DNA from: a virus
Lineage: Duplodnaviria > Heunggongvirae > Uroviricota > Caudoviricetes
IMG/VR virus record: IMGVR_UViG_643348544_000004
Reading direction: 5' to 3' (one strand)
Length of the DNA stretch: 44,988 nucleotides
A program made the translations under genes and the position numbers. The notes under the pieces are model-generated. The model was not told the origin of the DNA. It worked only from the letters and a program-made list of their open reading frames with translations, and searched no databases. Each line of letters opens with the position of its first letter. Positions within the stretch are counted from its first letter, which is position 1. Shown one piece after another: positions 1 through 44,988 of the stretch.

Positions 1-1020
1 CTACTTGCTAACCACGAGCGGCAAATCCAGTGTTGGTGTGATTTTTGTTTTACGATCGTAAATCAACACCTGATTTTCTGTTTTATGCCCGCTGAAAATT
101 TGTTTGTCGCGACTGCTGCCTTCGTAATCTGAGATCCCCTTGGCTTTTATGTCGTGAAAATTGCACCCGAACGGAACGCCAACTTTTTGCTCGGCTGCGC
201 GTTTAGCCTGATTCCACCAGTTATTCAGCGTTTTAGCTATGACTTTCCCGCCTTTGGTTGTATTGATCACATATTCGCATGTACAGGAAGATACATTTCG
301 GGCTAACTGGATCGCTGTACGTAATCGCGGTGACCATTCCTTGATTTGTTTGGTGCCGGTTTTGTTTTGCTCAATGTAGATCCCTTTATCCATAATATCC
401 TGCCATTTCAACTCAAGCACATCACCGAGTCTTGCCGCACAGAGATAGGAAATCTCCATTGCAATGCGTAACTGTGGAATTGCTTCCGCATATATCGCCG
501 CATACTGTTCATCGGTGATGTAAACAGTGCGGGCTTTAAGAGAGAATTTTCTGACTCCTTTGCATGGGTTATTCTTCACATACCCACGCTCATATCCCCA
601 CCCGTATACTCGACTCAGGCTTGCCAGTTCATGATTTGCCTGGGTCTTGCTCTCAAGCCCTCGTTTATCCATGAAAATTCTTACCTGCTCAGTTTTGACA
701 TTATCAGCAAGCACTTTTCCGAATACCATCAGCAACGCCTTCTGATGTTGTCGATAATCTTTTTGGGTTCGGGGGGCCAGTTCTGTAAATGCAGGGGAGT
801 CCATAAACATGTGCCATAATTTAGCTACGGTCATTATGTTGTGGAGTTTTGCTTTTTCCAGTTCATAATTTTGCCAGACTTTAGCTACGCTGGTTTTCCG
901 CACTCTTCCTAGCCCTATACTTCTTGTACTTCCTTCGGGTTTCCACACGTAACTGTAACCATTCGATCTAACCCGCGGTGGCAGTACATTATCTTTTTTA
1001 TTTTTTCTTGGTCTTCCCAT
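1..1020 (-). CDS. int: Phage integrase (tyrosine recombinase family), 339 aa
   Basis: Full-length ORF whose stop codon is at window positions 1-3; lambdoid integrase-like sequence; start overlaps the upstream xis-like ORF as in lambda int-xis. Confidence 0.85.
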   Translation of the reverse strand: MGRPRKNKKDNVLPPRVRSNGYSYVWKPEGSTRSIGLGRVRKTSVAKVWQNYELEKAKLHNIMTVAKLWHMFMDSPAFTELAPRTQKDYRQHQKALLMVFGKVLADNVKTEQVRIFMDKRGLESKTQANHELASLSRVYGWGYERGYVKNNPCKGVRKFSLKARTVYITDEQYAAIYAEAIPQLRIAMEISYLCAARLGDVLELKWQDIMDKGIYIEQNKTGTKQIKEWSPRLRTAIQLARNVSSCTCEYVINTTKGGKVIAKTLNNWWNQAKRAAEQKVGVPFGCNFHDIKAKGISDYEGSSRDKQIFSGHKTENQVLIYDRKTKITPTLDLPLVVSK

Positions 1021-1240
1021 TGTTCAGCGCCTCAAAATCGGGTTCAGCAGAAACCAGTTCAGATGTTTTTGGCATCGTTGTCAGACCGTGTGGAATATCC
1101 CTGCGGAGAACTATGGGTTCGTTTTTAGGGCCGATTACAAATGGGATGCCGTGCAGTCTTAACTGGTGTTGCTGTTTTGTGTATCGCTCGTATTTCGTGA
1201 TCTCTTTAATCTCTGCTGGAGATAGAGTTAATTCGTACAT
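998..1240 (-). CDS. xis: Excisionase-like protein (about 80 aa, start at internal Met MYELTLSPAEIK...)
   Basis: Small basic ORF immediately upstream of and overlapping int; N-terminus MYELTL resembles lambda Xis MYLTL; longer 126-aa frame rejected because it overlaps the recE-like 3' end. Confidence 0.5.
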   Translation of the reverse strand: MYELTLSPAEIKEITKYERYTKQQHQLRLHGIPFVIGPKNEPIVLRRDIPHGLTTMPKTSELVSAEPDFEALNNGKTKKK

Positions 1241-1307
1241 GTGGTCACGTGCCTTTACAGCATGACCGCCGCCACTATAGCTGGTGGGCGGCGATATGGG
1301 TTGAACA

Positions 1308-3800
1308 TTAAAAATCAGCCTGACTCGGGAGCAGTTTTTGCCAGATGGCTGAAACGTATTTCGCCTGGTAACGTGCATCGTTCAGAGCGTTATGGCGTTC
1401 ACCTTCGAATGGAATAGTCGTTCTTGCGTCGAAATCCATCACCAGTCCCAGAGCAACCATCGTTCTTACATCGCGATCATTGGTGTAACGCCACGGGCAG
1501 GGGATCCCCTGCCGTTCATATGAACGGCGTAAAATCACGTTGTCGAAAGTTGCACCGTCACCCCAGACCTGAACAAAAAATTCACCGGAGTTTTCGTCGA
1601 TAAATTCCCGCAATTGTAACAGTGCATCATCTAACGGGATTTCATCGGTCATAATGGCAGATTGCGCTTCGCGTGATTGCTTAAGCCACCATTTAATGGT
1701 GTCCCGATCAATGACTCCGCCAGCAGTTTCCAGATCGATAGTCTTACTAAATTCCGGTCCCATATCTCCGGTTTGCGGATCGAAAAATATTGCACCTATT
1801 GAGATGATCGGGGCATCAGGATTTTTTCCCATGGTTTCAAGGTCGATCATTAGATGGTCACACGTCCTGCTGGTGGATGTGATAACGTGATGACCGTTCA
1901 CCGTAATTAAGGGATCTGCCGTCTCGCCAGTTTCACTATCGCTGGCGTGATCCTGAGCGCTACCAGCATTCTCCTTGTGTGGATGTTCAGCGCCTTCCAT
2001 TTCCTTCGGATCATTTTCCTGAACTTCAACCTGATTCTCTTCATCGAATGTTTCCTGGTATGTTGCGTCACCCATCACCGCGCCACAATCAGGGCAGTTG
2101 CCGCCACCGCTTTGACCGCAGGCGGTGCAGACTTTTTCCGGTTCCTGTTGCGCTACTGGCTCAGGTTGTTTCGTTTCTGGCTCGTTTTGTAACGCATTTG
2201 GGCTGTTTTGTTCCGCTTTCTGGCTGTTTTGTTCCGCTTTCTGGCCGTTCTGTTCCGTTTCTTGCTGGTTCTGATTCACTGAATCGCGGGTTTCAATCCC
2301 CTTCACCCATTTCGGATCATTCGGGTCGCTAATCCCTGCAACAAATTCACCACGTGATACAGCAAGCAACTTATTGGCGTCAGGCTGGCTGATATTGGCT
2401 GCCTGCATAATTTTGTTTACTTCGTCAGCGGTAACTTTTACCGGCTCTGGTTGTGCGATCGTGTCAGATGCACCAGTATTTTGTTGTGAACCTGAGTACG
2501 TGCCGTTTTTACGTGCGAAGTATTCCTCTTTTGTGATTTCCGTAGCTCCCAGGGCCAGTGCTTTTTCCAGACCAGAAAATTTGTTTGCGCGACCGTATTT
2601 TTCGCCGTCCTTATCGGTGAAAAGGAAGTAGAACGGTCCCTCACGCTCTACAGATGGTTCGTCTTCCACTTCGCATTCGGTTTTTTCGTTGTCCGGCATT
2701 GCCGTTTCCACTGCATCAGTTTCTGGTACTGGCGACGAGAGAGTATCAGTTGCGCTCTGATTTCTTCCTTCATCTTCAAACACGCCCTTTGTAGTCAGGT
2801 ATTCAGTAATGTATTTGTTCAGTGCCACAGGGTCTTTGTGAATGTCGATCGGACGTTCACGGACAAGGCCAAAAATAGTCTGGCGGTCGTAGCGAAGGGC
2901 ATCAGGCTGTTTGCGCATTGATGCCGAGATACGCTTCCAGTCTTCGCGGTCGTTGTCGATAACTTCATTTTTTGCCCAGCGATGGATGCTGCCGTCAATG
3001 TTTCCGGCATCCACATCACCAGGCCAGAGAGCGTAGGCCAGTTCGTCATCCAGTGTTTTCCATGTCTGCTTGTATTCGCGATGAATGGCAGCAATGACCG
3101 GGCTGATTTTTCCTGTTGAATTTTCACTGTGCTGTTGATTGGTTCTGGCGCGGGCGAGATCAACAACAGACGTGTATTTTCCGGTTTCCTTGCGTTCACC
3201 TTCGCGACGTTTTTTCCAGATGCGCATCTCTGCCTGAATTTCGGGCCATTTGGCACCAGGCTTACATTTATGCTTAACCCACCCGATGGCATGCAGCTTA
3301 AGCTCCGGATACATGGCGTTAACTTCTGGCATTTTCATCAACGCTTCAACGATATGTCCGTCGAATGTTGCCATGTCTTCCTGCAACAATTCCTGTGCGT
3401 TAATAACCATATCAACGGTGATGTTTTCACATGTGTCGAACTTAACCATGACAGCGTTCTGTACTTCAGGGGACAGCTTGTCAAAATTGACGTTCATCGG
3501 ATCGGATTCTGGTTCGACCGGAATAAAGGAAGCGGATTCCTCATCCCAGCGGTTTTCCTGCATATATTCAGCATCCCAGGAATCGAGGGCAGGGCGGGGT
3601 ATACCGGGTTTATCCTCGCAGACAAGAAATTTATAAGCGCAGTCCTGAGCAGCCGGATAATGTTCCAGGAATTGCCAGTGAAATTTTGCGCGGGCGCGAC
3701 GTTCATCACCGGCTTCAATGGCAGTGGCTACAGCGACGGCACCTTCTTCCTTTATTGCCTGTTCGTCCGGAATGGCGGCGCAAATAAAGACTTTACTCAT
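1308..3800 (-). CDS. RecE-like exodeoxyribonuclease VIII homolog with C-terminal DnaQ-like (DEDDh) 3'-5' exonuclease domain, 830 aa
   Basis: Central region recalled as near-identical to E. coli RecE (KLLAVSRGEFVAGISDPNDPKWVKGI..., CTACGQSGGGNCPDCGAVMGDATYQETFDE); C-terminus has DEDDh motifs (MIDLETMG, WGDGATFD, HNALNDARYQA) rather than the RecE nuclease fold. Confidence 0.85.
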   Translation of the reverse strand: MSKVFICAAIPDEQAIKEEGAVAVATAIEAGDERRARAKFHWQFLEHYPAAQDCAYKFLVCEDKPGIPRPALDSWDAEYMQENRWDEESASFIPVEPESDPMNVNFDKLSPEVQNAVMVKFDTCENITVDMVINAQELLQEDMATFDGHIVEALMKMPEVNAMYPELKLHAIGWVKHKCKPGAKWPEIQAEMRIWKKRREGERKETGKYTSVVDLARARTNQQHSENSTGKISPVIAAIHREYKQTWKTLDDELAYALWPGDVDAGNIDGSIHRWAKNEVIDNDREDWKRISASMRKQPDALRYDRQTIFGLVRERPIDIHKDPVALNKYITEYLTTKGVFEDEGRNQSATDTLSSPVPETDAVETAMPDNEKTECEVEDEPSVEREGPFYFLFTDKDGEKYGRANKFSGLEKALALGATEITKEEYFARKNGTYSGSQQNTGASDTIAQPEPVKVTADEVNKIMQAANISQPDANKLLAVSRGEFVAGISDPNDPKWVKGIETRDSVNQNQQETEQNGQKAEQNSQKAEQNSPNALQNEPETKQPEPVAQQEPEKVCTACGQSGGGNCPDCGAVMGDATYQETFDEENQVEVQENDPKEMEGAEHPHKENAGSAQDHASDSETGETADPLITVNGHHVITSTSRTCDHLMIDLETMGKNPDAPIISIGAIFFDPQTGDMGPEFSKTIDLETAGGVIDRDTIKWWLKQSREAQSAIMTDEIPLDDALLQLREFIDENSGEFFVQVWGDGATFDNVILRRSYERQGIPCPWRYTNDRDVRTMVALGLVMDFDARTTIPFEGERHNALNDARYQAKYVSAIWQKLLPSQADF
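2200..2262. repeat. Three tandem copies of a 21-bp unit (TGGCTGTTTTGTTCCGCTTTC, third copy degenerate) inside the recE-like gene
   Basis: Direct reading of sequence; encodes repeated QKAEQNS heptapeptides in a low-complexity Q/E-rich linker. Confidence 0.8.
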
Positions 3801-3895
3801 TTTGTTTTAACCTCATTACAGATTTCAGGGTGAACGAATCCCTGCCATTGCTGGCATTTTTAATCCGTTGGTATGGCGTTAATATGGCTGGCGGG

Positions 3896-4084
3896 TTATC
3901 CAGCCGGTATTTCGTTATTCAGGTTCAGCGATACTTTTTTTAACGGGAGGCATTCACCGGGGATTTTTTGTTCGTCCCTTACCTGAATGCAGGATGACTT
4001 ACTGTCATAAATTCCGGTAATCACATTTTGTGGCTCACCCGTTATAAGAAAAACGGTCATCACCAGTGCAAATGCTGAAGTCAC
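3896..4084 (-). CDS. Hypothetical small protein (62 aa) with hydrophobic N-terminus
   Basis: ORF directly upstream of recE-like gene on same strand; stop overlaps start region of the next ORF (ATGA-type coupling); no recognisable family. Confidence 0.3.
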   Translation of the reverse strand: MTSAFALVMTVFLITGEPQNVITGIYDSKSSCIQVRDEQKIPGECLPLKKVSLNLNNEIPAG

Positions 4085-4269
4085 TGCTGTTCTCCGATAA
4101 TACCAAGTTCAAGAAGGGCAATTCTGGAAAGTATGGAATTATCATTGAGAAGATAAGGTTCATATTTTCTCATCTTAATGGCATCTTCCGTAAACTCCCG
4201 GTTACTGAGCAGAACACCAATATCAAAACAACCTTCAGACGTATTAACGTTTGGTAATAACGTTTCCAT
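4081..4269 (-). CDS. Hypothetical small protein (62 aa, start METLLPNVN...)
   Basis: Internal Met of the 97-aa frame chosen; translationally coupled to downstream small ORF; no recognisable family. Confidence 0.3.
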   Translation of the reverse strand: METLLPNVNTSEGCFDIGVLLSNREFTEDAIKMRKYEPYLLNDNSILSRIALLELGIIGEQQ

Positions 4270-4286
4270 TATCGCGTCCTCAACAA

Positions 4287-4434
4287 TGAATTTTGTGATG
4301 CGGTGCCTGGTGCCTCCAGGTGACGTTAACCAGTTAACAATTAACGCCGGATACAGAGAATCCACCCATAACACTGTTTTTGGTTTTAACTGTTCCGCGT
4401 GCGCTCAGCCGCATTCACCACATCACAAAATTCA
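4287..4434. repeat. Pair of perfect 14-bp inverted repeats (TGAATTTTGTGATG / CATCACAAAATTCA) flanking about 120 bp of palindrome-rich DNA
   Basis: Read directly: copy 1 at 4287-4300, reverse-complement copy at 4421-4434; interior contains CCTGGTGCCTCCAGG and GTTAACCAGTTAAC palindromes; sits in a roughly 570-bp stretch with no convincing ORF. Confidence 0.6.
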
Positions 4435-4836
4435 CTTTAAAAAGGGCGGCAGAGCAGTCACGGAGTAAAACTGATACCGCCAAACGTCACCAGAAAATTG
4501 ATAACAGAGGGCGTTGCAGCGGGGTTGTCACTTAAGCGTATGGTCAACCTGACAACCCGGTGTCCTCAACGGGGAAGGAATAACCCCGCCATACTTACCG
4601 CCGCGCCATTTCGCGGGTTGCCACAACCGGAAGCGCACGGTCGACGAAAATTTAACGACAGGCTATCTATGAACCAGCTACCTCGCCGTGCGCTTTCGCT
4701 TTATGCCCTGACTTTTCAGGGACATATCCTTTCAGTAAACTGTCAGTGCCGGATGTTCACCCGTGTCCGGCGCACGCACTCCACCTGACCCGTGGAGAAC
4801 TCCTTAATTACCAACCTTAGCTTCGTTGGTTAGCTA

Positions 4837-5055
4837 TTAACGCGGGTATGTAACCATTCTGGCAATGCTTAATGCCGCTGCTTTTTCCAGCCTGGTGATA
4901 TCCTGCTCCAGAGCGGACAGATTTTCAGCCTGCTTAGTCCTGGCTTCATTGGCCCATTTCAGATCCTGCACTGCATTAATTTTCTGGCGCATCCACTCAT
5001 AAAGTTCATCATCGGTATAGTCTGGCGCGATGATGACGGGTTCTCGTTTCTGCAT
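4837..5055 (-). CDS. Hypothetical early protein, 72 aa (Qin YdfC-like by recollection)
   Basis: ORF MQKREPVIIAPDYTDDELYEWMRQKINAVQDLKW...; same strand and operon position as the small genes downstream of dicA in Qin-type prophages. Confidence 0.45.
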   Translation of the reverse strand: MQKREPVIIAPDYTDDELYEWMRQKINAVQDLKWANEARTKQAENLSALEQDITRLEKAAALSIARMVTYPR

Positions 5056-5084
5056 ACTGATTCCTCGCGGTGCTGTTTCGCTTA

Positions 5085-5213
5085 TCAGCCGTTAGATTTT
5101 GCCGAACTGGAAAGCGCCTGTTTAAATTCGTTGAAGCTGAGAGTTTCTTCGCCTTCGGCAAGACCATCGAAGTATTCTTCGTAAGCCTTTTCCATGATTG
5201 TGTCGAAATCCAT
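5085..5213 (-). CDS. Small protein, 42 aa (MDFDTIMEKAYEEYFDGLAEGEETLSFNEFKQALSSSAKSNG), YdfB-like
   Basis: Below the 60-aa track cutoff; found by manual translation of minus strand; start 1 nt after stop of upstream small gene. Confidence 0.4.
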   Translation of the reverse strand: MDFDTIMEKAYEEYFDGLAEGEETLSFNEFKQALSSSAKSNG

Positions 5214-5214
5214 A

Positions 5215-5370
5215 TCACTCACCTGAGTTTCTTTCCAGCCAGCGACGGGCACCATTTTCGGTTTTAAACGTTTTGCTTTTGGTATACGTCATCGCGGTGA
5301 ACGTGCCGTCCTGGTTGGGAAACACGCCGCATACCAGAGATTCGTTGTTGCCAAGATCGATAGTATCCAT
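5215..5370 (-). CDS. Small protein, 51 aa (MDTIDLGNNESLVCGVFPNQDGTFTAMTYTKSKTFKTENGARRWLERNSGE), YdfA-like
   Basis: Internal Met of the 69-aa frame; first gene downstream of dicA on the same strand. Confidence 0.45.
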   Translation of the reverse strand: MDTIDLGNNESLVCGVFPNQDGTFTAMTYTKSKTFKTENGARRWLERNSGE

Positions 5371-5449
5371 GCTGACCTCATTTCCCCTTAACGCCAGGGT
5401 AGCGGAACTGTTTGCTGAGAACACCGTGCGGTGTCTTGATGAGTAGAAT

Positions 5450-5463
5450 TTAGAATAACCTAA
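5450..5463. promoter_or_regulatory. Operator-like palindrome TTAG-N6-CTAA (TTAGAATAACCTAA) downstream of dicA, upstream of ydfA-like gene
   Basis: Same half-site arrangement as the sites in the dicA-dicC intergenic region; 12 of 13 identical to the 5987-6000 site when read on the opposite strand. Confidence 0.35.
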
Positions 5464-5577
5464 GAATTGTGGTCAAGCTTTTTGTGTAGAAAAACCTAAG
5501 TTTTTTGATGTAAAAAACACAAGCATTTGAAAGTTTATGCTTTTTATTACAGAGAGTGGCGAAAAAAAGGGAGGGGG

Positions 5578-5985
5578 TTATTTATTTGCGCTTCTTTTGC
5601 GAGCTTTGAGTAGTTCTTCAAAAAGTTTGTTGAAATTCTCAACTCGAGCACGCATCTCTGACAACAGAGCCTTTTGCTCTGACTCAGGCAGTGCGTCGAA
5701 CAGTTGAAGCAACTCTTTTTGATCTTCTGTCAGATTAACTGGCTGATTATCTGGGATCGGTTCGCCTGGTTGCTTATCTTCATCTCCAAAAAGAAGCCAA
5801 GTCGGCGAGCACTGAAGCGCCTGGCTCAGTGCGAATAATCTCTTCCCCGCTGGCTGTGTTTCATCTCTTTCCCATTGAGAAATTGTTACGTGAGCCACTT
5901 TGACCAGCTTACCTAATGCGGCCTGAGACAGTTTTAATTTTTTACGCCTGTATAAGAGGCGAGCACCGAAGGTTTCGTTTTTCAT
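5578..5985 (-). CDS. dicA: DicA-like HTH (XRE-family) repressor, 135 aa
   Basis: Same length as E. coli DicA and strongly similar from memory (LFALSQALQCSPTWLLFGDEDKQP..., EMRARVENFNKLFEELLKARKR); divergent from a dicC-like gene. Confidence 0.85.
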   Translation of the reverse strand: MKNETFGARLLYRRKKLKLSQAALGKLVKVAHVTISQWERDETQPAGKRLFALSQALQCSPTWLLFGDEDKQPGEPIPDNQPVNLTEDQKELLQLFDALPESEQKALLSEMRARVENFNKLFEELLKARKRSANK

Positions 5986-6061
5986 ATTAGGTAATTCTAA
6001 TTTTTCTTGACTTAGGTTTCTCTACGATCTAGTTTCCTTAGGAAAATCTAAGGAGTTCGAT
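5986..6061. promoter_or_regulatory. dicA-dicC divergent promoter/operator region with three TTAG-N6-CTAA-type palindromes
   Basis: Sites read at 5987-6000 (TTAGGTAATTCTAA), 6012-6025 (TTAGGTTTCTCTAC, imperfect) and 6036-6053 (CCTTAGGAAAATCTAAGG); candidate -35 TTGACT at 6007-6012 and -10 TAGTTT at 6030-6035 for rightward transcription. Confidence 0.5.
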
Positions 6062-6289
6062 ATGTTGAAAATTGATGCTATAGCGTTTTTTGGCAGCAAA
6101 ACAAAGCTTGCCAATGCCGCAGGAGTTAGGCTGGCAAGCGTTGCTGCATGGGGGAAACTGGTTCCTGAAGGTCGCGCGATGCGTCTACAGGAGGCATCCG
6201 GCGGGGAACTTCAGTACGACCCCAAAGTTTATGACGAATATCGTAAGGCAAAGCGGGCGGGGCGGTTGAACAATGAAAATCACCCCTGA
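6062..6289 (+). CDS. dicC: DicC-like Cro-type regulator, 75 aa
   Basis: Divergent from dicA with AAGGAG RBS; sequence (…LVPEGRAMRLQEASGGELQYDPKVYDEYRKAKRAGRLNNENH) matches remembered DicC. Confidence 0.8.
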   Translation: MLKIDAIAFFGSKTKLANAAGVRLASVAAWGKLVPEGRAMRLQEASGGELQYDPKVYDEYRKAKRAGRLNNENHP

Positions 6290-6824
6290 ACAGGTTTGTG
6301 AGGCTCTGGATGCCTGGGTATGTCGACCAGGAATGACACAGGAGCAAGCGACGATATTAATCACGGAAGCATTCTGGGCTCTGAAAGAACGCCCGAACAT
6401 CGATGTTCAACGCGTCACGTTTAATGATGGCGAGGTTGATCAACGGGCGCTGGGCGTTAACCGGGTGAAGATATTCGAACGCTGGAAAGCTATCGACACC
6501 AGGGATAAGCGGAAAAAATTCACGGCGCTGATTCCGGCAATTATGGAGGCTATCCGAATTAGTGATTTCAGGTTGTATCGTGAGATCAGTGATGGAAAAA
6601 GCATTACGTACATGATCGCCGGATTAAACAAAGAATATGGCGATGTGGTGGAGTCCGGGCTGCTTTTTGCGGATCCAGCTGTTGTGGAACGTGAGACTGA
6701 CGAGCTTATAGAAAAAGCTATTGCTTTCAAGCATGCGTATCGTCAGCAATATCAATATTACTTTGCAGATAAACAAATGTCTGCCAGGGGTTTGTATGAG
6801 TATCGATGCACTACGATGGGCTAA
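6273..6824 (+). CDS. Hypothetical early protein (YdaT-like), 183 aa
   Basis: Start overlaps dicC stop; N-terminal pattern MKI...E... resembles Rac YdaT by recollection; occupies the CII-equivalent position. Confidence 0.45.
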   Translation: MKITPEQVCEALDAWVCRPGMTQEQATILITEAFWALKERPNIDVQRVTFNDGEVDQRALGVNRVKIFERWKAIDTRDKRKKFTALIPAIMEAIRISDFRLYREISDGKSITYMIAGLNKEYGDVVESGLLFADPAVVERETDELIEKAIAFKHAYRQQYQYYFADKQMSARGLYEYRCTTMG

Positions 6825-7836
6825 AAAGGTGAAAACCGGCAGTTCATCCAGTAAGTCTGTATTGACCTGGCTTGCTGATATGTGCGGTGCCGATTTGTGT
6901 GCATACCCGTCTGTATCTGCACTGGCAGAAGTAACGGAACTAAACAAAAAGACTGTGCAGGACAGCTTACGACACCTGATGGAGATTGGGTTAATTGTTG
7001 ATACCGGTGAGAGAAAAGGCAGAACAAAGCAAATTGTGGTGTACCGACTTATCGGTGTAGAAGAAAGTGTTGCCGAGCCTGAATACACCCAAAAACGGGA
7101 GTCTTTAAAGGTGGGTAAAATTGGTGCTGTTAATAAAAACAGTACCGAAAATGGTTATGTTTCAGCACAAAACAGACCCAAAAACGGAACTCTTAGCTGC
7201 ATGGAAAATAACCAAAGACACCCAAATTTTCCATCAAAGACACCCAAAAACGGATCACGGAACCCAAAGGAACCCAAAGATCTAAACCCCACACATAACG
7301 CACGCGAGAGTGCTCCGACCAGTGAGCAGGAAGTTTTGTCGTTACAGGCAGCACCCCTTGTATTCCTGGATGGCCTGAGCGAACCCATCGGAAAATTTCC
7401 GATGACCGATAGCTGGTATCCGTCACGGGATTTTCGACGACGGGCTGCGTTGTGGGGGATGGCTTTGCCGGAGACAGAATTTACACCTGCTGAACTTGCC
7501 GCCTTCCGGGACTACTGGGCAGCGGAGGGGAAAGTGTTTACGCAGATTCAGTGGGAGCAGAAATTCGCCCGTCACGTAAATCACGTCAGGGCGCAGGTTA
7601 AACCAGTCAGCAAGGGGGTAAACCATGCAGCAGCACCAGGTGGCACCGCATCACGGGCAGTTCAGGAAATTCGGGCAGCACGTGAGCAGTGGGAACGTGA
7701 AAACGGATTTATCAGCGACGGAAACGGTCTGGAAGCTGTGGGAGCTTATGGGGGAGGTGTATTCGAACCGCTGGACACAGAAGAACGGGGCCGCACCTTC
7801 GAAGCTCTGGATTGCCCAGATTGGCGCGATGACTGA
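6796..7836 (+). CDS. Replication initiator (O-like), N-terminal winged HTH, iterons inside gene, 346 aa
   Basis: Start MSIDALRWAKK chosen within the 371-aa frame; HTH-type N-terminus; internal iteron-like repeats; followed by a P-like gene whose candidate start overlaps its stop (ATGACTGA). Confidence 0.65.
   Translation: MSIDALRWAKKVKTGSSSSKSVLTWLADMCGADLCAYPSVSALAEVTELNKKTVQDSLRHLMEIGLIVDTGERKGRTKQIVVYRLIGVEESVAEPEYTQKRESLKVGKIGAVNKNSTENGYVSAQNRPKNGTLSCMENNQRHPNFPSKTPKNGSRNPKEPKDLNPTHNARESAPTSEQEVLSLQAAPLVFLDGLSEPIGKFPMTDSWYPSRDFRRRAALWGMALPETEFTPAELAAFRDYWAAEGKVFTQIQWEQKFARHVNHVRAQVKPVSKGVNHAAAPGGTASRAVQEIRAAREQWERENGFISDGNGLEAVGAYGGGVFEPLDTEERGRTFEALDCPDWRDD
7177..7280. repeat. Iteron-like direct repeats (CCCAAAAACGGA x2, AAAGACACCCAAA x2, GAACCCAAAG x2): candidate replication origin
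   Basis: Read directly from sequence within the O-like gene, analogous to lambda ori lying inside O. Confidence 0.4.
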
Positions 7837-8290
7837 ACAGCAAATCCGGCTGGTCTGCCGTCAGTGCATGGACCGCTGCCGGGCGGGTGAAACGTGGCCC
7901 CCGGACCTGGCTGAGTTTGTTGCACTGATTTCGGAGAGTGGGGCAAATCCATTTGGTCTTACGGTGGATGCAGTGATGGAAGAGTACCGGCGCTGGCGCA
8001 ATGAATCCTGGCGATACGACGGGAGTGATAAATACCCGTGGCCACAGCCTGTGCTGTACCACATCTGCCTCGAAATGCGTACCAGAGGGATTGAGCGCCA
8101 GATGACGCAGGGTGAGTTAAAACGACTTGCGGAACGGCAACTGACGAAATGGGCAAAGCATGTTGGTAACGGGATGAGTGTTCCGCCAGTGCGACGACAA
8201 CTGGAAGGGGCGAAACACCCGCAAGGGCCAACGCCAATTGAACGGCTGAAACAGGAATACGAACGCCGGAAGGCAGCTGGTTTTATTTGA
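7625..8290 (+). CDS. Replication protein P-like (helicase loader); start uncertain (7625, 7751 or 7829)
   Basis: C-terminal two-thirds resembles lambda P from memory (PDLAEFVAL..., YPWPQPVLYHICLEM...); start at 7829 would give ATGACTGA overlap with O-like stop. Confidence 0.6.
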   Translation: MQQHQVAPHHGQFRKFGQHVSSGNVKTDLSATETVWKLWELMGEVYSNRWTQKNGAAPSKLWIAQIGAMTEQQIRLVCRQCMDRCRAGETWPPDLAEFVALISESGANPFGLTVDAVMEEYRRWRNESWRYDGSDKYPWPQPVLYHICLEMRTRGIERQMTQGELKRLAERQLTKWAKHVGNGMSVPPVRRQLEGAKHPQGPTPIERLKQEYERRKAAGFI

Positions 8291-8323
8291 ATCTGAGAAA
8301 CGATTTTGTCGGAGGAAATTTTA

Positions 8324-9094
8324 ATGGAAACCGTATTTGACGCACTGAAAGCAATGGGAAAAGCCACATCGGTAGAACTGGCCGCGCGACTTGATATCAG
8401 TCGTGAAGAGGTTCTCAACGAGCTGTGGGAACTCAAAAGAAATGGCGTCGTTGATAAAACTGGTCACACCTGGTTTCTGGCTGGCGAAGGTGAATCCCGG
8501 GTAACCGAAGAGCGGCCAGTAAAATCTGAAGCACAGGATATGCTGACCGGAGAGGTCGAACAAAAAGTTACCGCAGACATGATGATTGAGTTTATCGGTC
8601 AGGATGGTGCTAAAACGTGTGAGGAACTGGCGGGTAAGTTCGGCGTCAGTACTCGCAAGGTTGCCTCCACGCTGGCGGTGGTAACCGCAACGGGGCGGCT
8701 GGCACGCGTTAATCAGAACGGTAAATTTCGTTACTGCATGCCGGGCGATAATTTACCAGCAGAGCCGAAAGCCGCGCTGGTAACGGAAAGTGATGGTAAG
8801 GCCTTTCCTCAGCCAGCAGGTGCTGCGTTACCAGTCCGGGAAGCCGCAACACAGGAAGAAATTAAAACAGAAACTGTGGCGGACATTGTGCAGCCGTTGC
8901 CATCGTTTACCGAAACGCAAGCAGATGAGCTGATTTTTCCGTCCCTTCGCAGGGCAAACCTGGCGCTGCGCAGGGCGAAAAGTGATGTTCAGAAGTGGGA
9001 GCGAGTCTGCGCCGCGCTGCGGGAGCTGAACAAGCACCGGGATATTGTTCGACAGATTACTGATTCTTCCCGCCGTGTTGTATCGGAAAAGTGA
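8324..9094 (+). CDS. Hypothetical phage protein with N-terminal winged-helix-like region, 256 aa
   Basis: GGAGG RBS 8 nt upstream of ATG at 8324; common lambdoid-prophage early protein, function unknown. Confidence 0.5.
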
Positions 9095-9109
9095 TTGCCG
9101 GAGGCGCTT

Positions 9110-9532
9110 ATGGCAAAAGTATTTACACCAGAAGAGCGGGAAAAAATTAAAGGGCAGGTTGTTGAACTCGTACGCCAGAGTGGGCGCGAGACGTTACGAC
9201 AACTGGAAACTAAAACTGGGGAAACAAGATATCTGATGAGCGTTCTGGCCAGAGAGCTGGTTGCCAGTGGCGATGTATACAACTCTGGTTACGGGTTATT
9301 CCCGTCTGAACAGGCGCGTAAGGACTGGCAAAATGCCCGCAAAAAACTCTCAAGGGCAAAGCTGAAGAAACCATCTGTGGTTGATCCGGACCTTATCTGG
9401 CTATTACCTGACGGAGAAATACGTCGCTACGACAGGCGTCAGAACATAATCTGTCGCGAGTGCCGGAAGAGCGAAGTTATGCAGCGCATATTGTCGTTTT
9501 ATCAGGGTAATTTTCAGGAGGTAGCGCAGTGA
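9110..9532 (+). CDS. Hypothetical phage protein, 140 aa
   Basis: GGAGG RBS upstream of ATG 9110; stop overlaps next gene start. Confidence 0.45.
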   Translation: MAKVFTPEEREKIKGQVVELVRQSGRETLRQLETKTGETRYLMSVLARELVASGDVYNSGYGLFPSEQARKDWQNARKKLSRAKLKKPSVVDPDLIWLLPDGEIRRYDRRQNIICRECRKSEVMQRILSFYQGNFQEVAQ

Positions 9533-10017
9533 GTGCACCGGCAACCATTCTTGATATGTGCTGTGGCAGCCGTATGTTCTGGTTCGATAAGAATGACGAC
9601 CGGGCGATATTTAGCGATATCAGAAAAGAAGAGCACACATTGTGTGATGGACGACGCCTGATTATCAGTCCTGACCTGATAGCAGATTTTCGAGCATTAC
9701 CATTTGCAGACGCATCGTTTCCGGTTGTTGTATTCGACCCTCCGCATCTTGAGTGTGTTGGTGATAAAGCCTGGATGGGAAAGAAATATGGACGGTTGAA
9801 TAAAGATACCTGGCGTGATGATTTGCGGCAGGGATTTAAAGAAGCTTTTCGTGTGTTGTGGCCACATGGCGTTCTGATTTTTAAATGGAATGAAACGCAA
9901 ATATCTGTCCGCCAGATATTGGCACTAACCGACGCGAAACCAATCATCAGCCAGCGCACCGGTAAGAACGATAAAACACATTGGATTATTTTTGTGAAGG
10001 AGGCGACCAGTGGGTAA
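9529..10017 (+). CDS. Small putative DNA methyltransferase (SAM-binding ILDMCCGSR motif, DPPH motif), 162 aa, GTG start
   Basis: Motif I-like LDMCCG and motif IV-like FDPPH read in translation; GGAGG RBS; overlaps both neighbours. Confidence 0.5.
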   Translation: MSAPATILDMCCGSRMFWFDKNDDRAIFSDIRKEEHTLCDGRRLIISPDLIADFRALPFADASFPVVVFDPPHLECVGDKAWMGKKYGRLNKDTWRDDLRQGFKEAFRVLWPHGVLIFKWNETQISVRQILALTDAKPIISQRTGKNDKTHWIIFVKEATSG

Positions 10018-10264
10018 ATCAAAATGCCAGGTTTATGGCAACAAGATAGAACCGTGTACGACCCTGGCAAAATCCCTTGAGCATGATGCTGAATACACGA
10101 TGCGAAAAGGTCTGCTGATATACAAAATCTGGAATGAGAGTTTAACTCGCGGTCCTGATTTTGTGATGTTGCGTTCCGGTGAATTTTCTAAATTACCAGT
10201 TCGGGTTTCATTTTGTCCGTTCTGTGGTGAAAGTCTGAAAACGTGGGAGAACAGAAATGAATGA
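10010..10264 (+). CDS. Hypothetical protein with C-terminal CxxC zinc-ribbon-like motif (CPFCG), 84 aa
   Basis: GAAGGAGG RBS before GTG start; overlaps upstream and downstream genes. Confidence 0.4.
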   Translation: MGKSKCQVYGNKIEPCTTLAKSLEHDAEYTMRKGLLIYKIWNESLTRGPDFVMLRSGEFSKLPVRVSFCPFCGESLKTWENRNE

Positions 10265-10568
10265 AATTAAAGAAATACCAGTAGTACGTGATGAATATGG
10301 CTACTGGACGCATCCTGAATATGAAAAATTCTGTGACGGTCGGGAATATATTTCAACGGAAGAGTTTAACGCCTGGATGGAGGAAAATAATCTTCAATAC
10401 GTCCTCTGCTTCAGAGATGAAGGATGTGCTGACCTTGATGCGTGTGATGCTGATATTTCTGCATGGGAACCGGAACGACCAGAGGGCAATGGATGGTTTA
10501 TTGGTTCAATACATGACACCGAAGATGGCCCGGTTTGTGTATGGCTGAGAAATAAGGCCGAAGCATAA
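10257..10568 (+). CDS. Hypothetical phage protein, 103 aa
   Basis: ORF overlapping upstream stop; no recognisable family. Confidence 0.4.
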   Translation: MNEIKEIPVVRDEYGYWTHPEYEKFCDGREYISTEEFNAWMEENNLQYVLCFRDEGCADLDACDADISAWEPERPEGNGWFIGSIHDTEDGPVCVWLRNKAEA

Positions 10569-10696
10569 AGGCTATAAACCGACTAACAACTAAATACTGA
10601 AGATTTAAATCAGAAACGATTTTTATTAAATCCTTAACCGGAGGGATTCCTGCACCCTCAGAACATCAGGAGGCCGTCCGAAAGGGCGGTAGTGAA

Positions 10697-10879
10697 ATGC
10701 GAAAATTCAAAATAATTATTGAAACGGGAATAGCCGGTGGAGATTTCGAGGATGAATTCGAAGTGGATGATGATGCAACACCAGATGAAATACAGGATGA
10801 AGCTAAAGATATTTTCTTTAACTACTGCAATTACTCATACCACGAAATAAAAGACGAAGAGGAAGAACAAAATGGCTGA
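10697..10879 (+). CDS. Small highly acidic protein, 60 aa (about one third D/E)
   Basis: MRKFKIIIETGIAGGDFEDEFEVDDDATPDEIQDEAKD...KDEEEEQNG; charge composition reminiscent of DNA-mimic anti-restriction proteins (inference only). Confidence 0.35.
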   Translation: MRKFKIIIETGIAGGDFEDEFEVDDDATPDEIQDEAKDIFFNYCNYSYHEIKDEEEEQNG

Positions 10880-11048
10880 TTTTGGTTCAACTAAATACAA
10901 CGTCAGTTTTGAAGCATGGCATGAACTGTTAATGGACTATGCAGAGTTACGTGGTGGCAGTGCTGCTGATGCTGAAGCATGGCGTGATGATTATGAAGCA
11001 GGAAAAACTCCGGTCGAAGCATATTGTGATGAGTGGGGCGATGAATGA
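10872..11048 (+). CDS. Small acidic protein, 58 aa (MADFGSTKYNVSFEAWHELLMDYAELRGG...)
   Basis: Below track cutoff; manual translation; overlaps neighbours at both ends. Confidence 0.3.
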   Translation: MADFGSTKYNVSFEAWHELLMDYAELRGGSAADAEAWRDDYEAGKTPVEAYCDEWGDE

Positions 11049-11560
11049 GCGAGATTAATTATCAGGAAGGGCATGAAACGGCAGGGCAGGCAAAAACAGT
11101 GGCATGGCGATATCGCTACGTGAAAAAAGACGTTACAGACTTTCAGGGGAAGCCGTGGGCTGGTGACTGGAAATATGTACCGACAAAAGAGGATTGTAAC
11201 GACAGGCCGAACTATGAAATTCAGGCCTTATTCATCGGCCCGCCAGTCCCGGTGACATCAGAAGGACTGGTTAAAGCCGTGCGCTTTTATGAACAGGTAA
11301 AGCGTGAGAATCCGCCAGTCGAAACAGGAGCATGGAAGGATGCTGTTGACTGGGTGCTCAGAGAGGCCTGCTGCGCTGCCATTCTGGGTAAAGCCGACAA
11401 TCCACCAGCATCCGGCAATCAGGTTAGCGAATTAACAATGTGGGTTAAACGACTGGTCAGTCAACTGAAAAAAGCTCAGCCGGACTGCAAATTACCGGAG
11501 AAGGCGATGGATTACCTGAAACGAAATGGACTGATAAGCGTGGAGGATGTTTTACGATGA
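11045..11560 (+). CDS. Hypothetical phage protein, 171 aa
   Basis: ORF with ATGA overlap to upstream gene; no recognisable family. Confidence 0.45.
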   Translation: MSEINYQEGHETAGQAKTVAWRYRYVKKDVTDFQGKPWAGDWKYVPTKEDCNDRPNYEIQALFIGPPVPVTSEGLVKAVRFYEQVKRENPPVETGAWKDAVDWVLREACCAAILGKADNPPASGNQVSELTMWVKRLVSQLKKAQPDCKLPEKAMDYLKRNGLISVEDVLR

Positions 11561-11767
11561 AAATTTAGACTAAAGAGTTTGTAACGCTATGTAAGTGATT
11601 TTTTCTGGTTTAGATATTTATATGTCCGGCCAAATTGAGGTGTGTTTAAATGTTATTGCACATTGATTGTAGGGGGAATAATGAAAAACGCATTGCAGTT
11701 TTTGTTTGTTGCGTTCTGGTTGTTCGCATCATGTATGCCCATCATCTTCACAGCAAGGTATATGGAA

Positions 11768-11776
11768 AAAATTGAT
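11768..11776. repeat. IS1 target-site duplication, left copy (AAAATTGAT)
   Basis: Identical 9-mer directly abuts both IS1 ends. Confidence 0.85.
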
Positions 11777-11791
11777 GGTAATGACTCCAAC

Positions 11792-12295
11792 TTATTGATA
11801 GTGTTTTATGTTCAGATAATGCCCGATGACTTTGTCATGCAGCTCCACCGATTTTGAGAACGACAGCGACTTCCGTCCCAGCCGTGCCAGGTGCTGCCTC
11901 AGATTCAGGTTATGCCGCTCAATTCGCTGCGTATATCGCTTGCTGATTACGTGCAGCTTTCCCTTCAGGCGGGATTCATACAGCGGCCAGCCATCCGTCA
12001 TCCATATCACCACGTCAAAGGGTGACAGCAGGCTCATAAGACGCCCCAGCGTCGCCATCGTGCGTTCACCGAATACGTGCGCAACAACCGTCTTCCGGAG
12101 CCTGTCATACGCGTAAAACAGCCAGCGCTGGCGCGATTTAGCCCCGACATAGCCCCACTGTTCGTCCATTTCCGCGCAGACGATGACGTCACTGCCCGGC
12201 TGTATGCGCGAGGTTACCGACTGCGGCCTGAGTTTTTTAAGTGACGTAAAATCGTGTTGAGGCCAACGCCCATAATGCGGGCAGTTGCCCGGCAT
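11792..12295 (-). CDS. insB: IS1 InsB (transposase frame; expressed as InsAB' by -1 frameshift), 167 aa
   Basis: Canonical IS1 InsB sequence; overlaps insA 3' end. Confidence 0.9.
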
Positions 12296-12489
12296 CCAAC
12301 GCCATTCATGGCCATATCAATGATTTTCTGGTGCGTACCGGGTTGAGAAGCGGTGTAAGTGAACTGCAGTTGCCATGTTTTACGGCAGTGAGAGCAGAGA
12401 TAGCGCTGATGTCCGGCGGTGCTTTTGCCGTTACGCACCACCCCGTCAGTAGCTGAACAGGAGGGACAGCTGATAGAAACAGAAGCCAC
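12214..12489 (-). CDS. insA: IS1 InsA, 91 aa
   Basis: Sequence [43 protein letters not shown]... is canonical IS1 InsA. Confidence 0.9.
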
Positions 12490-12544
12490 TGGAGCACCTC
12501 AAAAACACCATCATACACTAAATCAGTAAGTTGGCAGCATCACC

Positions 12545-12553
12545 AAAATTGAT
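12545..12553. repeat. IS1 target-site duplication, right copy (AAAATTGAT)
   Basis: Identical 9-mer directly abuts both IS1 ends. Confidence 0.85.
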
Positions 12554-12774
12554 GTTTTGATATTAATGTTTGGACATATAAATGCCCTTTTTTTAGGGGT
12601 GTTCATGGCGGTCATGTGCATTGAATACTGGCGGTAAATACAGCGAACGCCATTGGTTTAGTTGGATATTTACTGTGCCGGACAAAAACGGTTTGCGGGG
12701 AAATCTTAGTTAAGTAGAATAACTGCGGGTGCTTGAGGCTATCTGTCTCAGGCATGAACACCAAAAGGCAGATA

Positions 12775-12846
12775 GAGAAAAGCCCCAGTTAACATTACGC
12801 GTCCTGCAAGACGCTTAACATTAATCTGAGGCCATATCTATGCGAC
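12775..12846 (-). ncRNA. Predicted Sok-like antisense RNA of the hok locus
   Basis: Minus-strand promoter-like -35 TTGACC (12876-12881) and -10 TAATCT (12852-12857) with 18-nt spacer, directing transcription antisense to the hok leader; hairpin plus T-rich tract downstream; prediction only. Confidence 0.3.
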
Positions 12847-12899
12847 ACATAGAGATTAGCCTCTTACGGACCGAAAGGTCAAGGAGAAGCAGGCTATGA
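12840..12899 (+). CDS. Short mok-like leader ORF overlapping hok start (19 codons)
   Basis: ATG at 12840, stop TGA at 12897-12899 overlapping the hok ATG (ATGA); shorter than canonical mok. Confidence 0.25.
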   Translation: MRHIEISLLRTERSRRSRL

Positions 12900-13051
12900 A
12901 GCAGCAAAAGGCGATGTTAATCGCCCTGATCGTCATCTGTTTAACCGTCATAGTGACGGCACTGGTAACGAGGAAAGACCTCTGCGAGGTACGAATCCGA
13001 ACCGGCCAGACGGAGGTCGCTGTCTTCACAGCTTACGAACCTGAGGAGTAA
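12896..13051 (+). CDS. hokD: Hok-family type I toxin (HokD/RelF-like), 51 aa
   Basis: Manual translation MKQQKAMLIALIVICLTVIVTALVTRKDLCEVRIRTGQTEVAVFTAYEPEE matches remembered HokD; below track cutoff. Confidence 0.8.
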   Translation: MKQQKAMLIALIVICLTVIVTALVTRKDLCEVRIRTGQTEVAVFTAYEPEE

Positions 13052-13120
13052 GAGACCCGGCGAGGGAGAAATCCCTCGCCACCTCTGATGTGGCAGGCAT
13101 TCTCAACGCACCCGCACTTA

Positions 13121-13150
13121 ACCCGCTTCGGCGGGTTTTTGTTTTTATTT
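13121..13150 (+). terminator. Rho-independent terminator after hok (ACCCGCTTCGGCGGGTTTTTGTTTTT)
   Basis: GC stem CCGC/GCGG with TTCG loop followed by T-run. Confidence 0.6.
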
Positions 13151-13267
13151 TCAACGCATTTGAAGTTCTGGACGGTGCCGGAATAGAATCAAAAATACTT
13201 AAGTAGCGCGCAGGGATAAGAGGGATGGTCCCTTAAAGGGGAGAGCTAATTATCCGGAAGGATTCTG

Positions 13268-13519
13268 ATGATGAACATCGAAGAACTGCGTAAAATTTTT
13301 TGTGAAGATGGCCTCTATGCTGTGTGCGTTGAAAATGGAAATATTGTTAGTCATTACCGCATTGTGTGTTTGCAAAAAAATGGGGCTGCGTTAATTAATT
13401 TTGTGGATGCCCGAGTGACGGACGGATTTATCTTGCGCGACGGTGAGTTTGTCACTTCATTACAGGTATTGAAAGAGATCGGAATAAAAGCTGGCTTTTC
13501 TGCTTTTTCAGAAGAATAA
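13268..13519 (+). CDS. Hypothetical phage protein, 83 aa
   Basis: ORF with GGAAGG RBS; no recognisable family. Confidence 0.4.
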   Translation: MMNIEELRKIFCEDGLYAVCVENGNIVSHYRIVCLQKNGAALINFVDARVTDGFILRDGEFVTSLQVLKEIGIKAGFSAFSEE

Positions 13520-13585
13520 ACTCATCTACAATCTTGCGCGGGGCTGAACTCCCGCTGAGTAACACCGTGCCACCGGAGAAAACCG

Positions 13586-13864
13586 ATGGCACGCAACGCA
13601 AAATATTACAAACATGATAATTCGACCGTTCTTGCCCACACGCACGAGCGGTATTCTCACGCATTTAAGTCAGACTGGTACCAGCATCCCCCATGCACTG
13701 AAGAACAGGCCGAATGGCTCATTCAGTGTTACCGCAGGCGCGGATGCGAGGTTAAAAAAGCCCTTAGCCTCGACTACCGTCACTGGATAATCTCCGTCAG
13801 GCTTCCTTACTCCGAACGCCCACCGCGTCTGTCCCGCACATTCCAGCAACGCATCTGGAGGTAA
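13586..13864 (+). CDS. Hypothetical phage protein, 92 aa
   Basis: ORF with GGAG RBS; no recognisable family. Confidence 0.4.
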   Translation: MARNAKYYKHDNSTVLAHTHERYSHAFKSDWYQHPPCTEEQAEWLIQCYRRRGCEVKKALSLDYRHWIISVRLPYSERPPRLSRTFQQRIWR

Positions 13865-13865
13865 C

Positions 13866-14921
13866 GTGCGGGTATTACTTCGACCTGTTCTGGTACCGGA
13901 ACTCGGGCTGGTGATCGTTAAGCCGGGCCGTGAATCCATGCCGGTATTCCACAATACCCGGGTACTGGTGGAGCCGGAACCGAAAAGCATGCGTAATCTG
14001 CCGTCCGGGGTCGTTCCTGCCGTTCGCCAGCCGCTGGTGGAAGACAAAACATTGCTGCCGTTTTTCAGTAACGCACGGGTGATTCGTGCTGCTGGTGGTG
14101 CTGGTGCATTGTCTGACTGGCTGTTGCGCCATATTAAATCCTGCCAGTGGCCACACGGCGATTATCATCACAGCGAAACCGTCATTCACCGTTATGGTAC
14201 CGGCGCAATGGTGTTGTGCTGGCACTGCGACAACCAGCTGCGTGACCAGACATCCGAATCACTCGGGCAACTTGCTCACCAAAACCTGTCTGCATGGATG
14301 ATTGACGTCATACGCCATGCAATGAATGGCTCGCAGGAACGGGAATTATCGCTGGCTGAATTATCCTGGTGGGCGGTCCGCAATCAGGTGGCGGACGCGC
14401 TACCGGAAGCGGTATTACGTCGTTCGCTGGGGTTGCGTGCGGAAAAAATCCGCTCAATGTACCGTGAAAGCGACATCGTACCGGGAGAGCAGACCGCCAC
14501 CAGCATACTGAAGCAGCGCACAAAAAATCTTGCGCCGCTGCCTCACGCCCACCAGCAAAACCCGCCACAGGAAAAGACGGTGGTCAGCATTGCCGTTGAT
14601 CCGGAGTCACCGGCTCAGTATCTCCAGCGCCAGAAATCACAACGGGAAGAGATGCCTGTATACACGCGCTGGGTAAAAACGCAGAAATGCATGACGTGTG
14701 GCAATCAGGCAGATGATCCGCATCACATCATTGGTCATGGACTGGGAGGGATGGGAACAAAGGCTGATGATTTGTTTGTTATTCCGCTGTGCCGTAAATG
14801 CCATAGCGAACTACACGCCGGGGTAAAAGATTTTGAAGAAAAACACGGCAGCCAGCTGTTGTTGCTGATTCGTTTTTTAATGCACGCGAGAAATTCGGGT
14901 GTTCTGAAGTGGAAAGCATAA
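13866..14921 (+). CDS. DUF968-type protein with C-terminal HNH-like zinc motif (YdfU-like), 351 aa
   Basis: C-terminus CMTCGNQADDPHHIIGHGLGGMGTKADDLFVIPLCRKCHSELH resembles HNH/DUF968 proteins found before rusA/Q in Qin-type prophages; GTG start after GGAGG. Confidence 0.6.
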   Translation: MRVLLRPVLVPELGLVIVKPGRESMPVFHNTRVLVEPEPKSMRNLPSGVVPAVRQPLVEDKTLLPFFSNARVIRAAGGAGALSDWLLRHIKSCQWPHGDYHHSETVIHRYGTGAMVLCWHCDNQLRDQTSESLGQLAHQNLSAWMIDVIRHAMNGSQERELSLAELSWWAVRNQVADALPEAVLRRSLGLRAEKIRSMYRESDIVPGEQTATSILKQRTKNLAPLPHAHQQNPPQEKTVVSIAVDPESPAQYLQRQKSQREEMPVYTRWVKTQKCMTCGNQADDPHHIIGHGLGGMGTKADDLFVIPLCRKCHSELHAGVKDFEEKHGSQLLLLIRFLMHARNSGVLKWKA

Positions 14922-15302
14922 ATGACCGAGCGCATAGAATTTGTTTTACCTTACCCGCCGACGGTGAACACTTACTGGCGACGCCGTGGCAGCACATATT
15001 TTATCTCGGAGGAGGGAAAGCGTTATCGCCGGGCTGTGGCGCTTATTGTTCGCCAGCAGCGGCTGAAATTAAGCCTGTCCGGAAGGCTGGCGATAAAGGT
15101 GATTGCAGAGCCACCGGATAAGCGTCGTCGCGACCTGGACAATATCCTGAAAGCACCGCTGGATGCGCTGACGCATGCGGGAGTGTTAATGGACGATGAG
15201 CAGTTTGATGAAATCAATATCGTTCGTGGTCAGCCAGTATCTGGTGGACGTATGGGGGTGAAGATTTACCCCATAATGCTTGAAGGGCAGGTCAAAAAAT
15301 GA
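14922..15302 (+). CDS. rusA: RusA Holliday-junction resolvase, 126 aa
   Basis: Pattern ...LPYPPTVNTYW...DKRRRDLDNILKAPLDALTHAGVLMDDEQF matches RusA family from memory. Confidence 0.8.
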   Translation: MTERIEFVLPYPPTVNTYWRRRGSTYFISEEGKRYRRAVALIVRQQRLKLSLSGRLAIKVIAEPPDKRRRDLDNILKAPLDALTHAGVLMDDEQFDEINIVRGQPVSGGRMGVKIYPIMLEGQVKK

Positions 15303-16120
15303 AACTGGAAGATTTACCGAAATACTACTCCCCAAAATCCCCCGGCCTGACTGATGCATCGGCCTCAACGTCAAAAGATGCGCTGAGTATCACTGATGTG
15401 ATGGCCGCGCAGGGCATGACACAGAATCGGGCTGAGATGGGGTTTTCTGCGTTCCTGGGGAAAATGGGCATCAGTATGAATGACAGGGCGCGGGCAACAG
15501 AATTACTGGCAGATTATGCACTCAGTCGGTGCGATCGTGTGGCGGCGTTGAGAAAACTCCCGGCAGAAATAAAACCGGTAGTGATGCGCATTATGGCTTC
15601 GTACGCTTTTGAGGATTATGCCCGCAGCGCAGCGAGTAAAAAGCAGTGCCCTTGTTGCTATGGGGAAAAATTTATTGAAAGCGTAGTTTTTACAAACAAG
15701 GTCCAGTATCCGGATGGTAAGCCGCCGGTATGGGCAAAGTGTACGAAAGGTGTGTATCCGTCTTACTGGGAAGAATGGAAAAAAGTCAGGGAGGTGGTAA
15801 AAGTTGCCTGTCCGGAGTGTGGCGGAAAGGGTGAGGTTTCCACCGCCTGTAAGGATTGCCGTGGGCGTGGTGTCGCCATTCATCGTGAAGAGTCGGTAAA
15901 ACGTGGTATGCCTGTTATCAGAGATTGCCAGCGTTGTGGTGGTCGTGGCTGTGAAAGGCTGCCATCAACGGAGGCATTTAATGCCATATGCAAAGTGACG
16001 AGTGCTATCACGCTTGATACGTGGAAAAAATCAGTGAAACGCTTTTACGATACGTTGGTGGTTCGGTTTGACATTGAAGAGGCATGGGCGGAGCGGCAGT
16101 TAAAGAGGGTAACGCGATAG
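15299..16120 (+). CDS. Late-gene antiterminator Q (phage-82/Quu type), 273 aa
   Basis: Cys-rich zinc-binding region (CPCCYGEK, CPECGGKGE, CKDCRGRG, CQRCGGRG); position immediately upstream of a promoter/terminator pair and the lysis genes. Confidence 0.75.
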   Translation: MKLEDLPKYYSPKSPGLTDASASTSKDALSITDVMAAQGMTQNRAEMGFSAFLGKMGISMNDRARATELLADYALSRCDRVAALRKLPAEIKPVVMRIMASYAFEDYARSAASKKQCPCCYGEKFIESVVFTNKVQYPDGKPPVWAKCTKGVYPSYWEEWKKVREVVKVACPECGGKGEVSTACKDCRGRGVAIHREESVKRGMPVIRDCQRCGGRGCERLPSTEAFNAICKVTSAITLDTWKKSVKRFYDTLVVRFDIEEAWAERQLKRVTR

Positions 16121-16125
16121 TGTTG

Positions 16126-16153
16126 TTGATTTTTCCCGAATCTGTGGTAAATT
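16126..16153 (+). promoter_or_regulatory. Candidate late promoter (PR-prime-like): -35 TTGATT, 16-nt spacer, -10 TAAATT
   Basis: Read directly just downstream of Q stop; hexamers approximate sigma-70 consensus. Confidence 0.35.
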
Positions 16154-16202
16154 TGCTCTAACGATGGGCGTTTTATGCCTGACGTTAGAAGATTTTTTAC
16201 AC

Positions 16203-16226
16203 CCCGCCGCCTGGCGGGTTTTTTAT
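16203..16226 (+). terminator. Rho-independent terminator (tR-prime-like) about 50 nt downstream of candidate late promoter
   Basis: CCGCC-GCCT-GGCGG hairpin followed by TTTTTTA. Confidence 0.55.
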
Positions 16227-16346
16227 GACTGAAATCGCGTCAGTACAGTAAACGCGCTGGTGGCGGTGAATACCTGTCTTTCAGCTTGCTGGCTTTTTCG
16301 ACAAGAGTTATTGGTGTGTCACGTTAACCGGAAAAGGGAAAAAGAC

Positions 16347-16544
16347 ATGCTAAAACAGCAGGATATGACAGAAACCGCCAGAGTAGTGTTTAATGAATTA
16401 AGCGTTACCGAACCGGCGACAGTCGGGGAGATAGCGCAGAATACTTACCTTTCACGCGAACGCTGCCAGTTAATACTGACCCAGCTGGTTATGGCGGGTC
16501 TGGCAGACTATCAGTTCGGTTGTTACAGACGCCTTCCGCAGTGA
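16347..16544 (+). CDS. Small hypothetical protein, 65 aa, possible winged-helix fold
   Basis: Internal ATG with GGGAAAAAGAC upstream; followed by its own terminator. Confidence 0.35.
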   Translation: MLKQQDMTETARVVFNELSVTEPATVGEIAQNTYLSRERCQLILTQLVMAGLADYQFGCYRRLPQ

Positions 16545-16557
16545 AGGCTTTTTTATT
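16531..16557 (+). terminator. Rho-independent terminator overlapping stop of the 65-aa ORF (GCCTTC-loop-GAAGGC + T-run)
   Basis: Read directly. Confidence 0.45.
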
Positions 16558-16694
16558 TGTGGTAAATGGGCGGCTGGTGGGTGTTAGGGGCACCCACCAG
16601 CCATCTGCTCATGCGTTGGGTTCACAAGCAAACCTCAGGCCCACTGCTTTGCGCAAAAGCAGAATGAGCCTATCAGAGACAGGCTTAATGATCC

Positions 16695-17744
16695 ATGCTT
16701 AATACTGTAAAAATATCCAGTTGTGAGTTAATCAACGCCGACTGCCTGGAATTTATCCGGTCGTTACCCGAAAATTCTGTTGACCTGATAGTCACGGACC
16801 CGCCGTACTTTAAAGTGAAGCCTGAGGGCTGGGATAACCAGTGGAAGGGCGACGATGATTACCTGAAGTGGCTGGACCAGTGTCTGGCGCAGTTCTGGCG
16901 GGTGCTGAAACCTGCCGGAAGTCTTTACCTGTTCTGTGGTCATCGCCTGGCATCTGATATCGAAATCATGATGCGTGAACGCTTCAGTGTGCTGAACCAT
17001 ATTATCTGGGCGAAGCCGTCCGGACGCTGGAACGGATGCAACAAGGAAAGCCTGCGGGCGTATTTCCCCGCCACAGAGCGCATTCTGTTCGCGGAACATT
17101 ATCAGGGGCCGTATCGTCCGAAAGATGCCGGGTATGCGGCGAAGGGCAGTGCACTGAAACAGCATGTGATAGCCCCGCTGATTTCTTACTTTCGTGATGC
17201 GCGCGCGGCCCTGGGGATAACGGCAAAACAGATTGCAGATGCCACAGGAAAGAAAAACATGGTGTCGCACTGGTTCAGTGCCAGTCAGTGGCAGCTACCG
17301 AACGAAAGCGATTATCTGAAATTACAGTCGCTGTTTGCCCGGGTGGCAGAAGAGAAACATCAGCGCGGTGAACTGGAAAAGCCCCACCACCAGCTGGTGG
17401 ATACGTATACGTCACTGAACCGGCAGTATGTGGAGCTGCAGAGTGAATATAAGCATCTGCGGCGGTATTTTGGTGTGACGGCGCAGGTGCCGTACACGGA
17501 TGTGTGGACACATAAACCGGTGCAGTTCTATCCCGGGAAACATCCGTGCGAAAAACCGGCAGAAATGCTGCAGCAGATAATCAGCGCAAGCAGTCGTCCG
17601 GGTGACCTGGTTGCAGATTTTTTTATGGGCTCAGGTTCAACGGTAAAAGCTGCACTGGCGCTCGGGCGTCGTGCGATTGGCGTTGAACTGGAGACCGGAC
17701 GTTTTGAGCAGACAGTCAGGGAAGTTCAGGATTTAATCGTTTGA
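16695..17744 (+). CDS. Orphan DNA methyltransferase (N6-adenine/N4-cytosine class, DPPY motif), 349 aa
   Basis: VTDPPYF catalytic motif and FxGxG-type SAM motif (DFFMGSGST) read in translation; no adjacent restriction endonuclease gene. Confidence 0.8.
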   Translation: MLNTVKISSCELINADCLEFIRSLPENSVDLIVTDPPYFKVKPEGWDNQWKGDDDYLKWLDQCLAQFWRVLKPAGSLYLFCGHRLASDIEIMMRERFSVLNHIIWAKPSGRWNGCNKESLRAYFPATERILFAEHYQGPYRPKDAGYAAKGSALKQHVIAPLISYFRDARAALGITAKQIADATGKKNMVSHWFSASQWQLPNESDYLKLQSLFARVAEEKHQRGELEKPHHQLVDTYTSLNRQYVELQSEYKHLRRYFGVTAQVPYTDVWTHKPVQFYPGKHPCEKPAEMLQQIISASSRPGDLVADFFMGSGSTVKAALALGRRAIGVELETGRFEQTVREVQDLIV

Positions 17745-17793
17745 AACGGATGAGATTGCAGAATTAATTACGCACCATTATTATTCTGCTTCC

Positions 17794-17869
17794 GGCCCTT
17801 TAGCTCAGTGGTGAGAGCGAGCGACTCATAATCGCCAGGTCGCTGGTTCAAATCCAGCAAGGGCCACCA
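17794..17869 (+). tRNA. ileZ: tRNA with CAT anticodon, most likely tRNA-Ile2 (lysidine; ileX/ileZ-like)
   Basis: Cloverleaf folded by hand: acceptor GGCCCTT/AAGGGCC, anticodon loop CTCATAA, T-loop TTCAAAT, 3' CCA; close to remembered E. coli ileX. Confidence 0.75.
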
Positions 17870-17876
17870 TCACATA

Positions 17877-17953
17877 CCGCCATTAGCTCATCAGGAAAGA
17901 GCGCCAGCCTTCGAAGCTGGCTGCGCGGGGTTCAAGTCCCCGATGGCGGTCCA
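17877..17953 (+). tRNA. argN: tRNA-Arg (anticodon TCG)
   Basis: Acceptor CCGCCAT/ATGGCGG, anticodon loop CTTCGAA, T-arm GGGGTTCAAGTCCCC, 3' CCA; folded by hand. Confidence 0.65.
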
Positions 17954-17966
17954 TTATCTGCATCAT

Positions 17967-18043
17967 GCGTTGTTAGCTCAGCCGGACAGAGCAATTGCCT
18001 TCTAAGCAATCGGTCACTGGTTCGAATCCAGTACAACGCGCCA
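17967..18043 (+). tRNA. argO: tRNA-Arg (anticodon TCT)
   Basis: Acceptor GCGTTGT/ACAACGC, anticodon loop CTTCTAA, T-loop TTCGAAT, 3' CCA; folded by hand. Confidence 0.75.
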
Positions 18044-18532
18044 CACTTATTTTCCCTGGCTCGCTTTTGCGGGCCTTTTTTTTAAATGTCTCACAATTCA
18101 GACGGTTGACAGTTGTCTGTTTTGCGGGGAGTTTGTTAAAAGAAACTGGCATGGTGAATCCCCCTGTGCGGAGGGGCAATCAGCGAGTAGGTATATGGGA
18201 TAATCGCGGATTCAGGTGCTGGTACTGAATTCACCGGGAGGCACCCGGCACCATGCAATGGCACATAGCGCCACTCTCCAGCCCCTCTCCGGAGGGGCTT
18301 TCTTATGGACAAAAAAAGCCCGCGCTGGGAGACGCGGGCGGCAAGGAATAAACAATAAAACGTGAAGTAATATTTCAGCTGGCGAATAATACCCCATAGT
18401 AATCACTCTGCGCAACTGCGCGGTCTTTTTCGAATTGCGGGCTGTAGTCTCCCTTCTGCCATTGTCCTGTAACTTCCGGACTTCAGCCTGCTCCTTATCT
18501 GACTCACAACATTATCCCGCCCGGGAGGATTC

Positions 18533-20395
18533 ATGACATTTAAACACTACGATGTGGTCAGGGCGGTGTCGCCGTCAGACCTTGCTGATGCACTTGCTCA
18601 AAAAATTCGTGAAGGATGGCAACCATACGGCGGGCCGTTTTCTTCGTATACGGATGATGGCGCAGCACTTATTCAGGCGATTGTCGCAGAAGGTGATGTG
18701 GTCGTCAGTGGTGCAACTGAGCCGGAGTGGTACTACGTCATCGTACTGGCCGGGCAGTCTAATGCCATGGCTTACGGTGAAGGGCTTCCGCTTCCGGATT
18801 CATACGATGCGCCCCATCCGCGCATTAAGCAACTGGCCCGTCGTAACACAGTGACTCCCGGTGGTGAAGTATGCGTATTTAACGACATCATTCCTGCTGA
18901 CCATTGTCTGCATGATGTTCAGGATATGAGTACGATTAACCATCCCCGGGCTGACCTGAGCAAAGGGCAGTACGGCTGTGTCGGACAGGGCTTACATATT
19001 GCCAAAAAACTGCTTCCGTATATCCCTAATAATGCGGGGATCCTGCTGGTACCATGCTGTCGTGGTGGTTCGGCATTCACCCAGGGCACGGAGGGGACAT
19101 TCAGCGAGTCCACGGGGGCCAGTCAGGATTCGGCTCGCTGGGGAGTGGGTAAGCCGTTATATCAGGATCTGCTTTTCCGCACGAAGGCAGCATTGCAGAA
19201 AAACCCGAAAAACGTTTTGCTGGCGATATGCTGGATGCAGGGGGAATTCGATATGAAGAATGCCAGTTACGCCCAGCAGCCAGCAGCATTTCTTGCAATG
19301 GTACAGCAGTTCCGTGCTGACCTTGCCGGGCTGGCGGCGCAGTGTCACGGTGGAAGTCCGGCATCAGTCCCCTGGATTTGTGGCGACACGACATACGCGT
19401 GGAAACAAGAACACGGTACACAATATGAAGTGGTATATGGTGCATATAAAGGTAAAGAATCCCAGCAGATTTATTTTGTTCCCTTTATGACCGATGGTAG
19501 CGGAGTTAATACACCGACAAACAACCCGTCAGAAGATCCTGATATTGCCGGGTCTGGTTATTACGGTTCGGCATCCCGAACGAACAAAAACTGGGTATCA
19601 TCAAATCGCCCGACGCATTTCAGCTCATGGGCGCGTCGTGGCATTATTCCCGATCGTATGGCAACTGCTATTCTGAACGTAGCCGGTCGCACCTTAGCCT
19701 TCATTAGTGGTAAGGCACCGGAAATCAAACCCTCGCCCGGCGGCGACACGCCATCGGGGCCGTCTGAAGATGCATCCGTACGCACAATCTCCCTGTTGCC
19801 GACAGCCGGAGATGCTGCTGCGCAGGGCTGGAGCATTAAGAATGGCGGAATTCAGTTGTCAGATGGTGTATTTAAGATCACCAAGCAGAGCAATAAAGCC
19901 TGGTCCCTGACGCGCCCGGTGGATGACGCAGTCTCCCTGCTGACACGGGGTGGCAGACTGAGCTGTAAGTTTCGACTGTCAGGCGCACTGACCAACAACC
20001 AGTTCGGTCTGGGAATTTATCTGTATACCGATGTAGCGTTACCTGACGTCGTGGCGATGACCGGGACTGGTAACCCGTTCCTGATGTCGTTCTTCACCCA
20101 GACCACAGACGGCAAACTGAATCTGATGCATCACAAGAAAGCAGGAAACACAAAGTTGGGCGAGTTCGGGAATTACAGTAACGACTGGCAGACGCTGGAG
20201 CTGGTGTTCACCGCCGGCAGTGCCACGGTTACTCCGAAACTGAATGGAGTGGCTGGCCCGGCATTCCAGGTCATAAAAGACAGTCTGACAGTGGGACTAA
20301 ATGCACTGACGCTGACGGATATTACCAAAAATGCAACGTATGGCGTTGAGATAGAAAGTCTGGTGCTGGAGATAAATGCACCGGCATCATCATAA
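18533..20395 (+). CDS. Prophage NanS-p-like sialate O-acetylesterase (N-terminal DUF1737-like + SGNH/SASA esterase + C-terminal domain), 620 aa
   Basis: GQSNAMAYG motif typical of sialate O-acetylesterases; position between tRNAs and holin as in Stx-type lambdoid phages. Confidence 0.7.
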
Positions 20396-20544
20396 AAAGT
20401 GAGCCAGTCAAATGGAAGGTATCGTTAAACTCACCGGTAGTGTCAGTGGGTCGTCTGAGACGCCTGCATGAGTTATCAGAGCCATCAGTACTTAACTGGT
20501 GGCTTTTTTATTGTTGTCAGCTTCCGGATAACGGGAGACGGGGT

Positions 20545-20760
20545 ATGTACCAGATGGAAAAAATCACAACAGGTGTGTCATACACCACGTCAGCGGTGGG
20601 AACGGGCTACTGGTTCCTGCAGTTGCTGGACAGGGTTTCCCCGTCTCAGTGGGCGGCAATAGGCGTGCTGGGGAGTCTGCTGTTTGGGCTGCTGACATAT
20701 CTGACTAACCTGTATTTCAAAATCAGAGAGGACCGTCGTAAGGCGGCGCGGGGGGAGTAA
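20545..20760 (+). CDS. S: Holin S (lambdoid Stx-phage type), 71 aa, dual-start motif MYQMEK
   Basis: Sequence [71 protein letters not shown] matches remembered holin; Met1 and Met4 candidate starts. Confidence 0.85.
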
Positions 20761-20764
20761 AGCG

Positions 20765-21571
20765 ATGAAGAAAAAATACGAACTGGGTGTTAAAGGGATA
20801 AATAATTATCCGGATAAGATTACTGTTACTGTGGCACTGGAAATTGGTGGGTATCCGTCACTGTTGTTGCCAGATGTGGCGATTAGTCTTGACCGTACTG
20901 AAGGTGCCACGCTGGAGTTTTACGAAGCTGAGGCGAAAAAGCAGGCGAAGCAGTTTTTCATGGATGTTGCTGCCGGGTTATGTGAAGGGGATGAGCAGTC
21001 GCCGGAAAAGCGCCCCGTAATTTTAGAGGCGCAGAATGTGTGGATAACCTACAAAGGAAAGCTACCGGGAAGAATTACTGGTTCTCTGAAGATGCCGCCG
21101 TCAACACTGCGGTCAGAAAAAGAGGCGTCTTGTCTGCAGTCTGAGTACTCCATTACGGTTAAAAGTGCCGGAGAGGAAGGAAATAAACGTTATTTTATTG
21201 CGTCTGCACCTGATAAAGATCAGGAATGGGAGTGTAACCGGCCATCCTTTGTTGTATACGGAGATGGCGGGAAAATAACCATCTCAGAAAATGGGAAATT
21301 AACACCGCCATCGCACCAGCATAGTGAGGCGCTCATTGAATTTGCCATTGATTACCTGAAGAACAATAAAAAGCAGGGGCTGATGAAGCGCATTGGTCGT
21401 TGCATGGGATATCTGCAGGTAGCAGCTGAGATTGAAATGATGGCCAGTGGTGCTGACAATGATGCAGTTGTGCTGGAGGCTCTTCTGCGTGATTTTGATA
21501 ATACGCCCTTTAAGAAAGCACCTGTTGACTGGATGCAGCCGGGGATGACTTATCTGAAAGGGCGTATATAA
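20765..21571 (+). CDS. Protein of unknown function, 268 aa, inserted between holin and endolysin
   Basis: ATG 5 nt after holin stop, so likely co-transcribed with late genes; no motif or family recognised. Confidence 0.5.
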   Translation: MKKKYELGVKGINNYPDKITVTVALEIGGYPSLLLPDVAISLDRTEGATLEFYEAEAKKQAKQFFMDVAAGLCEGDEQSPEKRPVILEAQNVWITYKGKLPGRITGSLKMPPSTLRSEKEASCLQSEYSITVKSAGEEGNKRYFIASAPDKDQEWECNRPSFVVYGDGGKITISENGKLTPPSHQHSEALIEFAIDYLKNNKKQGLMKRIGRCMGYLQVAAEIEMMASGADNDAVVLEALLRDFDNTPFKKAPVDWMQPGMTYLKGRI

Positions 21572-21580
21572 GGTGGCTCG

Positions 21581-21895
21581 TTATCTGTTGCTGGATAATC
21601 GACTGAAGATGCGTTCTTTTTGTGTTTTTGCGTAATGATTGTCCCACTCACAATCAAGGTAGCTTAATTCTTCATTCAACCAGTTATTTATATTGGTCTT
21701 AATACGCATAAGCATGGGCTGTGTTAATGCTCTGGCGATAATGCCGAGAGTCACAGGTGTGAGATGTCCATACGGCTCAGCCTGAATGGATTTTACTGCA
21801 TCGTGTTCTTGTGGGAGGAGTAAGAGGCACTCTGATTTTACCCGCTCATTTATGGCTTGCAGGCATAAATCATAATTATGTTGATCGTTATGCAT
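21581..21895 (-). CDS. Protein of unknown function, 104 aa, convergent with the 268-aa gene
   Basis: GAGG RBS about 8 nt upstream of ATG; inverted repeat in its 5' region; no family recognised. Confidence 0.45.
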   Translation of the reverse strand: MHNDQHNYDLCLQAINERVKSECLLLLPQEHDAVKSIQAEPYGHLTPVTLGIIARALTQPMLMRIKTNINNWLNEELSYLDCEWDNHYAKTQKERIFSRLSSNR

Positions 21896-21908
21896 GGTTA
21901 ATCCTCTA

Positions 21909-21932
21909 CTGAAATTGTCAGATATATTTCAG
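21909..21932. promoter_or_regulatory. Perfect 7-bp inverted repeat CTGAAAT-N10-ATTTCAG in the 5' region of the minus-strand 104-aa gene
   Basis: Read directly; lies 14-39 nt upstream of the minus-strand start codon. Confidence 0.35.
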
Positions 21933-22023
21933 CCATCAGGAAAAACGCCAGTGTCCTACCGCTGGCGGGCTGAAGATTTAACATATCCAGGGATTCGGAA
22001 CCGATAAATCCTGATAAATATCC

Positions 22024-22557
22024 ATGAACACCAAAATCAAATATGGCCTGTCGGCTGCCGTTCTGGCGTTGATTGCCATCGGTGCGCCTGCGCCTGATAT
22101 TCTCGACCAGTTTCTGGATGAAAAAGAAGGTAACCACACAACGGCATACCGTGATGGTGCGGGTATCTGGACCATCTGCCGCGGTGCCACAATGGTGGAT
22201 GGTAAACCTGTTATTCCGGGCATGAAACTGTCGAAGGAAAAATGCGACCAGGTTAATGCCATTGAACGGGATAAGGCGCTGGCATGGGTGGAGCGCAATA
22301 TTAAAGTTCCACTGACCGAACCACAGAAAGCGGGTATAGCGTCATTCTGTCCCTATAACATTGGCCCCGGTAAGTGTTTCCCGTCGACGTTTTATAAGCG
22401 GCTGAATGCTGGTGACCGCAGGGGAGCGTGTGAGGCGATTCGCTGGTGGATTAAGGACGGTGGCAGAGACTGCCGTATCCGCTCAAATAACTGTTATGGT
22501 CAGGTATCCCGTCGTGACCAGGAGAGCGCGCTGGCGTGCTGGGGAATCGACAGATAA
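22024..22557 (+). CDS. R: Endolysin R (phage lysozyme, likely SAR type with N-terminal signal-anchor-release helix), 177 aa
   Basis: N-terminal Gly/Ala-rich weakly hydrophobic segment (LSAAVLALIAIGAPAP) followed by lysozyme-like domain resembling phage 21-type endolysin. Confidence 0.8.
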   Translation: MNTKIKYGLSAAVLALIAIGAPAPDILDQFLDEKEGNHTTAYRDGAGIWTICRGATMVDGKPVIPGMKLSKEKCDQVNAIERDKALAWVERNIKVPLTEPQKAGIASFCPYNIGPGKCFPSTFYKRLNAGDRRGACEAIRWWIKDGGRDCRIRSNNCYGQVSRRDQESALACWGIDR

Positions 22558-22649
22558 GCAGAATATTTTGCTGAAAAATAAGGCATGGCCACGCGGGCGG
22601 ATAACACGAAATCCTGCGAACTGGCGAAACGTAAGTGAATAAAAGTAAA

Positions 22650-22687
22650 AACCCCGTTTGTTGGCAGCAAGCGGGGTTTTGTTTTTA
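22650..22687 (+). terminator. Rho-independent terminator downstream of endolysin
   Basis: AACCCCGTTTG...CAAGCGGGGTT hairpin followed by TTGTTTTTA. Confidence 0.5.
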
Positions 22688-22849
22688 TGGCAGTAAGCTA
22701 TGGGAGGCTGCCTTGATTGATTTTAGCAAACTGATTAGGGAGTTGCGACTCATGATTAGTCAATTACCAAACTGGAAATTTTTGCTGGTCTGGAGCATCC
22801 CTTTTTTATGGGTAGTATCCCAGTTAATTGTGGCAATTAAGGGGTAGCT

Positions 22850-22981
22850 ATGTCAGACAAACTCATAACGCCGGCAAAGGTCCTGTGTGTGATTGTCGGT
22901 ATTTCATTTTCACTAATGCTGGTTGCTCTTTTTCTGTCCCTCGCCTGGGTGATGTTGTCTTCGTCGGGGCTGCTGGGGTGA
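22850..22981 (+). CDS. Small predicted membrane peptide, 43 aa (MSDKLITPAKVLCVIVGISFSLMLVALFLSLAWVMLSSSGLLG)
   Basis: Manual translation; one hydrophobic helix; below track cutoff. Confidence 0.3.
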   Translation: MSDKLITPAKVLCVIVGISFSLMLVALFLSLAWVMLSSSGLLG

Positions 22982-22983
22982 CA

Positions 22984-23100
22984 GTGACTGATGACATCAG
23001 CAGAGCGCTGGCTTTTGCTATTAAGTGGGTGGCTGTTGGTATTGCTGTGTCTCCGATGCTATATGGGCTGGCAAAACTGGTCATTGCGCTGAAATCGTGA
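22984..23100 (+). CDS. Small predicted membrane peptide, about 38 aa, GTG start (…DDISRALAFAIKWVAVGIAVSPMLYGLAKLVIALKS)
   Basis: C-terminal part of the 90-aa track frame; paralogous to the following 28-aa peptide (shared RA[LM]AFAI[KR]xVA motif). Confidence 0.25.
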   Translation: MTDDISRALAFAIKWVAVGIAVSPMLYGLAKLVIALKS

Positions 23101-23111
23101 ACTTTAAAAAG

Positions 23112-23198
23112 ATGAGTGCTGAACTTATTCGGGCAATGGCATTTGCCATTCGTATTGTGGCCATTGCTGTTCTGGTCTGGGCAATCCGTTGGTGGTGA
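23112..23198 (+). CDS. Small predicted membrane peptide, 28 aa ([28 protein letters not shown])
   Basis: Manual translation; stop TGA 1 nt before Rz ATG. Confidence 0.3.
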
Positions 23199-23199
23199 T

Positions 23200-23667
23200 A
23201 TGAACCGTGTTCTGTGTGTGGTGATTATTGTCATGCTGGTGGCCTGTGGTGCGCTTAGTCTGGGGCTGAATCATTACCGTGATAACGCCATTACCTACAA
23301 AGCCCAGCGCGACAAAAATGTCAGAGAACTGAAGCTGGCGAACGCGGCAATTACTGACATGCAGATGCGTCAGCGTGATGTTGCTGCGCTCGATGCAAAA
23401 TACTCGAGGGAATTAGCCGATGCGAGAGCTGAAAATGAAACTCTTCGCGCTGACGTTGCCGCTGGTCGTAAGCGCCTGCGTATCAACGCCACCTGTCCAG
23501 GTCCCGTGCGTGAAGCCACCGGCACCGCCCGCGTGGATAATGCAACCGGCCCCCGACTGGCAGACACCGCTGAACGGGATTATTTCACCCTCAGAGAGCG
23601 GCTGATGACGATGCACAAGCAACTGGAAGGGGCGCAGGAATATATCCGTACTCAGTGCCTGAAATAA
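23200..23667 (+). CDS. Rz: Spanin inner-membrane subunit Rz, 155 aa
   Basis: N-terminal TM helix, coiled-coil-like remainder, embedded Rz1 in +1 frame. Confidence 0.75.
23435..23605 (+). CDS. Rz1: Spanin outer-membrane lipoprotein Rz1 (embedded in Rz), 56 aa
   Basis: [15 protein letters not shown] lipobox-like signal, Pro-rich mature region; entirely within Rz in another frame. Confidence 0.7.
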
Positions 23668-23865
23668 GTTTTGTTGATGCGCCGTATCGTCGCTGTATTC
23701 CCTCATTAACAGAGACCGCAGCCCGACAGGGAGACTCCTCTGCGCGAGTGTGCGGGGATAATCAAAAACGATACACACCGGGGTTTACCGCGTTAACGGA
23801 GCGCGGCGTTGTCCCCTCATAGTCGCCTGTCCGGTGCGATGGTGGAAGAAACCGGACTACATTGA

Positions 23866-23886
23866 AAATGATAACCATTATCATTT
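23866..23886. promoter_or_regulatory. Palindrome AAATGATAA-cca-TTATCATTT resembling a Fur box, in the Rz-to-terminase intergenic region (probable cos region)
   Basis: 16-mer AATGATAACCATTATC matches the remembered Fur consensus core AATGATAATCATTATC at 15 of 16 positions; alternative interpretation is an IHF or terminase site of cosB. Confidence 0.3.
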
Positions 23887-24119
23887 TTGCGGGTCCTCCT
23901 GGTGGGGTGGGCCTGAACACGGGGCGGACGGCGCGGGAAAAGGCGCATTTTTGTGATTTTATCGTCATCATCATCATTAGCGTAACTTGTTGTTTTTAAT
24001 GTGTTTAGCATTAAAAAGATGATGATTGTGGTTGATTTTTGTTCGACATCTTTATATGGCGGCATTTCTTTACAAAAAAAGAGCCACTTTTGTTCAGCGG
24101 TTTATGTGGAGGGATGTGA

Positions 24120-24596
24120 ATGGACGGCGAGCTGAAAAATATGAAGTTAAATATTAATCAACTGGCAGCCATTTCAGGTCTGCACCGGCAGACTGTTGCC
24201 GCCAGAATGGCGGATGTTCCTCTTGCACCAGGTAGTAATGAAAAGAAAAAAATGTATCTCCTGACGGATTTGATTATTTCGTTGCTGGAAAAACCACCGG
24301 CTTCCGAAGATGAAGAGATGAACCCACATGATCGGAAGGCATGGTATCAGTCCGAGCGCGAGCGTCTTAAATTTCAGCATGAAACTGTTCAGCTTGTGCC
24401 AGTCAGTGATGTCAGGCGGTCCTTTTCTGTCGTGGTGAAAGCGATAGTTCAGGTACTGGAAACCTGGCCTGACCGGCTGGAGAGGGACAGGGGGTGGACC
24501 GCATCACAACTGAATGAAGTACAGATTGTGGTTGATGAGATCCGCGATACACTGGAAAAGGCAGTCATTGACTGTTGTGATGAGGCCGATATGTGA
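24120..24596 (+). CDS. nu1: Terminase small subunit (Nu1-like), 158 aa
   Basis: N-terminal HTH-like region similar to lambda Nu1; GGAGGG RBS; stop overlaps terL start. Confidence 0.7.
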   Translation: MDGELKNMKLNINQLAAISGLHRQTVAARMADVPLAPGSNEKKKMYLLTDLIISLLEKPPASEDEEMNPHDRKAWYQSERERLKFQHETVQLVPVSDVRRSFSVVVKAIVQVLETWPDRLERDRGWTASQLNEVQIVVDEIRDTLEKAVIDCCDEADM

Positions 24597-26716
24597 ATCA
24601 GGTGAACGAGAGCCATAGCCGCGCATCCGATATCTGGCGCGAAGTGGCCTCGCTGTTTCGCCCACCCAGCCGGTTACCAGTAGCGGAAGCCATCAGGCGT
24701 TATATGCGGGTACCACGGGGAGCCAATACTTCCGGTCCGTGGGAGTCATCGCTGACGCCCTATATGATTGACCCCATTAATACATTATCAGCCCGTGAAT
24801 ATGACGCGGTGGTGTTTGTGGGACCTGCGCGAACCGGGAAAACCGAAGGGCTGATTGATGGCTGGATTGTGTACGGCATCATCTGTGATCCGGCGGATAT
24901 GCTGGTGGTGCAGATGACTGAGACGAAGGCGCGTGAGCATTCCAGAACGCGTCTTTCCAGAACGTTTCGCCACAGTCCGGAGGTCAGCAAGCGCCTCAGT
25001 CCTTCCCGTAATGACAACAACGTCCACGATAAAATGTTTCTTGACGGCTCCTTCCTGAAGATTGGCTGGCCGTCGATCACTGTATTTTCTTCTTCGGATT
25101 ACCGTCGTGTGGCGCTGACGGATTATGACCGTTTCCCTGAAAACGTGGACGGGGAAGGGGATGCCTTCACCCTGGCATCAAAGCGTACCACCACCTTTAT
25201 GTCCTCGGGGATGACCTTGGTCGAGAGTTCGCCGGGGCGGGATATCACTGACACCAAATGGCGCTGTGGCGGCGCACATGAGGCACCGCCAACAACGGGG
25301 ATCCTGTCACTGTATAACCGGGGAGACCGCCGCCGGTGGTACTGGCCGTGTCCGCACTGCGGGGAATATTTTCAGCCGGTGATGGATAACATGACCGGAT
25401 ACCGGAATAACCCGGATTTTGTGGCTGCCGGTCAGGCTGCCCGTCTGATGTGTCCGCATTGTCGCGGGCTGATTGCCCCTGAGCAGAAACGCGAACTGAA
25501 TAACAAAGGGATCTGGCTTCGTGAAGGTGAACGGGCGGTGGCGGACGGCAGTATCACCGGAACACCACGAAATTCCAGGATTGCGTCATTCTGGATGGAG
25601 GGGCCGGCTGCGGCGTTTCAGACCTGGGAACAACTGATTTTTAAACTGCTGGCGGCAGAAGAAGAGTATGAGCGAACCGGCAGTGAAGAGACCCTGAAAG
25701 CGGTGGTGAACACCGATATCGGACGCCCCTATCTGCCCCGTTCAGCCACGGAACAGCGTAAAAGTGAACTGCTTGAACAGCGTGCCGAGCCGTTTCCCCG
25801 GCGATCTGTGCCGGATGGTGTGCGTTTTATTGAGGCAACGGTTGATGTACAGGGCGGTAAAAATCGCCGTTTTGTTGTGCAGATCACCGGATACGGAGAG
25901 CAGGGGGAACGCTGGATTGTTGATCGCTATAACATCCGGCATTCACTGCGCTGCAGTCCCAACGGTGAAAGTCTGCCGGTTGATCCGGCGGCATATCCGG
26001 AGGACTGGGATTTGTTGCTGACGGATGTGTTCCATAAAACATGGCCGCTGGCTTCTGATCCGGATGTGCGCATGCGTCTGATGGCCATGGCGGTGGATAC
26101 GGGAGGGGAAGCCGGGGTGACAGATAACGCCTATCGTTTCTGGCGTCGTTGCCGGAGTGACGGACTGGGCAACAGGGTGTTTCTGTTCAAGGGGGATGGA
26201 CTTCGCCGTGACAGGCTGATTAACCGTACCTTCCCGGATAATACCGGCAGAAGTGCCCGCCGTGCCAGAGCCAGTGGCGATGTCGCGCTGTGGCTGGTTC
26301 AGACGGATGCGTTTAAGGACCGTGTAAATAATGCCCTGTGGCGTGACACACCAGGGCCGAACTATATCCACTTTCCCGACTGGCTGGGGCGATGGTTTTA
26401 CGATGAGCTGACCTATGAAGAGCGCGGCAGTGACGGAAAATGGCGAAAACCGGGTAGGGGAGCTAACGAGGCGTTTGACCTGCTGGTTTATGCGGATGCG
26501 CTTGCCGTTCTGCATGGTTACGAAAAGATCCGCTGGCCCTCCGCACCGGACTGGGCACAGCGGGAAACGTGGCTCGTCTTCCCGCAGGAGCGTTCTGGTG
26601 AAACGGTATCCCCGGAACTGACGGCCGGGGCAGAAAAACGCCGTCGCCGGAAGAAAAAACTGCGGACGGAGCGTGCGGAAGATAATCCATGGATAACATC
26701 AGGAGGCTGGTTGTGA
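24593..26716 (+). CDS. A: Terminase large subunit (gpA-like), 707 aa
   Basis: Walker A-like VGPARTGKTE near N-terminus; position and size typical of lambda gpA. Confidence 0.9.
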   Translation: MNQVNESHSRASDIWREVASLFRPPSRLPVAEAIRRYMRVPRGANTSGPWESSLTPYMIDPINTLSAREYDAVVFVGPARTGKTEGLIDGWIVYGIICDPADMLVVQMTETKAREHSRTRLSRTFRHSPEVSKRLSPSRNDNNVHDKMFLDGSFLKIGWPSITVFSSSDYRRVALTDYDRFPENVDGEGDAFTLASKRTTTFMSSGMTLVESSPGRDITDTKWRCGGAHEAPPTTGILSLYNRGDRRRWYWPCPHCGEYFQPVMDNMTGYRNNPDFVAAGQAARLMCPHCRGLIAPEQKRELNNKGIWLREGERAVADGSITGTPRNSRIASFWMEGPAAAFQTWEQLIFKLLAAEEEYERTGSEETLKAVVNTDIGRPYLPRSATEQRKSELLEQRAEPFPRRSVPDGVRFIEATVDVQGGKNRRFVVQITGYGEQGERWIVDRYNIRHSLRCSPNGESLPVDPAAYPEDWDLLLTDVFHKTWPLASDPDVRMRLMAMAVDTGGEAGVTDNAYRFWRRCRSDGLGNRVFLFKGDGLRRDRLINRTFPDNTGRSARRARASGDVALWLVQTDAFKDRVNNALWRDTPGPNYIHFPDWLGRWFYDELTYEERGSDGKWRKPGRGANEAFDLLVYADALAVLHGYEKIRWPSAPDWAQRETWLVFPQERSGETVSPELTAGAEKRRRRKKKLRTERAEDNPWITSGGWL

Positions 26717-26925
26717 GCACAGAAGAAGCCAGAGAAATGATACAGCGGTACCGTGAAGCGGAAATGGCCGTACTGGAGGGGAAGTCTGTCACCTTCAATG
26801 GACAGCAACTGACGCTGGAAAGCCTTTCTCAGATCCGCGCCGGACGTCAGGAGTGGGAACGCAGGCTTGCCGCGATGGTGAGCCGCAGGCGGGGAAAACC
26901 AGGATTTAAACTGGCGAGGTTTTAA
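26713..26925 (+). CDS. W: Head-tail joining protein W, 70 aa, GTG start after AGGAGG
   Basis: C-terminus RRRGKPGFKLARF resembles lambda W RRRGPAGFYV; stop overlaps portal ATG (TAATG). Confidence 0.7.
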   Translation: MSTEEAREMIQRYREAEMAVLEGKSVTFNGQQLTLESLSQIRAGRQEWERRLAAMVSRRRGKPGFKLARF

Positions 26926-28427
26926 TGGCAATTATTGATGATGTGATAGGCGTGTTTTCCCCCGGCTGGAAAGCAGCCAGACTGCGTTCAAGGGCGTTAA
27001 TCATGGCCTATGAGGCGGTGAAACCGACCCGGACACATAAAGCCCGGCGGGAAAATCGCTCTGCTGATCAGCTCAGTAAATACGGTGCGGTTTCCCTGCG
27101 GGAGCAGGCCCGTTTTCTGGATATCAATCATGACCTGGTGATTGGTGTGTTTGACAAGCTGGAAGAGCGGGTGATTGGTGCCAGGGGAATTATTGTGGAG
27201 CCTCAGCCATTACGAAAAAACGGGGAAATGGCGGCAGAGCTGGCTGCGGATATCCGCCGGTTGTGGGCTGAGTGGTCCGTGAGTCCGGATGTGACAGGGC
27301 AGTATACCCGTCCCGTGCTTGAACGTTTACTGCTGCGGACCTGGCTGCGGGATGGTGAAGTGTTTGCGCAGATGGTCAGTGGTGCGGGAAACGGTCTGGA
27401 ACGGACGGCGGGAGTGCCATTCTGGCTTGAGGCGATGGAGCCGGATTTTGTTCCCATGCGCACTGATGAATCCGCCGGACTGAATCAGGGGGTTTTTCTT
27501 GATGAGTGGGGAAGGCCGAAAAAATATCTGGTTTATAAAAATTATCCGGTCAGCGGCCGGCAGAGTGATACGAAAGAAATCGCTGCCGGAAAAATGATCC
27601 ACCTGAAGTTCACTCGTCGTCTGCATCAGACGAGAGGCTCATCCATGTTATCGGGGGTGCTGATGCGGATCAGTGCCCTTAAGGAGTATGAGGATGCGGA
27701 ACTCACTGCGGCGCGTATTGCCGCGGCGCTGGGACTGTATATCCGTAAAGGTGACGGGCAGGACTATGAAGAGCCGGGGATCAAAGAAACCGACCGGGAA
27801 GTCCATATCACCCCGGGTATTATTTATGACGATTTGCGCAAGGGCGAGGATATCGGCATGGTCAAATCAGACCGTCCCAATCCCAACCTTGAAACTTTCC
27901 GCAACGGCCAGTTGCGTGCAGTGGCAGCGGGCAGTCGTCTGAGTTTTTCCAGTGCGGCGCGTAACTATAACGGCACCTACAGTGCCCAGCGGCAGGAGCT
28001 GGTCGAGTCCACGGATGGTTACCTGATCCTGCAGGACTGTTTTATTGGCGCGGTAACCCGTCCGGTGTACCGGACATGGCTGAATATGGTGGTTGCGGCA
28101 GGTCTGCTGAAAATTCCGGCGGATGTGGAGATGAAAACGCTATATAACGCGACGTATTCCGGTCCGGTGATGCCGTGGATCGACCCGGTTAAGGAAGCTG
28201 AAGCCTGGAGAATTCAGATCCGGGGTGGTGCAGCGACAGAATCTGACTGGGTGCGTGCCGGCGGGCGCAATCCGGATGAGGTCAAACGTCGCCGCAAGGC
28301 TGAAATTGATGAAAACAGCAGACTGGGGCTGGTCTTTGATACTGACCCCGTCAACGACAAAGGAGGCAACAGTGCCGGAACTGAACAACAGCGTCAGCAG
28401 GCCACCGACAGCCAGCATGAAGAATAA
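26925..28427 (+). CDS. B: Portal protein (gpB-like), 500 aa
   Basis: Size, position and sequence typical of lambda-family portal. Confidence 0.9.
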   Translation: MAIIDDVIGVFSPGWKAARLRSRALIMAYEAVKPTRTHKARRENRSADQLSKYGAVSLREQARFLDINHDLVIGVFDKLEERVIGARGIIVEPQPLRKNGEMAAELAADIRRLWAEWSVSPDVTGQYTRPVLERLLLRTWLRDGEVFAQMVSGAGNGLERTAGVPFWLEAMEPDFVPMRTDESAGLNQGVFLDEWGRPKKYLVYKNYPVSGRQSDTKEIAAGKMIHLKFTRRLHQTRGSSMLSGVLMRISALKEYEDAELTAARIAAALGLYIRKGDGQDYEEPGIKETDREVHITPGIIYDDLRKGEDIGMVKSDRPNPNLETFRNGQLRAVAAGSRLSFSSAARNYNGTYSAQRQELVESTDGYLILQDCFIGAVTRPVYRTWLNMVVAAGLLKIPADVEMKTLYNATYSGPVMPWIDPVKEAEAWRIQIRGGAATESDWVRAGGRNPDEVKRRRKAEIDENSRLGLVFDTDPVNDKGGNSAGTEQQRQQATDSQHEE

Positions 28428-30396
28428 ATCCTGGTTCAGGATGCAGGCGGGTGGTCAGGGTGAGGCGGATATTTATATTTATGACGAGATTGGTTTCTGG
28501 GGAGTTACCGCGAAGCAGTTTGTCAGCGATATGAATGCCCTGGGTGATATCACCCACATTAATCTCCACATCAACTCACCGGGTGGCGATGTCTTTGAAG
28601 GCATCGCCATTTTTAATGCCCTGAAAAATCACGGTGCGGCCATTACCGTGTATGTGGATGGCGTTGCCGCCTCGATGGCATCCCTGATTGCGATGGCCGG
28701 TGACACGGTCATTATGCCGGAAAATGCCTTCATGATGATCCATAAACCCTGGGGGATCAGCGGTGGTGATGCGGAGAAAATGCGCACTTATGCCGAACGT
28801 CTGGACAAACTTGAGTCGGTTATGGTGCCGGTATATGCGCAGAAAACCGGAAAAACTACCGATGAAATTGCCGCCATGCTGGCGGATGAGACCTGGATGT
28901 CCGGTGCCGAGTGTCTGGCACACGGATTTGCAGACCAGGTGACGCCAGCCGTTAAGGCAATGGCATGTATTCAGTCAAAACGTACAGAGGAATTTAAAAA
29001 GATGCCGGAATCCATCCGAAATATGATCACGCAGCCATACAACAGTGCCCCGCGTGATACCACAGTGACAATCCCTGCACCGGCGGTAACAGAACCATCA
29101 CCGGTACCGGCAGTGTCTGATGAGGCGACCATTCGCGCCCGCGTTATGGCAGAACAGAAAGCCCGCATGTCAGGCATTAACGATCTGTTTGCCATGTTCG
29201 GCGGTCGCTATCAGACGCTTCAGGCACAGTGCGTGGCTGATCCTGACTGTTCGCTGGAAATGGCCCGTGAACGTCTGCTGAATGAAATGGGCAAGGAGTC
29301 CTCGCCGACCAACAAAAATACACCGGCTCATATTTATGCCGGAAACGGCAATTTTGTGGGGGACGGGATCCGCCAGGCGATGCTGGCCCGTGCCGGATTT
29401 GAAAATGTCGAGAAGGATAACGCCTATAACGGGATGACCCTGCGTGAATGGGCTCGCATGTCACTGACGGAGCGCGGTATTGGGGTGGCCAGTTATAACC
29501 CCATGCAGATGGTCGGGCTGGCGCTGACGCACAGCACCTCTGATTTTGGCAATATTCTGCTGGATGTGTCGAACAAGGGGCTGATCCAGGGCTGGGAGGA
29601 ATCAGAAGAAACCTTCCAGAAGTGGACCCGTAAGGGACGCCTGTCAGACTTCAAAACAGCGTATCGCGTGGGGATGGGCGGTTTTGGTTCTCTGCGCCAG
29701 GTTCGTGAGGGGGCGGAGTATAAATACATCACCACCTCAGATCGCAAGGAGACCATTGCACTGGCCACTTACGGGGAGATTTTCTCCATCACCCGCCAGG
29801 CCATTATCAATGATGATCTGAATATGCTGGTGGACGTGCCGATGAAGATGGGGCGTGCGGCGAAGGCAACGATTGGTGACCTGGTTTACAAGGTGCTGAC
29901 GGATAACCCGAAACTGTCAGACGGTAAGGCGCTGTTCCATGCCGATCACAAAAATATTGCCACCGGTGGGGTTTCCGTTTCCGGACTGGATGCGGCCCGT
30001 CAGATGATGCGCCTGCAGAAAGAAGGCGATCGCGCCCTGAATATCCGTCCGGCCTTTATGCTGGTACCGGTGGCACTGGAGACGGTGGCGAACCAGACCA
30101 TCAAATCGGCCAGTGTGAAAGGGGCGGATGCAAACGCCGGTGTCATTAACCCCATCCAGAACTTTGCTGAGGTGATTGCAGAAGCGCGTCTTGATGCGGC
30201 AGATCCGAAAACCTGGTATCTGGCGGCGGCACAGGGCACTGACACCATTGAAGTGGCCTGGCTGGATGGTGTGGACACGCCATACATTGATCAGCAGGAA
30301 GGTTTCACCACTGACGGCATTGCCACAAAAATCCGTATTGATGCCGGAGTGGCACCACTTGACTGGCGCGGGCTGGTGCGTTCGTCGGTGGCCTGA
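28417..30396 (+). CDS. Prohead protease (ClpP/S49-like) fused to major capsid protein, about 659 aa
   Basis: Start MKNKSWFRMQ chosen just before portal stop; N-terminal ClpP-like region (HINLHINSPGGDV...), C-terminal capsid-like domain; upstream 64 codons of the track ORF overlap portal and are rejected. Confidence 0.8.
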   Translation: MKNKSWFRMQAGGQGEADIYIYDEIGFWGVTAKQFVSDMNALGDITHINLHINSPGGDVFEGIAIFNALKNHGAAITVYVDGVAASMASLIAMAGDTVIMPENAFMMIHKPWGISGGDAEKMRTYAERLDKLESVMVPVYAQKTGKTTDEIAAMLADETWMSGAECLAHGFADQVTPAVKAMACIQSKRTEEFKKMPESIRNMITQPYNSAPRDTTVTIPAPAVTEPSPVPAVSDEATIRARVMAEQKARMSGINDLFAMFGGRYQTLQAQCVADPDCSLEMARERLLNEMGKESSPTNKNTPAHIYAGNGNFVGDGIRQAMLARAGFENVEKDNAYNGMTLREWARMSLTERGIGVASYNPMQMVGLALTHSTSDFGNILLDVSNKGLIQGWEESEETFQKWTRKGRLSDFKTAYRVGMGGFGSLRQVREGAEYKYITTSDRKETIALATYGEIFSITRQAIINDDLNMLVDVPMKMGRAAKATIGDLVYKVLTDNPKLSDGKALFHADHKNIATGGVSVSGLDAARQMMRLQKEGDRALNIRPAFMLVPVALETVANQTIKSASVKGADANAGVINPIQNFAEVIAEARLDAADPKTWYLAAAQGTDTIEVAWLDGVDTPYIDQQEGFTTDGIATKIRIDAGVAPLDWRGLVRSSVA

Positions 30397-30483
30397 TAAC
30401 CGAGTTATCACAATCACTGCCCGAAAGGGCTTTTTTTATGCCTGAAAAACAGCCCCACAGGGGCTGTCCGGAGAAACAGCATT

Positions 30484-30810
30484 ATGGCGAAAAATTTTGT
30501 ACAGGACGGTACCACCATTGAACTGGTGAATGCCGGAGATCAGACCATCCTGAGCGGTGCTGCGGTGGTGGTCGGCAGTATGGTGGCCGTGGCCATTACC
30601 GATATTCCTGCCGGTGATGCCGGTGACGGTTTTGCCGAAGGCGTGTTCCTTCTGCCCAAACAGTCTGCTGACGACATTCAGTCCGGCGCGGTGGTTTATC
30701 TGAAGGACGGGGTTGTGCAGCTGGCTGCAGAGGGTGCGGTGGCCGCGGGGGTAGCCTGGGAAAATGCTCCTGCAAACAGCGCCACTGTGGCGGTAAAAAT
30801 CAATGTCTGA
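30484..30810 (+). CDS. Putative head decoration/accessory protein, 108 aa
   Basis: Small Ala/Gly/Val-rich protein immediately after capsid gene; assignment by position only. Confidence 0.4.
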   Translation: MAKNFVQDGTTIELVNAGDQTILSGAAVVVGSMVAVAITDIPAGDAGDGFAEGVFLLPKQSADDIQSGAVVYLKDGVVQLAAEGAVAAGVAWENAPANSATVAVKINV

Positions 30811-31084
30811 TCTGTTTACGCGAATGTGTTGCCGGATGGACGGGGCGACCGTTCGGGTGATGGGCAAACAGGCGGAGATTAACGGCGTCGTGTATGACGT
30901 GATGCCGGAGGAAGAGTCCGCGGAGATGGGGGCGCTTTCGGGCAGCCAGTTGTCACTGGTGGTGTTTTCAGCCCGGTACCGTCCGGCCCGTCATGATGTT
31001 GTTGTGTTTGCGGGGCGCACACTGACGGTGACCCGTTATGACACGTACAACGGTAAACCCCGGATTTTTGTCGAACAGGAATGA
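30803..31084 (+). CDS. Putative head-tail joining protein (FII-position), 93 aa
   Basis: Position between head genes and gpZ homolog; weak resemblance to lambda FII. Confidence 0.4.
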   Translation: MSDLFTRMCCRMDGATVRVMGKQAEINGVVYDVMPEEESAEMGALSGSQLSLVVFSARYRPARHDVVVFAGRTLTVTRYDTYNGKPRIFVEQE

Positions 31085-31710
31085 GTATGGCAATAAAAGG
31101 TCTGGCGCAGGCCATGAAAAATCTGGATGCAATTGACCGCCGTGCCGTTCCCCGGGCTGCCGCCACGACACTTAACCGTGTGGCGGAGTCCATCATCGCG
31201 AAAACGGCCTCTTCGGTTGCCAGGGAGCTGGCGGTTCCGCGCCGTCTCATCCGTGAGCGTATCCGCCTGCAACGGGCCAGCGCAGACAGGGTTTATGCGA
31301 AGGTCATCATCAACACCGGTAATCTGCCCGCCATAAAACTGGGGACGGCCAGCGTGCGGCTTTCCCGCAGAAAGCGACGAAAGAAAGGCGAGCGTTCGGT
31401 CACGAAAGGGGGCGGCAGTGTGCTGATTGTGGGGAAAAGACGGATCCCGGACGCCTTTATCACCCGGCTGGCTAACGGACGCTGGCATGTGATGCAGCGT
31501 ATGCCGTGGGCACCATCGTCCACCGGTGCTGACAGCAAAGGGAGGCCGAAACGCCACCGTCTGCCGATTGAAGTGGTGAAAATTCCGACTGCCGGACCGC
31601 TGGCAGAAACCTTTGAACGTGAACGGGACCGGATGTACCGGGAAAAATTACCGGCGCAGATGATGAAAGCCATGACGCATCAGTTACGCCTGGTGCTGAA
31701 AAGAAAATGA
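31081..31710 (+). CDS. Z: Minor tail protein Z, 209 aa
   Basis: MAIKGLAQAMKNLD..., NGRWHVMQR..., IEVVKIP... closely match lambda gpZ from memory. Confidence 0.85.
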   Translation: MSMAIKGLAQAMKNLDAIDRRAVPRAAATTLNRVAESIIAKTASSVARELAVPRRLIRERIRLQRASADRVYAKVIINTGNLPAIKLGTASVRLSRRKRRKKGERSVTKGGGSVLIVGKRRIPDAFITRLANGRWHVMQRMPWAPSSTGADSKGRPKRHRLPIEVVKIPTAGPLAETFERERDRMYREKLPAQMMKAMTHQLRLVLKRK

Positions 31711-31722
31711 CAGGGAGGGTGT

Positions 31723-32121
31723 ATGAAACACCGTGAAATACGGACGGCAGTTCTGTCTGCCCTGAAAGACAATATTTCTGAGCGGGTGAGCTGGTTTGAC
31801 GGCCGCCCGGTTTTTATTGATGAACAGGAACTGCCTGCTGTTGCTGTTTACCTGACTGATGCGTCTGCTGCTGACGAGTTCGTTGATGAGGGGACCTGGG
31901 AGGCGACACTGCATATTGAAGTTTTTCTCAGGGCAAAAGAACCGGACTCGGCACTGGATATGTGGATGGAAGAGAAAATCCTTCCTGCGCTGGAGGCGGT
32001 TCCCGGCCTCAGTGCGTTACTGCTGAAGATGAATCTTCAGGGGTATGACTACCGCCGGGATGATGAGTTTATGATGTGGGGATCGGCAGATCTCCTGTGG
32101 AAAATTACCTACGAGATGTGA
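31723..32121 (+). CDS. U: Tail terminator protein U, 132 aa
   Basis: [11 protein letters not shown]..., LHIEVFL..., GYDYRRDD..., ITYEM match lambda gpU. Confidence 0.9.
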
Positions 32122-32128
32122 GGACGAT

Positions 32129-32875
32129 ATGGCAATACCAAATCCTCTTGAGCCGGTGAAAGGTTCCGGCACCACACTATGGGTGTACACCGGCAAGGAT
32201 GATGCTTATGCCAACCCGTTGTCAGATGATGGCTGGCAGCGACTGGCTAAGGTGAAGGATCTGACGCCGGGCGAGATGACGGCTGAATCCTACGATGATA
32301 ACTACCTGGATGATGAAGACGCGGACTGGACCGCGACCGGGCAGGGACAGAAATCTGCAGGTGATACCAGTTTTACGCTGGCCTGGAAACCGGGAGAGGA
32401 AGGCCAGAAAGGGCTTATAGGCTGGTTTGAAAGCGGCGATGTCCGGGCCTATAAAATCCGTTTTCCGAATGGCATGGTGGATGTGTTTCGTGGCTGGGTC
32501 AGCAGTATCGGTAAGGCCGTGACGGCGAAAGAAGTGATCACCCGCACGGTGAAAGTCACTAACGTGGGTAAACCTTCTGTAGCGGAAGAACGCAGCAAAA
32601 TTACGCCGGTCACTGCAATTAAGGTAACGCCGACAGGTACGGTTGAAAAAGGGAAAACAACCACCCTGACCGTTACTGTGGAACCGGAAAATGCAACGGA
32701 TAAGACATTCAGGGCGATTTCCGCCGATCCATCAAAAGCCACCATTAGCGTGAAAGATATGACGATTACTGTGACGGGGGTTAAGGATGGAAAAGTCAGC
32801 ATCCCTGTGATTTCCGGTAATGGTCAGTTTGCTGCGGTGGCTGAAATTACCGTTAATAATGTGCCGGGTGGCTAA
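32129..32875 (+). CDS. V: Major tail protein V with C-terminal Ig-like domain, 248 aa
   Basis: Strong match to lambda gpV ([71 protein letters not shown]). Confidence 0.9.
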
Positions 32876-32893
32876 AGAGCTGAGAGATAAGCG

Positions 32894-33325
32894 ATGTTCC
32901 TGAAAACAGAACAATTTGAATATAACGGTGTATCCGTCACGCTTTCTGAGCTGTCTGCGCTGCAGCGTATTGAGCATCTTGCCCTCCTGAAACGGCGGGC
33001 AGAAGAGGCTGAAGCCAGCGGCAACCTGCAGGTGAGTGTGGAAGATCTTGTCAGAACCGGCGCGTTTCTGGTGGCGATGTCCCTGTGGCATAACCATCCA
33101 CAGAAAACGCAGTCACCGTCAATGAATGAGGCCGTGATGAAGATAGAGCAGGAAGTGCTCACCACCTGGCCTGCCGATGCCATTGCCCGGGCGGAAGACG
33201 TGGTGTTGTGCCTGTCCGGGATGATCGAAGCTGTTCGTCCGGATACTGATATTACTGAAGTGGCGAAAAATAACACGCTGACTGATGATGATTTTTCTGC
33301 GGGAAAGTCTTCGACGGTGAGCTGA
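32894..33325 (+). CDS. G: Tail assembly chaperone G, 143 aa
   Basis: Strong match to lambda gpG (MFLKTE.F.YNGV.VTLSELSALQRIEHLAL, AFLVAMSLWHNHPQKTQ). Confidence 0.9.
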   Translation: MFLKTEQFEYNGVSVTLSELSALQRIEHLALLKRRAEEAEASGNLQVSVEDLVRTGAFLVAMSLWHNHPQKTQSPSMNEAVMKIEQEVLTTWPADAIARAEDVVLCLSGMIEAVRPDTDITEVAKNNTLTDDDFSAGKSSTVS

Positions 33326-33756
33326 ACTTTGCCCTCAGACTGGCGCGTGAGATGGGGAGACCCGACTGGCGCGCCATGCTTGCCGGGATGACATCCACCG
33401 AATATGCCGACTGGCACCGTTTTTACCGCACGCATTATTTTCAGGATACCCAGCTGGATATGCATTTTTCCGGGCTGACGTACGCTGTACTTAGCCTGTT
33501 TTTTTGCGATCCGGATATGCATCCCTCTGATTTCAGTCTGCTGGCACCCCGACGTGATGATGAGCAGACGGAGATGCCGGATGAGGACGATATGCTGATG
33601 CGGAAAGCGGCAGGTCTTTCTGGTGGTGTCCGCTTTGGGGCTGACGGGAAGGAAATCGTTATGGTCAGTGATGACATGCGGAGCAGTACAGAGGATGAAG
33701 CCATGCTGATGATGGTGTCTGAGGGAATTCCAGGAGGTGTACGCTATGGCGGGTAA
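32894..33756 (+). CDS. T: Tail assembly chaperone G-T fusion produced by programmed -1 frameshift at slippery heptamer GGGAAAG (33301-33307)
   Basis: Slippery site G GGA AAG in the G zero frame near the G stop; -1 frame continues into the 134-aa T frame ending 33756, as in lambda G-T. Confidence 0.7.
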
Positions 33757-36349
33757 TTTTGCCGATCTGACAGCTGTTCTTACACTGGATTCAACCCGTT
33801 TTTCTGAAGAGGCTGCACGGGTAAAGAAAGAACTGGGTGAAACCAGTGACCTTGCGGATTTGATGGCCGGGCGTGTCAGCCAGTCTTTTAAGAAACAGGC
33901 CGCTGCTGTTGAGCAGGGGCTGAGCCGTCAGGCGCTGGCTGCACAAAAAGCCGGGATTTCCGTCGGGCAGTATAAAGCGGCCATGCGAACCCTGCCCGCA
34001 CAGTTTACGGATATCGCCACGCAGCTTGCCGGTGGTCAGAATCCCTGGCTGATCCTGCTGCAACAGGGCGGTCAGGTGAAGGACTCCTTCGGCGGGATGA
34101 TCCCCATGTTCAGGGGGCTTGCCGGTGCGATCACCCTGCCGATGGTCGGGGTCACCTCGCTGGCGGTGGCGACAGGTGCGCTGGTGTACGCCTGGTACCA
34201 GGGAGATTCCACGCTTTCAGCGTTTAATAAAACCCTGGTTCTTTCCGGTAATCAGTCCGGACTGACTGCCGATCGTATGCTGACTCTCTCAAGAGCCGGG
34301 CAGGCAGCAGGGCTGACGTTTAACCAGGCGAGAGAGTCACTGGCAGCCCTGGTGAATGCCGGTGTGCGTGGTGGTGAACAGTTTGATGCCATCAACCAGA
34401 GTGTCGCGCGTTTTGCGTCTGCATCCGGTGTGGAGGTGGATAAAGTCGCTGAAGCCTTCGGGAAGCTGACCACTGACCCGACGTCGGGACTGATGGCGAT
34501 GGCGCGCCAGTTCCGTAACGTGACGGCAGAGCAGATTGCGTATGTTGCACAGCTGCAGCGTTCCGGAGACGAGGCCGGGGCATTGCAGGCGGCGAACGAT
34601 ATCGCCACGAAAGGCTTTGATGAGCAGACCCGTCGCCTGAAAGAAAACATGGGAACACTGGAGACCTGGGCGGATAAAACAGGGAAGGCATTCAAATCGA
34701 TGTGGGATGCCATTCTGGATATCGGTCGTCCTGAATCCTCAGCGGATATGCTCGCCAGTGCGCAGAAGGCATTTGATGAGGCGGATAAAAAATGGCAGTG
34801 GTACCAGAGCCGGAGCCAGCGCCGGGGAAAGACCTCCTCTTTTCGTGCCAACCTTCAGGGCGCATGGGATGACCGGGAAAATGCCCGTCTGGGTCTGGCA
34901 GCGGCCACGCTGCAGTCGGATATGGAAAAAGCCGGTGAACTGGCGGCAAGGGACCGGGCTGAGCGTGAGGCGTCACAGCTGAAGTATACCGGAGAGGCGC
35001 AGAAGGCGTATGAGCGCCTGCTGACGCCACTGGAGAAATATACCGCCCGGCAGGAAGAGCTGAATAAGGCCCTGAAAGACGGGAAAATCCTGCAGGCGGA
35101 TTACAACACGCTGATGGCGTCGGCAAAAAAGGATTATGAGTCGACGCAGAAAAAGCCGTCCGGTGTGAAGGTGTCTGCCGGTGAGCGCCAGGAAGACCAG
35201 GCGCATGCAGCCCTGCTGGCGCTTGAAACTGAGCTCAGGACGCTGGAGAAGCACAGCGGTGCGAATGAAAAAATCAGCCAGCAGCGCCGTGATTTATGGA
35301 AAGCGGAAAATCAGTATGTGGTCCTGAAAGAGGCCGCCACGAAACGGCAGTTATCTGAGCAGGAAAAATCCCTGCTGGCTCATGAGAAAGAGACGCTGGA
35401 GTACAAACGCCAGCTGGCTGAGCTGGGAGACAAGATTGAACACCAGAAGCGGCTGAATGAGCTGGCACAGCAGGCGGCGCGGTTTGAACAGCAGCAAAGC
35501 GCGAAGCAGGCGGCAATCAGCGCAAAAGCCCGCGGCCTCACCGACCGTCAGGCGCAGCGGGAGTCGGAAGAGCAGCGCCTTCGTGAGGTGTACGGTGATA
35601 ATCCGGCTGCGCTGGCGAAGGCCACATCGGCACTGAAGAACACCTGGTCTGCGGAGGAGCAGCTTCGTGGAAGCTGGATGGCCGGGATGAAGTCCGGCTG
35701 GGGCGAGTGGGCGGAAAGTGCGACGGACAGTTTTTCGCAGGTTAAAAACGCGGCCACGCAGACCTTTGATGGTATTGCACAGAATATGGCGGCGATGCTG
35801 ACCGGCAGTGAACAGAACTGGCGCAGCTTCACCCGTTCCGTGCTGTCCATGATGACAGAAATTCTGCTTAAGCAGGCAATGGTGGGGATTGTCGGGAGTA
35901 TCGGCAGCGCTATTGGCGGGGCTGTTGGTGGCGGCGCATCCGCGTCAGGCGGTACAGCCATTCAGGCCGCTGCGGCGAAATTCCATTTTGCAACCGGAGG
36001 ATTTACGGGAACCGGCGGCAAATATGAGCCAGCGGGGATTGTTCATCGTGGTGAATTTGTCTTCACGAAGGAGGCAACCAGCCGGATTGGTGTCGGCAAC
36101 CTGTACCGCCTGATGCGGGGCTATGCGGAAGGTGGTTATGTGGGCGGTGCCGGAAGTCCGGCGCAGATGCGGCGGGCTGAAGGCATTAATTTTAATCAGA
36201 ACAATCACGTGGTGATTCAGAACGACGGTACGAATGGTCTGCCAGGTCCACAGATGATGAAGGCAGTGTATGACATGGCCCGCAAGGGTGCCCGTGATGA
36301 AATTCAGGCACAGATGCGCGATGGTGGTCTGTTCTCCGGAGGTGGATGA
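33746..36349 (+). CDS. H: Tail tape measure protein H, 867 aa
   Basis: Extensive identity to lambda gpH from memory; start MAGNFADL aligned to lambda MAEPVGDL. Confidence 0.9.
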   Translation: MAGNFADLTAVLTLDSTRFSEEAARVKKELGETSDLADLMAGRVSQSFKKQAAAVEQGLSRQALAAQKAGISVGQYKAAMRTLPAQFTDIATQLAGGQNPWLILLQQGGQVKDSFGGMIPMFRGLAGAITLPMVGVTSLAVATGALVYAWYQGDSTLSAFNKTLVLSGNQSGLTADRMLTLSRAGQAAGLTFNQARESLAALVNAGVRGGEQFDAINQSVARFASASGVEVDKVAEAFGKLTTDPTSGLMAMARQFRNVTAEQIAYVAQLQRSGDEAGALQAANDIATKGFDEQTRRLKENMGTLETWADKTGKAFKSMWDAILDIGRPESSADMLASAQKAFDEADKKWQWYQSRSQRRGKTSSFRANLQGAWDDRENARLGLAAATLQSDMEKAGELAARDRAEREASQLKYTGEAQKAYERLLTPLEKYTARQEELNKALKDGKILQADYNTLMASAKKDYESTQKKPSGVKVSAGERQEDQAHAALLALETELRTLEKHSGANEKISQQRRDLWKAENQYVVLKEAATKRQLSEQEKSLLAHEKETLEYKRQLAELGDKIEHQKRLNELAQQAARFEQQQSAKQAAISAKARGLTDRQAQRESEEQRLREVYGDNPAALAKATSALKNTWSAEEQLRGSWMAGMKSGWGEWAESATDSFSQVKNAATQTFDGIAQNMAAMLTGSEQNWRSFTRSVLSMMTEILLKQAMVGIVGSIGSAIGGAVGGGASASGGTAIQAAAAKFHFATGGFTGTGGKYEPAGIVHRGEFVFTKEATSRIGVGNLYRLMRGYAEGGYVGGAGSPAQMRRAEGINFNQNNHVVIQNDGTNGLPGPQMMKAVYDMARKGARDEIQAQMRDGGLFSGGG

Positions 36350-36678
36350 TGAAGACCTTCCGCTGGAAAGTGAAACCCGGTATGGATGTGGCTTCGGCCC
36401 CTTCTGTAAGAAAGGTGCGCTTTGGTGATGGCTATTCTCAGCGAGCGCCTGCCGGGCTGAATGCCAACCTGAAAACGTACAGCGTGACGCTTTCTGTCCC
36501 CCGTGAGGAGGCCACGGTACTGGAGTCGTTTCTGGAAGAGCACGGGGGCTGGAAAGCCTTTCTGTGGACGCCGCCTTATGAGTGGCGGCAGATAAAGGTG
36601 ACCTGCGCAAAATGGTCGTCGCGGGTCAGTATGCTGCGTGTTGAGTTCAGCGCAGAGTTTGAACAGGTGGTGAACTGA
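36346..36678 (+). CDS. M: Minor tail protein M, 110 aa
   Basis: MKTFRWKVKPGMDV... matches lambda gpM. Confidence 0.9.
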   Translation: MMKTFRWKVKPGMDVASAPSVRKVRFGDGYSQRAPAGLNANLKTYSVTLSVPREEATVLESFLEEHGGWKAFLWTPPYEWRQIKVTCAKWSSRVSMLRVEFSAEFEQVVN

Positions 36679-37376
36679 TGCAGGATATCCGGCAGGAAAC
36701 ACTGAATGAATGCACCGGTGCGGAGCAGTCGGCCAGCGTGGTGCTCTGGGAAATCGACCTGACAGAGGTCGGTGGAGAACGTTATTTTTTCTGTAATGAG
36801 CAGAACGAAAAAGGTGAGCCGGTCACCTGGCAGGGGCGACAGTATCAGCCGTATCCCATTCAGGGGAGTGGTTTTGAACTGAATGGCAAAGGCACCAGTA
36901 CGCGCCCCACGCTGACGGTTTCTAACCTGTACGGTATGGTCACCGGGATGGCGGAAGATCTGCAGAGTCTGGTCGGCGGAACGGTGGTCCGGCGTAAGGT
37001 TTACGCCCGTTTTCTGGATGCGGTGAACTTCGTCAACGGAAACAGTGACGCCGATCCGGAGCAGGAGGTGATCAGCCGCTGGCGCATCGAGCAGTGCAGC
37101 GAACTGAGCGCGGTGAGTGCCTCCTTTGTACTGTCCACGCCGACGGAAACGGATGGCGCTGTTTTTCCGGGGCGTATCATGCTGGCCAACACCTGCACCT
37201 GGACCTATCGCGGTGATGAGTGCGGTTATCACGGTCCGGCAGTCGCGGATGAATATGACCAGCCGACGTCCGATATCACGAAGGATAAATGCAGCAAATG
37301 CCTGAGCGGCTGTAAGTTTCGCAATAACGTCGGCAACTTTGGCGGCTTCCTTTCCATTAACAAACTTTCGCAGTAA
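36678..37376 (+). CDS. L: Minor tail protein L, 232 aa
   Basis: Matches lambda gpL (size, Cys-rich C-terminal CSKCLSGCKFRNN). Confidence 0.9.
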   Translation: MQDIRQETLNECTGAEQSASVVLWEIDLTEVGGERYFFCNEQNEKGEPVTWQGRQYQPYPIQGSGFELNGKGTSTRPTLTVSNLYGMVTGMAEDLQSLVGGTVVRRKVYARFLDAVNFVNGNSDADPEQEVISRWRIEQCSELSAVSASFVLSTPTETDGAVFPGRIMLANTCTWTYRGDECGYHGPAVADEYDQPTSDITKDKCSKCLSGCKFRNNVGNFGGFLSINKLSQ

Positions 37377-37380
37377 TCCC

Positions 37381-38124
37381 ATGACAGAGACAGAATCAGC
37401 GATTCTGGCGCACGCCCGGCGATGTGCGCCAGCGGAGTCGTGCGGCTTCGTGGTGAGAGCGCCGGAGGGGGAAAGATATTTTCCCTGCGTGAATATTTCC
37501 GGTGAGCCGGAGGATTATTTCCGGATGGCTCCGGAGGACTGGCTGCAGGCAGAAATGCAGGGTGAGATTGTGGCGCTGGTCCACAGCCACCCCGGTGGTC
37601 TGCCCTGGCTGAGTGAGGCTGACCGGCGGCTGCAGGTGCAGAGTGATTTGCCGTGGTGGCTGGTCTGCCGGGGGACGATTCATAAGTTCCGCTGTGTGCC
37701 GCATCTCACCGGGCGGCGCTTTGAGCACGGGGTGACGGACTGTTACACGCTGTTCCGGGATGCTTATCATCTGGCGGGGATTGAGATGCCGAATTTTCAT
37801 CGCGGGGATGACTGGTGGCGTCACGGTCAGAATCTCTATCTTGACAATATGGAGGCTACTGGTTTTTACCGTGTCGCACTGACAGAGGCGCAGCCGGGCG
37901 ATGTGCTGCTGTGCTGTTTTGGTTCATCGGTGCCGAATCATGCCGCCATTTACTGTGGTGACGGCGAGCTGCTGCACCATATTCCTGAACAACTGAGCAA
38001 ACGAGAGAGGTATACCGACAAATGGCAGCGACGCACACACTCCCTCTGGCGTCACCGGGCATGGCGCGCATCTGCCTTTACGGGGATTTACAACGATTTG
38101 GTCGCCGCATCGACCTTCGTGTGA
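37381..38124 (+). CDS. K: Tail assembly protein K (JAB/MPN + NlpC/P60 domains), 247 aa
   Basis: MTETESAILAHARRCAPAESCGFVV... and HSHPGG motif match lambda gpK. Confidence 0.9.
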   Translation: MTETESAILAHARRCAPAESCGFVVRAPEGERYFPCVNISGEPEDYFRMAPEDWLQAEMQGEIVALVHSHPGGLPWLSEADRRLQVQSDLPWWLVCRGTIHKFRCVPHLTGRRFEHGVTDCYTLFRDAYHLAGIEMPNFHRGDDWWRHGQNLYLDNMEATGFYRVALTEAQPGDVLLCCFGSSVPNHAAIYCGDGELLHHIPEQLSKRERYTDKWQRRTHSLWRHRAWRASAFTGIYNDLVAASTFV

Positions 38125-38693
38125 AAACGGGGGCTGAAGCCATCCGGGCACTGGCCACACAGCTCCCGGCGTTTCGTCAGAAACTGAGCGACGGCTGGTA
38201 TCAGGTACGGATTGCCGGGCGGGACGTCAGCACGTCCGGGTTAACGGCGCAGTTACATGAGACTCTGCCTGATGGCGCTGTGATTCATATTGTTCCCAGA
38301 GTCGCCGGGGCCAAGTCAGGTGGTGTATTCCAGATTGTCCTGGGGGCAGCCGCCATTGCCGGATCATTCTTTACCGCCGGAGCCACCCTTGCAACATGGG
38401 GGGCTGCCATTGGTGCCGGTGGTATGACCGGCATTCTGTTTTCTCTCGGTGCCAGTATGGTGCTCGGCGGTGTGGCTCAGATGCTGGCACCGAAAGCCAG
38501 AACTCCCCGCACACAGACAACGGATAACGGTAAGCAGAACACCTATTTCTCGTCACTGGATAACATGGTTGCCCAGGGCAATGTCCTGCCTGTTCTGTAC
38601 GGTGAAATGCGCGTGGGGTCACGTGTGGCATCTCAGGAGATCAGCACGGCAGATGAAGGGGACGGTGGTCAGGTTGTGGTGATTGGTCGATGA
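38022..38693 (+). CDS. I: Tail assembly protein I, 223 aa
   Basis: Near-identical to lambda gpI by recollection; overlaps K 3' end as in lambda. Confidence 0.85.
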   Translation: MAATHTLPLASPGMARICLYGDLQRFGRRIDLRVKTGAEAIRALATQLPAFRQKLSDGWYQVRIAGRDVSTSGLTAQLHETLPDGAVIHIVPRVAGAKSGGVFQIVLGAAAIAGSFFTAGATLATWGAAIGAGGMTGILFSLGASMVLGGVAQMLAPKARTPRTQTTDNGKQNTYFSSLDNMVAQGNVLPVLYGEMRVGSRVASQEISTADEGDGGQVVVIGR

Positions 38694-38753
38694 TGCAAAA
38701 TATTTTATGTGAAACCGCCTGCGGGCGGTTTTGTCGTTTATGGAGCATGACGA

Positions 38754-41700
38754 ATGGGTAAAGGCAGCAGTAAGGGGCATACCCCGCGCGAAGCGAAGGA
38801 CAACCTGAAATCCACGCAATTACTGAGTGTGATCGATGCCATCAGCGAAGGGCCGATTGAAGGTCCGGTGGAGGGATTAAAAAGTGTGCTGCTGAACAGT
38901 ACACCGGTGCTGGACAGTGAGGGGAATACCAACATCTCCGGTGTTACGGTGGTGTTCCGGGCAGGTGAGCAGGAGCAGTCACCGCCGGAGGGATTTGAAT
39001 CCTCCGGCTCCGAGACGGTGCTGGGTACGGAAGTGAAATATGACACGCCGATCACCCGGACCATCACGTCGGCAAACATCGACCGTCTGCGCTTTACCTT
39101 CGGTGTACAGGCACTGGTGGAAACCACCTCAAAGGGAGACAGGAATCCGTCGGAAGTTCGCCTGCTGGTTCAGATACAGCGTAACGGTGGCTGGGTGACG
39201 GAAAAAGACATCACCATTAAGGGCAAAACCACCTCGCAGTATCTGGCCTCGGTGGTGGTGGATAACCTGCCTCCGCGCCCGTTCAATATCCGGATGCGCA
39301 GGATGACACCGGACAGCACCACAGACCAGCTGCAGAACAAAACGCTCTGGTCGTCATACACCGAAATCATCGATGTGAAACAGTGCTACCCGAACACGGC
39401 ACTGGTCGGCGTGCAGGTGGATTCGGAGCAGTTCGGCAGCCAGCAGGTGAGCCGTAATTATCATCTGCGCGGGCGTATTCTGCAGGTGCCGTCGAATTAT
39501 AACCCGCAGACGCGGCAATACAGCGGTATCTGGGACGGAACGTTTAAACCGGCATACAGCAACAACATGGCCTGGTGTCTGTGGGATATGCTGACCCACC
39601 CGCGCTACGGCATGGGGAAACGTCTTGGTGCGGCAGATGTGGATAAATGGGCGCTGTATGTTATCGGCCAGTACTGCGACCAGTCGGTGCCGGATGGTTT
39701 TGGTGGCACGGAGCCGCGCATCACCTGTAACGCTTACCTGACCACACAGCGCAAGGCGTGGAATGTGCTCAGTGATTTCTGCTCGGCGATGCGCTGTATG
39801 CCGGTATGGAACGGGCAGACGCTGACGTTCGTGCAGGACCGACCGTCGGATAAGGTGTGGACCTATAACCGCAGTAATGTGGTGATGCCGGATGATGGCG
39901 CGCCGTTCCGCTACAGCTTCAGCGCCCTGAAGGACCGCCATAATGCCGTTGAGGTGAACTGGATTGACCCGGATAACGGCTGGGAAACGGCAACAGAGCT
40001 TGTGGAGGACACGCAGGCCATTGCCCGTTACGGTCGTAACGTCACGAAGATGGATGCCTTTGGCTGTACCAGCCGGGGGCAGGCACACCGCGCCGGGCTG
40101 TGGCTGATTAAAACGGAACTGCTGGAAACGCAGACCGTGGATTTCAGCGTGGGCGCAGAAGGGCTTCGCCATGTACCGGGCGATGTTATTGAAATCTGTG
40201 ATGATGACTATGCCGGTATCAGCACCGGTGGTCGTGTGCTGGCGGTGAACAGCCAGACCCGGACGCTGACGCTCGACCGTGAAATCACGCTGCCATCCTC
40301 CGGTACCACGCTGATAAGCCTGGTTGACGGAAGTGGCAATCCGGTCAGCGTGGAGGTTCAGTCCGTCACCGACGGCGTGAAGGTGAAAGTGAGCCGTGTT
40401 CCTGACGGCGTTGCAGAATACAGCGTATGGGGACTGAAGCTGCCGACGTTGCGCCAGCGCCTGTTCCGCTGCGTGAGTATCCGTGAGAACGACGACGGCA
40501 CGTATGCCATCACCGCCGTGCAGCATGTACCGGAAAAAGAAGCCATCGTGGATAACGGGGCGCACTTTGACGGCGACCAGAGTGGCACGGTGAATGGTGT
40601 CACGCCGCCAGCGGTGCAGCACCTGGCCGCAGAAGTCACTGCAGACAGCGGGGAATATCAGGTGCTGGCGCGATGGGACACACCGAAGGTGGTGAAGGGC
40701 GTGAGCTTCCTGCTCCGTCTGACCGTAACAGCGGACGACGGCAGTGAGCTGCTGGTCAGCACGGCCCGGACGACGGAAACCACATACCGCTTCAGGCAAC
40801 TGGCGCTGGGGCGTTACACGCTGACGGTCCGGGCGGTAAATGCGTGGGGGCAGCAGGGCGATCCGGCATCGGTATCGTTCCGGATTGCGGCACCGGCAGC
40901 GCCTGTCACTATTGAACTGATACCAGGGTATTTTCAGATAACAGCGGTCCCGAAACTGGCTGTATATGACCCGACGGTGCAGTTTGAGTTCTGGTTCTCG
41001 GAAAAGCGTATTATCGATATCAGGCAGGTTGAAACCAGCGCGCGTTATCTTGGTACGGCGCTGTACTGGATAGCCGCCAGTAGCAATATTAAGCCGGGTT
41101 ATGATTATTACTTTTATATCCGCAGCGTGAACACCGTTGGTAAATCGGCATTTGTGGAGGCCGTTGGTCGGGCGAGCGATGATGCGGAAGGTTATCTGAA
41201 TTTTTATAAAGGGTTGATCAATAAAACGCATCTCGGCAAGGAACTGCTGGAAAACTTTGAGCTGACGGAAGATAACGCCAGCAAACTGGAGGAGTTTTCG
41301 AAAGAGTGGAAGGACGCCAACGATAAATGGAATGCCATGTGGGGCGTCAAAATTGAGCAGACCAAAGACGGCAAACATTATGTCGCGGGGCTTGGCCTCA
41401 GCATGGAGGATACGGAGGAAGGCAAACTGAGCCAGTTCCTGGTTGCCGCTAACCGTATCGCGTTTATTGACCCGGCAAACGGGAATGAAACGCCGATGTT
41501 TGTGGCGCAGGGCAACCAGATATTCATGAACGACGTGTTCCTGAAGCGCCTGACGGCCCCCACCATTACCAGCGGCGGTAATCCTCCGGCATTTTCCCTG
41601 ACACCGGACGGGCGGCTGACGGCGAAAAATGCCGATATCAGCGGTAACGTGAATGCGAACTCCGGGACGCTCAACAACGTCACGATTAACGAGAACTGCC

Positions 41701-42149
41701 GGGTTCTGGGAAAACTGTCCGCGAACCAGATTGAAGGCGATCTCGTTAAAACAGTGGGCAAAGCTTTCCCCCGTGACTCCCGGGCACCGGAGCGGTGGCC
41801 ATCAGGGACCATTACCGTCAGGGTTTATGACGATCAGCCGTTTGACCGGCAAATTGTTATTCCGGCTGTGGCATTCAGTGGCGCTAAGCATGAGAGAGAG
41901 CATACTGATATTTACTCCTCATGCCGTCTGATAGTGCGGAAAAACGGTGCTGAAATTTATAACCGTACCGCGCTGGATAATACGCTGATTTACAGTGGCG
42001 TTATTGATATGCCTGCCGGTCACGGTCACATGACACTGGAGTTTTCGGTGTCAGCATGGCTGGTAAATGGCTGGTATCCCACAGCAAGTATCAGCGATTT
42101 GCTGGTTGTTGTGATGAAGAAAGCCACTGCAGGCATCACGATTAGCTGA
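38754..42149 (+). CDS. J: Host-specificity central tail fibre protein J, 1131 aa
   Basis: Size and sequence of lambda gpJ. Confidence 0.9.
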
Positions 42150-42216
42150 ATTTTATAACCCAGATACGGGCACCAGAAATGGTGCCTTTTTTATTGCAGA
42201 AAAGCGAGAGGTAATT

Positions 42217-42816
42217 ATGCGTAAATTATGTGCTGTTATTTTGTCCGCAGTAGTCTGGCTGGTTGCCGCTGGTACGCCAGCGAGCGCAGCAGAGCATCAG
42301 TCCACACTAAGCGCCGGGTATCTTCAGACCCATACTGATATGCCAGGCAGTGATGACCTGAAGGGCATTAACGTGAAATACCGTTATGAATTTACGGACA
42401 CGCTGGGGCTGGTGACGTCATTCAGTTATGCCAATGCCAAAGATGAGCAAAAAACGCATTACAGCGATACCCGCTGGCATGAAGATTCCGTGCGTAACCG
42501 CTGGTTCAGCGTGATGGCGGGGCCGTCTGTACGCGTGAATGAATGGTTCAGCGCGTATTCGATGGCGGGTGTGGCTTACAGCCGTGTGTCGACTTTCTCC
42601 GGGGATTATCTCCGCGTAACTGACAACAAGGGGAAAACGCACGATGTGCTGACCGGAAGTGATGACGGTCGCCACAGCAACACGTCTCTGGCGTGGGGGG
42701 CTGGCGTGCAGTTTAACCCGACCGAATCCGTGACCATTGACCTTGCTTATGAAGGTTCCGGTAGTGGCGACTGGCGAACGGATGCATTTATTGTTGGTAT
42801 CGGATACCGTTTCTGA
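42217..42816 (+). CDS. lom: Lom-like outer-membrane beta-barrel protein (Ail/Lom family), 199 aa
   Basis: Signal peptide, alternating beta-strand pattern, C-terminal GIGYRF; position after J. Confidence 0.85.
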   Translation: MRKLCAVILSAVVWLVAAGTPASAAEHQSTLSAGYLQTHTDMPGSDDLKGINVKYRYEFTDTLGLVTSFSYANAKDEQKTHYSDTRWHEDSVRNRWFSVMAGPSVRVNEWFSAYSMAGVAYSRVSTFSGDYLRVTDNKGKTHDVLTGSDDGRHSNTSLAWGAGVQFNPTESVTIDLAYEGSGSGDWRTDAFIVGIGYRF

Positions 42817-42921
42817 CAACAGACGCCGATTTATCTTCTGTAAATATTGTTATGATACGCAGGTTCATCCACCTTATGGGGTGAACTGCGTTTGAGGAAA
42901 CGTAAAGTTACACTGTCCTGA

Positions 42922-42953
42922 AGCCCGTGGCGTCACTGCTGCGGGCTTTTTTT
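42922..42953 (+). terminator. Rho-independent terminator between lom and stf
   Basis: AGCCCG...CGGGCT hairpin followed by TTTTTTTA. Confidence 0.45.
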
Positions 42954-42967
42954 ATTGGTGGAAAAGT

Positions 42968-44371
42968 ATGACAGTAAAAATTTCTGGCGTGCTTAAAGAT
43001 GGCACAGGAAAACCAGTACAGAACTGCACCATTGTGCTGAAGGCCAGACGAACCAGCAGCACGGTGGTGGTGAACACGGTGGCCTCTGAAAATCCGGATG
43101 AAGCCGGACGTTACAGCATGGATGTTGAGCATGGTCAGTACAGCGTCACCCTGCTGGTTGAAGGTTTTCCGCCTTCACATGCCGGGACCATCACCGTGTA
43201 TGAAGATTCCCGACCCGGTACGCTGAATGATTTTCTCGGTGCCATGACGGAGGATGATGCCCGTCCTGAGGCACTGCGCCGTTTTGAACTGATGGTGGAA
43301 GAGGTGGTGCGTAACGCAGAGGAGGCGAAGAAGAATGCCGGAGAGGCGGAGACGTCAGCGAGGAATGCCGGCATATCAGCCAGTCAGGCAGAAGAGAGCG
43401 CTGCAAATGCTGACACTTCAGCAGGGGATGCATCGGAGTCAGCCCGGCAGGCGGCAGAAAGTGCAGCCTCAGCAAAGCAGTCAGAGGAGGCGTCCTCGTC
43501 CTCGGCCTCTGCGGCCGCTCAAAAAGCCAGTGAGTCATTACAAAGTGCAACAGATGCTGAGTTGTCAAAAAAGACGGCAGAAAGTGCAGCCGGTAATGCA
43601 GCCAGGGATGCAACGACCGCAACAGAAAAAGCCCGGGAGTCAGCAGAAAGCGCACAGTCAGCGGAACAAAGCAGGATAGCGGCGGAAGAGGCCGTAAACC
43701 GAATCCCCACCGTGGTGGGACCTCCCGGGCCAAAGGGGGAACCGGGGCCCGCGGGTCCTCAGGGGCCGAAGGGAGATAAAGGAGAGCGTGGCGACACCGG
43801 CCCGGCAGGGGCAACCGGTGAACGGGGGCCGGCAGGTGATGCTGGTCCGGCAGGCCCGCAGGGGCCGAAAGGCGACAGGGGAGAGACCGGTCTGACGGGA
43901 AATGCAGGTCCTCAGGGACCTAAAGGGGATGCGGGAGCTGCAGGCCCGGCAGGGCCACAGGGACCGAAAGGGGATACGGGAGCTGCAGGGCCGGCAGGGC
44001 CACAGGGACCGAAAGGGGATACGGGAGCTGCAGGCCCGGCAGGGCCACAGGGACCGAAAGGGGATGCAGGAGTCGCAGGTCCGGCAGGACCACAGGGACC
44101 ATCCGGAAGCCCTGACAGCGGGCTGTTTGGTGTCGGTTCTTTTGTTCTTGCGGCGTATTACCAGACGTATTATTCGGGGGACCGTGCCCCTGGCTCAACT
44201 GTTGCCGGGTCATCACTGTCTGCATGCTGCCTTTCGAATGGTACTCCCCTGGTTGCTTCCGGTAATGTGGGGGAGACCCGTTTACCGGGCACGTGGCGTG
44301 CATGTGGTCCGATGCTATGGACATCATCTCCGGGTATCAGACAGGCAGGATTATTTCAGCGCATATCATAG
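42968..44371 (+). CDS. stf: Side tail fibre protein with collagen-like Gly-X-Y repeat domain, 467 aa
   Basis: N-terminus [27 protein letters not shown]... matches lambda Stf N-terminus; central run of about 45 Gly-X-Y triplets; divergent C-terminus. Confidence 0.75.
43924..44103. repeat. Tandem 45-bp repeats (about 4 copies) encoding [15 protein letters not shown] collagen-like units in stf
   Basis: Read directly from sequence; produces many spurious overlapping ORFs on both strands. Confidence 0.75.
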
Positions 44372-44379
44372 AGGAGGTC

Positions 44380-44988
44380 ATGGTGGATAAGGGAAAAGAG
44401 ATTCTTGCAGTACGAAATGCAGCCAGCAACGAATATGGCGGGATAAACTGTGAGGTGCAGTTTGAAGACGCGGTGAATGAAAAAGGGGAACAGGTATGGC
44501 TGCCGTATACTGCAACGGAAACGGATAATACAGAACACGGAAAAGCATTGTGGTCTGGGCTGACAGCAGGAACGTACGGAAGTGTGAGTGCCTTTGTCGC
44601 CACGGAAGCAGTACTGGAAGCGGCAAAAGCGGCGAAAAGGGAAGAGATTAATATCTGGCGTGATGTGCAGGAGAATATGGAATACATGATGGAATTCAAC
44701 GGAAGGAACTGGGATTACGGCAAGAAGACGTTGTCCAGGATAAGCATGACACGCCTGATGGCAGAGAATAACCGTCTTCCGGAAGGTTTTGCCTGGACCG
44801 ACGGGGATAATAATGTGGTGCCGGTGACGGCGGCAGACATCATAGCCCTGTCGGATGCGACAGAGCAGGCGATGTTTGCGAAGGGGGTGGAGATTAATAC
44901 ACGGCAGTTGCAGATGAAAGCAGAGGTTGAGGCGCTGACAGAGCTGAAGGCGATCCGCAGTTACGTTGTTGGATGGCCTGCAGGCTGA
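44380..44988 (+). CDS. Putative tail fibre assembly/chaperone protein (Tfa-position), 202 aa
   Basis: GAGGAGG RBS 2 nt after stf stop, ATG at 44380; assignment mainly by position. Confidence 0.4.
   Translation: MVDKGKEILAVRNAASNEYGGINCEVQFEDAVNEKGEQVWLPYTATETDNTEHGKALWSGLTAGTYGSVSAFVATEAVLEAAKAAKREEINIWRDVQENMEYMMEFNGRNWDYGKKTLSRISMTRLMAENNRLPEGFAWTDGDNNVVPVTAADIIALSDATEQAMFAKGVEINTRQLQMKAEVEALTELKAIRSYVVGWPAG

Follow-up and report, generated by a model that had tools for sequence, protein, structure and literature searches.

A toxin-free late region in a lambdoid prophage at yccA: a tRNA trio, an unoccupied stx2 insertion point and two predicted convergent small RNA genes

We analysed a 44,988-nt stretch of DNA (the window) that consists of a complete lambdoid prophage, from integrase through tail fibres, integrated beside yccA. 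The window is 99% identical to the yccA-adjacent prophage of E. coli O111:H21 strain 15A, and collinear with it save for one short early-region replacement. DicF and a hok/sok locus are also present in the window. The late region has the order Q, DNA methyltransferase, three tRNAs, nanS-p and holin (Table 1); a sequence-only reading of this DNA had proposed that order, and Pfam supports each of its protein genes. A Pfam search of the nanS-p ORF placed a SASA catalytic domain between a phage-specific N-terminal DUF1737 and a C-terminal DUF6645, and PGAP names the homologue 'SASA family carbohydrate esterase' or 'DUF6645 domain-containing protein'. NanS-p in non-Stx prophages has already been documented (PMC10462455).

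Table 1 Features of the late region, in window coordinates; promoters, transcript limits and the seed are predictions
Feature	Position	Strand	Basis
Late antiterminator Q (273 aa)	15299-16120	+	Pfam PF03589, E 3.9e-51; PGAP homologue 'antitermination protein'
DNA N6/N4 methyltransferase	16695-17744	+	Pfam PF01555, E 2.4e-44
Candidate sigma-70 promoter of tRNA cluster	17756-17784	+	TTGCAG, 17-nt spacer, TATTAT; predicted start ~17791; read from sequence
tRNA-Ile2 (anticodon CAT; ileZ/ileX type)	17794-17869	+	ARAGORN; Rfam tRNA model 72.5 bits
tRNA-Arg (TCG), argN type	17877-17953	+	ARAGORN; Rfam 58 bits
tRNA-Arg (TCT), argO type	17967-18043	+	ARAGORN; Rfam 70.1 bits
Intrinsic terminator closing tRNA cluster	18058-18083	+	GGCTCGC-TTTT-GCGGGCC then T8; terminator scan
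stx2 insertion point, unoccupied in window	18084-18087	.	Flank alignments to Stx2_95 and Stx2a_1447
Conserved block upstream of STnc100	18088-18148	+	TCACAATTCAG..GTTGA plus putative promoter-like set
STnc100-family small RNA gene	18120-18310 (Rfam limits)	+	Rfam RF02076, 139.2 bits
EcOnc42/EcOnc21/EcOnc08-family small RNA	~18504 to 18311; conserved 3' core ~18380-18311	-	Homology to EPEC PP6 locus
Intrinsic terminator of minus-strand sRNA	18318-18339, U7 tail 18317-18311	-	Terminator scan; hairpin flagged in the sequence-only reading
Putative seed CCUUGCC (GGCAAGG on + strand)	18346-18340	-	CTTGCC invariant in 8 homologues
Possible internal promoter	18386-18415	-	TTGCGC (18415-18410), 18-nt spacer, TATTAT (18391-18386); putative start ~18380
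Extra terminator-like hairpin, role uncertain	18408-18423	+	CTGCGCAACTGCGCGG then TCTTTTT; terminator scan
Promoter-like site	18511-18539	-	ATGTCA, 17-nt spacer, GATAAT; consensus scan; overlaps nanS-p start codon
nanS-p type sialate O-acetylesterase, 620 aa	18533-20395	+	Pfam DUF1737 + SASA + DUF6645
Class II (P21-type) holin	20545-20760	+	Pfam PF04971, E 2.6e-32; PGAP annotation of homologue
Lysozyme	22024-22557		Pfam

ARAGORN found exactly three tRNA genes in the window, all on the plus strand, and the Rfam tRNA covariance model (RF00005) agreed with it on the three positions given by the sequence-only reading. Their anticodon order, CAT, TCG, TCT, is that of the trio annotated ileZ/argN/argO in Stx2a_1447. 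The CAT tRNA was identical to K-12 ileX, a tRNA-Ile(CAU), at 68 of 76 positions, with the differences forming compensating stem pairs, compared with 54/76 for elongator and 49/76 for initiator tRNA-Met. PGAP and GenBank name its homologues tRNA-Ile or ileZ; the ARAGORN label is Met. The acceptor stem reads GGCCCTT/AAGGGCC, and the TilS determinants in this stem are C4-G69 and C5-G68. The tRNA is, judged by these features, an ileX/ileY-type tRNA-Ile2 and not a tRNA-Met, as had been proposed; its decoding of ATA assumes lysidine modification. Rare codons occur in the window ORFs at 8.0 (ATA), 5.7 (AGA), 6.5 (AGG) and 5.4 (CGA) per 1000, about 1.5 to 4 times the E. coli averages. The trio (Ile2-CAU, Arg-UCG and Arg-UCU) may therefore provide extra decoding of ATA, CGA and AGA/AGG, codons that are rare in E. 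coli and fairly common in the prophage.

The candidate promoter of the tRNA cluster was absent from the output of the consensus scan because its -35 hexamer matches at 3/6 positions only. The terminator that closes the cluster (hereafter the argO terminator) is conserved in stx-free phages and in Stx2 phages, and in the latter it precedes stx2A.

Between the last tRNA and nanS-p lies a gap of 489 bp (18044-18532), which the sequence-only reading had described as free of ORFs and as containing several GC-rich hairpins. No ORF in it is credible, the longest being 43-77 aa and none having a Pfam match, and the terminator scan returned 10 terminator-like hairpins in 16000-19000 against 3.2 +/- 1.8 in shuffled sequence, an approximately threefold enrichment. 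The minus-strand GCCCGCG/CGCGGGC hairpin with a T-run, singled out in the same reading, was recovered with its arms at 18318-18324 and 18333-18339 and seven T at 18317-18311. On the plus strand, the GCGC/GCGC hairpin at 18408-18423 is kept in seven of eight homologues.

Searching the gap with Rfam identified an STnc100 gene on the plus strand, matching model positions 1-206 of 206 (gathering score 47, E ~1e-31). The same model scored 154-160 bits right after stx2B, 177 bits after stx1B in Sakai Sp15 and, in phage phi296, which lacks stx, 158 bits; the copy in the window is a shorter allele that lacks approximately 15-20 model positions. The region folds at -67.2 kcal/mol (z -2.4). The transcript likely runs from ~18149 to ~18306, with a terminator hairpin at 18280-18299 whose tail (UUUCUUAU) is a poor Hfq-type U-tract. 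Upstream is a promoter-like set consisting of -35 TTGTCT (18113-18118), TG (18134-18135) and -10 TAAAAG (18137-18142). In an alignment of six sequences, which averages 57% column identity and includes DNA after stx1B and after stx2B, TTG-CT (18113-18118), TG (18134-18135), TA-AA (18137-18141) and GCATG (18149-18153) are invariant, and we infer that these positions represent the -35, the extended -10 and the start site. The 5' limit of EPEC PasD2 from RNA-seq/RIL-seq aligns to the G at 18149; this limit, the EPEC RNA-seq limits and the conserved hexamers are what we used to place transcript 5' ends, here and on the minus strand. TTGACA at 18106-18111 was rejected as the -35 of STnc100, since 25 nt separate it from the sole plausible -10.

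STnc100 has been located 75 nt downstream of stx2 in a 2025 paper, which also reports a PCR product for STnc100 from STEC vesicle RNA (PMC12370729). According to a 2026 preprint, STnc100 and the related but divergent PasD are sRNAs of prophages, located upstream of the phage esterase gene (bioRxiv 10.64898/2026.05.13.724894). We also searched for other prophage sRNAs. For PasA/PasC, the spacer between nanS-p and holin had no homology to the EPEC PP2 spacer. AsxR (RF02703) had no match in window 15500-21500 at E <= 1, nor in the scanned Stx loci at the gathering threshold, and nothing similar to StxS was found among the Rfam matches in the window and the Stx loci, although Rfam may hold no StxS model.

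The opposite strand of the gap carries a second sRNA homologue. The segment ~18311-18505 is 91.8% identical over 195 nt to EPEC E2348/69 PP6 (NC_011601 1444797-1444991; minus strand relative to nanS-p), where Hfq RIL-seq in EPEC located a 182-nt sRNA at NC_011601 1444797-1444978 on the strand opposite nanS-p (PMC8550237 supplements). This RNA, 'E2348C_1409.E2348C_1408.IGR', has 37 partners, headed by the leaders of cfa (767 chimeras) and dppA (197) and by pcm (118), and the motif of its targets is GGCAAGG/GGCAGGG (PMC8550237). A table by the same authors equates the PP6 RNA with EHEC EcOnc08/21/42 (PMC8550237), and our assignment of the window RNA to the EcOnc42 family follows that table rather than the EcOnc42 coordinates of Tree et al. 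2014. In Sakai, EcOnc42 is placed 3' of stx1AB and has been validated by Northern blot and Hfq-CRAC (PMC7547250, PMC7873438). More widely, loci of EPEC, O157, O111 and phage genomes match the minus-strand RNA region at 92-100% identity, and the spacer between stx1B and nanS-p in Sakai Sp15 matches window 18149-18566 at 87%.

The predicted 3' end of this RNA is the hairpin already noted by the sequence-only reading: a stem of seven G-C/C-G pairs plus U7. All 8 pairs of the terminator helix persist across 8 homologues, and two of these pairs have compensatory changes on both sides (in a divergent Stx1c phage and PhiR49_2). Just upstream of the terminator, the putative seed CCUUGCC is complementary to the GGCAAGG/GGCAGGG motif of the EPEC RIL-seq targets. 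Homology with matching strand and context, seed complementarity and a Rho-independent terminator with a U-tail all support membership of the EcOnc42 family. An OmrA-B match on this strand was rejected as a family member (25 bits in Rfam against a gathering score of 40), but the weak match was still useful as a hint of an sRNA-like 3' end.

Two candidate promoters on the minus strand predict transcripts of very different sizes. The TTGCGC and TATTAT hexamers are invariant in 8/8 homologues, including two with unrelated DNA further upstream, which suggests an internal promoter and an RNA of ~70 nt. The site at 18539-18511 would give a form of ~194 nt, nearer to the 182 nt of the EPEC RNA; the EPEC RNA-seq 5' limit maps to approximately 18492 in the window. 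The full-length minus-strand RNA folds no better than shuffled sequence (z -1.2). The two sRNA genes are convergent, with their 3' ends 4-5 nt apart.

To locate stx relative to these genes, we aligned the window with Stx2 phages. Window 17600-18084, which spans the 3' end of the methylase, the three tRNAs and the hairpin-plus-T8 terminator, aligns upstream of stx2A in Stx2_95 and Stx2a_1447 (91% identity), and 18087-18700 aligns downstream of stx2B in both (86%). The Stx2_95 cassette of ~1332 bp, comprising a leader, stx2A, stx2B and a trailer of ~40 nt, replaces ~2 nt (18085-18086) and is bordered by short ATCTG-like repeats. Because the flanks align either side of stx2AB there, the cargo site is a point at 18084/18087 and not a 490-bp stretch. 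The right-hand boundary, a conserved block starting TGTTAAAT...TC(A/T)CAATTCAG...GTTGA, is also used after stx1B, in an Stx1c phage and in Sakai Sp15. By these alignments, window 18087-18532 is conserved and corresponds to DNA that follows stxB in Stx1 and Stx2 phages. The sequence-only reading had seen here an Stx-phage-type late region without the toxin, with 18044-18532 as the slot where stx would sit. The first part stands, since stx2AB does lie between the tRNAs and nanS-p in Stx2 phages; the second does not, as most of that stretch belongs downstream of stxB and holds the two sRNA genes.

We searched the whole window for stx remnants, using stx2a and stx1c cassettes (blastn) and four Stx subunits (tblastn), and obtained chance-level matches only; the residual fragments for which a BLAST search had been proposed were found nowhere in the window. 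The one match in the slot arose because the stx1c cassette included the shared sRNA promoter block at its end. An Stx-converting phage is characterized by stxA and stxB located after Q/tRNAs and before the lysis genes; the window lacks both.

We found the exact empty junction (window 18020-18160) in 1018 of the 5426 complete E. coli genomes searched, approximately a fifth, and its carriers include commensal, ExPEC, EAEC and APEC strains; the stx2-occupied junction of argO terminator and stx2A was present in 592 of the 5426. The same toxin-free layout occurs in non-Stx prophages of O157:H7, O111:H8, EAEC 042, and APEC and urinary isolates. The minus-strand sRNA region was found in 936 of the complete E. 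coli genomes and was unannotated in every match listed. Beyond Escherichia, a scan of one genome per species for GCCCGCG-N8-CGCGGGCGGCAAGG, a badly chosen pattern, gave 56 chance matches and no enterobacterial match. The 56 came from unrelated, mostly high-GC bacteria (Streptomyces, Mycobacterium, Rhodobacteraceae and others).

The sequence-only reading had left two origins for the locus, an ancestral empty site or a remnant after loss of the toxin. A recent, precise deletion of stxAB from an Stx-converting prophage could leave both flanks homologous to Stx2 phages, as they are here, and the ATCTG-like repeats around the stx2 cassette could mediate such an excision. However, the stx searches remained at chance level, and the STnc100 allele next to the tRNA terminator is of a 'short' type common to toxin-free prophages (100% identical in 042, O111:H21 strain 15A, Nil3 and EPEC PP6), whereas the allele found after stx is of a 'long' type, only ~70% identical to it. 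E. coli 042 carries the short and long alleles in tandem, and the window corresponds to the 042 arrangement minus the segment between two identical terminators. The Q protein also differs, with 273 aa as opposed to 113-160 aa in the Stx phages examined, and the identical empty junction is shared by the many strains described above. With no stx scar and an STnc100 allele unlike the stx-adjacent one, a remnant of recent loss is disfavoured, and we consider it improbable. We regard an stx-free allele of long standing as more likely than such a loss.

Two further readings of the gap we regard as highly improbable. The gap might be a non-functional spacer in which the hairpins are incidental, leftover terminators, and RefSeq annotation there indeed amounts to a doubtful pseudogene fragment. 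Yet the Rfam match lies 92 bits above the gathering score, both elements recur with 70-100% identity beside stx1, beside stx2 and in prophages that lack stx, the promoter-like hexamers and the seed are invariant, and homologues have been detected experimentally as RNAs (PMC12370729, PMC8550237, PMC7547250, PMC7873438). Alternatively, the gap might encode small proteins missed through their non-ATG starts. Phage annotators place three small ORFs in it, and the minus-strand ORF 17973-18179 matches phrog_27294 (function not assigned) with E 9e-46. We rejected this ORF as a protein gene: it is antisense to tRNA-Arg(TCT) and its terminator, and for this reason phrog_27294 is most simply taken as a family of over-called ORFs. 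The six small ORFs, mostly TTG/GTG-started and overlapping tRNA or hairpins, gave 0/6 Pfam matches, and the other five matched no PHROG; the only PGAP call in the gap is a partial pseudogene.

We therefore favour, at a probability of approximately 80%, an stx-negative lambdoid prophage at yccA whose late region combines the tRNA trio, an empty stx2 point, two convergent sRNA genes and their terminators. Following this logic, transcription of the tRNA cluster would stop at its own intrinsic terminator, and the point at which stx2AB is carried as a moron in Stx2 phages follows directly, unoccupied and with no spacer. The next 450 bp hold two convergent sRNA genes, STnc100 on the late strand and the EcOnc42-family RNA on the opposite one, which would be transcribed independently. 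Judging by their homologues, both would be expressed in the lysogen, in this strain as well, and act as Hfq-type trans regulators of host mRNAs. By homology to the EPEC RNA, the minus-strand RNA would bind Hfq and, with CCUUGCC as its seed, base-pair with host messages, the cfa and dppA leaders among them. In the lysogen, the plus-strand terminators (at 18058, 18280 and 18408) may keep transcription of the tRNAs and sRNAs from reaching nanS-p and the lysis genes, leaving these silent. Once the prophage is induced, Q-modified RNA polymerase would read through every terminator, as expected from established lambdoid late-gene control.

A more speculative extension concerns the sRNA pair itself. 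At or beside the module we found stx1, stx2, an extra STnc100 copy, iraM or an IS element. The convergent STnc100/EcOnc42-family pair could be a fixed 'bookend' module whose upstream block (TGTTAAAT..TCACAATTCAG..GTTGA) serves as a recombination joint for moron swapping. Over its full length the minus-strand RNA runs antisense to both the late transcript and the nanS-p leader, and so could set the read-through into nanS-p and the lysis genes in lysogens. We offer this combined proposal tentatively and think it rather unlikely to hold as a whole.

Returning to the favoured reading of a toxin-free late region with two sRNA genes, the feature appears real and functional, and every element of it has been described before: the literature already covers the trio of tRNAs, the occurrence of nanS-p in non-Stx prophages, and the positions of STnc100 (downstream of stx) and EcOnc42 (3' of stx). 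Its main value is for annotation, as an apparent empty toxin slot that is blank or filled with pseudo-ORFs in RefSeq holds two conserved predicted regulatory RNA genes, in an arrangement that about one complete E. coli genome in five carries. The alignments also fix the stx2 insertion point to one junction, with the argO terminator on its left and the STnc100 promoter block on its right. This junction could be a precise marker of occupied and empty alleles in surveillance genomes, and could aid the study of toxin cassette gain or loss.

Among known sRNAs, EPEC PasD resembles the window STnc100 in the GCAUGGUGAAUCCCCC...GGAGGGGC 5' hairpin and in its position upstream of a phage esterase gene. 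It differs in that PasD1/2 score 38-41 bits on the STnc100 model, below the gathering threshold. We rejected an identification of the window sRNA as PasD: the first 39 nt of PasD2 alone align (79%), with no other BLAST match, and close identity to PasD1 or PasD2, including the seed UGUGAG region and the terminator, was not found. The minus-strand RNA shares with EcOnc42/21/08 its place immediately before nanS-p and its orientation, antisense to the late operon, as well as the seed and the terminator (92% identity to the EPEC copy, 87% to the Sakai Sp15 spacer). Unlike EcOnc42 in Sakai, the window homologue, a prediction from sequence with two candidate starts and sizes, adjoins no toxin gene.

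The late region as a whole is, by its gene content, an accessory module typical of Stx phages and of many toxin-free relatives. Stx2-converting phages of the 933W/Sp5/Stx2_95 type have the order Q, methylase, ileZ-argN-argO, stx2AB, STnc100, nanS-p and holin. The window shares with them this gene order, the three tRNAs and the argO terminator (91% identity), and its sRNA block upstream of nanS-p is 86-98% identical to that of Stx2_95; it differs in lacking stx2AB (~1332 bp at 18084/18087), in having another Q type and in carrying the short STnc100 allele. The tRNA trio, sRNA block and nanS-p also occur together with no toxin in a series of stx-negative phages and prophages, namely phi296, phi315, phi367, TL-2011a, Nil3, Lahn2, 042, EPEC E2348/69 PP6 and the non-Stx prophages of O157:H7 and O111:H8. 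Within this group, E. coli 042 is distinguished from the window by its two tandem STnc100 genes, EPEC PP6 by ISEc13 inside STnc100, and phi296 by a 28-nt spacer and a long STnc100 allele.

The prophage is predicted to carry at least four regulatory RNA genes, because Rfam matches to DicF and to the sok antitoxin RNA, both at gathering level, join the STnc100 gene and the minus-strand EcOnc42/EcOnc21/EcOnc08-family sRNA gene of the late region. A hokD homologue adjoins the sok antitoxin RNA. The stretch separating Q from the methylase gene contains two strong terminator-like hairpins, which are candidate sites of tR' and of a second late terminator. The Rfam hits included nothing StxS-like. A further hairpin with a T-run is found in the spacer that separates nanS-p from the holin gene; EPEC PP2 carries the sRNA PasA at the equivalent position, but no sequence homology was found between this hairpin region and the PasA spacer of PP2.

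Features of the window, in order of position
Feature	Position	Strand	Score	Remark
DicF	4444-4495	-	76.7 bits	Rfam
sok antitoxin RNA	12727-12898	+	106.7 bits	Rfam
Terminator-like hairpin	16203-16224	+		Q/methylase
Terminator-like hairpin	16531-16554	+		Q/methylase
ORF, phrog_27294	17973-18179	-	E 9e-46	Unknown function
Hairpin and T-run, AGCCATCAG...CTGGTGGCTTTTTTAT	20481-20512	+		nanS-p/holin
YdfR/DUF1327 ORF	20765-21571	+		268 aa

The ORF matching phrog_27294 lies on the strand opposite tRNA-Arg(TCT) and the terminator of that tRNA gene, and this family probably consists of over-called ORFs. In related genomes, likewise, PGAP puts a partial pseudogene labelled 'hypothetical protein' on the strand opposite STnc100. 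At the YdfR/DUF1327 position, whereas the window encodes 268 aa, relatives have a 116-aa protein or frameshifted pseudogenes. Within the tail-fibre gene, a BLAST ladder with 45-nt offsets at window 43904-44100 indicates a tandem 45-nt repeat.

Phage vB_EcoS-813R8 shows that other cargo can be accommodated in this neighbourhood, since its equivalent region (L010 2540-4600) has only the CAT tRNA, two copies of STnc100, a small ORF named 'TciB' and an iraM-like anti-adaptor gene. Its nanS-p has shrunk to a DUF1737 stub. In PP6 of EPEC E2348/69, STnc100 is inactivated by ISEc13 (L009 3101-4650), which sits within the gene at the point corresponding to window 18164-18171, with an 8-bp target duplication. 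The insertion left the minus-strand sRNA intact, and this is the RNA that RIL-seq detected.

E. coli 042 (L005, NC_017626) carries two STnc100 genes in tandem (L005 3370-4047), ~27% divergent from each other: a short-type gene identical to the window copy and a long-type gene of the type found in Stx phages. The ~280 nt between them include a further hairpin with a T-run (L005 3745-3771). The longer span, of 1297 bp, was found in many of the genomes compared. Relative to E. coli 042, the window has the same arrangement minus the segment between two identical terminators.

Follow-up and report, generated by a model that had tools for sequence, protein, structure and literature searches.

In this phage-21-type lysis cassette, the interval from class II holin to lysozyme is best read, with a probability of about 70%, as a mosaic hotspot that contains two elements independent of each other: a resident accessory gene (ORF-A) and a separately gained and lost, moron-like gene on the opposite strand (ORF-B). 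The cassette was analyzed within a 44,988-nucleotide stretch of Caudoviricetes DNA (IMG/VR record IMGVR_UViG_643348544_000004), referred to here as the window. A preliminary description, made from the sequence alone, had placed the end of the holin at 20758–20760, followed by a 268-aa ORF and a convergent 104-aa ORF before an endolysin starting at 22024. All of these positions are correct (Table 1), and the holin matched by Pfam does end at 20760. Its treatment of the two genes as one insert does not hold, since only ORF-B lies on DNA that is present in some cassettes and absent from others.

Table 1. Features of the holin–lysozyme interval (window coordinates; a point marks features with no assigned strand).
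Feature	Position	Strand	Basis or remarks
Holin, class II (phage 21 S-type), 71 aa, MYQM dual start	20545..20760	+	PF04971, E 9e-33; PHROG holin
ORF-A, 268 aa, long mosaic YdfR/DUF1327 member	20765..21571	+	Pfam; phrog_1085 across whole length
DUF1327 domain of ORF-A (aa 1–100)	20765..21064	+	Pfam
C-terminal module (C-module) of ORF-A (aa 151–268, 'ECNRPSF...GRCMGYLQVAAEIE...TYLKGRI')	21215..21568	+	
Long stem-loop 3' of ORF-B, within the 3' coding end of ORF-A	21501..21567	-	Inverted repeat I1, 15-nt arms, 93%
ORF-B, 104 aa, soluble five-helix protein (predicted) of a small, E. coli-centred orphan family	21581..21895	-	phrog_1853; RefSeq WP_000551290.1 'hypothetical protein'
409-bp presence/absence segment: ORF-B, leader and hairpin	21592..22000	.	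blastn boundaries, GC 0.421, junction sequences
Shine-Dalgarno AGAGGA of ORF-B, 7 nt before ATG	21903..21908	-	Read from sequence
Perfect 7-bp inverted repeat CTGAAAT-N10-ATTTCAG in ORF-B leader	21909..21932 (arms 21909–21915 / 21926–21932)	.	
Hairpin with 8-bp stem, CGCCAGTG-N6-CGCTGGCG	21946..21967	.	
Phage lysozyme (endolysin)	22024..22557	+	PF00959, E 2.8e-25; PHROG endolysin; right border of the slot

On its left, the slot is bordered by a holin of the Pfam family Phage_holin_2_1, for which 20545 is the likely start and which RefSeq names 'class II holin family protein'. The Gly/Ala-rich hydrophobic stretch at the N terminus of the lysozyme suggests that it is a SAR-type endolysin. For comparison, we used 71 IMG/VR loci in which the holin was at least 97% identical and a lysozyme was also present. 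The slot held a DUF1327 gene in 48 of these and a gene with the C-module only in 11 (59/71 together), and S abutted R in 10; such counts do not represent independent events, as the samples are rich in near-identical E. coli prophages. The direct succession of S and R expected from a minimal cassette occurs in few of these loci, and a gene at the position of ORF-A is the rule for this cassette type. An Rfam search of 20300–23200 gave no match at E values up to 1.

In this cassette, the role of resident accessory gene falls to ORF-A, which is ordinary and conserved. It matches PF07041 (DUF1327) with 145.5 bits (cut-off 25, E 5.8e-43), residues 1–100 aligning to profile positions 1–88 of 93, and is named 'YdfR family protein' both in Stx2 phage 86 and in RefSeq. 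The preliminary description recognized no motif or family in either protein, which is wrong for ORF-A and stands for ORF-B, where no relatives of known function were found by sequence or fold. By its own account, ordinary conserved lysis-cassette genes of known function would have spoken against it; ORF-A is indeed ordinary and conserved, while the family that it is named for is uncharacterised. Of 5,426 complete E. coli genomes, 4,426 were matched in a search whose results were sampled as 25 evenly spaced rows; in 24 of these, a YdfR-family gene lay in the holin–lysozyme slot. ORF-A itself belongs to a cluster (P0001) of 584 member sequences. Only a single comparative-genomics paper mentioning DUF1327 was found in the literature.

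The placement of ORF-A, between a class II holin and a lysozyme and on the same strand as both, is that of the YdfR/DUF1327 family. Its length is not: members are single domains of ∼100–115 aa, and ORF-A has 268 aa and extra modules, with a DUF1327 N-domain, a basic linker and a C-module of ∼118 aa. Because of this long mosaic form, the PGAP call is restricted to the first 112 codons and labelled a 'pseudogene'. ORF-A is modular. The C-module is also found in proteins of 185–213 aa that do not contain DUF1327, DUF1327 is also found with other tails, and at one locus (L137) the two parts of ORF-A are encoded as separate genes. Values of dN/dS were 0.2–0.6 for ORF-A and 0.27–0.43 for the C-module. 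Searches of Pfam and the PDB with the C-module gave no match; a candidate relationship to KEOPS Pcc1 (phmmer E 0.037) weakened when a profile was used (E 0.17) and was rejected.

ORF-A starts 4 nt past the holin stop, with its Shine-Dalgarno sequence (GGGGGAG) embedded in the 3' end of the holin gene. Because it points the same way as S, R and Rz and its start is tightly coupled in this way, it and the lysis proteins are probably translated from the late transcript. A close known counterpart is YdfR of the E. coli K-12 Qin prophage (PF07041, 103 aa), which shares with ORF-A the class II holin–lysozyme position, the orientation and the tight coupling; in Qin, ydfR lies between the holin gene and rrrQ, with its stop codon overlapping the start of rrrQ. 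Unlike ORF-A, YdfR has neither the basic linker nor the C-module, and the activities reported for it are limited to binding of RNase E and of RNA (PMC13232886).

Residues 1–74 of ORF-A share 46% identity with the same residues of K-12 YdfR and are predicted to form a beta-beta-beta-alpha core. In a bacterial two-hybrid screen, YdfR residues 1–72 bound the N-terminal half of RNase E, and full-length YdfR co-purified with Rne 1–598 and with DNase-resistant nucleic acid (2026, PMC13232886). By homology, the N-domain of ORF-A would most likely bind RNA, the catalytic half of RNase E, or both, and the protein would not act on the envelope but adjust the processing of RNA late in infection. Few transcripts were altered when YdfR was overproduced (PMC13232886), which counts against this reading. 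Superpositions of the N-domain on dsRBDs (alpha-beta-beta-beta-alpha) gave weak matches, drawn from a poor structure model of ORF-A (pLDDT 50).

ORF-B is a real, conserved gene with a mildly acidic, soluble product. Its dN/dS of 0.25–0.44 indicates purifying selection, and both its length (104–107 aa) and the motifs AEPYGxLT, WxNEELSY and QKxRxF are kept among relatives down to 28% identity. The AF2 model is a predicted five-helix bundle (pLDDT 88, pTM 0.81). The gene is rare, with 94 carriers among 5,426 complete E. coli genomes, and its carriers include the O104:H4 outbreak lineage; a scan of one genome per species confirmed no relatives. Single-sequence and profile searches of Pfam, NCBIfam, PADLOC and the PDB returned nothing for ORF-B, PADLOC-DB v2 had no match to either ORF at E values up to 1, and no literature was found on WP_000551290. 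The best scores for ORF-B, to a designed repeat protein (E 0.014) and to LRR19-TM (E 0.17), were treated as chance. Likewise, a 3,579-aa protein that matched it ten times is a YadA-type trimeric autotransporter adhesin, and the matches were considered a coiled-coil repeat artefact. No transmembrane segment was found in ORF-B, nor in ORF-A, which is predicted to be soluble with a pI of 5.9; the maximum Kyte-Doolittle score over 19 residues was 1.2 for both. When the two proteins were examined as possible lysis proteins, neither had a transmembrane or SAR segment, a lipobox or a match to a lysis family, and all of their PHROG matches were of 'unknown function'.

The separate history of ORF-B is read from cassettes that do without it. 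When the window was compared by blastn with one such locus, L072, positions 20400–21591 and 22001–22700 aligned and 21592–22000 were missing. This locus and its relatives (L072–L078) carry the same 268-aa ORF-A, with the lysozyme starting 45 nt after the ORF-A stop. In L072 the final 11 nt of ORF-B remain, suggesting a deletion at that locus. ORF-B is absent from 67 of the 71 comparison cassettes, and from 55 of the best 80 loci that encode the C-module. The reverse is also found: an ORF-B relative lies alone between holin and lysozyme in L133–135, and others lie in a TraG/integrase context resembling that of a conjugative element, after a 226-aa protein that begins with a multi-helix membrane domain. 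The two genes therefore do not always travel together. Comparison of the C-module with the 226-aa protein using hhalign indicated no relation (probability <1%).

Just upstream of R lies a hotspot for cargo, with a conserved hairpin as its boundary and at least four other unrelated occupants on the opposite strand. In related prophages, antisense genes of 79–91, 90, 116 and 233 aa occupy the same place, between the ORF-A stop and the hairpin at 21946–21967, and adjoin the same hairpin. The hairpin and ∼56 nt to its right are common to loci with different antisense cargo genes, and the hairpin of L137 differs by one compensatory change (C-G to T-A). When ORF-B was compared with the alternative antisense genes using hhalign, no relation was found (probabilities <1%). 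The 116-aa gene of L137 has a weak partial match to the PADLOC model PDC-S51 (E 1e-5), the sole hint of defence among occupants of the site.

The impression that the interval is more AT-rich than the flanking lysis genes, previously formed by eye, is borne out by computed values. GC is 0.466 for ORF-A, 0.410 for ORF-B and 0.421 for the 409-bp segment, compared with 0.546 for the holin, 0.530 for the lysozyme and 0.523 for the whole window; just 3.4% of 409-bp windows are as AT-rich as the segment. The suggestion of cargo is supported for ORF-B, which lies on the opposite strand in a discrete AT-rich segment that is missing from near-identical cassettes and has alternative antisense occupants, and does not extend to the pair as one system.

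ORF-B does have its own ribosome-binding site, as had been noted, and this is kept in diverged alleles. The perfect inverted repeat reported for its 5' region also exists. It is broken in the diverged alleles of L031 and L004, and we rejected it as an operator on these grounds. A second repeat, at 21848–21870 inside the ORF-B coding sequence, pairs at only 9 of 10 positions. Because T5 comes after it on the minus strand, the hairpin at 21946–21967 resembles a terminator just upstream of ORF-B. The stem-loop on the other side of the gene has a stability of -30.1 kcal/mol (z = -4.65; none of 200 shuffles was as stable) and no U-tract, and the ORF-B transcript may have this structure at its 3' end. 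No sigma-70-like promoter matching at 8 or more of 12 positions was found within 165 nt upstream of the gene, the best candidate being a -10 sequence, GACAAT; expression of ORF-B, in the lysogen included, and the independent regulation suggested for it earlier are uncertain for this reason.

These signals bear on the least credible alternative, that the ORF-B protein is irrelevant and the locus either acts through RNA (antisense transcription over ORF-A and S damping leaky late genes) or is a decaying remnant: its orientation against the late operon, the strong structure inside ORF-A and the lack of a recognisable promoter would fit, but we consider it very improbable given the purifying selection, the conserved length and motifs, the intact Shine-Dalgarno sequence and the confidently predicted fold.

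Morons are autonomous extra genes, reportedly described by Hendrix and colleagues, that lie between genes adjacent in relatives, as with bor and lom of lambda. They are defined by a promoter and terminator of their own, and Bor and Lom are envelope proteins. ORF-B resembles the lambdoid morons in being a single gene on a discrete segment of deviant base composition (GC 0.41–0.42 versus 0.53–0.55), directed against the operon and placed between genes that are adjacent in L072–L078. It differs in that its product is predicted to be soluble and cytoplasmic, and in that the upstream region gave no sigma-70-like match of the stated strength and the 3' stem-loop has no U-tract. Temperate phages also have variable hotspots for defence or cargo genes, for example those of P2 and P4. 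The ORF-B site is similar to these in that alternative unrelated genes occupy one fixed site with conserved flanks in related prophages, but here the occupants are single small genes and none matches a known defence model.

A close relative of the whole arrangement is in Stx2-converting phage 86 (AB255436 / NC_008464), where orf5 and orf6 (YP_794052, YP_794053) are the same two genes in the same order and orientation. DNA identity is 97.2% over 20440–22560 and the ORF-B protein is 100% identical; orf6 is annotated as a 'hypothetical protein'. Phage 86 has stx2 upstream and ant after R, whereas the window has neither stx nor ant.

Under the two-element reading, ORF-B would be moron-like cargo on a 409-bp AT-rich segment whose coding strand opposes late transcription. 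It would most likely be made in the lysogen, where it would not run against late transcription, and would most likely work by binding a partner protein. Its likeliest benefit would lie in protecting the lysogen, by superinfection exclusion or defence, or in some other host-modulating role, which is a guess from position and analogy. A stronger version is that the hairpin at 21946–21967 marks a true cargo-exchange hotspot that swaps small lysogen-expressed genes, and that ORF-B is a new small helical protein guarding the lysogen, by excluding phages or by preventing premature lysis, perhaps with or against an RNase E-binding ORF-A, and carried by the O104:H4 lineage among others. Taken with all of its parts, we consider this version unlikely.

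Somewhat less probable is that ORF-B controls lysis: a small cytoplasmic protein, it would bind to one of the pinholin, endolysin and ORF-A and so stop accidental lysis of lysogens or tune lysis timing. Phage copies of ORF-B always lie within the lysis cassette and divergent from R, and the relative in the conjugative-element-like context follows a protein with a membrane domain, so that both contexts are near a membrane protein. Against this, most cassettes with the same holin and lysozyme lack ORF-B, unrelated genes occupy the same site, and ORF-B has no similarity to any lysis family. Moreover, holin control is usually exerted through membrane topology (S21 68/71), whereas ORF-B is soluble.

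Lower again we place the proposal that the C-module and ORF-B are a cognate pair (effector and antidote, toxin and immunity, or two-part exclusion), with a DUF1327 head carrying swappable C-terminal effectors that each have an opposite-strand partner. In viral loci, ORF-B adjoins a C-module gene in every case (42 of 42), with or without DUF1327, and does so again in L127. The two also diverge together (100/100, 81/68 and 55/52% identity), and each alternative antisense gene accompanies one particular plus-strand architecture. Such co-divergence is also explained by linkage in one variable block of DNA. The many C-module loci that lack ORF-B, including those with the same 268-aa protein, and the ORF-B relatives that lack the C-module, both in cassettes and after the unrelated membrane protein, argue against a pair. 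The two genes are convergent and form no operon, and PADLOC, Pfam and NCBIfam gave no match to toxin or antitoxin families. Note also that the antisense genes of 90 aa and 79–91 aa overlap and shorten ORF-A, which indicates replacement and not partnership.

The two-element reading makes the arrangement of ORF-A and ORF-B ordinary lambdoid phage mosaicism, which is unsurprising: ORF-A is a long form of a known, common YdfR accessory family and ORF-B is a rare orphan cargo gene. For annotation, the consequence is that the RefSeq pipeline reduces ORF-A to a 'pseudogene' of 112 codons, and ∼480 bp go unannotated in many E. coli genomes, although the reading frame is conserved over all 268 aa and is under selection. 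For the widespread YdfR family, the link of the N-domain to RNase E and RNA provides a concrete hypothesis. The small site for cargo upstream of R, which has at least five alternative occupants, is worth screening for exclusion or defence functions.

The two convergent genes between the holin gene (S) and the lysozyme gene (R), which the preliminary description took for one insert and possibly one system, are two separate elements, and each is found without the other. ORF-A belongs to the YdfR family, as a long mosaic version of what is an ordinary, conserved accessory gene of the late operon. ORF-B is moron-like cargo, rarely present, and occupies a small hotspot upstream of R. Both reading frames lie where that description had placed them, and ORF-B has its own ribosome binding site as proposed (Shine-Dalgarno AGAGGA, 7 nt from the ATG). 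The AT-richness judged by eye was borne out when GC content was computed (0.466 for ORF-A and 0.410 for ORF-B, compared with 0.546 for the holin gene, 0.530 for the lysozyme gene and 0.523 for the whole window). The ORF-A start is 4 nt downstream of the holin stop codon, with a GGGGGAG run before it that lies within the 3' end of the holin gene.

Features of the lysis cassette in the window
Feature	Position	Strand	Length	Remarks
Class II holin (S), phage-21-type	20545 (likely start)-20760		71 aa	PF04971, E 9e-33
ORF-A	20765-21571	+	268 aa	
ORF-B	21581-21895	-	104 aa	
Conserved hairpin	21946-21967		8-bp stem	CGCCAGTG-N6-CGCTGGCG
Phage lysozyme (R)	start 22024			PF00959
Rz homologue	23116-23667			

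The window is a lambdoid E. coli prophage. A prophage of E. coli TUM13773 matches positions 20440-22560 at 99.6% identity, and Stx2-converting phage 86 does so at 97.2%; in phage 86 the counterparts of ORF-A and ORF-B are annotated as “YdfR family protein” (orf5) and “hypothetical protein” (orf6). A tRNA cluster and a nanS-p-type esterase gene, typical of Stx phages, are present, and no stx genes occur between them in the window, whereas phage 86 carries stx2AB upstream of the esterase gene. The window represents a non-Stx relative of Stx phages. At 17794-18532, 490 nt separate the tRNA genes Met-CAT, Arg-TCG and Arg-TCT from the esterase gene (DUF1737-SASA-DUF6645) that follows them. A plus-strand terminator-like hairpin of 12 pairs with a T-run (AGAGCCATCAGT...GGCTTT TTTATTG, 20478-20506) sits inside the late operon, ∼40 nt before the holin gene starts. 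A strong terminator-like hairpin (15 pairs and a T-run, 22648-22680) directly follows the lysozyme gene. After the latter come small ORFs with hydrophobic stretches, such as 22850-22981 (43 aa); RefSeq gives hypothetical proteins of 60 and 43 aa at the same position in TUM13773. The R-Rz interval (22558-23115) is a second variable stretch, where phage 86 has ant instead.

To survey the interval between S and R, 80 IMG/VR loci with a holin at least 97% identical were chosen without selecting for ORF-A, and the lysozyme gene was also present in 71. The interval held a DUF1327 gene in 48 of the 71, a gene with only the C-terminal module of ORF-A in 11, nothing in 10 (holin and lysozyme genes 1-4 nt apart) and other content in two; note that these counts are not independent events, as the loci include many near-identical prophages. 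In a search of complete E. coli genomes, 24 of 25 evenly spaced rows had a gene annotated as YdfR/DUF1327 at the match, and in the Qin prophage of K-12 ydfR lies between the holin gene and rrrQ, its stop overlapping the rrrQ start. S followed directly by R, the arrangement given beforehand for a minimal lambdoid cassette, is therefore the minority state for this type of cassette.

No family had been recognized for either protein. This no longer holds for ORF-A, residues 1-100 of which are Pfam DUF1327 (PF07041, 145.5 bits against a cut-off of 25); phrog_1085 matches the whole protein, in which no transmembrane segment was found. The family is a mosaic of blocks: DUF1327 (about residues 1-75), a basic linker (PEKRP...LRSEK), optional coiled-coil blocks and a C-terminal module of ∼118 residues (ECNRPSF...GRCMGYLQVAAEIE...TYLKGRI; “C-module” below), for which neither Pfam nor PDB gave a relative. 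The C-module is also present in proteins of 185-213 aa that lack DUF1327, and DUF1327 can stand alone (103-116 aa) or carry other tails. In one locus (L137) a C-module protein adjoins a separate 75-aa DUF1327 protein, and the two parts thus occur both fused and split. Between holin and lysozyme genes, that locus (1612-2866) carries, in this order, a 214-aa C-module protein, the 75-aa DUF1327 gene (Pfam E 2e-8) and a convergent 116-aa gene. In two loci (L147 2717-3655, L215 3120-3962), an alternative C-terminal module of the YdfR family, as in the 305-aa protein cluster P0092 (275 contigs), shares about 250 nt with a 233-aa ORF on the minus strand, and one of these frames may not be genuine.

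In the PGAP/RefSeq annotation, ORF-A is cut to its first 112 codons and labelled “YdfR family protein, incomplete, pseudogene”. The short annotation was seen in the window (20765-21571), L002 (3326-3661) and L136 (5174-5509), leaving about 480 bp unannotated. The C-module has a dN/dS ratio of 0.27-0.43 and the DUF1327/YdfR domain one of 0.2-0.6, and the whole frame is therefore coding. With all 268 codons intact, conserved and under purifying selection, the pseudogene call looks like an annotation artefact of a short family model.

The best current lead to the role of ORF-A comes from YdfR of K-12, which is 46% identical to it over residues 1-74 of both. In a 2026 study, residues 1-72 of YdfR were recovered in a bacterial two-hybrid screen, YdfR interacted with RNase E 1-597, Strep-YdfR co-purified with Rne 1-598 and DNase-resistant nucleic acid, and YdfR overproduction barely changed the transcriptome (PMC13232886). 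AlphaFold2 modelled ORF-A poorly as a whole (pLDDT 50), with a beta-beta-beta-alpha N-terminal domain at pLDDT 60-85. From these two weak lines, homology and model, the N-terminal domain may be a module binding RNA, RNase E or both, made late in infection.

Could ORF-A and ORF-B be a cognate pair? Within phages ORF-B is nearly always beside the C-module, and in all 42 IMG/VR loci that a search with ORF-B gave, it converges on a C-module gene between holin and lysozyme genes. Against this, 55 of the best 80 loci found with the C-module do not contain ORF-B, the ORF-A stop being 40-46 nt from the lysozyme start, and in L133-135 a 54%-identical ORF-B relative stands alone between holin and lysozyme genes without an ORF-A-like gene. 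Because each gene occurs without the other, a cognate pair is unlikely. In L127 a 52%-identical relative adjoins a diverged C-module gene.

ORF-B is missing from loci L072-L078, whose ORF-A is the same 268-aa protein, with identities of about 96% in the N-terminal and middle parts and 89% in the C-module. By blastn, window positions 20400-21591 and 22001-22700 aligned with L072, leaving 21592-22000 unmatched. L072 looks like a deletion derivative, because it retains the final 11 nt of ORF-B, including the stop codon, and the junctions have a GATAA-like motif in common. Deletion or not, this 409-bp segment is a clean presence/absence polymorphism. Its GC content (0.421) is in the lowest 3.4% of windows of the same size. 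Of 5,426 complete E. coli genomes, 94 contain it at a coverage of at least 80%, as do 4 of the 71 loci sampled by holin; in genomes of the O104:H4 outbreak lineage it is 100% identical (protein WP_000551290.1).

The site just upstream of R is a small cargo hotspot, at which prophages with the same holin and lysozyme genes carry differing minus-strand genes: one of 79-91 aa (L139, L145, L163; “DUF1823 containing protein” in phage PhiR5_1), one of 90 aa (L154), one of 116 aa (L137) and one of 233 aa (L147, L215). None of these has a Pfam family, the sole PADLOC signal among them is a weak partial PDC-S51 match of the 116-aa protein (E 1e-5), and the two compared with ORF-B by hhalign (91 and 116 aa) are unrelated to it. 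Cargo is situated between the plus-strand gene's end and the conserved hairpin, also written CGCCAGTG-loop-CACTGGCG, which is part of the conserved R-side region (21946-22023). The hairpin and the following ∼56 nt are common to the window, L137, L139, L145, L147, L163 and L215 despite their unrelated cargo; L154 has a different hairpin and shares only the last ∼45 nt before R. The L137 stem has a compensatory C-G to T-A change. The conserved element may serve as a recombination anchor or work at the RNA level in the late transcript. Where the 90-aa and 79-91-aa genes occur, ORF-A is shortened and its 3' end overlaps them by 35-68 nt, which reads as replacement of the ORF-A tail, not partnership. 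Each antisense gene goes with one particular plus-strand architecture in a table of 114 distinct holin-lysozyme intervals; linkage within one variable block accounts for this, and functional pairing is not needed.

ORF-B is a real protein, orphan and helical. Its dN/dS is 0.25-0.44, it is soluble (pI 6.2), and its AlphaFold2 model is a five-helix bundle of high confidence (pLDDT 88, pTM 0.81). The lack of a family reported earlier stands, with no match in Pfam, NCBIfam, PADLOC or PDB sequences. Searching 1.84 billion representative proteins gave 17 relatives; full-length ones are 105-120 aa at 28-48% identity and keep the motifs AEPYGxLT...ALTP, WxNEELSY and QKxRxF. A profile search gave 41, all named sources being E. 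coli. Protein P0134 (3,579 aa), which matched residues 54-94 ten times (E 5e-22), was rejected as a coiled-coil repeat artefact: it is a YadA-type trimeric autotransporter adhesin, and E-values with short helical queries call for caution. Distant relatives at 31-38% identity, in L130 (204-1297), L131 (2253-3300) and L132, are found outside phages in a conjugative-element-like context, close to TraG_N, an integrase and a paralogue of ribosomal protein L31. The gene before the L130 relative encodes an unrelated 226-aa membrane protein whose N-terminal domain has several membrane helices; in L131 and L132 this upstream gene is truncated to 97 aa.

The inverted repeat described in the 5' region of ORF-B is indeed a perfect 7-bp repeat (CTGAAAT-N10-ATTTCAG, 21909-21932), but it is broken in diverged alleles and was therefore given no weight. 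A second repeat, matching at 9 of 10 positions, lies within the coding sequence (21848-21870). No minus-strand promoter for ORF-B was found by consensus scan, nor by a less strict one that accepted 8/12 or better over the 165 nt upstream; the best candidate element is a GACAAT -10, 19 nt from the ATG. In the minus-strand direction, the conserved hairpin has T5 behind it and would shield ORF-B from transcription arriving via the antisense of R, leaving only about 50 nt for a promoter. Downstream on that strand is a strong stem-loop (21501-21567, −30.1 kcal/mol, z = −4.65), within the ORF-A coding sequence and without a U-tract. Rfam gave no match. By position and analogy, ORF-B may be expressed in the lysogen and have a protective role. 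Overall, the segment represents normal lambdoid mosaicism with two uncharacterized proteins, and is of modest interest.

What the first reader, a model, noticed from the sequence alone, without database searches (positions are those of the whole stretch)
22650..23198. Terminator followed by a cluster of small hydrophobic peptide ORFs between endolysin and Rz
After the endolysin there is an intrinsic terminator and then at least three short ORFs (43, about 38 and 28 codons) with single hydrophobic helices. The last two share a motif (RALAFAIKWVAVGIAV versus [14 protein letters not shown]), which suggests tandem duplication. The final one ends 1 nt before the Rz start. No track ORF of 60 aa or more explains this 0.5 kb. 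Such peptides could be type I toxins, lysis-timing factors or small membrane regulators, or the region could be an RNA element.
Basis: partly seen in the sequence, partly recalled or inferred. Interest (0 to 1): 0.55.

Follow-up and report, generated by a model that had tools for sequence, protein, structure and literature searches.

The report
Small membrane-peptide genes in phage lysis cassette
The gap between the endolysin and spanin genes of this E. coli prophage holds a real transcription terminator followed by four (not three) small membrane-protein genes from catalogued but uncharacterised phage families, which probably act late in infection at the cell membrane.

Summary
The window is an E. 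coli lambdoid prophage. After the SAR-type lysozyme R (22024-22557) comes a strong intrinsic-terminator hairpin (22648-22680). Four closely spaced or stop/start-overlapping small ORFs follow, the last ending 1 nt before Rz (23200).

- **The ORFs:** Each has one hydrophobic helix.
- **Catalogue status:** they match PHROG families of unknown function (6632; 4906; 1115/4493/3246). They have no Pfam, NCBIfam, PADLOC or Rfam match.
- **Coding evidence:** substitution patterns show protein-level purifying selection for the O family (pN/pS about 0.1) and the B core (0.14). The signal is weaker for C (0.36) and weak for A (0.5-0.6). An A homologue in O157 Sakai (ECs_1966) was called translated by published Ribo-seq.
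- **Relationships:** B and C belong to one family, but both are N-terminally truncated copies of 57-60-aa forms. O and A are unrelated to them.
- **Context:** "terminator + small-TM ORF" recurs as a unit. It lies between endolysin and spanin in at least two non-homologous lysis cassettes, and in tail modules of other phages.

The function is unknown. A late-only accessory lysis or membrane role is the best guess (about 45%). The type I toxin and RNA-element readings are not supported.

The parts
20545..20760 (+). Class II (phage 21 S-type) holin, context gene of the lysis cassette
   Evidence: PF04971, E 9e-33. The translation has an MYQMEK dual-Met N-terminus. PGAP calls it 'class II holin family protein'.
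22024..22557 (+). Lysozyme R with a hydrophobic N-terminal (SAR-like) segment
   Evidence: PF00959, E 3e-25. The N-terminus reads MNTKIKYGLSAAVLALIAIGAP. Annotated as lysozyme R in homologous phages.
22558..22643 (+). Conserved R 3'-flank shared by otherwise different R-Rz intervals
   Evidence: Identity is 88-95% to L003-L006 up to position 22643, after which the architectures diverge. An internal patch (22573-22631) is hypervariable among near-identical loci. Function unknown.
22648..22690 (+). Intrinsic terminator: hairpin 22648-22680 plus T-tract
   Evidence: -22.6 kcal/mol, z -3.87. Covariation across 12 cassettes. It co-occurs with the downstream small ORF in unrelated genomic contexts.
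22713..22847 (+). ORF0, 44 aa, TTG start, SD GGGAGG at 22702-07; O family (phrog_6632). It has an N-terminal amphipathic segment and one transmembrane (TM) helix.
   Evidence: phrog_6632, E 1.4e-13 over residues 1-43. Homologues of about 45 aa occur in many Enterobacterales and in P. aeruginosa. For the family, pN/pS is 0.06-0.10 against 1.6-2.3 in the other sense frames and 0.28-2.3 in the antisense frames. Hydropathy is 2.19 over residues 24-42.
22850..22981 (+). ORF A, 43 aa, ATG start, SD AAGGGG; family phrog_4906; one TM helix
   Evidence: phrog_4906, E 4.5e-21. There are 103 protein clusters, and every hit with a source name is from E. coli; most full-length clusters are 43-44 aa. Of 173 copies, 163 are intact. 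pN/pS is 0.51 overall and 0.33 in the TM core. The Sakai homologue ECs_1966 = XECs191 has a Ribo-seq call.
22978..23100 (+). ORF B, 40 aa (GTG 22978, overlapping A's stop as GTGA) or 38 aa (GTG 22984). It is a B/C-family copy (phrog_1115) lacking the N-terminal domain.
   Evidence: phrog_1115, E 6e-25. Core pN/pS is 0.14 against 0.28-4.8 in the other five frames; 33 variable sites are split 10/3/20 by codon position. The full-length 60-aa form exists elsewhere.
23097..23198 (+). ORF C, 33 aa (GTG 23097, overlapping B's stop as GTGA) or 28 aa (ATG 23112). It is a B/C-family copy lacking the N-terminal domain. Its stop lies 1 nt before the Rz ATG.
   Evidence: phrog_4493, E 4e-7. Paralogy to B: z 5.2 and alignment. 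pN/pS is 0.36, the lowest of the six frames. The full-length 57-aa form is in phiSTEC1575-Stx2k, and a homologue carrying the same N-terminal segment is in GER2.
23200..23667 (+). Rz i-spanin, with embedded Rz1 lipoprotein ORF at 23420-23605; downstream context genes
   Evidence: PF03245, E 2e-51. The Rz1-like ORF carries an LVVSAC lipobox.

Best explanation
The 0.55 kb between R and Rz is a modular cassette: an intrinsic terminator followed by four closely spaced or stop/start-overlapping genes for very small single-pass inner-membrane proteins. These are ORF0 (O family), A, and two N-terminally truncated B/C-family copies.

**Shown**
- The hairpin and the ORFs exist.
- The O and B/C sequences evolve under protein-level purifying selection.
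- 'Terminator + leader + small-TM ORF' is inherited as a unit and shuffled between phages.

**Inferred**
- No promoter-like site was found between the terminator and the ORFs. The genes would then be reached only by terminator-resistant late transcription from the Q-modified polymerase. This follows from established lambdoid biology, and the prophage's late-gene layout fits it.
- The upstream terminator, and the non-ATG start codon seen in every O-family copy examined, would keep expression off in the lysogen and low in the lytic cycle.
- The peptides insert in the inner membrane alongside the pinholin, the membrane-tethered endolysin and the Rz anchor. There they would modulate the timing or efficiency of lysis.
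- In addition, the last ORF, which ends 1 nt before the Rz ATG and whose last two sense codons (TGG TGG) form an SD-like GGTGG, may pass ribosomes on to Rz.
- The array in this window was most likely assembled by recombination between simpler cassettes (R-O-Rz, R-B-A-Rz, R-B-C-Rz), not by a single local duplication.
For: - **Anatomy:**
- **Catalogue matches:** PHROG matches for all four ORFs.
- **Purifying selection in the annotated frame only:** O 0.06-0.10; B core 0.14; the N-terminal extension of B-long 0.16; C 0.36.
- **Length conservation:** O-family proteins are about 45 aa across Escherichia, Salmonella, Enterobacter, Citrobacter, Klebsiella, Providencia and Pseudomonas.
- **Translation evidence:** a published Ribo-seq call for an A-family member in prophage Sp10 of Sakai, lying between ant and Rz (PMC5597208).
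- **TM-grade hydrophobic 19-mers:** mean Kyte-Doolittle hydropathy 1.9-2.9 in all four.
- **Modular architectures among 262 loci:** R-O-Rz 80; R-O-A-B-C-Rz 74 (plus 5 with ant); R-B-A-Rz 64; R-B-C-Rz 3; and others.
- **Position between endolysin and spanin(-like) genes, with the terminator, in non-homologous lysis cassettes:**
  - GH24 lysozyme + Rz (window; SPN3UB).
  - GH19-like endolysin (weak/faint Pfam hit) + an unrelated overlapping spanin-like pair inferred from sequence, in Enterobacter.
  - M15 peptidase + a 60-aa lipoprotein of unknown role, for the B/C family.
- **Upstream of a holin:** the O-A unit sits directly upstream of a lambda-type holin in L097.
- **Start codons:** the start is GTG or TTG in every O-family copy examined.
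- **Hairpin covariation:**
Against: - No experiment links any of these peptides to lysis.
- The O family also occurs, with the same terminator, outside lysis cassettes. It sits in the baseplate V-W gap of SEN34, Rac-SA53 and pPE4 and in the tail K-I region of P. aeruginosa prophages. Position is therefore not lysis-specific.
- A is only weakly constrained: pN/pS is 0.5-0.6 and is not distinguishable from one antisense frame. Ten of 173 copies are frameshifted.
- One O copy carries two nonsense mutations (L090).
- K-12 Qin has rrrQ and rzpQ overlapping with no such ORFs, so the peptides are dispensable for a lysis cassette.
- B and C here lack the N-terminal domain of the full-length forms and could be decaying.
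- The Ribo-seq signal is weak (translatome RPKM 12.6, ribosome coverage value RCV 0.43) and comes from uninduced cultures.
Confidence: 0.45

Rival explanations
1. The peptides are moron-like cargo unrelated to lysis. They are mobile small membrane proteins that ride in late operons and do something else at the membrane. Candidates are superinfection exclusion, blocking DNA injection into the infected cell, or modulating a host membrane protein. The R-Rz gap is simply a permissive insertion hotspot.
For: - The O family, with its terminator, also sits in baseplate and tail modules.
- The R-Rz gap is a cargo hotspot: ant genes and a DNA methyltransferase are inserted at the same place.
- In P. 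aeruginosa the O gene lies among several small hypothetical genes.
- There is a weak Ribo-seq/RNA signal in uninduced Sakai cultures.
Against: - No promoter-like site precedes the ORFs, and a terminator lies directly upstream. This is the opposite of the classic promoter-gene-terminator moron, so expression in the lysogen is unlikely.
- Placement between endolysin and spanin recurs in non-homologous cassettes.
- No PADLOC match.
Confidence: 0.25
2. The window's A, B and C ORFs are mainly recombination scars. They are truncated leftovers of full-length cassette genes, kept open because hydrophobic NTN codons rarely mutate to stops and because an upstream translated ORF is needed to deliver ribosomes to Rz. 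The peptide products themselves have no function.
For: - B and C lack the N-terminal domain present in the 60-aa and 57-aa forms.
- Constraint on A is weak and frameshifted A variants exist.
- A pseudogenised O copy exists.
- Stop/start overlaps (GTGA) and a 1-nt gap before Rz suggest coupling.
- The Rz junction is conserved as TGGTGGTGA(A/T)ATG.
- In lambda (recalled, not tested here) and in K-12 Qin, R and Rz overlap directly, so an insertion at this point would need a bridging ORF.
Against: - The B core (38 codons, the part retained in the window) has pN/pS 0.14, with 20 of 33 variable sites at third positions.
- The O family has pN/pS 0.06-0.10 and a conserved length across genera.
- C's own frame gives the lowest ratio of the six frames.
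- A spacer ORF would not need a conserved amino-acid sequence.
Confidence: 0.2
3. The ORFs encode type I toxin-like peptides, controlled by an antisense RNA and acting as a prophage addiction or abortive-infection module.
For: - The products are short hydrophobic single-helix peptides.
- A weak sigma-70-like match on the minus strand (22856->22827, 9/12) faces the bidirectional-looking hairpin.
Against: - Promoter-like matches in the region are fewer than in its shuffles (3 against 5.1 +/- 2.6), and the ORFs have no promoter of their own.
- No Rfam family matches.
- The genes are co-oriented with, and closely spaced inside, the late operon.
- The minus-strand site is absent from the simpler R-O-Rz cassette.
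- No PADLOC match.
Confidence: 0.04
4. The region downstream of the terminator is a structured non-coding RNA element, not coding sequence.
For: The terminator hairpin is a real, covarying RNA structure. Some relatives have a small stem next to the SD.
Against: - No Rfam hit at E <= 1.
- The window's leader stem folds no better than shuffles (z +1.5).
- Substitutions respect codons in the O, B and C frames.
- All four ORFs match PHROG protein families.
Confidence: 0.03

Closest known systems
Accessory membrane proteins of phage lysis cassettes: antiholins and holin-like regulators such as P1 LydB/LydC/LydD, single-TM holin-like partners in mycobacteriophages, and the Mu releasin gp25
   Same: - They are small membrane proteins encoded beside holin, endolysin and spanin genes.
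- They are expressed late.
- They sit in a system with a pinholin and a SAR-type endolysin, whose release is known to be modulated by extra membrane proteins. This rests on the abstracts of PMC9239132, PMC9025707 and PMC13056207 listed.
   Different: - There is no sequence relationship: no Pfam or NCBIfam hit.
- They are much smaller, at 28-45 aa against roughly 80-150 aa (sizes recalled, not tested here).
- They have almost no soluble domain.
- No genetic or biochemical evidence exists.
- O-family members also occur outside lysis cassettes.
Morons of lambdoid phages (for example lambda bor/lom, HK97 gp15; recalled from the literature, not tested here)
   Same: - They are small, mobile, non-essential genes inserted between conserved late genes.
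- They are found in varying combinations in mosaic genomes.
- They are membrane-located.
   Different: Classic morons carry their own promoter and a downstream terminator and are expressed from the prophage. Here the terminator is upstream, no promoter is detectable, and the ORFs run straight into the next late gene.
Type I toxin peptides (Hok, TisB, Ibs, Zor classes)
   Same: They are hydrophobic single-helix peptides of 28-45 aa.
   Different: - No own promoter.
- No antisense RNA.
- No family match.
- Operonic late-gene context.
PHROG families phrog_6632, phrog_4906, phrog_1115/4493/3246, and RefSeq hypothetical proteins WP_001280935.1, WP_042004856.1, WP_032140280.1
   Same: The window's ORFs are members by sequence.
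   Different: These catalogue entries carry no function, no description of the cassette and no link to each other.

Membership tests
Rho-independent (intrinsic) terminator | G+C-rich stem-loop immediately followed by a U-tract | tested here: met
   Stem 22648-22680 plus TTTTGTTTTT. Fold -22.6 kcal/mol, z -3.87. Compensatory changes across 12 homologous cassettes.
Rho-independent (intrinsic) terminator | Terminates unmodified RNA polymerase and is read through by Q-modified polymerase | not testable with these tools
   Needs in vitro or in vivo transcription assays.
PHROG small-protein families 6632 / 4906 / 1115-4493-3246 | Significant profile match over most of the protein | tested here: met
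   ORF0 E 1.4e-13; A E 4.5e-21; B E 6.4e-25; C E 4.4e-7.
   z 5.2, 0/500 shuffles. The joint alignment has an invariant RAxAFAI..VA core. Hybrid and full-length forms link the two.
   B-type and C-type exist separately in other architectures (R-B-A-Rz, R-B-C-Rz, C-type alone in GER2 and phiSTEC1575). Recombination between cassettes is an equally good or better explanation.
Holin / pinholin | Match to a holin family | tested here: not met
   No Pfam or NCBIfam holin hit at E <= 10.
Holin / pinholin | Lethal hole formation | not testable with these tools
   Lethality cannot be tested here. The cassette already has a PF04971 holin.
Antiholin / lysis regulator | Alters lysis timing through interaction with holin, endolysin or spanin | not testable with these tools
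   Only positional evidence exists.
Type I toxin-antitoxin | Own promoter for the toxin mRNA plus an overlapping or adjacent antisense RNA | tested here: not met
   No + strand promoter-like site between 22690 and 22850. Overall promoter-like matches are fewer than in shuffles. No Rfam match.
Moron | Promoter upstream and terminator downstream of an autonomous gene, expressed from the prophage | tested here: not met
   The terminator is upstream, no promoter is found, and the last ORF abuts Rz.
Moron | Mobile, non-essential insertion between conserved genes | tested here: met
   Variable presence and several insertion contexts.
Spanin (i-, o- or u-spanin) | Periplasmic domain after an N-terminal TM helix (i-spanin), or a lipobox (o-/u-spanin) | tested here: not met
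   Read directly from the sequences: the C-terminal tails beyond the TM helix are 2-14 residues and there is no lipobox. A profile comparison of A with Rz N-termini gives probability 0.55%.

The most novel reading that the evidence does not exclude
'Terminator + weak-start small-TM ORF' cassettes (the O and B/C families, with A as a frequent partner) may be an unrecognised class of lysis-cassette genes. They would be late-only, deliberately insulated membrane peptides that sit between endolysin and spanin in non-homologous lysis cassettes. They could tune the release of membrane-tethered endolysin, the triggering of the holin, or spanin activation. Their widespread presence in Shiga-toxin phages would then make them modifiers of lysis timing, and so of toxin release.
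Probability: 0.25. Interest if true: 0.65.

Novelty: new variant of a known kind. Interest (0 to 1): 0.4.

Why it matters
These peptide genes are common. The window-type R-to-Rz segment is present at 80% coverage or more in 620 of 5,426 complete E. coli genomes. Relatives lie in the lysis cassettes of many Stx1 and Stx2 converting phages. No functional study of them turned up in the searches made here.

If they modulate lysis, they would add a component to the well-studied holin-endolysin-spanin scheme. They could also influence the timing of Shiga-toxin release, which depends on phage lysis.

Even if they do not, the recurrent cassette is a tidy example of how late-operon cargo is organised and shuffled. 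It consists of an insulating terminator, a conserved leader, a non-ATG start and a small TM ORF. It is also a good test set for small-protein annotation.

Tried and rejected
1. **A as a relic of an Rz 5' end (TM anchor).** A profile-profile comparison with Rz N-termini taken from the loci gave probability 0.55%. Rejected as unsupported.
2. **All four ORFs as one paralogous family.** hhalign gave O vs B/C 18%, A vs B/C 0.6% and A vs O 0.3%. Only B and C are related.
3. **RNA family search** of 20000-24600 at E <= 1: nothing found.
4. **Domain and defence libraries.** Pfam, NCBIfam and PADLOC gave nothing meaningful.
5. **Literature.** Searches by accession, by peptide string and by 'R and Rz' phrases found no functional study. 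The Stx-phage lysis-cassette survey PMC8136144 does not mention these ORFs in the passages searched.
6. **SD-flanking stem in the window's own leader (22690-22711).** It folds no better than shuffles (z +1.5), so no claim is made for it.
7. **Rz as a dN/dS comparator.** It was uninformative (0.64) because of the embedded Rz1 frame and indels, and my regular expression for R caught only one sequence. There is therefore no clean flanking-gene control.
8. **Genome-contig scan for family A.** It returned only a 328-bp 'Xanthomonas pisi' contig, probably contamination. That collection holds one genome per species.
9. **One alignment (A6)** contained a sequence I had typed from imperfect memory. It was discarded and replaced by A7.
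10. **Not used:** structure prediction and the 1.84-billion-protein search. Single helices of 28-45 aa would not have discriminated between the explanations.
Full report
**What the window is.** The 1.7 kb around the finding is 99.9% identical to a chromosomal prophage of E. coli O111:H21. It matches 5,102 E. coli records, and 620 of 5,426 complete genomes carry at least 80% of it. It also matches many Stx-converting and other lambdoid phages. The local gene order is as follows:

| Coordinates | Feature |
|---|---|
| 18533-20395 | sialate-esterase-like gene |
| 20545-20760 | phage-21-type class II holin (PF04971) |
| 20765-21571 | DUF1327/YdfR-like ORF |
| 21581-21895 | minus-strand ORF |
| 22024-22557 | lysozyme R (PF00959), with a hydrophobic N-terminal segment |
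| 23200-23667 | Rz (PF03245), with an embedded Rz1-like lipoprotein ORF |
| 24120 onward | DUF1441 small-terminase-like gene (24120-24596), then large terminase (from 24593) |

**Check of the observation.**
- The hairpin at 22648-22680 followed by TTTTGTTTTT is the strongest terminator-like site in 20300-24200. It folds at -22.6 kcal/mol, z = -3.87 against dinucleotide shuffles.
- ORF A (43 codons, 22850-22981), ORF B (GTG 22978 or 22984 to 23100) and ORF C (ATG 23112 or GTG 23097 to 23198) are as described.
- C's stop is followed by a single T and then the Rz ATG.
- The B/C motif similarity exceeds composition-matched chance (z 5.2, 0/500).

Two corrections apply.
- A fourth ORF precedes A. 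ORF0 runs from TTG 22713 to 22847 (44 aa) and has a GGGAGG Shine-Dalgarno (SD) sequence 5 nt upstream of its start.
- Longer mechanical ORFs do overlap the region: 70 aa, 90 aa, and 123 aa on the minus strand. They are an in-frame read through the terminator, the alternate frame that stays open because hydrophobic NTN codons put T in its third position, and an antisense shadow frame.

The ORFs are tightly packed:
- ORF0's stop, then 2 nt, then A's ATG.
- A's stop overlaps B's GTG (GTGA).
- B's stop overlaps C's upstream GTG (GTGA).
- C's stop, then 1 nt, then Rz's ATG.

**Are they genes?** All four match PHROG families of unknown function:

| ORF | PHROG family | E-value |
|---|---|---|
| ORF0 | phrog_6632, over residues 1-43, which supports the TTG start | 1.4e-13 |
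| A | phrog_4906 | 4.5e-21 |
| B | phrog_1115 (also 3246, 4493) | 6.4e-25 |
| C | phrog_4493 | 4.4e-7 |

Nothing matches in Pfam, NCBIfam, PADLOC or Rfam. PGAP already annotates A, B and C as hypothetical proteins.

I collected 278 related loci and counted synonymous and non-synonymous differences between unique sequences in all six frames:

| Family / segment | pN/pS in annotated frame | Other frames | Notes |
|---|---|---|---|
| O family | 0.06-0.10 | 0.28-2.3 | 8 of 12 variable sites at third positions (one search set) |
| B core | 0.14 | 0.28-4.8 | 33 variable sites split 10/3/20 |
| N-terminal extension of full-length B | 0.16 | 0.42 and 0.64 (other sense frames) | |
| C | 0.36 | all higher | lowest of six frames |
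| A | 0.51-0.61 | 0.62-1.13 | 0.33 in the TM core; not separable from one antisense frame |

These are pairwise counts that ignore shared ancestry. They show direction, not calibrated significance.

Independent support comes from three sources.
- O-family proteins keep a length of about 45 aa in Escherichia, Salmonella, Enterobacter, Citrobacter, Klebsiella, Cronobacter, Providencia and Pseudomonas aeruginosa.
- Most full-length A-family clusters keep 43-44 aa across at least 25 distinct sequences, and 163 of 173 copies are intact.
- A published Ribo-seq study of E. coli O157:H7 Sakai lists XECs191 as a translated novel gene. It reports translatome RPKM 12.6 and ribosome coverage value (RCV) 0.43 in LB, classifies the gene as 'real', and predicts an inner-membrane protein with one helix. 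XECs191 is an A-family peptide that I mapped to ECs_1966, between ant and Rz in prophage Sp10 (PMC5597208 supplements). That signal is weak and comes from uninduced cultures.

Each peptide has a 19-residue window with mean Kyte-Doolittle hydropathy of 1.9-2.9. ORF0 and A have positively charged N-flanks.

**Family relations.**
- B and C are one family. Full-length members exist where the gene is the first ORF after the terminator. One is a 60-aa B-type: MEKYKRILLRLTMKNGLELKAPVTDD followed by the core. The other is a 57-aa C-type in phiSTEC1575-Stx2k, with a homologue carrying the same N-terminal segment in GER2.
- The window's B and C retain only the part from the RAxAFAI core onward. They are N-terminally truncated copies.
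- Profile comparisons give no support for a relationship of O or A to B/C, to each other, or of A to the Rz membrane anchor.

**The cassette and where it occurs.** Among 262 loci, sampled by homology and therefore not a census, the R-Rz gap holds these arrangements:

| Architecture | Loci |
|---|---|
| R-O-Rz | 80 |
| R-O-A-B-C-Rz (the window type) | 74 |
| R-ant-O-A-B-C-Rz | 5 |
| R-B-A-Rz | 64 |
| R-B-C-Rz | 3 |
| R-A-Rz (an ant-family gene precedes A in those inspected) | 3 |
| R-B-A-methyltransferase-Rz | 2 |
| R-B-A-B-C-Rz | 1 |

- In the window, positions 22644-22770 (terminator plus the ORF0 5' end) replace an 898-nt ant-containing segment of otherwise near-identical phages.
- The ant-containing versions have a different hairpin at the same place.
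- The single 45-aa ORF of CP-1639-type phages has the N-terminus of ORF0 and ends ...IRWW*, 1 nt before Rz, like C.

The terminator travels with the first small ORF. The same arrangement is hairpin, short leader, SD, GTG or TTG start, then an O-family ORF. It is found in these places:
- Between R and Rz in Salmonella phage SPN3UB.
- In Enterobacter prophages, between a 210-aa endolysin with a weak/faint GH19 Pfam hit and an unrelated overlapping gene pair that looks like a two-component spanin (an N-terminal TM protein plus a lipobox protein).
- Directly upstream of a lambda-type holin in L097, as an O-A unit.
- Between baseplate genes in SEN34 (sequence read). O-family ORFs occupy the same position in Rac-SA53 and an Actinobacillus phage; the hairpin was also read in Rac-SA53.
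- In the tail region of P. aeruginosa phages and prophages, where another 38-aa hydrophobic ORF follows.

A B/C-type gene with its own upstream terminator lies after an M15 endolysin, and 1 nt before a 60-aa lipoprotein gene, in phiSTEC1575-Stx2k. Twelve diverged hairpins align to an 11-pair consensus. Three pairs show double compensatory changes, and the only two non-standard pairs are at the innermost position.

**How it most likely works.**
- Shown: the structure, the coding constraint, and the modular inheritance.
- Inferred from established lambdoid biology: late genes are transcribed from pR' by Q-modified, terminator-resistant polymerase. A terminator placed directly in front of the peptides, with no detectable promoter after it, would then confine them to the late lytic phase. 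The non-ATG starts of every O-family copy examined would keep their level low.
- That degree of insulation fits membrane-active products that would be harmful in a lysogen.
- Their recurrent placement between endolysin and spanin(-like) genes in non-homologous cassettes suggests an accessory role in lysis. Possible targets are the pinholin, the membrane-tethered endolysin and the spanin anchor.
- The terminal ORF probably also couples translation into Rz. The junction is conserved as TGGTGGTGA(A/T)ATG.
- I put about 45% on this reading. The tail-module occurrences, the dispensability (K-12 Qin has R and Rz overlapping with no peptides), the pseudogenised copies and the lack of any experiment all weigh against it.

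**Rivals.**
- Late-operon cargo with a non-lysis membrane function, such as exclusion: about 25%.
- Recombination scars kept open mainly to feed ribosomes to Rz, which is most plausible for the window's A and its truncated B and C: about 20%.
- Type I toxin: about 4%.
- Non-coding RNA beyond the terminator: about 3%.

**Comparison with what is known.**
- By sequence the ORFs belong to uncharacterised PHROG families and RefSeq hypothetical proteins.
- Functionally the nearest analogues are accessory membrane proteins of lysis cassettes (antiholins, holin-like partners, the Mu releasin; abstracts) and morons. The defining features of holins, spanins, type I toxins and classic morons were tested and not met (see the membership table).
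- No functional study turned up in the searches made here.

**Verdict.** This is a real feature that is already catalogued but uncharacterised. The new content here is threefold:
- The demonstration of coding constraint.
- The resolution into three families, with truncated B and C copies.
- The recognition of a recurrent terminator-first small-peptide cassette shared by Escherichia, Salmonella, Enterobacter and Pseudomonas phages.

Interest is moderate (0.4). The finding is common and sits in medically relevant phages, but its function remains unknown and it is not very surprising to a phage-lysis specialist.

Noticed in passing
L263 1968-2003, L264 1962-1997, L266 ~2470-2500, L088 1548-1580, L265 2468-2500, L277 2470-2502, L093 1778-1806: In cassettes other than the window's, a 4-5-bp stem with a 7-nt loop lies just 5' of, or overlapping, the SD of the first small ORF. 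The stem sequences differ but stay complementary: CCTTG/CAAGG, TGACT/AGTCA, CATG/CATG and CCTG/CAGG. This may be a translational control element. The window's own leader (GGCAG...CTGCC around the SD) folds no better than shuffles.
   Followed up: partly
window 22713; L088 1578; L263 2001; L264 1995; L265 2498; L266 2501; L277 2502: Every O-family copy examined starts with GTG or TTG, never ATG, in Escherichia, Salmonella, Enterobacter and Pseudomonas phages. This suggests selection for weak initiation.
   Followed up: partly
window 22558-22643: The 86 nt after the R stop are 88-95% identical in phages whose R-Rz intervals are otherwise different, and are recognisable even in Salmonella phage SPN3UB. 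They contain a hypervariable patch (22573-22631) that differs among near-identical loci. It could be a 3'-UTR element or a recombination joint. No Rfam match.
   Followed up: partly
window 20396-20544 (terminator-like hairpin 20478-20506): The gap between the sialate-esterase-like gene and the holin holds a second strong terminator-like hairpin. A 2026 preprint (10.64898/2026.05.13.724894) places the prophage sRNAs PasA/PasC at exactly this position (esterase - pas - holin - lysozyme). Rfam gave no hit for 20000-24600.
   Followed up: no
window 20765-21571 and 21581-21895 (minus strand): Between holin and lysozyme lies a 268-aa ORF. Only its first 100 residues match DUF1327/YdfR, and PGAP calls the homologous stretch a truncated pseudogene. 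A convergent 104-aa ORF with no family match follows. This is a second cargo slot inside the lysis cassette.
   Followed up: partly
L090 1578-1715 (Stx2a phage Stx2_14744); L189-L203: One O-family copy carries two nonsense mutations (CGA->TGA and TGG->TAG). Ten loci carry a frameshifted A that still ends at the same stop. The peptides are therefore dispensable in at least some prophages.
   Followed up: partly
L095/L096 2138-3073; L003, L005, L091 (231-aa ANT-domain gene); L004, L006, L098-L101, L262 (189/190-aa antirepressor-family gene): The R-Rz gap is a cargo hotspot. An N6/N4 DNA methyltransferase is inserted between A and Rz. Two different ant-family genes are inserted between the post-R hairpin and the peptides.
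   Followed up: partly
L270 2149-2331 (phiSTEC1575-Stx2k): A 60-aa lipoprotein (lipobox LVGC, no TM helix after it) starts 1 nt after the full-length C-type peptide, in a cassette with two holins and an M15 endolysin and no recognisable Rz. It may be an unusual outer-membrane lysis component.
   Followed up: no
L263 1736-1846 (Salmonella phage SPN3UB): Another unannotated 36-aa hydrophobic ORF (MSKRDVSALCFLMAAAVAISGNDGWGWLIFAGIIIL) starts a few bases before the endolysin stop codon, upstream of the conserved 3' flank and terminator.
   Followed up: no
L265 2671-2787; L272 2689-2805 (P. aeruginosa): The Pseudomonas O-family gene is followed by a 38-aa hydrophobic ORF (MNAKDAGIVGKRLANAALILATGVAIASIIAAIGVVLG). 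This mirrors the O-then-A order in E. coli without detectable sequence similarity to A.
   Followed up: no
L007 (NZ_JPLE01000251.1, 328 bp, 'Xanthomonas pisi'): A 328-bp contig in a Xanthomonas assembly encodes an A-family peptide 70% identical to the window's. It is most likely E. coli phage contamination of that assembly.
   Followed up: no

What the first reader, a model, noticed from the sequence alone, without database searches (positions are those of the whole stretch)
23864..24119. Fur-box-like palindrome inside the probable cos region upstream of the terminase small subunit
AAATGATAA-cca-TTATCATTT (23866-23886) contains a 16-mer matching the core of the remembered Fur consensus at 15 of 16 positions. 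It lies in a 450-bp ORF-free stretch between Rz and nu1 that should contain cos, and is followed by ATGATGA-rich repeats (about 23950-24040). It may be an iron-responsive regulatory site or a packaging-protein or IHF site that happens to resemble a Fur box.
Basis: partly seen in the sequence, partly recalled or inferred. Interest (0 to 1): 0.4.

Follow-up and report, generated by a model that had tools for sequence, protein, structure and literature searches.

The report
Fur operator abutting a lambda-type cos
The palindrome is a genuine-looking, top-strength binding site for the iron regulator Fur sitting 3 bp from the packaging-termination signal cosQ of a lambda-like prophage. It is the counterpart of the known Fur sites upstream of nohA and nohD in E. 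coli K-12, so it is a new member of a known kind, though its role in the phage remains unexplained.

Summary
A perfect 10-3-10 palindrome (23865-23887) matches the 19-bp Fur consensus at 17/19 positions, with none expected by chance. It scores 25.6 bits on a matrix I built from 12 validated K-12 Fur promoters, above every training site.

It lies 3 bp left of cosQ (GGGTCCT, 23891-23897) of a lambda-type cos. The inferred cohesive end is GGGCGGACGGCG (23922-23933). The conserved TCATCATCATCA/GATGATGA repeats form cosB. TerS (DUF1441) starts at 24120.

Lambda, Qin and DLP12 carry the same element at the same place. The Qin (nohA) site, identical to lambda's, binds Fur by in vivo selection and gel shift. 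The DLP12 (nohB) cluster was predicted at 25.3 bits but not gel-shifted. nohA and nohD are about 10-fold derepressed in a fur mutant.

Of 73 distinct lambda-type cos sites, 34 have a Fur box of at least 15 bits, centred 13-15 nt from cosQ (0 of 2622 control windows). The box occurs with two unrelated TerS families. None of 15 cos sites without terminase genes has it.

It is therefore not an IHF or terminase site and not part of minimal cos. The most likely action is iron-dependent repression or blocking of transcription entering cos and the terminase genes. No good promoter is evident here, so that step is inferred.

The parts
23116..23667 (+). Rz spanin gene, the last late-lysis gene before the non-coding gap (context).
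   Evidence: ORF; Pfam PF03245 Phage_lysis, E = 3.5e-51.
23858..23888 (.). Fur operator, a cluster of overlapping Fur sites 6 bp apart. The core palindrome AAAATGATAA-cca-TTATCATTTT is at 23865-23887. The best 19-mer GAAAATGATAACCATTATC is at 23864-23882.
   Evidence: Searches give the sequence and repeat. The 17/19 consensus match has 0 chance matches. PWM scores: 25.6 bits at 23864(+), 21.3 at 23870(-), 9.7 at 23858(+). It sits at the same position relative to cosQ as the lambda, Qin and DLP12 Fur sites.
23891..23897 (+). cosQ (GGGTCCT), the packaging-termination subsite.
   Evidence: Identical to lambda cosQ at 48473-48479. Described as invariant among lambda-like phages (PMC4669245). Mosaic joints between related phages fall here.
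23922..23933 (+). Inferred cosN 12-nt 5' cohesive-end sequence GGGCGGACGGCG, flanked by CG on both sides (23920-21 and 23934-35).
   Evidence: The alignment to lambda (CG|GGGCGGCGACCT|CG) keeps the left half identical and varies the right half, as PMC4669245 describes. Phage LLS has the same terminase type, and its record starts at an annotated cohesive end GGGCGGCGCGCT at the equivalent position. The ends of this phage itself have not been mapped.
23965..23978 (+). cosB element TCATCATCATCATT, a probable DUF1441-TerS recognition repeat (left arm).
   Evidence: GTCATCATCATCAT is invariant about 43 nt after the cohesive-end start in the window, VT1-Sakai, LLS and Klebsiella phage Kp4865-4. It is an inverted repeat with 24015-24026.
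23983..23995 (-). IHF-like site (AAACAACAAGTTA, 1 mismatch to WATCAANNNNTTR) between the two cosB arms. This is analogous to lambda's I1 between R3 and R2.
   Evidence: The analogy to lambda's cosB layout comes from PMC4669245. It is inferred, not tested.
24015..24026 (+). cosB element AAAGATGATGAT, the right arm inverted relative to 23967-23978.
   Evidence: I3, 92% complementary. It is partly conserved (AAGATG..GA) in LLS and Kp4865-4.
24120..24596 (+). Small terminase subunit (DUF1441 family).
   Evidence: Pfam PF07278, E = 5e-49. Annotated as terminase small subunit in related Stx phages.
24593..26716 (+). Large terminase subunit (lambda gpA family).
   Evidence: Pfam GpA_ATPase plus GpA_nuclease, E about 1e-81 to 1e-84.

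Best explanation
The palindrome is a real, high-affinity operator for the host iron regulator Fur. It sits at the extreme left edge of a lambda-type cos site, ending 3 bp before cosQ. It is the counterpart of the Fur sites upstream of the Nu1 homologues nohA (Qin) and nohD/nohB (DLP12) in E. coli K-12, and of an identical palindrome in phage lambda itself.

When iron is sufficient, Fur dimers should occupy about 23858-23888. That would repress or block transcription that starts at the box, or passes through it, rightward across cos into terS-terL. Under iron starvation or loss of Fur this transcription would rise.

The box is an accessory element linked to phage terminase operons. It is not part of the minimal packaging signal.

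Shown here: the sequence match, the position, the wide conservation and the association with terminase genes. Shown by others for homologues: Fur binding, and fur-dependent expression of nohA and nohD. Inferred: Fur binding to this exact sequence, the direction and mode of repression, and any benefit to the phage.
For: 1. Sequence strength.
- 17/19 match to the consensus, with 0 chance matches.
- 25.6 bits on a PWM from 12 validated K-12 Fur promoters. Training sites score 18.2-25.0 (13-23 leave-one-out), and the next unrelated position in the window scores 14.5.
- Overlapping sites spaced 6 bp apart.

2. Homology of position.
- Lambda, Qin, DLP12, VT1-Sakai and Stx1_9793 all show box, 3-6 nt, GGGTCCT, 23-24 nt, GGGCGG....

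3. Experiments on homologues.
- The nohA fragment was selected in vivo for Fur binding and gel-shifts with 150 nM Fur.
- The nohB cluster is predicted at 25.3 bits, third strongest in K-12 (PMC2189734).
- The Qin sequence tested is identical to lambda's.
- In Fur+ versus fur- RNA-seq with iron, nohD2 is -3.21 and nohA -3.56 log2, alongside ent, fep and suf (PMC10219339 Table S2).

4. Selection for Fur specificity.
- 34 of 73 distinct lambda-type cos sites, found by anchoring only on cosQ and cosN, have a Fur match of at least 15 bits within 45 nt upstream of cosQ. None of 2622 control windows does.
- The box centre is 13-15 nt from cosQ.
- There are 26 different 19-mers. The core is 85% identical between phages against 31% for the left flank.
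- Their frequency matrix correlates with the K-12 Fur matrix at r = 0.91 in register.

5. Link to terminase genes.
- All 34 boxes precede a TerS gene: 20 Nu1-type and 14 DUF1441-type.
- None of 15 cos sites without terminase genes has a box (Fisher p = 1.9e-5).
Against: - No convincing sigma-70 promoter overlaps the box in this window. The tool's scan found none, and my scan gives only ACTACA-17-TATCAT, 8/12. The DLP12 type has GTGACA-16-TATCAT, 10/12.
- The RNA-seq evidence is confounded. NCM3722's intact lambda-like prophage is induced about 10-fold across its late region in the fur mutant, and reads may cross-map among the nu1 homologues. No ChIP peak is listed for these loci.
- An FNR study found only low promoter activity for the nohA/B upstream fragment (PMC1802558).
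- No iron-related gene lies downstream, so the benefit to the phage is obscure.
- The tight 13-15 nt spacing to cosQ is not required by a purely transcriptional role.
- Fur binding to this exact sequence is untested.
Confidence: 0.62

Rival explanations
1. Packaging accessory site. Fur bound 3 bp from cosQ acts as an architectural or 'speed-bump' host factor, as IHF does in cosB. It would help, or gate, terminase recognition of cosQ/cosN during termination, or shield the prophage cos from cleavage. Packaging would then be tied to iron status.
For: - The distance from box centre to cosQ is constrained to 13-15 nt across very different phages.
- The predicted Fur footprint (23858-23888) ends 2 bp from cosQ.
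- The box lies upstream of cosQ in the direction terminase translocates.
- Lambda cos already uses a host DNA-bending protein (PMC4669245).
- The window has no good promoter at the box.
Against: - Cos sites lacking terminase genes, which are presumably packaged by helper terminases, never have the box (0/15). About a third of phage cos sites lack it too, including phage LLS with annotated ends and the Gifsy-1 reference.
- The published definition of lambda cos starts at the 7-bp cosQ.
- The tight spacing could simply reflect common descent plus recombination joints at the conserved cosQ.
Confidence: 0.15
2. Fur decoy. The single strong operator has no cis role. When the phage genome replicates to hundreds of copies, it titrates Fur and derepresses host iron uptake, which would help supply iron-dependent ribonucleotide reductase for phage DNA synthesis.
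For: - The site is at the very top of the Fur affinity range.
- The nohA fragment was originally isolated by an in vivo Fur-selection scheme on cloned fragments.
- The box is found in replicating phages but not in the terminase-less cos elements.
Against: - Nothing explains the fixed position next to cosQ.
- One site per genome gives limited titration against thousands of Fur molecules per cell (established knowledge, not tested here).
- There are no data on iron-uptake derepression during lambda growth.
Confidence: 0.1
3. RNA element. The palindrome followed by a T-run works as a weak intrinsic terminator or RNA hairpin at the end of the lysis-region transcript. This would parallel the strong terminators found at the same spot in other cos regions.
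For: - The A/U-rich hairpin folds at -7.3 to -10.4 kcal/mol (z = -3) and is followed by UUUUU.
- Fourteen other cos sites have a GC hairpin plus T-run directly before cosQ.
Against: - The stem has a single G-C pair. Boxes average -4.2 kcal/mol against -14 to -16 for the real terminators.
- The terminator scan did not call it.
- Variants such as GTGATAATCACTCTCAT lose pairing yet keep Fur half-sites.
- The conservation tracks the Fur matrix.
- Any DNA palindrome gives a low folding z-score.
Confidence: 0.05
4. Coincidence. The palindrome is a site for terminase, IHF or another protein and only resembles a Fur box.
For: It lies next to cos, where several protein sites cluster.
Against: - No IHF consensus overlaps it.
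- It occurs with two unrelated TerS families and with TerL as little as 22% identical.
- The lambda/Qin version does bind Fur.
- Chance expectation is about 0.
Confidence: 0.03

Closest known systems
Fur binding sites upstream of nohA (Qin prophage) and nohD/nohB (DLP12 prophage) of E. coli K-12 (Vassinova & Kozyrev 2000; Chen et al. 2007, PMC2189734), and the identical palindrome in phage lambda at 48452-48466
   Same: - Same position: the box ends 3-6 nt before cosQ GGGTCCT, then comes cosN, and the small-terminase gene follows about 190-200 nt after cosN.
- Same motif: 7-1-7 TGATAAT-N-ATTATCA with overlapping sites.
- Same score range: 22.0 and 23.9 bits against 25.6 here.
   Different: - The core sequence is TGATAACCATTATCA, against TGATAATCATTATCA and TGATAATTATTATCA.
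- The left flank is unrelated. It lacks the perfect FNR box and the divergent DUF3950 gene (ylcI/ynfO) of lambda, DLP12 and Qin.
- TerS is DUF1441, not Nu1.
- The right half of cosN differs.
- No good -35 element is present.
- Fur binding has not been tested for this sequence.
Phage lambda cos (cosQ-cosN-cosB)
   Same: - cosQ is identical.
[quoted passage not shown]
- cosQ-to-cosN spacing is 24 nt against 23 nt in lambda.
- cosB has inverted repeats around an IHF-like site.
- The large terminase belongs to the gpA family.
   Different: - The cosB repeats are TCATCATCATCA-type rather than lambda R sites.
- TerS belongs to a different family.
- The Fur box lies outside the published 200-bp cos definition.
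Classical Fur-repressed promoters (ryhB, fhuF, fepA-fes, fecI and others)
   Same: The operator sequence and its multi-site architecture. This site scores as well as or better than they do.
   Different: - They overlap clear sigma-70 promoters of iron-homeostasis genes.
- Here there is no clear promoter, no iron-related gene and no sRNA. Rfam gives only a sub-threshold PrrF hit, driven by the Fur box that is built into that model.
IHF site I1 in lambda cosB (a host factor site inside a packaging signal)
   Same: It is a precedent for a host DNA-binding protein site being a conserved component of a cos region.
   Different: IHF's role in packaging initiation is demonstrated. No packaging role for Fur is known, and the box is dispensable in many cos sites.

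Membership tests
E. coli Fur operator (Fur box) | Match to the 19-bp consensus GATAATGATAATCATTATC or the 7-1-7 motif TGATAATNATTATCA | tested here: met
   17/19 at 23864-23882 and 14/15 at 23869-23883. Chance expectation is 0 and 0.14 respectively.
E. coli Fur operator (Fur box) | Weight-matrix score within the range of experimentally validated sites | tested here: met
   25.6 bits, against 18.2-25.0 for 12 training sites (13-23 leave-one-out). The window background has mean -20 and SD 7.7.
E. coli Fur operator (Fur box) | Array of overlapping sites or hexamers with 6-bp periodicity | tested here: met
   Sites at 23858, 23864 and 23870 score 9.7, 25.6 and 21.3 bits. The cluster type is as described in PMC2189734.
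E. coli Fur operator (Fur box) | Direct binding of Fur protein to the sequence | not testable with these tools
   Known only for the homologue. The nohA site, identical to lambda's, gel-shifts with 150 nM Fur and was selected in vivo.
E. coli Fur operator (Fur box) | Iron- or Fur-dependent expression of the adjacent transcription unit | not testable with these tools
   For homologues, nohA is -3.56 and nohD2 -3.21 log2 in Fur+ versus fur-. This is confounded by prophage induction and possible cross-mapping.
E. coli Fur operator (Fur box) | Overlap with a sigma-70 promoter (classical repression geometry) | tested here: inconclusive
   No promoter passes the tool's threshold. The best candidate is ACTACA-17-TATCAT at 8/12. 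DLP12-type relatives reach 10/12.
Lambda-type cos site | 7-bp cosQ GGGTCCT about 23 nt upstream of cosN | tested here: met
   23891-23897, 24 nt before the inferred nick. Conservation is stated in PMC4669245.
Lambda-type cos site | cosN: a 12-nt 5' overhang starting GGGCGG, with CG flanking both nicks | tested here: met
   CG|GGGCGGACGGCG|CG at 23920-23935. Related phage LLS has an annotated cohesive end at the equivalent position. This is a sequence-level test only.
Lambda-type cos site | cosB with TerS binding repeats and an IHF site, followed by terS and a gpA-family terL | tested here: met
   Conserved TCATCATCATCA/GATGATGA inverted repeats, an IHF-like site at 23983-23995, DUF1441 TerS and GpA TerL. 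The identity of the repeats as TerS sites is inferred.
Lambda-type cos site | Physically mapped cohesive ends of virion DNA | not testable with these tools
   No virion data exist for this prophage.
IHF binding site | WATCAANNNNTTR consensus overlapping the palindrome | tested here: not met
   No match with 1 mismatch or fewer in 23840-23900. The only hit in the gap is at 23983-23995.
Intrinsic (Rho-independent) terminator | G+C-rich stem followed by a U-run | tested here: not met
   The stem has one G-C pair and folds at -7.3 kcal/mol, against -14 to -16 for terminators at the same spot in other cos regions. The scan did not call it.
Fur-regulated sRNA gene (RyhB/PrrF type) or known prophage sRNAs (Esr41, AgvB, AsxR) | Rfam covariance-model match at or above the gathering score | tested here: not met
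   Nothing was found in 23600-24200 at gathering threshold. The only weak hit is PrrF at 15.9 bits against a gathering score of 90, E = 4.9.

The most novel reading that the evidence does not exclude
Fur is a conserved host partner of lambda-type cos sites. Iron-loaded Fur, bound 13-15 nt from cosQ, would gate what happens at the genome end. That could be entry of transcription into the terminase operon, access of terminase to cosQ/cosN, or protection of a prophage cos from terminases of co-resident phages. Virion assembly in many enterobacterial lambdoid phages would then be wired to host iron status. The evidence does not exclude this: the box is positionally fixed, is maintained across two unrelated TerS families, is absent from terminase-less cos elements, and has no obvious promoter in this phage.
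Probability: 0.2. Interest if true: 0.7.

Novelty: new member of a known kind. Interest (0 to 1): 0.42.

Why it matters
Two of the strongest predicted Fur clusters in E. coli K-12, at nohB and nohA, have sat in regulon lists for over 20 years. Chen et al. 2007 does not use the words cos, lambda or prophage, and I found no accessible paper that links these sites to phage biology.

This window, together with the survey, shows three things. These sites abut cosQ. Lambda itself carries one. About half of lambda-type cos regions in enterobacterial phages keep one at a fixed distance, including prophages in about 9% of complete E. coli genomes.

If Fur really acts there, iron availability is a key signal in the gut and during infection. 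It could then influence terminase expression or DNA packaging of Stx-type and other lambdoid prophages. The question can be tested directly in phage lambda with existing genetics. If Fur does nothing there, the site is still a useful annotation marker for the left boundary of cos.

Tried and rejected
- **Rfam, whole window at gathering threshold and the gap at E up to 10.** No RNA family was found in the gap. The weak PrrF hit only reflects the Fur box built into that model.
- **Known prophage sRNAs (Esr41, AgvB, AsxR).** They are not present here. The 'Pas sRNA' preprint matched my search only through the word 'further'.
- **Host range instead from named phages.** E. coli; Klebsiella phage Kp4865-4, which has the box; a Gifsy-1-like element with the box, although the Gifsy-1 reference itself lacks it. 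The query from L100 found nothing in the phage collection.
- **Promoter search.** Inconclusive, because the Fur box itself supplies -10-like hexamers on both strands.
- **IHF site at the palindrome.** Rejected.
- **FNR box as in lambda, DLP12 and Qin.** Absent from the window.
- **Leftward Fur-regulated gene.** Lambda, DLP12 and Qin have a divergent DUF3950 gene, but the window has only Rz on the plus strand and 200 bp of non-coding DNA. This cannot be the general explanation.
- **Literature.** No held paper contains both 'cosQ' and 'Fur', or 'Nu1', 'Fur' and 'cos' in a relevant sense. Vassinova & Kozyrev 2000 is not held. Supplements of PMC2189734 and PMC4676285 are not held. Fur ChIP tables of PMC10219339 list no peak for nohA or nohD, possibly because the sequences are repeated.

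Full report
**1. Where the window comes from**

The window is a lambdoid prophage of E. coli. The region 23600-24200 is 100% identical to a prophage in strain 20AR0479 and 93-96% identical to VT1-Sakai and several Stx2 phages. Around the finding, Rz (PF03245) ends at 23667. A DUF1441 small terminase starts at 24120, and a gpA-family large terminase follows at 24593. The 452 bp in between have no credible ORF.

**2.

- The sequence at 23864-23888 is gAAAATGATAAccaTTATCATTTTt, a 10-nt perfect inverted repeat with a 3-nt spacer.
- The 19-mer at 23864-23882 matches the Fur consensus at 17/19. It is the only site in 45 kb within 3 mismatches, and none appeared in 100 shuffles.
- I built a weight matrix from the best sites of 12 classical K-12 Fur-regulated promoters: fepA-fes, fepD-entS, fepB-entC, fhuA, gpmA, ryhB, sodA, fecI, fhuF, cirA, sufA and exbB. 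No prophage sites were used (loci).
- The window site scores 25.6 bits. That is above every training site (18.2-25.0; 13-23 leave-one-out). The next unrelated position in the window scores 14.5.
- Overlapping sites 6 bp to either side score 9.7 and 21.3 bits. This is the cluster architecture described for strong Fur operators (PMC2189734).

**3. The element sits at the left edge of a lambda-type cos site**

Comparison with the real lambda sequence shows the same layout:

| Phage | Fur box and spacer | cosQ | Spacer | Cohesive end | After |
|---|---|---|---|---|---|
| Lambda | gtaGATGATAATCATTATCACtttac | GGGTCCT | 23 nt | GGGCGGCGACCT | CG |
| Window | GAAAATGATAACCATTATCAtttttgc | GGGTCCT | 24 nt | GGGCGGACGGCG | CG |

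- cosQ is at 23891-23897 and the inferred 12-nt cohesive end is at 23922-23933.
- The cohesive end keeps the invariant left half and the flanking CG dinucleotides. It varies in positions 7-12, as the Feiss laboratory describes for lambda-like phages (PMC4669245).
- Phage LLS has a large terminase about 70% identical to the window's, judged from its close relative L054. Its GenBank record begins at an annotated 5' cohesive end, GGGCGGCGCGCT, at the equivalent position.
GTCATCATCATCAT is invariant about 43 nt after the cohesive-end start in the window, VT1-Sakai, LLS and Klebsiella phage Kp4865-4. An inverted GATGATGA arm follows, with an IHF-like site (23983-23995) between them. This mirrors lambda's R3-I1-R2 layout.

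**4. The same element is already a known Fur site, under another name**

- Qin (upstream of nohA) carries a palindrome-cosQ-cosN segment identical to lambda's. DLP12 (upstream of nohD, formerly nohB) carries a close variant.
- Chen et al. 2007 list nohB (25.3 bits) and nohA (22.3 bits) among the strongest predicted Fur clusters in K-12; nohB ranks third.
- The nohA fragment had been selected in vivo for Fur binding by Vassinova & Kozyrev (2000). It gel-shifted with 150 nM Fur. The nohB site was not gel-shifted.
- That paper never mentions cos, lambda or prophage.
- In a 2023 RNA-seq study (Fur+ versus fur-, with iron), nohD2 (DLP12) changed by -3.21 and nohA by -3.56 log2, together with ent, fep and suf genes (PMC10219339, Table S2).
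- That evidence has caveats. The strain's intact lambda-like prophage is induced about 10-fold throughout its late region. Reads may cross-map among the nu1 homologues. No ChIP peak is listed for these loci.
- An FNR ChIP-chip study also found FNR bound upstream of nohA and nohB, at a perfect FNR box that lambda shares. Promoter activity of that fragment was low (PMC1802558). The window has no FNR box.

**5. How general the element is**

I scanned IMG/VR using only a cosQ-plus-cosN anchor, GGGTCCT-N15-30-CGGGGCGG, so that the upstream sequence was not selected for.

- After removing G+C-rich chance hits and duplicates, 73 distinct lambda-type cos regions remained.
- 34 of them (47%) have a Fur match of at least 15 bits within 45 nt upstream of cosQ. 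None of 2622 control windows from the same contigs reaches that score. The score distribution is bimodal.
- The palindrome centre is always 13-15 nt from cosQ.
- The 34 boxes comprise 26 different 19-mers. The 15-nt core is 85% identical between phages, against 31% for the flank to its left.
- They occur with 15 different cosN right halves.
- Their position-frequency matrix correlates with the K-12 Fur matrix at r = 0.91 in register. Shifted registers give at most 0.64, and that only at plus or minus 6, the Fur hexamer period.
- All 34 are followed by a small-terminase gene: 20 Nu1-type and 14 DUF1441-type, two unrelated families. Large terminases are as little as 22% identical to the window's.
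- Cos sites with no terminase gene downstream never have the box (0 of 15; Fisher p = 1.9e-5). They often occur several per contig and usually have a strong GC hairpin and T-run directly before cosQ, so they look satellite-like.
- Some genuine phages lack the box too, including LLS and the Gifsy-1 reference. Klebsiella phage Kp4865-4 has it.
- Mosaic joints fall at cosQ or just left of the box. The window's left flank and box occur fused to a lambda-type cosN and Nu1 (Stx1_9793 and L025). The window's cosN type occurs with a terminator in place of the box. BP-4795 shares the left flank and then diverges about 10 bp before the box into a different packaging module.
- The exact box-cosQ-cosN type of this window is in 486 of 5426 complete E. 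coli genomes and is unannotated.

**6. What it most likely does**

The element is, with high confidence, a Fur operator. It is not an IHF site: no consensus overlaps it. It is not a terminator: the A/U stem folds at -7.3 kcal/mol, against -14 to -16 for real terminators at that spot. It is not part of the minimal packaging signal, because many cos sites lack it.

The best-supported action is iron-dependent repression, or blocking, of rightward transcription into cos and the terminase genes. Two things support this: the nu1 homologues next to the K-12 copies are derepressed in a fur mutant, and the box is found only where terminase genes follow.

This step is weak for the window itself. No sigma-70 promoter passes threshold. 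The best candidate is ACTACA-17-TATCAT at 8/12, whereas DLP12-type relatives have GTGACA-16-TATCAT at 10/12.

The fixed 13-15 nt spacing to cosQ, and a predicted footprint ending 2 bp from it, keep a packaging-related role open. Fur could be an architectural factor, a speed bump for the translocating terminase, or a shield. A decoy role during replication is also possible. None of these can be tested computationally.

**7. Verdict**

The element is a new member, in a DUF1441-terminase phage, of a known but poorly contextualised class: the nohA/nohD-type Fur sites.

Three points add interest. These sites are cos-adjacent. Lambda itself carries one. They are conserved across lambda-like phages but absent from terminase-less cos elements. 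I found none of this in the accessible literature, though that library is incomplete.

Noticed in passing
window 18120-18310 (+); 12727-12898 (+); 4444-4495 (-); 17794-18040 (+): Rfam gathering-level hits elsewhere in the prophage: STnc100 sRNA (139 bits), a sok antitoxin RNA (107 bits, implying a hok/sok-type module), DicF sRNA (77 bits) and three tRNA genes.
   Followed up: no
IMG/VR loci such as L008, L026, L032, L040, L078, L088, L115, L117 (several cos per contig): Many lambda-type cos sites have a strong GC hairpin and T-run terminator (for example GCCGGAGAAATCCGGCTTTTTTTAC) directly abutting cosQ, with no terminase genes downstream. They often occur two or three per roughly 10 kb. They look like satellite or PICI-type cos sites, or tandem elements, and none has the Fur box.
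   Followed up: partly
L003 2461-2484 (lambda 48360-48383); DLP12 and Qin equivalents: Lambda carries a perfect FNR box, TTGAT-GCAG-ATCAA, about 85 bp left of its Fur box. The sequence is identical to the FNR ChIP/EMSA targets upstream of nohA and nohB (PMC1802558). A leftward DUF3950 ORF (the ylcI/ynfO homologue) starts nearby. The window has neither.
   Followed up: partly
L261 655-700 (Gifsy-1 reference) and L037: Where other phages have the Fur box, Gifsy-1 has a different palindrome, ATTGTTA-tattg-TAACAAT, about 20 nt upstream of cosQ. It may be a site for another regulator or may be chance.
   Followed up: no
window 23891-23897 and homologous positions in L025, L258, L099, L257: The invariant cosQ heptamer acts as a recombination joint. 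The same left flank and Fur box are found fused to either lambda-type (Nu1) or DUF1441-type cos and terminase modules.
   Followed up: partly
window 24084-24100 (-): A weak terminator-like hairpin on the minus strand (CCGCTGAACAAAAGTGG followed by CTCTTTTTTT) lies just upstream of the terS start. The stem is 5 bp, and the one site found matches the 0.8 such sites expected by chance in this region.
   Followed up: no
window 23829-23857 (+): The hairpin GTCCGGT-N15-ACCGGAC lies immediately left of the Fur box. It appeared only as a chance-level miRNA hit in Rfam, and the pairing is not conserved in BP-4795.
   Followed up: partly
L003 2564-2569 (lambda 48463-48468) versus L005 (DLP12): The -10-like hexamer inside the box is TATCAC in lambda and Qin but TATCAT in DLP12 and most other phages. 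A box-overlapping rightward promoter, if real, should therefore be weaker in lambda itself.
   Followed up: no
PMC10219339 supplement, Table S2: In E. coli NCM3722, the whole late region of an intact lambda-like prophage near ybhA (ninI through the structural genes) is about 10-fold higher in the fur mutant. This suggests that loss of Fur raises spontaneous prophage induction.
   Followed up: no
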